DNA of 10,038 nucleotides. Origin: Candidatus Tenderia sp. GTDB lineage: Bacteria > Pseudomonadota > Gammaproteobacteria > Tenderiales > Tenderiaceae. The position numbers were made by a program, and so were the translations under genes. This document shows, piece after piece, positions 1 to 10,038 of this stretch (positions within the stretch are counted from its first letter, which is position 1; every line of letters begins with the position of its first letter). Below the pieces are notes generated by a model. The model was not told the origin of the DNA. It was given only the letters and a program-made list of their open reading frames with translations, and made no database searches. The stretch lies in the NCBI GenBank assembly GCA_031416075.1, contig JANOSY010000064.1, positions 1 through 10,038 on the forward strand. Direction: 5' to 3'.

Positions 1-137
1 ATGGAACCCAGCGTGCGTATTGCATTATGGCCCGAGCTAATCGTATAGCTCACGTAGAGGCCGGATAGATACACGCAATCTTTACCCTGAGGACAAAAGT
101 TCAATCTTCTCCTTGCAAAACGGGAGGAGTCCATAGA
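1..137 (+). mobile_element. Right end of an IS1111-group (IS110 family) insertion sequence; transposase lies upstream, outside the window
   Basis: GGGAGGAGTCCAT at 122-134 is the reverse complement of ATGGACTCCTCCC, which I recognise as the sub-terminal inverted repeat type of IS1383/ISPa11-like elements. It is followed by 3 nt (AGA) and then TA. An outward-facing -35 box TTGCAA (113-118) sits just inside the repeat, as expected for the circle-junction promoter. The preceding sequence is non-coding and structured. Confidence 0.75.
11..77 (+). ncRNA. Putative donor-binding stem-loop of an IS1111 bridge/seek RNA (3' part only)
   Basis: Nested pairings: TGCGT 14-18 with ACGCA 73-77; GGCC 29-32 with GGCC 59-62; GAGCTA 34-39 with TAGCTC 46-51. 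These enclose an internal loop (19-28 / 63-72). The right loop strand carries ATAGATACA (65-73), identical to the element end junction at 133-141. Confidence 0.6.
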
Positions 138-164
138 TACATGGCTGAAAGTCTGGTGATAGTG

Positions 165-202
165 AAAATAAATGGGGGCGCATGATGCGCCCCCATTTTT
201 TT
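165..202. terminator. Bidirectional intrinsic terminator
   Basis: Perfect 13-bp stem AAATGGGGGCGCA (170-182) / TGCGCCCCCATTT (186-198) with a 3-nt loop, an A-tract on the left and a T-tract on the right. It lies about 20 nt past the stop of the minus-strand 223-501 gene. Confidence 0.85.
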
Positions 203-222
203 GGTATCAGGCTGCGTTTGAA

Positions 223-501
223 TCAATCAAAATCAAACAGCTCGCCAAGAAACCCTTCGCGCTTTTTCTTTTTGCCATAGCCGTACCCGGCATCGTGGTG
301 GCCGTGCGAGCTGTAGGGCTGTGGCCGTGTTTGTGGTGCCTGTTGCGTAGGTTGCACCGCCGTCGGCGTGGCGCGGTCGATGATCTTGTCGAGCTCACCG
401 CGATCGAGCCAGACACCACGGCAGGTGGGACAGTAATCGATCTCGATACCGTTGCGTTCCGACATGACCAGATCAGCTTCGCGACATACGGGGCATTTCA
501 T
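223..501 (-). CDS. zf-TFIIB-like zinc-ribbon domain protein (92 aa)
   Basis: MKCPVC...IEIDYCPTCRGVWLDRGELDKII (two CxxC pairs plus WLDxGEL) and C-terminal KKKKREGFLGELFDF, typical of this family. RBS AGGAG lies upstream of the ATG. Confidence 0.9.
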   Translation of the reverse strand: MKCPVCREADLVMSERNGIEIDYCPTCRGVWLDRGELDKIIDRATPTAVQPTQQAPQTRPQPYSSHGHHDAGYGYGKKKKREGFLGELFDFD

Positions 502-718
502 GTGTTATCTCCTGTTTGTGAATTGTGTAGACCAGTGACTGTGACAGCGCCAGAGCCATGTGGTTCGCTGACGCAGGATAAACCACGGCGGGTCTTCTCA
601 CGCGGTTGCTGGCGGCGGGCGGCAAGCCGGGATGGAGCGTGGTTAAATCTGGGAGCGCAGTCCCGCAGATCCTGCGATGTTTTATCCGGGCTGTCGGCGT
701 CGGGGGGGCGATGGATGA

Positions 719-1513
719 TCACCAGAAATACCACAGCACCACCATCCCAAAGACAATGCGGTACCAGGCAAACAGGGTGAAGTTATGGTTGGAGACGTAG
801 GCCAGGAACAGCTTTACGACAATCAATGCGGTGACAAAGGCGGTGATAAAACCGACGGCAAATACCGGGATGTCTCCGGCGTGCAGCAAGTCACGGCTTT
901 TGTAGAGGTCGTAGATGGTGGCCGCAAACATGGTGGGCATGGCGAGGAAGAAGGAGAACTCGGTGGCGGCTGTGCGTGACAGGCCGCAGAGCAGGCCGCC
1001 CATGATGGTGGCGCCGGAGCGTGATACGCCGGGGAACATGGCGAGGGTCTGGGCAAAGCCGACCTTGAGTGCATCGATGGGTTTGATCTCATCAATCGTC
1101 AGGATGCGCGGTGTATGTACCTTGCGTTCGATGACCAGGATCAGCACCCCACCCACGATCAGCGCCATGGCGACGGTGATGGGGTTGAAGAGATAGGTCT
1201 TGATGGCGCTGTGAAATATCAATCCGAGCACCACGGCAGGCATGAAGGCGATGAGGATGTTGATGGCAAAGCGGCGTTCCTGGGGTTGGTTGATGCCGCT
1301 GATCACCTTCCAGAGACGTTTATGGTAGAACCAGGCAACACCAAGCACGGCCCCCAGTTGGATGAAGATCTCGAAGGTATTGGCGCCGTCTCCGGTGAAG
1401 TTCATCAGATCACCAAAGATGATCAGGTGCCCGGTGGAGGAGACTGGCAGAAACTCGGTCAACCCTTCGATAACGCCGAGTAAAAATGCCTTGAGTAATA
1501 ATAGGATATCCAT
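719..1513 (-). CDS. uppP: Undecaprenyl-diphosphate phosphatase (BacA/UppP)
   Basis: Signature motifs GVIEGLTEFLPVSSTGH and PGVSRSGATI, plus AATEFSFFLA; multi-pass hydrophobic protein of 264 aa. Confidence 0.98.
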   Translation of the reverse strand: MDILLLLKAFLLGVIEGLTEFLPVSSTGHLIIFGDLMNFTGDGANTFEIFIQLGAVLGVAWFYHKRLWKVISGINQPQERRFAINILIAFMPAVVLGLIFHSAIKTYLFNPITVAMALIVGGVLILVIERKVHTPRILTIDEIKPIDALKVGFAQTLAMFPGVSRSGATIMGGLLCGLSRTAATEFSFFLAMPTMFAATIYDLYKSRDLLHAGDIPVFAVGFITAFVTALIVVKLFLAYVSNHNFTLFAWYRIVFGMVVLWYFW

Positions 1514-1549
1514 GCAGCTTCAGTCCGGTTGTATTTGCAAAAAGGGGCC

Positions 1550-1578
1550 ATTGTAGCCGCTGGGGCCAAAAAAGGCAT
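1550..1578 (-). promoter_or_regulatory. Possible sigma70 promoter for uppP
   Basis: Minus-strand TACAAT (-10, 1550-1555) with a weak ATGCCT (-35, 1573-1578) at 17-bp spacing. Confidence 0.3.
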
Positions 1579-1623
1579 TGTGTGGAGATGGTGATGGTCT
1601 GGTTTGAGCGGGGGTGACAAAAT

Positions 1624-1652
1624 TTGACACCCCTTGCCCCTTTCTCTAAGCT
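1624..1652 (+). promoter_or_regulatory. Sigma70 promoter of the metZ operon
   Basis: TTGACA (1624-1629), 17 bp, TAAGCT (1647-1652). The predicted start near 1659 is directly 5' of the riboswitch aptamer. Confidence 0.75.
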
Positions 1653-1660
1653 GTGGCCAA

Positions 1661-1715
1661 CAGCGCCGATTTGTACTCAAATTGCGGGCGCGTAAAAAAT
1701 ACCGCTAAAGAGAGG
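1661..1715 (+). ncRNA. SAM-II riboswitch aptamer
   Basis: GCGCC-GATTT-G...TTGC-GGGCGC-...AAAT-ACC-GCTAAA-GAGAGG follows the SAM-II H-type pseudoknot pattern: P1 GCGCC/GGCGC, GATTT pairing with AAAT, TTGC loop, and 3' GCTAAA. It sits upstream of a methionine biosynthesis gene. Confidence 0.88.
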
Positions 1716-1716
1716 C

Positions 1717-1751
1717 AAGCCTGCTTTAGCGAATGCTTGGCGGGTTTTTTT
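1717..1751 (+). terminator. Intrinsic terminator forming the riboswitch expression platform
   Basis: AAGCCTGC (1717-1724) pairs with GCGGGTTT (1740-1747), including G-U pairs, with a T7 tract at 1745-1751, 39 nt before the metZ start. Confidence 0.7.
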
Positions 1752-1790
1752 GTGCCCGCAGAAAGTTAGGGTTTTGAAAGGAGGGGTTTT

Positions 1791-2978
1791 ATGAATGAAT
1801 TTGATGAGTACGGCTTTGACACCCTGGCGGTGCGCGCCGGGCAGCATCGTACGGGTGAGGGTGAGCAGTCGGAGCCGATTTTTCCCACCTCCAGTTACGT
1901 TTTTGGCAGCGCGGCGGAGGCAGCGGCACGTTTTTCCGGCGCTGTCCCCGGTAACATCTATTCACGTTTTACCAACCCTACGGTCCGCACCTTTGAGCAG
2001 CGTCTGGCGGCGCTTGAGGGGGGGGAGTGTTGTGTCGCCACCTCATCGGGTATGTCGGCCATCCTCTCTACTTTTATGGCGCTGCTGAAGGCGGGTGACC
2101 ACATTGTGTCGTCACGTGCCATCTTTGGTACCACCACGGTGCTGTGTACCAATTACATGGCCAAGTTTGGCGTCGAGACGAGCTTTGTTGATCTGGTGAA
2201 TGTGGATGCCTGGCGCGCGGCAATCAAACCCAATACCAAACTGCTGTTTCTGGAGACGCCCTCCAATCCGTTGACCGAGATTGCCGACATTCGCGCCTTG
2301 GCCGATCTCGCCCATCAACACGGTGCGTTGCTGGTGGTGGATAACTGCTTCTGCACCCCGGCGCTGCAACGGCCACTGGAATTGGGTGCCGATATCATCA
2401 TCCACTCCGCGACCAAGTATCTTGATGGTCAGGGGCGCTGTATCGGTGGTGCCGTGGTGGGCCGAGCGGATGTGGTGGGTAAGGATGTGTATGGCTTTTT
2501 GCGTACCGCTGGCCCGACCATGAGTCCCTTCAACGCATGGGTCTTTCTTAAGGGGCTGGAGACGTTGCGTCTGAGGATGGAGGCCCACTGCAAAAATGCC
2601 CAGCAGCTGGCGGAATGGCTGGCGGCGCAGCCGCAGGTGACACGGGTCAACTATCCCGGCCTCAAGTCCCACCCGCAACATGCGCTGGCGGCAAGCCAGC
2701 AAAAGGGGTTTGGCGGCGTGCTCTCGTTTGAGGTGCAGGGTGGCAAGGAGGCGGCGTGGCGGTTGATCGACGCCACACGGCTGATCTCTATCACCGCCAA
2801 TCTGGGGGATACCAAATCGACCATCACCCATCCCGCCACCACCACCCATGGCCGCCTGACACCGGAGCAGCGCACCAATGCCGGTATCAGCGATGGTTTG
2901 ATCCGTATTGCGGTGGGGCTGGAGGATATCGAGGATCTCAAGGGCGACCTAGTGCGCGGCCTCGTAATGGCGGGGTGA
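1791..2978 (+). CDS. metZ: O-succinylhomoserine sulfhydrylase (Cys/Met metabolism PLP enzyme)
   Basis: YSRFTNPTV, SSGMSAI, ETPSNP, DNCFCTP, PLP-lysine motif HSATKYLDGQGR, ITANLGDTKSTITHPATTTHGRL; RBS GGAGG; SAM riboswitch leader. Confidence 0.96.
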   Translation: MNEFDEYGFDTLAVRAGQHRTGEGEQSEPIFPTSSYVFGSAAEAAARFSGAVPGNIYSRFTNPTVRTFEQRLAALEGGECCVATSSGMSAILSTFMALLKAGDHIVSSRAIFGTTTVLCTNYMAKFGVETSFVDLVNVDAWRAAIKPNTKLLFLETPSNPLTEIADIRALADLAHQHGALLVVDNCFCTPALQRPLELGADIIIHSATKYLDGQGRCIGGAVVGRADVVGKDVYGFLRTAGPTMSPFNAWVFLKGLETLRLRMEAHCKNAQQLAEWLAAQPQVTRVNYPGLKSHPQHALAASQQKGFGGVLSFEVQGGKEAAWRLIDATRLISITANLGDTKSTITHPATTTHGRLTPEQRTNAGISDGLIRIAVGLEDIEDLKGDLVRGLVMAG

Positions 2979-2981
2979 TAG

Positions 2982-4388
2982 ATGGCCGCCCACGGCAACC
3001 TCAGAAAAAAAGCCCAGCGTCTGCTTAAAGAGCGGCGCTGGACCACAGCACTGGAGTTATATGGCCAGCTTTGCCAGCTGCAGCCCCAGAATCATGATGC
3101 CTGGCTGGAGCTTGGACTGTTGCAGCAGCGTCTCGATGATCCTGTTCGTGCCGAACATTCGTTACGTCGTGCCCTTGAACTGCGTCCCAACCTGCTGCCT
3201 GCCTACGGGGCATTGGCAACGTTGCTGTTTGGGCGGGGACGGCTGCACGAGGCGGAGACATTCTGCCGTACTGCCCTGGTGCTGGCACCGCAGACGGTAG
3301 GGATGGCGGCTCTGCTGCAGCAGGTGTTGCAGCAGCAGGCGATGGTGACAACCGCGAAGCGCCATGAAGGGCAGCAGCACTACCCGGAGGCGCTGACGGT
3401 GCTGGAAGAGGCGCTGTCATTGAACCCCCTGGCGTATGAGGCGCGCTGGCGTTATGCCGAACTGTTGCTGCTGCTGGGCCGCCTTCAGGAGGGGTGGGCC
3501 GCCTATGAGTGGCGTCTGCAGGACCCGCGCTGGATAGCGGCCATGGGACGCTGTGAATTTGCTGCGCCACGCTGGCAGGGGGAGCCACTCGCCGGAAAAA
3601 CTATCCTTATCTACGCCGAACAGGGGTTTGGCGATACGCTGCAGTTCAGCCGTTATCTGCCACTGCTGCATCAACGCGGTGCCAGGATTATCTTTTATTG
3701 TGATCGGGAACTGTTGCCGCTCTACCAGAACAGGCCGTACCTGATGCGGGTTGAGGCCAAAAGTTATCACAAGGCGCTGACGGAAAGAGTGGATTACCAC
3801 GCCGCACTGATGAGTCTGCCGCACGGGTGTGGCACTACGCTGGAGAATATTCCAACAGCGCCTGCGCCACTCTATATAAGTGATAAACAGAGACACCAGT
3901 GGCAGTCATACATGGCGGGGGATGTTTTTAAGGTTGGGCTGGTCTGGGCCGGACGCCCGGTACACGCCAACAATCAACGTCGCTCCTGTGGTCTGGCTGC
4001 GCTTGCGCCCTTGGCAGAGGTGGAGGGTGTACAGTTTTATAGTTTGCAGAAAGGGGAGGCGGCCCTGGATTCCGTGTCACAACCCGCGGGCATGGTGATT
4101 GATGACCTGGCACCGCAGCTCAACGATTTTTCTGATACCGCGGCGGCCATTGAACAGCTTGATCTCGTCATCGCTGTTGATACCGCCGTTGCCCACCTTG
4201 CCGGTAGCCTCGGCAAACCGGTCTGGACACTCAACTATTTCCCGCCCGAGTGGCGCTGGCTGCTGGGGCGTGATGATTCACCCTGGTATCCCACCATGCG
4301 GCTGTTCCGGCAGTCTGCCACTGATGCCGACTGGTCGCCAGTGGTTGAACGGGTGGCGCAGGCGTTGGCCCATGTCGCAGCGCGGTAA
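2982..4388 (+). CDS. TPR-repeat protein with C-terminal GT-B (GT9-like) glycosyltransferase domain, paralog A
   Basis: N-terminal TPR helices, then GWxxYEWR, EQGFGD, LMSLP, VGLVWAG, YSLQKG, DLVIAVDTAVAHLAG and WRWLLGRDDSPWYPTMRLFRQ. Confidence 0.9.
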   Translation: MAAHGNLRKKAQRLLKERRWTTALELYGQLCQLQPQNHDAWLELGLLQQRLDDPVRAEHSLRRALELRPNLLPAYGALATLLFGRGRLHEAETFCRTALVLAPQTVGMAALLQQVLQQQAMVTTAKRHEGQQHYPEALTVLEEALSLNPLAYEARWRYAELLLLLGRLQEGWAAYEWRLQDPRWIAAMGRCEFAAPRWQGEPLAGKTILIYAEQGFGDTLQFSRYLPLLHQRGARIIFYCDRELLPLYQNRPYLMRVEAKSYHKALTERVDYHAALMSLPHGCGTTLENIPTAPAPLYISDKQRHQWQSYMAGDVFKVGLVWAGRPVHANNQRRSCGLAALAPLAEVEGVQFYSLQKGEAALDSVSQPAGMVIDDLAPQLNDFSDTAAAIEQLDLVIAVDTAVAHLAGSLGKPVWTLNYFPPEWRWLLGRDDSPWYPTMRLFRQSATDADWSPVVERVAQALAHVAAR

Positions 4389-5598
4389 CCTTCTTACTAT
4401 CTACCACGCCGCGCTTCAGGCGGTGCATGGCCGCACAGCTGTCCGTCAGGCATTGCAACGCCATCACATGAGTGGTGGTATCTGTGTCATCGCCATTGGC
4501 AAGGCCGCCAGCGCCATGTTTCTGGGTGCCCACGACGTCTTGAACGGACAGATTGTGGATTCACTGGTGATCACCAAACAGGGGAATGGAGACGCTGAAG
4601 TGACCGCCAAGGGTGCATGTCTGATGGAAGCTGCCCACCCAACACCGGATCAACGCAGTCTTGATGCCGGTCAGACGTTACTCAACTTTATTCACGCCGC
4701 TCCTGCCGATGCGCAGTTGCTATTCCTCATCTCCGGTGGTGCGTCGAGTCTGGTGGAGCTGTTGCCAGCGGGGGCCTCACTCGCCGACCTGCAACGAGTC
4801 AATCAATGGTTGCTTGGCAGTGGTCTCGATATTCATGCCATGAACCAGATTCGCAAATCGCTCTCCCTCATCAAAGGGGGGCGTTTGGCGCGTGAGCTTG
4901 GCGGGCGTAAAACCCTGGCACTGTTGATCTCCGACGTGCCCGGCGACGATCCCGCCACCATCGGTTCCGGCCTGCTGGTAGCTGATCGTTTTATCGAGGC
5001 CCAAGCGGCTGTTGAGTTACCACCATGGATCACCGCACTGATGGCCAGGGGGGTGACGGCACCGGTGTGTAATGACGCCATCTTCAAAAACATCGTGTTT
5101 GATATCATCGCCAACCTTGACGACGCCAAACAGGCCGCCGCCGCATCTGGCCGAAAACTGGGGTATGACGTTTACCAGCACGCGGGCACTCTGGAAGGGG
5201 AGGTGGCGCAGGTGGCCAGGGCGTTGGTGGCAGAGTTATTGAACGCGCCGGTTGGTCTGCATGTATGGGGTGGTGAGACCACCCTGCAACTGCCACCGCA
5301 GCCGGGGCGTGGTGGTCGCAACCAGCACCTTGCCCTTGTCGCTGCTGTTGAATTATGCGGCTGCGACAATCTGCTTTTTCTTGCTGCCGCCAGTGATGGC
5401 AGCGATGGCCCGACCAGTGATGCCGGTGGGCTGGTGGATGGGGCAACGGTAGCGCGTGGTAGTGTTGCCGGGCTTGATGTGAATGAGGCGTTGGCCCGTG
5501 CCGATGCAGGCACCTTTCTGGCGGCCAGCGGCGATCTGGTCAGTACCGGACCGACCGGCACAAATGTGATGGATCTGATGTTGGGGATGAAGTGGTGA
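4372..5598 (+). CDS. Glycerate 2-kinase / TtuD-like protein (DUF4147 + MOFRL domains), about 408 aa
   Basis: IGKAA, HPTPD, LISGGASSL, RKSLSLIKGGRLA, SDVPGDD..IGSG, GGETT, GRGGRNQ, SDGSDG, TGPTGTNVMD. The start is placed at ATG 4372 (17-nt overlap with the upstream gene) because 4099-4371 overlaps the conserved end of paralog A. Confidence 0.92.
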   Translation: MSQRGNLLTIYHAALQAVHGRTAVRQALQRHHMSGGICVIAIGKAASAMFLGAHDVLNGQIVDSLVITKQGNGDAEVTAKGACLMEAAHPTPDQRSLDAGQTLLNFIHAAPADAQLLFLISGGASSLVELLPAGASLADLQRVNQWLLGSGLDIHAMNQIRKSLSLIKGGRLARELGGRKTLALLISDVPGDDPATIGSGLLVADRFIEAQAAVELPPWITALMARGVTAPVCNDAIFKNIVFDIIANLDDAKQAAAASGRKLGYDVYQHAGTLEGEVAQVARALVAELLNAPVGLHVWGGETTLQLPPQPGRGGRNQHLALVAAVELCGCDNLLFLAAASDGSDGPTSDAGGLVDGATVARGSVAGLDVNEALARADAGTFLAASGDLVSTGPTGTNVMDLMLGMKW

Positions 5599-7292
5599 TC
5601 AAAAAACCGAATGCCATCGTCAAGGCCAAGCAGAAGGCGTCGCAGCTATTGCAGGCCAACAGGCTTGAGGATGCCTGGATTGCCTTTGAGCGGGTCAGCC
5701 GCCAGACCCCTGGCGATTATGAAACGTGGCTGAACCTTGGGGCCATCGCCGCGATGCTGGGGTGGTTTGAGCGTGCCGAGACGGCATTGCGGCGCGCGCT
5801 CATGCTCAGGCCCGACCTGTCGCAGGCGAATGTGAACATGGCGCGCCTGTTGATGATGAAAAACCGTCTGGAAGAGGCGCTGCCCTACCTGCGTCACTAT
5901 GTGAAATTGCAGCCCGGCGATCTGGAGGGGTACTACCATCTTGGCCAGCTGCTGGAATCGCTGGGTGATAATGGAGGGGCCGAGCAGGTTTATCGAGAGG
6001 CGCTGTTGCTGGAGCAGAGCGATGCCGCGATTCACATTGGCCTGGGGCGGGTGCTGCGTGCGCGGGGGGCGCATGATGAGGCGCGGGCGCAGTGCGAGCA
6101 GGCCTTTCAGCTGCAACCCAATGCGGCGCTTGCCTACTTTGAACTTGGCAACATCAACAGGGAGCAGCACCGTTTTGACGAGGCGTTGCGCTGCTATCAG
6201 CAGCTGATTGCGCTGGCACCGCAGGAGCGCGAGAACTATCTGCTCAATCTCGCCCTGCTGAATGTCGCTCTGCAACATTACGACGCAGCGCTGGAGCATT
6301 ATCAGCAGCTCTTCTAGTTCAATCCAGACTCTGTCAGCGGCCACTGGAACTACGCGTTGTTGTTGCTGTTGCTGGGGCGTTACAGGGAGGGCTGGAATGA
6401 GTATGAGTGGCGCTGGCGCACCCCCACCTGGACGCGGCAGATGTGGGGTAAATTTTCACAGCCGCTCTGGAATGGTGAGCCGCTGACAGGGTGCACGATC
6501 CTGGTTTATGCCGAGCAGGGGCTGGGTGATGCAATTCAGTTTGGCCGCCTTCTGCAACCGCTGATGCAGCAGGCCGGGCAAGTGATCTTCCACAGCCCGC
6601 CGGAGCTGCTGGGGTTGTTCAAACATATTCCCGGACTCCAGGTGGAGCCGCGCGATTACGAGCGGGCGCGGCAGCACGTCTTCGATTTTCATCTGCCGCT
6701 GATGAGCCTCGCCAGACTCATGGATGTGACCGTGGAAAATATCGTTGCCCCCGGACGCTATCTGCAGCCCGCTCCGGAGCGGGTGGCCGCATGGCGCGAG
6801 CGCATCACCGCCACTGGCTTCCGGGTTGGGCTGGTGTGGGGCGGCTCAACCAATAATCTAGCCAACCGCATCCGTTCGATGAAGCTGTCGGAGTGCGAGC
6901 CGCTGGCAGCCATTCCCGGCGTCACGCTCTACAGCCTGCAAAAGGATGGCGATGCCGAAGAGCTGAAACCTTTTGTTGAACGCTGGGGCATGGTGGACCT
7001 TGCCCCCGAGCTGCGTGACTTCGAGGATACCGCCGCAGCCATCGATAACCTTGATCTTGTCATCAGTGTCGATACCGCTGTGGCCCACATGGCCGGCACT
7101 CTGGAGCGACCGGTCTGGACGCTCGTCTACCAGCCGACGGAGTGGCGCTGGCTGCTGGGGCGCGATGACAGCCCGTGGTATCCGACGATGCGCCTCTTCC
7201 GTCAGACTGTCGAAGCGCCGTGTTGGCAGCCGGTCATCGAACATGTTGCCGTGGCGCTGCGCGAGTTAATCGCAGCAAAGCGCAAGGAGTGA
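5592..7292 (+). pseudogene. TPR/GT9-like glycosyltransferase paralog B, interrupted by a single in-frame TAG at 6315-6317
   Basis: ORFs 5592-6317 (TPR repeats) and 6357-7292 (GT domain) share a frame. Read-through gives HYQQLF*FNPDSVSGHWNYALLLLLLGRYREGWNEYEWR, which aligns with paralog A LEEALSLNPLAYEARWRYAELLLLLGRLQEGWAAYEWR. The start may be GTG 5592 or 5595 (GTGA overlap with the kinase stop). Confidence 0.85.
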
Positions 7293-7295
7293 GCG

Positions 7296-7337
7296 ATGGA
7301 GAGTCTCTTTGATCGTGCCGCAGCGTGTCTGGCCGCC
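7296..7337 (+). pseudogene. Possible 5' remnant of a host gene truncated at the edge of the cassette region
   Basis: RBS AAGGAG and an ATG 3 nt after the previous stop, then 14 GC-rich codons (MESLFDRAAACLAA), then an abrupt switch to AT-rich sequence containing a promoter and a hairpin. Confidence 0.35.
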
Positions 7338-7398
7338 AAACTAAAGGGAACAGCTTCGAGTAATTTCCGTGGACTTATGAGGCATATCCAGTTTGGTT

Positions 7399-7427
7399 TT
7401 GTAATTCATGCTGGGACCGGGTATAAA
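7399..7427 (+). promoter_or_regulatory. Candidate cassette-array promoter (Pc-like)
   Basis: TTGTAA (7399-7404), 17 bp, TATAAA (7422-7427), facing the first cassette. Confidence 0.55.
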
Positions 7428-7445
7428 TTTATAAAAAAGAAAAGC

Positions 7446-7481
7446 CCCCAAAGTGGGGTGTTTGATTGCCCCACTTTGGGG
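7446..7481. repeat. Perfect 13-bp inverted repeat just upstream of the first core site
   Basis: CCCCAAAGTGGGG (7446-7458) / CCCCACTTTGGGG (7469-7481), 10-nt spacer. Confidence 0.85.
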
Positions 7482-7498
7482 TCCATTACCTGTTAGGC
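7478..7498 (+). other. attI-like recombination site (R box GTTAGGC at 7492-7498)
   Basis: The GTTRRRY core is exactly complementary to the R'' box GCCTAAC (8280-8286) that closes cassette 1. No attC-type R''/L'' arm is visible upstream, so it reads as the array head. Confidence 0.55.
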
Positions 7499-7514
7499 GA
7501 TTATGGAGGAGCTT

Positions 7515-8255
7515 ATGACCGAGTACTCCGAGCAGATTCAAAAAACATATCGCGTCATGGAAACCGAGGAATTACTCGGTCGTATTAAAGCAGGAACACT
7601 CACAGAGGAAGCACATGCGCTTGCGCTTGGAGAGATTAAGGCACGTGGCATATCTACCGCTGAGCTGTCAATCAATCCGTCTCCCCCTCTCGCAAATGAC
7701 AAGCATCCTGAACATGAGGCTTTGTGGGAGCTAACCCGTTGTATGAATCAAATTACTACCAATCAGACGCTTGATATTCACGGGACGATAAACAGTTACA
7801 CGAAGACCGGTTGGAAGGTCGGCGGCGCCGTCGCCTTCCTGGGCCTGGGAATTCACCTTTGGGATGGTGGGGGTGTAGCTTTCCCTGTCATGTCGTTTAT
7901 CATTGGTGTGTTGTTACCTGCCAACAAGCATACTTACCTGGACTTTACTGGCCGTCAGATCGTTACCGTAAAGCACTATGCCTGGTTTGAAACATCCAAA
8001 CTCTGCTACCCTTTGACAGACTTTTGCAACATCGTGGTTCGGTATCTCTGTCACACCGATAGCGAAGGGGGGGACATATACACGGGCAGCGTCGGTCTTA
8101 AGCCTGTGGATGGGAGATCTGTGTTATGGGTGAAGGGCTTTCCCACAACCGAAGGTAAAATCCCTCGGACTGCTTACAAGTTTGCGAGGAAGTTGCAAGA
8201 GATGACGGGATTGCCGGGCGCACCCGAGGGCGAATTCAAAAGCGAGACGCAGTGA
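7515..8255 (+). CDS. Cassette 1: hypothetical membrane protein (about 246 aa)
   Basis: RBS GGAGGAG 7505-7511 favours ATG 7515 over 7503. Short helical N-terminal module, two hydrophobic segments (VGGAVAFLGLGIHLW, GVAFPVMSFIIGVLL), and a beta-rich C-terminal part. Confidence 0.8.
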   Translation: MTEYSEQIQKTYRVMETEELLGRIKAGTLTEEAHALALGEIKARGISTAELSINPSPPLANDKHPEHEALWELTRCMNQITTNQTLDIHGTINSYTKTGWKVGGAVAFLGLGIHLWDGGGVAFPVMSFIIGVLLPANKHTYLDFTGRQIVTVKHYAWFETSKLCYPLTDFCNIVVRYLCHTDSEGGDIYTGSVGLKPVDGRSVLWVKGFPTTEGKIPRTAYKFARKLQEMTGLPGAPEGEFKSETQ

Positions 8256-8279
8256 AATTGAGAGTATCACTTTGGACTG

Positions 8280-8401
8280 GCCTAACATATCGTTCAAGAA
8301 GGACACGCCTTGTCGAGGCATTTTAAGAGCATGGGTTTCGTCACGGGTGGCGCTTTGCTCCAGCTTCAGCGTTGGCGTGCCTCTTAACTCCAACGTTATG
8401 T
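8280..8401 (+). other. attC site 1 (122 bp)
   Basis: R'' GCCTAAC, 5 nt, L'' GTTCAAG (8292-8298) ... L' CTTAAC (8383-8388), 6 nt, R' GTTATGT (8395-8401). Internal pairings CACGCC/GGCGTG and GAGCA/TGCTC. Confidence 0.92.
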
Positions 8402-8426
8402 TTTCTAAATCGAAGGAGTAGGGTGG

Positions 8427-8987
8427 GTGTTTAGAGTGTGTATTGTTGTTATTACTATGGCGCTACTGTCTGGGTGCAACAATGGTGGCAGTGATGGCTC
8501 GTCGAACCCGGTCCGGTCTACCTCTGCGACGCTTACCTGTCCCAAACCCCAAGAAGGAATTGTGGGGTGTTGGGTAACGGAAAAATGTGGCCGAATGACC
8601 GGAAACGATGGAAAGACAATTGATTATTGGGGTAGTCATAGAGTGTTGTTCGCTCAAGATGGGAAAATCGAGTTCTTGAGTCAACAATTCAACAACTCCT
8701 CATGTGCTGGGCAACCTAATGGGGCCCCAGTGAACGAAATGGTTGTAGTGTCCTATGTCGAAGCACAACCAGAACAAGATGTAAGTGGTGTCGAGGCAAG
8801 CAAACTAATAGTTACTTCTACGTTTCAAGATAAACAGCCATTTGACACAGGCGTTCTCTACTTTATATCGAATAATTACCGTCTTTGTTTGTCTAGCGCT
8901 TTCAAAATTACGCATGATGCTGTTTCAATGACGGAGTCATCCAGCTCCCCCATCGATTTTGAGTCATGCTTGGTTCGCGTCGATTAA
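8427..8987 (+). CDS. Cassette 2: hypothetical cysteine-rich lipoprotein (186 aa)
   Basis: GTG start after AAGGAG; signal peptide with lipobox LSGC (Cys17); Gly/Ser linker; six further cysteines; stop abuts attC R''. Confidence 0.85.
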   Translation: MFRVCIVVITMALLSGCNNGGSDGSSNPVRSTSATLTCPKPQEGIVGCWVTEKCGRMTGNDGKTIDYWGSHRVLFAQDGKIEFLSQQFNNSSCAGQPNGAPVNEMVVVSYVEAQPEQDVSGVEASKLIVTSTFQDKQPFDTGVLYFISNNYRLCLSSAFKITHDAVSMTESSSSPIDFESCLVRVD

Positions 8988-9062
8988 ACATAACCACAGG
9001 TTCAAGTGGACCGCCATCCGCGGCGCTTCGCTTGCGCACGGCGTCCACTTAATTCGTTAGGG
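8988..9062 (+). other. attC site 2 (75 bp; shortened L'-R' spacer)
   Basis: R'' ACATAAC, 5 nt, L'' GTTCAAG (9000-9006); stem AAGTGGAC/GTCCACTT; L' CTTAAT (9048-9053), only 2 nt, R' GTTAGGG (9056-9062). Confidence 0.85.
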
Positions 9063-9068
9063 GGCTCC

Positions 9069-9356
9069 TTGATCGCCATCCTCACAATTAGCCCAACACT
9101 CATTGCGCTCACGCTAATGTGGGGGTTTGCACTTGCTGGGCGGCCAATTAGCCTTGAACAGATCGGCTGGTTACTGACATATGCACAAATCGTCTTTCTT
9201 GCAGCCGGTGTCGCTGCCACAATGCTTGCAAAACGCTCTGCACAACCAATGGCTGAGTGGCGTATTACTACAAATAAATGGGTAGGGAGAGCAATGGCAT
9301 TGTTTGGTTTGTTCTATGCAATCGCTTTCGCACTGGTTGCATACCATGCCCCCTAA
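9069..9356 (+). CDS. Cassette 3: small hypothetical membrane protein (about 95 aa, about 3 TM segments)
   Basis: The track ORF start at 9006 lies inside attC2, so the likely start is TTG 9069 after AGGGGG (or ATG 9117). The TAA stop lies within R'' CCCTAAC, as is common for cassettes. Confidence 0.7.
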   Translation: MIAILTISPTLIALTLMWGFALAGRPISLEQIGWLLTYAQIVFLAAGVAATMLAKRSAQPMAEWRITTNKWVGRAMALFGLFYAIAFALVAYHAP

Positions 9357-9405
9357 CACTGCGGTCAAGCGGAACGCGCTAAAGCGCGCCCCTTACCTTA
9401 AACGT
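9351..9405 (+). other. attC site 3, interrupted in R' (GT|T) by the group II intron
   Basis: R'' CCCTAAC, 5 nt, L'' GGTCAAG (9363-9369); CGCGCT-AA-AGCGCG hairpin tip; L' CTTACC (9392-9397), 6 nt, GT (9404-9405), then intron sequence. Confidence 0.88.
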
Positions 9406-10038
9406 GTGTGTCGGGCATGGCACGTAACTATGTCGGTGAAAGTCCGGCAGCCAGGTCTCTCGTAGAGCCGAAGGCTAGGGAAACGGCAAGGGCGTCATCG
9501 CGAGGGGCCGGGTCTGAAAGAAGCTGAACCCAAAGCAGCGGGGCGATGAACAAAAACCGGATAGTAGGCGTGGTGCATTCAGGGCGAGCGGGCACGTGAC
9601 CGCGAAGCCCTCCATCTACGATTTGTTGGATGCACTTTGTAAATTCGGCGTTCGCGCTGCGAAAGTAACGTGTCTTACCCCGGGAGATCTCCTCTGTGCG
9701 TACGCTGTAAGGCCTGCGCTGAATGTCGGGCAACCGGCATTGATCGCCAAGGAGAGGTCAGCAGAAGGCATAGTAGGGGGATGGCACCCCTGAAGGCCGG
9801 AACGATGAATGACAAAGGCGCTGAATGAAGAGGAGCGAAATCGCATCTGACAACCTGCAATCGCAGGCTGTGGCATCGCCACAGGATGAATTCGTCACTG
9901 GAAAAGACAGTCAACCCGCGTCAATTCAACCCCAAGCGATACTGGAACGCGTGTTAGAACGCGCCAACCTGAAACGCGCATTAAAACGAGTACGCCAAAA
10001 CAAAGGCGCGCCGGGCATTGACGGCATGACCGTTGATG
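9406..10038 (+). mobile_element. Group IIC intron, 5' part (ribozyme domains I-III and start of IV); truncated by window end
   Basis: 5' end GTGTGTCGGGCATGG (GUGYG consensus) and class C landmarks GGTGAAAGTCC, GCAAGGG, TCTGAAAGAAGC, CTTACCCCGGGAGATCT and GTCAGCAGAAGGCATAGTAG...GAAGGCCGGAAC, followed by an RT ORF. Confidence 0.93.
9825..10038 (+). CDS. ltrA: Group II intron reverse transcriptase/maturase, N-terminal fragment (partial; absent from ORF track)
   Basis: The frame from ATG 9825 reads MKRSEIASDNLQSQAVASPQDEFVTGKDSQPASIQPQAILERVLERANLKRALKRVRQNKGAPGIDGMTVD, the RT0 motif. The exact start codon is uncertain. Confidence 0.92.
   Translation, partial: MKRSEIASDNLQSQAVASPQDEFVTGKDSQPASIQPQAILERVLERANLKRALKRVRQNKGAPGIDGMTVD

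Follow-up and report, generated by a model that had tools for sequence, protein, structure and literature searches.

The insertion sequences described to date that come closest to the locus studied here belong to the IS1111 and IS110 groups of the IS110 family. ISPa11, an IS1111 element of Pseudomonas aeruginosa, is described as carrying a DEDD transposase, subterminal repeats, a seekRNA encoded 3' of the gene and a REP target (PMC11187229), all of which are found in the present element as well. The comparison is by published description and not by sequence, and the present element differs in the REP family that it addresses (GTAG head, CACCC-TA-C NN GGCT) and in its host, an uncultured gammaproteobacterium. 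ISEc11, an IS1111 element of E. coli and Shigella, is likewise described with 7-bp left and 3-bp right extensions and an essential 3' non-coding region, and forms circles; its 82-nt seekRNA has the match to the top strand 5' of the match to the bottom strand, as here (PMC11187229). In contrast, the target of ISEc11 is short and linear and is not a REP hairpin, and the element reported here is known from sequence alone.

In the IS110 group, IS621 resembles the present element in that its RNA has two internal loops, each with two guide strands directed to opposite strands that overlap at a 2-nt core, and in that its promoter is split across the circle junction, as is predicted here (PMC11208160). 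It differs in having the RNA in the left end upstream of the gene, a reversed strand order, a CT core and repeats of 2-3 bp, whereas the present element has its RNA in the right end, a TA core and repeats of 13 bp. ISPpu10, an IS110-group element of Pseudomonas putida, is described as inserting in REP sequences beside a GC-rich stem-loop 5' of the target, which is also the situation here, as tolerating natural guide mismatches and as tending to insert near a second intact REP (preprint 10.64898/2026.03.19.712850). Its RNA lies upstream and its core is CT, in contrast to the downstream RNA and TA core of the present element.

The locus was met in a 10,038-nt stretch of Candidatus Tenderia sp. 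(contig JANOSY010000064.1 of GCA_031416075.1), referred to below as the window. We consider it very probable that window positions 1-137 form the right end of an insertion sequence, active and as yet unnamed, that belongs to the IS1111 group (IS110 family), and that the non-coding region 3' of its transposase gene encodes a two-loop bridge RNA or seekRNA. An initial annotation, made from the letters of the window, had read an RNA-guided IS1111 right end at this place, and the present analysis supports that reading. Its further suggestion of a possibly uncharacterised system did not hold, the anatomy being that of the published IS1111-group bridge RNA or seekRNA arrangement. By comparison with the published systems (Durrant 2024; Siddiquee 2024) the anatomy corresponds to theirs feature by feature, and equivalent folds may already be contained in Supplementary Table 5 of Durrant et al. 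and Supplementary Figs 6-7 of Siddiquee et al. The element is thus a standard, apparently unnamed member of a type of system known since 2024.

Anatomy of the element and its copies

The window begins at base 1 of its contig (C64, in an assembly of 95 contigs), which places the contig end inside the element. Its first 140-146 nt recur at C65:1-146, at C40:5510-5655 (minus strand) and within a full copy at C75:780-2238 (minus strand). The assembly breaks at the window start because the element is a multi-copy repeat, and the ends of contigs C64, C65, C40 and C17 are all marked by it. The complete copy on C75 (locus L004) was used to read the parts that lie outside the window, and the boundaries were taken from an alignment of two left junctions (C75 and C17) and four right junctions (C75, C40, C65 and C64). 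In this genome the whole element measures about 1455 bp, with the 7-nt left and 3-nt right extensions included. The features read in the window, all on the plus strand, are as follows.

1..137, +, last 137 nt of the insertion sequence, from its recurrence at C65, C40 and C75
2..14, +, 3' halves of the two stems closing the target module (UGGA 2-5, CCC 7-9, GCGU 11-14; alignment columns 125-138), with partners and loop located 5' of the window
15..18, +, 5' half of the donor-loop basal stem, GCGU, pairing with 73-76 (alignment helix 139-142/204-207; 2/4 pairs compensatory, 84% of cells paired)
19..28, +, donor-loop 5' strand AUUGCAUUAU, complementary to the top strand of A-TA-ATGAAAT (core and left end) at 8/9, with a G.A mismatch at G22
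29..62, +, apical hairpin of the donor module; GGCC 29-32 pairs with GGCC 59-62, and an inner GAGCU with AGCUC
63..72, +, donor-loop 3' strand GGAUAGAUAC, of which 65-71 (AUAGAUA) equals the last 7 nt of right end and core (133-139), 7/7
73..76, +, 3' half of the donor-loop basal stem, ACGC, pairing with 15-18
113..118, +, TTGCAA, -35 hexamer of a predicted promoter completed only in the circular form; TTGCAA in 7/8 relatives, TTGCTT in the eighth
122..134, +, GGGAGGAGTCCAT, the right subterminal inverted repeat, fully complementary to ATGGACTCCTCCC on the left
135..137, +, AGA, the terminal extension of 3 nt on the right, from the junction alignment
138..139, +, TA, the core dinucleotide for crossover, seen at each junction and a single time in empty sites
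140..146, +, host sequence forming the right target half, C-AT-GGCT (consensus C NN GGCT), from four right flanks and 6 uninterrupted sites

At the left junction the host sequence runs into the element as ...GCACCC-TA-ATGAA-ATGGACTCCTCCC..., and at the right junction the element runs into the host as ...GGGAGGAGTCCAT-AGA-TA-C NN GGCT.... The left extension, TAATGAA, is 7 nt long when counted with the TA, which is common to element and target; the TA is found once in the 6 uninterrupted sites, and there is no target duplication beyond this dinucleotide. The subterminal inverted repeats are 13 bp long, within the 11-13 bp usual for the group, and pair at 13/13 positions in the window copy. A T-to-C change gives the right repeat of C75 a single mismatch, and at the remaining three right ends of the genome the repeat is perfect. 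Extensions of 7 bp on the left and 3 bp on the right are stated for IS1111 elements in the published account (PMC11187229), and the geometry of the element matches that given for the family. The TA core and the 7-nt left extension had been predicted from the window and were seen at the junctions. The left end had been predicted as TAATGCA-ATGGAC, which proved correct in 12/13 bases, the left end being TAATGAA-ATGGACTCCTCCC at both assembled left junctions (C75 and C17) and in the related locus L006, and so TAATGAA-ATGGAC over the predicted stretch. The prediction had been read from the RNA, and its one-base error arose because the RNA itself is mismatched, with G22 facing an A of the donor.

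The initial annotation had set, as a condition of its reading, that an IS110-family transposase should lie upstream. Directly upstream in the C75 copy is a gene for a 351-aa transposase (L004:1092-2147, minus strand, with the ATG at L004:2147), close to the 330-350 aa typical of the group, which matches the profiles PF01548 (DEDD_Tnp_IS110; 1.1e-17) and PF02371 (Transposase_20; 6.4e-22). Its translation, read by eye, contains GLTPHEHSSG, which fits the C-terminal IS1111 pattern GL-P----S(t)G given in section 6 of PMC11187229. The non-coding region 3' of the gene is about 310 nt long here (from the stop codon at L004:1092 to the right end at L004:783) and about 282 nt in L006, and only about 95 nt lie upstream of the ATG. 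The features that define the IS1111 group, namely the transposase domains, repeats, extensions, 3' non-coding region, C-terminal motif and a single target used in one orientation, were thus all found.

Beyond this genome, the element occurs in nearly identical form on contigs from three further studies, where its flanks belong to the same REP types. A survey of 61 genomes from the genus, family and class revealed a complete right end only here, in a second genome of the genus and, at 86% identity, in one unpublished genome to which no weight is given. All copies in the sample of this genome have a 28-nt insertion within the 5' part of their non-coding region, and among the X1 contigs none was found without it. 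A joint of right end to left end was absent from those listed for the contigs of four runs (X1, X3, X4 and X5) over L004:640-2400, a result that is uninformative either way, as contigs drop rare forms. The sole joint listed, 1211 to 1297 (one contig, depth 2.8, side 26), was regarded as noise or another organism.

Guide strands of the donor and target loops

The donor-binding loop lies in the window. The identity of 65-73 (ATAGATACA) to 133-141, pointed out in the initial annotation, was confirmed, as was the TTGCAA at 113-118; the opposite strand of the loop, 19-28, reads ATTGCATTAT. The stem-loop that had been proposed at 11-77 is real as a stem with an internal loop, and a single-sequence fold of 1-141 (-38.5 kcal/mol) places this stem over 11-76 with an apical hairpin at 28-63. 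Its outermost part was misassigned, however: the donor loop is closed by 15-18/73-76, and since 11-14 (GCGU) is used by the basal stem of the target module, where it pairs with an ACGC outside the window, the claimed outer stem belongs to the neighbouring module. The GGCC/GGCC helix of the apical hairpin (alignment 155-158/190-193) is invariant or nearly so in the eight relatives described below. The proposal that the whole 9-nt right strand acts as a guide stood in part, as the guide match is restricted to 65-71 (ATAGATA) and leaves out 72-73. C72 either begins the target or belongs to the edge of the stem, and A73 matches a flank base that differs among copies (C, C, A and A in the four). 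A long-range alternative pairing may form between the conserved upstream UUGCG and CGCAA at 74-78.

A target-binding loop matching the flank had also been anticipated, and a second internal loop was found about 60 nt upstream of the window (CCGAAGCCGGGUA-[UGGCCAAUAAGGCCG]-ACACCCUAUAUGG), in which AGCCGGGUA and CACCCUA flank a GGCC hairpin. The 5' strand of this loop, AGCCGGGTA, is the reverse complement of TACCCGGCT. Read against the junctions, its reverse complement is TA-CCCGGCT, which is found without change as the right flank in C75, C40, L006 and one X3 contig, and the strand matches the right flanks of C65 and of the window (here TACATGGCT) at 7/9. The 3' strand, CACCC-TA, reproduces the left half of the target. 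The geometry is shared by the two loops, the complement of the top strand being on the 5' side of the complement of the bottom strand in each, and Siddiquee et al. report this strand order for IS1111-type seekRNAs (PMC11187229).

The insertions are site-specific. The four right junctions in the genome read TA-CCCGGCT (twice), TA-CAGGGCT and TA-CATGGCT, and the two left junctions both read GCACCC-TA. L006 adds one further pair, and flanks of this type, left or right, also occur on the contigs of the three other studies. All junctions fit CACCC-TA-C NN GGCT, with one X5 right flank, TAC ATT GGCT, being one base longer. The genome holds 6 uninterrupted sites that match CACC[CT]TAC..GGCT, and 43 CACC[CT]TA sites lie directly after a perfect hairpin of at least 6 bp, with recurring stem types (GTGCAT-GGA-ATGCAC, GTGGGCAC...GTGCCCAC and GTGCGC-ACA-GCGCAC). 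REP sequences are described as a GTAG head followed by a palindrome. When the CACC[CT]TA sites are read on the opposite strand, the target is the GTAG head of REP-like hairpins, with insertion at the TA of the head. The claim of a REP target is based on these hairpin-associated sites and not on word counts, as the 8-mer CACCCTAC was not enriched in the genome over base composition (112 observed, 118 expected). On C17 the occupied target has an intact one 35 nt away, which parallels the second-REP tendency of ISPpu10.

The matches were compared with chance by shuffling the non-coding region. In L006, a 10-nt match to the right flank was obtained in 2 of 2000 shuffles and both matches together in none, but the same test was not significant for L008 and L010, where both matches occurred in 177 and 702 of 2000 shuffles, respectively. 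The longest exact match over the whole non-coding region is a noisy statistic, with chance 7-mers being common, and for this reason a comparison of guides at fixed positions was used in its place.

Relatives for this comparison came from a scan with one genome per species, which gave 15 loci. Eight of them, in which the RNA region and both ends are present, were used (L006, L008, L010, L013, L014, L015, L017 and L018). L007, L011 and L016, which end before the RNA or the right end, were left out of the alignment and of the guide and promoter comparisons, as were L009 and L012, with no right repeat downstream, and L019 and L020, with a much longer and differently organised 3' region. The transposases of the eight are 41-100% identical in protein sequence and come from Gammaproteobacteria, Alphaproteobacteria and one Zixibacteria genome. 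C49 of the present assembly was considered for covariation and set aside, since all that it contains is part of a related transposase gene, truncated and without RNA region or ends. A scan of L004 against Rfam 15 (E up to 1) gave no match in the element, the coverage of bridge RNAs by Rfam 15 being itself uncertain. The only Rfam 15 match in L004 was a group II intron domain outside the element.

RNAalifold predicts the two-module structure on the eight-sequence alignment. Across the eight relatives, 93% of cells are paired, against 28-42% with slid partners, and 15/29 pairs show changes on both sides, a number reached by 0/500 shuffles; these shuffle figures overstate the significance because the alignment is small (n = 8) and its sequences are related. 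The basal helix of the target module (alignment 71-78/130-138) has compensatory changes in 8/8 pairs, and the second helix of that module (83-86/125-128) has changes on both sides in 3/4 pairs.

With positions fixed by the alignment, the guides of the eight relatives were scored against their own and against foreign junctions. The 3' donor strand scored 6.88 of 7 for its own junctions and 5.29 for foreign ones, the 3' target strand 6.25 of 7 and 2.75, and the 5' target strand 6.88 of 9 and 3.48, so that for three of the four strands the guide tracks the junctions of the element that carries it. The 3' donor heptamer is identical to its own right end and core in 7/8 relatives, among which six different heptamers occur. 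Own and foreign left ends are not told apart by the 5' donor strand (6.25 of 9 and 5.88), since the family hardly varies at the left end, which reads TAATG..ATGG in 6/8 relatives. The guide role of this strand is assigned from the 8/9 match here and from symmetry with the target loop. L008 (79% identical) shares the G22-type mismatch to the left end and is also complementary at 8/9. The 5' target strands of L008 and L010 fit the single right flank observed for each poorly (5 and 6 of 9). The close relatives L013 and L018 differ in their 5' target strands, and in both cases the strand matches the flank of its own element at 8/9, a natural reprogramming of the target loop.

A predicted circle-junction promoter and a proposed mechanism

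The right end contributes one half of a predicted promoter. TTGCAA is followed, after 17 nt, by G136 A137 T138 A139, which on joining to the left end would become GATAAT, as the initial annotation had proposed. This pattern is borne out in silico in 7/8 relatives, where a hexamer across the joint, with a spacer of 16-17 nt, matches TATAAT at 4-6 of 6 positions; the same positions score 2-4 of 6 in the integrated form. No sigma-70-like promoter was predicted anywhere in the integrated element (0 found). The halves of this predicted circle-junction promoter (Pjunc) are conserved in silico. The junction of ISEc11 is reported, by Prosseda et al. in 2006, to form a promoter. More widely, promoters split across the circle junction are among the features described for the family (PMC11208160; preprint 10.64898/2026.03.19.712850).

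Starting from the directly observed anatomy, the four guide-to-junction matches, the covariation of the stems, the multiple site-specific insertions and the conservation of the promoter halves, we propose a mechanism in which RNA expression and processing, circle formation and catalysis are supplied by homology with the described systems. The RNA would be expected to be roughly 90-190 nt long, extending from near the conserved CCACGAUUGCG to near window position 80. Its upstream loop would read the target, and the loop in the window (19-28 and 63-72) would read the element's own joined ends with the same geometry, AUUGCAUUAU being set against the top strand of TA-ATGAAAT (left end) and AUAGAUA against the bottom strand of ATAGA-TA (right end). 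By homology, the element would be excised as a circle, joining ...CCATAGA-TA-ATGAAATGG..., and this joint would complete the promoter TTGCAA + 17 nt + GATAAT facing the transposase gene. The RNA-loaded transposase would, on the same grounds, then exchange strands at the TA in the GTAG head of REP-like hairpins. 

Alternative readings and significance

The hairpin at 11-77 could be thought of as a purely structural or terminator-like element in the 3' UTR of the transposase gene, with its identities to the ends arising by chance or as a by-product of AT-rich sequence. Folding energy gives such a reading some room, as the fold of 1-141 is not significantly better than those of its shuffles (z -1.87; 10/200 shuffles fold as well) and neither is that of the 193-nt RNA (z -1.17); the significance of the window features comes from the junction matches and the relatives, and not from folding energy. 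The 9-mer repeat would also arise within 141 nt with a chance of about 0.04 by our own estimate, which is only mildly unlikely when taken alone, and 7-mer matches are common in a 255-nt region, with off-diagonal values of 5-7 being frequent. The guide reading draws its main support from elsewhere, because all four guide strands match junctions lying outside the window. That four strands in two loops should match four junction halves in the same geometry, that the 3' donor heptamer should change together with the right end among the relatives and that the stems should covary are difficult to reconcile with a chance hairpin, and no T-run follows the hairpin. We therefore regard this explanation as highly improbable.

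A narrower objection concerns the left end, where 65-71 would read the right end but 19-28 would remain unpaired with the left, the protein itself recognising the subterminal repeat and the left-end prediction having worked through family conservation. The nearly equal own and foreign scores of the 5' donor strand and the near invariance of left ends are what this view would lead one to expect, as are the G.A mismatch here and the 2-4 mismatches in most relatives. Yet 8/9 positions are complementary both here and in L008, the equivalent strand of the target loop clearly guides, and a natural mismatch in a donor guide (G.G) is documented for ISPpu10 in section 6 of its description (preprint 10.64898/2026.03.19.712850); we find it unlikely that only half of the donor loop acts as a guide. 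It could also be argued that the copies in this genome are relics, their RNA or ends having been inactivated by the 28-nt insertion, which is absent from L006 and from the contigs of the three other studies, and by the mutated right repeat of C75. The insertion is, however, common to all copies at no fewer than four sites and must therefore have preceded their spread; it keeps the conserved UUGCG and only lengthens a hairpin, and the three other right ends carry a perfect repeat. The spread of the 28-nt form argues for an active element, and it is unlikely that these copies are relics. We thus retain the reading of an active element with a two-loop guide RNA.

RNA-guided recombinases of the IS110 and IS1111 groups have been characterised since 2024, and as a discovery the present element carries little weight. 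Its value is a practical one, as a fully decoded natural example in which four guide strands, the core, both ends, the target and the junction promoter can be read together, from an uncultured sediment gammaproteobacterium and with a TA core and a REP-head target. One further idea, which we put forward as a long shot, is that asymmetric tuning of the donor loop, with a perfect 3' strand and a 5' strand whose mismatch to the left end is conserved, sets together with the REP hairpin the balance of excision and insertion and the target fidelity in IS1111-type elements. The 3' donor strand runs one base into the host flank in each of five separate lineages (L006/L008, L010, L014, L015 and L018), and on this view it would also fit the integrated right junction, the substrate for excision. 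If true, the IS1111 group would join IS621 (handshake guides and directionality) and ISPpu10 (a stem-loop gate), for which such features have recently been reported. For the family, the relatives found across phyla illustrate natural reprogramming of the target loop on a conserved scaffold.

Host sequence beyond the right end of the element

The right end of the IS1111-type element is followed in the window by a perfect GC-rich hairpin, GGGGGCGCATGATGCGCCCCC, at positions 166-200, which lies between an A-run and a T-run. This hairpin looks like a bidirectional terminator, with the insertion site of the element on one side and a convergent zinc-ribbon gene on the other. The genes at 719-8987 are ordinary chromosomal genes, and three frames (7503-8255, 8427-8987 and 9006-9356) gave no match in Pfam.

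Annotated genes of the window
223-501, minus strand, zinc-ribbon gene (PF13453)
719-1513, minus strand, BacA/UppP
1791-2978, Cys/Met-metabolism PLP enzyme
2982-4388, TPR protein
within 4099-5598, DUF4147 and MOFRL protein
5592-6317, TPR protein
6357-7292, family-9 glycosyltransferase-like protein

Variation among copies in the Candidatus Tenderia sp. genome

In every copy of the element in the sample of this genome, the RNA region has an insertion of 28 nt in its 5' part (at about position 1012 of L004, the locus on contig C75 with a full copy); this region is non-coding and lies upstream of the window. The insertion lengthens a hairpin of the RNA region, CCCGCCACGA...TCGTGGGGCGGG, and was absent from the relative L006 and from the contigs of three other studies. 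The right repeat of the C75 copy, and of this copy only, reads GGGAGGAGCCCAT, with a T to C change at the equivalent of window position 130. Contigs of sequencing run X1 had a depth of 29 for this variant versus 70 for the other form, in agreement with a single variant copy among several.

A related IS110-family transposase gene, present as a truncated fragment with neither ends nor RNA region, was found on contig C49 (157-514; 86% nucleotide identity over 358 nt). Beside it, on the opposite strand, lies what appears to be a further mobile-element gene. In L004, the Rfam model RF00029, for the catalytic domain of group II introns, matches 65-136 on the plus strand with 45.2 bits (gathering score 40) and E 4.4e-07. 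The matched stretch lies about 640 nt from the right end of the element and directly precedes a 196-aa reading frame of unknown family (158-748).

Target REPs and the target loop

An uninterrupted target-like REP, GTGCATGGAATGCACC-TTAC-TTGGCT, was located on contig C17 (199227-199262), with a REP occupied by the element 35 nt downstream. This clustering resembles the reported setting of ISPpu10 and ISPpu9 insertions, which lie near a second REP. The Y1 transposase family (PF01797) is matched at eight places in the genome (for example C45:107540-107896); some of these may be REP-associated tyrosine transposases tied to the targeted REP family, and others may be IS200/IS605.

In two closely related Shewanella elements, L013 and L018, the junction dinucleotides are unequal between the two sides (left TA; right TG or AG). 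L013 (Shewanella canadensis) also has a tandem duplication of its right end at 2760-2800, with two copies of GGGATGGGTCCATATAA spaced by 20 nt, the first of which may be left over from an earlier insertion or an aberrant recombination. The target loops of L013 and L018 differ in their 5' strands (ACAGATACTTA versus ACTGCCGCAAG; columns 87-97 of the eight-relative alignment A1), and both strands fit the right flank of their own element at 8 of 9 positions. The two loops are an example of retargeting in nature.

What the first reader, a model, noticed from the sequence alone, without database searches (positions are those of the whole stretch)
9351..9610. Group IIC intron inserted in the attC core site on the top strand, mirror image of typical IIC-attC introns
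Seen: the intron begins at 9406, right after AAACGT, splitting R' as GT|(T), and is co-oriented with the cassettes. The domain I loop at the EBS1 position (stem GCGG 9588-9591 / CCGC 9600-9603) displays ACGT (9594-9597), complementary to the exon end ACGT (9402-9405). Known: described IIC-attC introns such as S.ma.I2 insert in the bottom strand at the inverse core (TTGT/T), antisense to the cassettes. I recall one report of a core-site-targeting intron in Enterobacter cloacae, so this is rare rather than certainly unprecedented. Inference: a lineage with EBS1 retuned to the top-strand hairpin. It would be transcribed from the array promoter, restore attC in RNA on splicing, and block IntI recombination at this site in DNA.
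Basis: partly seen in the sequence, partly recalled or inferred. Interest (0 to 1): 0.8.

Follow-up and report, generated by a model that had tools for sequence, protein, structure and literature searches.

The report
Sense-strand attC-targeting group IIC intron
A mobile self-splicing intron sits inside the recombination site of a gene cassette, pointing the same way as the cassettes; this is a real but already reported arrangement that turns out to be common in environmental bacteria.

Summary
A group II intron starts at 9406 on the + strand (Rfam D1-D4 models, E 3.6e-23). It follows ...AAACGT, the end of a 55-nt attC hairpin (9351-9405) that closes the third of three + strand cassettes.

The contig ends inside the intron, so the window's own 3' exon was not seen. 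Relatives fill the gap. Of the 80 loci encoding the closest reverse transcriptases, 61 of 62 readable 5' junctions end in CGT, and 53 of 54 loci with both junctions restore GT|T. Bulge asymmetry, flanking gene orientation and two class 1 integron controls place the intron on the attC top strand.

In reverse-transcriptase trees this group is its own clade. It is separate from the canonical antisense IIC-attC introns (TTGT|T, loop ACAA), and terminator-targeting IIC introns branch between the two.

Clade members also sit in clinical class 1 integrons, including the Shewanella algae plasmid whose sense-oriented intron is already in print. A top-strand Enterobacter cloacae intron was published in 2012.

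Verdict: real, a new member of a known kind, and commoner than the literature suggests. The functional claims remain untested, and this genome has no integron integrase.

The parts
7492..7498 (+). GTTAGGC, the first core-site-like heptamer, where the cassette run begins. It is preceded by a perfect 14-bp hairpin (7446-7482) and by ordinary chromosomal genes.
   Evidence: Sequence read, fold. No R'' partner was seen, so its status as attC, attI-like or secondary site is open. Upstream genes have Pfam matches to BacA, Cys_Met_Meta_PP, TPR, DUF4147/MOFRL and Glyco_transf_9.
7503..8255 (+). Cassette 1 open reading frame (250 aa, no Pfam family)
8280..8401 (+). attC 1: R'' GCCTAAC 8280-8286, R' GTTATGT 8395-8401. 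It reads ...CCAACGT|TATGT, so it is an unoccupied ACGT|T target.
   Evidence: Sequence read
8427..8987 (+). Cassette 2 open reading frame (186 aa, no Pfam family)
8988..9061 (+). attC 2: R'' ACATAAC 8988-8994, R' GTTAGGG 9055-9061
   Evidence: Sequence read, fold
9070..9356 (+). Cassette 3 open reading frame. It is listed from GTG 9006, but a start inside the cassette is more likely. Its stop codon TAA lies inside R''. No Pfam family.
   Evidence: The start codon is inferred.
9351..9405 (+). attC 3, all but the last five bases, which forms the intron's 5' exon. R'' CCCTAAC 9351-9357, spacer 9358-9362, L'' arm 9363-9379 with bulged C bases, loop 9380-9383, L' arm 9384-9397, spacer TTAAAC 9398-9403, GT of R' 9404-9405. 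IBS1 = ACGT 9402-9405.
   Evidence: Folds. A paralogous intron-free attC in the same genome (C3) reads ...TTTAACGTTAGAT.
9406..10038 (+). Group IIC intron, 5' 633 nt, cut off by the contig end. Begins GTGTG at 9406.
   Evidence: Rfam. It is 84% identical over all 633 nt to the full-length intron in L010, and 76% to L004.
9588..9603 (+). EBS1 stem-loop: stem GCGG/CCGC, loop GCACGTGA, EBS1 ACGT 9594-9597
   Evidence: The loop covaries with the exon end across IIC lineages.
9825..10037 (+). First 71 codons of the intron-encoded reverse transcriptase. The frame is open at the contig end.
   Evidence: The nucleotide alignment to the full-length relatives runs through this stretch. The L004 relative encodes a 444-aa protein with RVT_1 and GIIM only.

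Best explanation
This is a mobile bacterial group II intron of class C. It belongs to a lineage that homes to the top strand of integron attC sites. Shown: it sits after the attC hairpin, between GT and T of the R' core site, and points the same way as the cassettes. Inferred from how class C introns are known to work: the intron RNA recognises the folded single-stranded top strand through the upstream stem-loop. A 3-4 nt EBS1 (ACGU, 9594-9597) pairs with the exon end (A)CGU, and EBS3 pairs with the first base (U) of the 3' exon. The RNA then reverse-splices into the DNA and is copied by its own endonuclease-less reverse transcriptase, which starts at 9825. Because the intron is sense-oriented, any transcript reading through the cassettes would contain it. 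Splicing would rejoin the cassette RNA and yield the intron RNA-protein particle needed for further movement. In DNA the insertion separates the last five bases of R' from the rest of attC, which should disable that site for an integron integrase. The host array is a cluster of attC sites without an integrase, so here the intron is simply a resident of a decaying or orphan array.
For: Intron identity: Rfam hits. The window's 633 nt align end to end with full-length introns in relatives. The L004 relative's protein has RVT_1 and GIIM only, with no endonuclease domain.

Target rule: of the 80 loci encoding the closest reverse transcriptases, 62 hold a 5' junction. Of those, 61 end in CGT (53 ACGT, 5 GCGT, 3 TCGT). 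68 of 69 readable 3' exons start with T. 53 of 54 loci with both junctions give GT|T.

attC rather than terminator: 40 of 50 sites fold into a hairpin of at least 10 bp closed by AAC/GTT.

Top strand, three lines of evidence. (1) Single-base bulges lie on the 5' arm in 33 of 40 sites, are equal in 5 and lie on the 3' arm in 2. The bulged letters are A 31, C 25, G 5 and T 2. From recalled integron literature, A and C are the complements of the bottom strand's extrahelical T and G. The window's site has two C bulges on the 5' arm and none on the 3' arm. (2) A same-strand ORF ends 35-175 nt upstream in 45 of 51 loci. A same-strand ORF starts within 250 nt downstream in 43 of 49. An opposite-strand ORF ends at the site in only 5 of 49. 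(3) Controls behave as expected. The aadA1 and aacA4 attC sites of class 1 integrons carry clade members co-oriented with annotated cassettes. The antisense intron beside blaIMP-4 gives the opposite bulge and ORF pattern.

EBS1: the loop reads GCACGTGA here and GCACAAGA in the TTGT|T introns. It reads GCATGTGA with exon CAT, GCAAGTGA with CTT and GCCAGAAA with TCTG.

Empty sites: a paralogous attC in the same genome reads ...AACGTTAGAT. Metagenome contigs match the window up to 9405 and then continue TAGGC... or TGCCC....

Mobility: near-identical intron 5' ends follow other exons ending in CGT (two of them ACGT) in two further metagenomes. A second, 74% identical, ORF-less copy in this genome lies in another attC...CTCCACGT|...CCCGAT|TGGGC.
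Against: The window's own 3' junction is missing. Contig C64 ends at 10038, and no GIIM domain is assembled anywhere in the genome.

Strict GTTRRRY is met in only 27 of 54 relatives.

10 of 50 sites failed my hairpin test. Some look like branched attC sites, but L010, L027 and L033 look like non-attC sites.

6 of 51 loci lack the upstream same-strand ORF.

There is no compensating change inside the clade. Exons TCGT (3 loci) keep the loop ACGT, and L106 has loop GCGCGTGA with exon ACGT. The EBS1 evidence is therefore covariation between lineages only.

EBS3 was not located. Splicing, transcription and mobility were not observed, and no RNA run was available.
Confidence: 0.85

Rival explanations
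1. It is an ordinary IIC-attC intron of the S.ma.I2 or Kl.pn.I type, inserted in the bottom strand, and the array actually runs on the - strand.
For: attC sites are imperfect palindromes, so both strands read RYYYAAC...GTTRRRY. The intron is class C and sits in an attC.
Against: All three cassette ORFs and their attC order run on the + strand, and the stop codon of cassette 3 lies inside R''. The bulges lie on the 5' arm, as in the aadA1 top-strand control and opposite to the blaIMP-4 antisense control. The exon end is ACGT, not TTGT, and the loop is ACGT, not ACAA. The reverse transcriptase of the L004 relative is only 47% identical to that of the antisense intron. The two groups are separate clades with 100/98 and 100/99 support.
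Confidence: 0.03
2. It is a terminator-targeting class C intron that landed by chance behind a hairpin that happens to be an attC. There is no attC specificity.
For: Class C introns mostly insert after intrinsic terminators (passages in PMC4424553). In the tree the clade's nearest neighbours are terminator-type introns. A few clade members (L010, L027, L033) sit at sites that do not look like attC.
Against: 61 of 62 junctions end in CGT, 53 of 54 restore GT|T, and 40 of 50 have an AAC/GTT-closed hairpin with one-sided bulges and no T-run. The terminator-type relatives instead show GC stems followed by T-runs.
Confidence: 0.05
3. The junction at 9405/9406 is an assembly chimera. A repeated attC end and a repeated intron start from different organisms in the metagenome were joined in this bin.
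For: Contigs overlap by 141 nt, which looks like a metagenome assembly. In the likely source run, word depth over the attC end and the intron is far above that of the unique cassette (2914 and 120-650 against 30.6). No Logan contig bridges the junction with 31 nt on both sides.
Against: The contig continues 633 nt past the junction. If it was built with 141-mers, as the overlaps suggest, words spanning unique cassette, attC and intron must have existed in the reads (inference). The same junction type recurs in 61 independent loci, including complete genomes and plasmids. Even if this copy were chimeric, the biology would stand.
Confidence: 0.05

Closest known systems
Group IIC intron of Enterobacter cloacae with an unusual target (Rodriguez-Martinez, Nordmann, Poirel, J Bacteriol 2012;194:150)
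   Same: [quoted passage not shown]
   Different: I could not read the paper itself (not held), so sequence identity with the window's clade is not verified. The window's copy is in a chromosomal integrase-less array of an uncultured gammaproteobacterium, not a clinical class 1 integron.
Sense-oriented introns in class 1 integrons on plasmids pKC-Na-R1 (Shewanella algae), pVb0267 (Vibrio parahaemolyticus) and pPp47 (Proteus penneri)
   Same: Same clade. Same junctions: aadA1 attC ...CTCAAGCGT|...CCCGAT|TAGAT and aacA4 attC ...TCAAACGT|...|TAGAT. Same loop GCACGTGA. PMC9229058 notes that the S. algae KC-Na-R1 intron is in the same orientation as the cassettes (passage read).
   Different: Their reverse transcriptases are about 65% identical to that of the L004 relative. 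The hosts are clinical or animal-associated plasmids with IntI1. That paper treats the case as an oddity among class C-attC introns, not as a separate lineage.
Group IIC-attC introns (S.ma.I2, E.c.I7, Kl.pn.I1, Kl.pn.I3)
   Same: Class C. They insert at GT|T behind an attC hairpin, with a short EBS1 in the same loop and IBS3 = T.
   Different: They insert in the bottom strand, antisense to the cassettes, at TTGT|T with loop ACAA (PMC3001079 and PMC7923331 passages; the pXH210_2 example). They form a separate reverse-transcriptase clade, with terminator-type introns branching between it and the window's clade.
Terminator-targeting class C introns (Robart, Seo and Zimmerly, PNAS 2007; seen only as a reference-list entry in PMC4424553)
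   Same: Same ribozyme class, an endonuclease-less protein, and a hairpin plus 3-4 nt IBS1 as the target. They are the nearest neighbours in the tree.
   Different: Their hairpins are GC stems followed by T-runs, without R''/R' boxes or one-sided bulges.

Membership tests
Group II intron, bacterial class C (IIC) | Ribozyme domains recognisable by covariance models | tested here: met
   RF02001 at 113 bits and RF01998 at 50.2 bits in the window. Domain V/VI (RF00029) is not in the window because the contig ends. It is present at the 3' end of the second copy (C82) and at the start of C75.
Group II intron, bacterial class C (IIC) | Intron-encoded protein with RT and maturase domains and no endonuclease domain | tested here: inconclusive
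   The window holds only 71 N-terminal codons. The 76% identical full-length relative encodes 444 aa with RVT_1 and GIIM only. No GIIM domain is assembled in this genome.
Group II intron, bacterial class C (IIC) | Insertion just behind a DNA stem-loop, with a short IBS1 and IBS3 and no IBS2 | tested here: met
   The hairpin at 9363-9397 is followed by IBS1 ACGT 9402-9405. EBS1 was assigned by loop homology and between-lineage covariation. EBS3 was not located.
Group II intron, bacterial class C (IIC) | Reverse transcriptase groups with class C proteins | tested here: met
   The relative's protein groups with the IIC-attC intron of pXH210_2 and with terminator-type introns, apart from three distant reverse transcriptases used as the root. 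No named class A, B, D, E or F references were available to me.
Group IIC-attC lineage (Leon and Roy; Quiroga and Centron) | Monophyletic reverse-transcriptase subset that contains S.ma.I2-type introns | tested here: not met
   The window's clade (30 rows, 100/98) and the TTGT clade (5 rows, 100/99) are separated by terminator-type rows. The two proteins are 47% identical. S.ma.I2 itself was not available, so the blaIMP-4-linked antisense intron stood in for it.
Group IIC-attC lineage (Leon and Roy; Quiroga and Centron) | Bottom-strand insertion, antisense to cassettes | tested here: not met
   plus the cassette order.
Group IIC-attC lineage (Leon and Roy; Quiroga and Centron) | Target consensus TTGT/T | tested here: not met
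   ACGT|T here. 61 of 62 relatives end in CGT.
Group IIC-attC lineage (Leon and Roy; Quiroga and Centron) | Insertion within an attC site | tested here: met
Top-strand attC intron of the E. cloacae type | Class C, outside the IIC-attC clade, co-oriented with cassettes, in the attC top strand | tested here: met
   All four features are shown above. The definition is taken from the PMC7923331 passage.
Top-strand attC intron of the E. cloacae type | Sequence relatedness to the published E. cloacae intron | not testable with these tools
   The paper and its accession number were not available. Relatedness is shown only to sense-oriented introns in other class 1 integron plasmids.
Integron (complete) | Integron integrase gene next to the array | tested here: not met
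   TIGR02249 has a best hit of 86.7 bits against a cut-off of 265 in the whole genome. The genes upstream of the array are housekeeping genes. The array is therefore an attC cluster without an integrase, at least as assembled.

The most novel reading that the evidence does not exclude
Top-strand attC homing is not a one-off oddity. It is the rule for a large environmental clade of class C introns spread across Beta- and Gammaproteobacteria, Nitrospira and others. On this reading the clade arose from terminator-targeting ancestors independently of the classical IIC-attC lineage. It reached the mirror-image site through a two-base difference in the same EBS1 loop (ACGU against ACAA), and it has spawned ORF-less derivatives that sit in attC sites and would have to be moved in trans. 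Sense orientation would let these introns use cassette transcription and splice out. That would make them far less disruptive residents of cassette arrays than the antisense lineage. It could also explain their presence in clinical class 1 integrons.
Probability: 0.55. Interest if true: 0.5.

Novelty: new member of a known kind. Interest (0 to 1): 0.4.

Why it matters
Integron cassette arrays are the main gene-capture system of Gram-negative bacteria, and elements that occupy attC sites change how cassettes are expressed and recombined. The textbook picture is a single attC-specific intron lineage that is always antisense. This window and its relatives show a second lineage, with separate ancestry in the trees built here, that takes the sense strand at the mirror-image position. 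It is widespread in environmental genomes and already present in class 1 integrons on resistance plasmids. It also offers a natural pair of closely comparable ribozymes (loop ACGU against ACAA) for asking how class C introns choose a DNA strand and hairpin. For this particular window the result is modest: a truncated copy in an integrase-less array.

Tried and rejected
Window's 3' exon. The contig ends at 10038. The only other intron pieces in the genome are C82 (an ORF-less copy) and the first 141 nt of C75, which equal the last 141 nt of C82. I could not tell whether C75 follows the window's intron, so I did not use it as the window's 3' exon, except as a stand-in for five bases in the folds.

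Same cassette without the intron. It was not found in 30 relatives searched with window:9062-9405. Only a paralogous attC in C3 turned up.

IntI. The recombinase beside the C82 copy looked like a possible integron integrase. It is a frameshifted Phage_integrase gene followed by Zn_Tnp_IS91 and Y2_Tnp, which makes it an IS91-family element.

Fixed-geometry scoring of top against bottom strand was too rigid and often picked the wrong R''. I replaced it with constrained folding. The first folding run preferred distant AAC triplets and was redone with energy per base.

RNA evidence. No RNA holder was listed for the stretch, so nothing can be said about expression or splicing. Parts of the stretch without contig cover in runs X3, X4 and X8 are not evidence.

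Plasmid hits H17, H35 and H38 were checked as possible antisense IIC-attC references. They are not in integrons, so they served only as terminator-type rows.

Papers not held: Rodriguez-Martinez 2012 and Leon and Roy 2009, RNA and J Bacteriol. Quiroga and Centron 2009 and Quiroga 2008 were seen only as references. The statement that a large top-strand clade is not in print rests on searches alone, and those unread papers may already cover part of it. Supplementary figures of PMC9229058 were not seen.

EBS3, the promoter of the array and replication-strand bias were not analysed.
Full report
WHAT IS IN THE WINDOW. The window is the whole of contig C64 of a 3.49-Mb, 95-contig genome. Positions 719-7292 carry ordinary chromosomal genes with Pfam matches to BacA, a Cys/Met PLP enzyme, TPR proteins, DUF4147/MOFRL and Glyco_transf_9; a 202-aa ORF at 172-780 has no Pfam match.

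From about 7492 there is a run of three short + strand ORFs without Pfam matches. Each is followed by an imperfect inverted repeat that begins RYYYAAC and ends GTTRRRY-like. These are attC 1 at 8280-8401, attC 2 at 8988-9061 and attC 3 from 9351.

Rfam finds two group II intron models on the + strand: RF02001 at 9494-9673 (113 bits, E 3.6e-23) and RF01998 at 9719-9798 (50.2 bits). An ORF opening at 9825 runs off the contig end. ACGT is at 9402-9405, GTGTG at 9406, stems GCGG 9588-9591 and CCGC 9600-9603, and loop ACGT 9594-9597. That loop is a terminal loop of the Rfam model helix.

WHERE THE INTRON STARTS. GTGTG can be read at 9404 or at 9406. Terminator-type relatives begin GTGYGCCNGGCATG directly after their exons, and the antisense intron begins GTACGCCCAGCATG. 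The window's GTGTGTCGGGCATGG aligns to these from 9406. Two further observations agree. A paralogous, intron-free attC in the same genome (C3, 84% identical over 49 nt) reads ...TTTAACGTTAGAT. In public metagenome contigs, sequences matching the window's attC stop matching exactly at 9405. They go on TAGGC... (two contigs in run X4) or TGCCC... (one contig in run X3).

THE MISSING 3' END. The contig ends inside the intron. No GIIM domain is assembled anywhere in the genome. Contigs overlap by 139-141 nt, and the smallest contig is 2061 nt, so a short repeat contig was probably dropped (inference). The window's own 3' exon was therefore not seen.

A second copy in the genome (C82) is 74% identical and about 790 nt long, with no ORF. 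It lies in another attC...GTCCAAC...CCCCTTAGCTCCACGT|GTGTGCC, and ends ...CCCGAT|TGGGC within its own contig.

RELATIVES.
- A search of 61 related genomes with the window's 633 intron bases found copies in 5, counting G000.
- Among them is a full-length 1860-nt intron (L004) with junctions ...GGTTAGCTCTACGT| and CCCGAT|TAGGC.
- There are also ORF-less copies of 734 nt (L005) and about 607 nt (L006).
- The L004 protein (P0001, 444 aa, RVT_1 plus GIIM, no endonuclease domain) was used to scan one genome per species. That scan found 266 relatives, of which the best 80 loci were kept, at 63-100% identity.
- The window's intron is closest to L010, at 84% over all 633 nt.

TARGET RULE. Of the 80 loci, 62 contain the 5' junction.
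- 53 end in ACGT, 5 in GCGT, 3 in TCGT and 1 in ACGC.
- 69 contain at least 5 nt of 3' exon, and 68 of these start with T.
- 54 have both junctions, and 53 of these restore GT|T. Strict GTTRRRY is met by 27 of the 54; the rest deviate at one or more of the last four positions.
- Of 50 sites with a CGT junction, both ends and enough flank, 40 fold into a hairpin of at least 10 bp closed by AAC/GTT.
- The 10 failures include sites that to my eye look like branched attC sites, and at least three sites (L010, L027, L033) that do not look like attC.

WHICH STRAND. Because attC sites are near-palindromes, strand had to be tested independently, and I used three tests.

(1) Bulges. In the 40 folded sites, single-base bulges lie mostly on the 5' arm in 33, equally in 5 and mostly on the 3' arm in 2. 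The bulged letters on the 5' arm are A 31, C 25, G 5 and T 2. From recalled integron literature, not from a call, the recombinogenic bottom strand carries extrahelical G and T on the R''-L'' arm. Their complements on the top strand would be C and A on the 5' arm. The window's site has two C bulges on the 5' arm and none on the 3' arm.

(2) Flanking genes. A same-strand ORF of at least 70 aa ends 35-175 nt before the site in 45 of 51 loci. A same-strand ORF starts within 250 nt after it in 43 of 49. An opposite-strand ORF ends within 45 nt after it in 5 of 49.

(3) Annotated controls. In pVb0267 and pKC-Na-R1 the intron follows aadA1 and precedes qacEdelta1, on their strand, with junction ...CTCAAGCGT|...|TAGAT. 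In pPp47 it follows aac(6')-Ib4. These sites give C and A bulges on the 5' arm. The intron beside blaIMP-4 in pXH210_2 is antisense, with junction ...CTTTGT|GTACG...CCCGAT|TAGAAA. Its bulges lie on the 3' arm, and the blaIMP-4 ORF ends at the site on the opposite strand. Papers call this arrangement blaIMP-4-Kl.pn.I3 (passages of PMC5725488; for the pXH210 paper I saw only the search listing).

The window's intron is therefore on the attC top strand, at the mirror-image position of the classical insertion.

EBS1. At the homologous loop, the clade reads GCACGTGA with exon (A)CGT. The antisense introns read GCACAAGA with exon TTGT (L100, L102, L124). Terminator-type introns read GCATGTGA with CAT (L098), GCAAGTGA with CTT (L099) and GCCAGAAA with TCTG (L125).

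Inside the clade there is no compensation. The three TCGT exons keep ACGT in the loop, and L106 has GCGCGTGA with ACGT. The C82 ORF-less copy has a 28-nt insertion in this loop. EBS3 was not located.

PHYLOGENY. I built a quick tree of 86 proteins and a careful tree of 45 (IQ-TREE, LG+G4), and they agree.
- The CGT-junction rows form one clade with support 100/98. It has 30 rows. In one search it has 76 rows: 61 with CGT, 14 with no readable junction and 1 with ACGC.
- The antisense group forms another clade with support 100/99. It has 5 rows. Three have a TTGT junction read. L103 and L104 are placed in the group by the tree only.
- Seven terminator-type rows branch on the path between the two (supports 100/93, 96/82, 96/79).

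On this topology the two attC-targeting groups cannot form an exclusive clade, wherever the root lies. Several caveats apply. The clade's rows were chosen by similarity to P0001. The outgroup is three unnamed distant reverse transcriptases. No named class references, S.ma.I2 or the E. cloacae sequence were available. I dropped rows with internal stops or fewer than 370 aligned residues, the duplicate L009, and three loci from unpublished genomes.

CONTEXT. No integron integrase was found in the genome. The best TIGR02249 hit is 86.7 bits against a cut-off of 265, and completeness is 99.98%. As assembled, the array is an attC cluster without an integrase. The recombinase next to the C82 copy belongs to an IS91-family element. 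attC 1 in the window reads ...CCAACGT|TATGT and is unoccupied.

OCCURRENCE. Twenty public runs from 13 studies (sediment, ice, drinking water and others) hold part of the stretch, all kept as contigs and none on record as RNA. In the four runs laid, near-identical intron 5' ends are preceded by other exons ending in CGT (two of them ACGT). Two of these exons look like attC arms. This fits a mobile element occupying several attC sites.

LITERATURE. Passages of PMC3001079 and PMC7923331 state that IIC-attC introns are a monophyletic subset, that they insert in the bottom strand at TTGT/T, and that they oppose cassette transcription. PMC7923331 also says that one E. cloacae integron carries a class C intron, 'not a IIC-attC', in the top strand and in the same orientation. 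It cites Rodriguez-Martinez et al. 2012, which I could not read. PMC9229058 notes a same-orientation intron in S. algae KC-Na-R1. That plasmid's intron is a member of the window's clade. None of my five literature searches turned up a description of a large top-strand clade. Several key papers were not available, so this absence is weakly founded.

VERDICT. The arrangement is already in print for at least one clinical case, so this is a new member of a known kind. What the session adds is that the kind is a distinct and well-populated clade with a fixed ACGT|T rule. Transcription, splicing, mobility and any effect on integrase recombination remain inferences.

Noticed in passing
L002 (= G000:C82:1491-3067) 789-1577; L005; L006: ORF-less derivatives of the intron (about 790, 734 and 607 nt) sit in attC sites with the same ACGT|...|T(R)GGC junctions where both ends were read. 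The C82 and L005 copies, from two genomes of one genus, share a 100% identical domain V/VI stretch. The C82 copy carries a 28-nt insertion in the EBS1 loop. If they move at all, they would have to be moved in trans.
   Followed up: partly
L095 (= G000:C82:1-3012) 135-2111, minus strand: An IS91-family element encodes a frameshifted tyrosine recombinase (246 + 75 aa) followed by Zn_Tnp_IS91 and Y2_Tnp ORFs. It lies about 110 nt from an attC, divergently oriented, so it mimics an intI-attI layout. Its first 139-141 nt recur at the starts of contigs C9, C11 and C39 and inside C73.
   Followed up: partly
window 1-146; L001 (= G000:C75:1-1636) 774-919: The first 146 nt of the window recur at 98-99% identity at the start of C65, at the end of C40 and, inverted, inside C75. 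In C75 the repeat follows the left arm (R''-L'') of a cassette's attC. It is possibly the end of a mobile element that also interrupts attC sites.
   Followed up: no
window 7446-7498: A perfect 14-bp hairpin (CCCCAAAGTGGGG...CCCCACTTTGGGG) followed by GTTAGGC marks the junction between housekeeping genes and the first cassette. No R'' partner and no integrase are present, so the nature of this array boundary is unexplained.
   Followed up: no
window 8395-8401: attC 1 ends ...CCAACGT|TATGT. It is a perfect ACGT|T target for the intron, yet it is empty. attC 2 ends ...ATTCGT|TAGGG.
   Followed up: no
L035, L082, L088: Length variants among full-length clade members. One locus has about 3.86 kb between the intron ends, so something may be inserted in the intron. 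Two others are shorter, at about 1.6-1.7 kb. One search also gave about 3.3 kb for L055, but neither of its intron ends matched the consensus, so that figure is unreliable.
   Followed up: no
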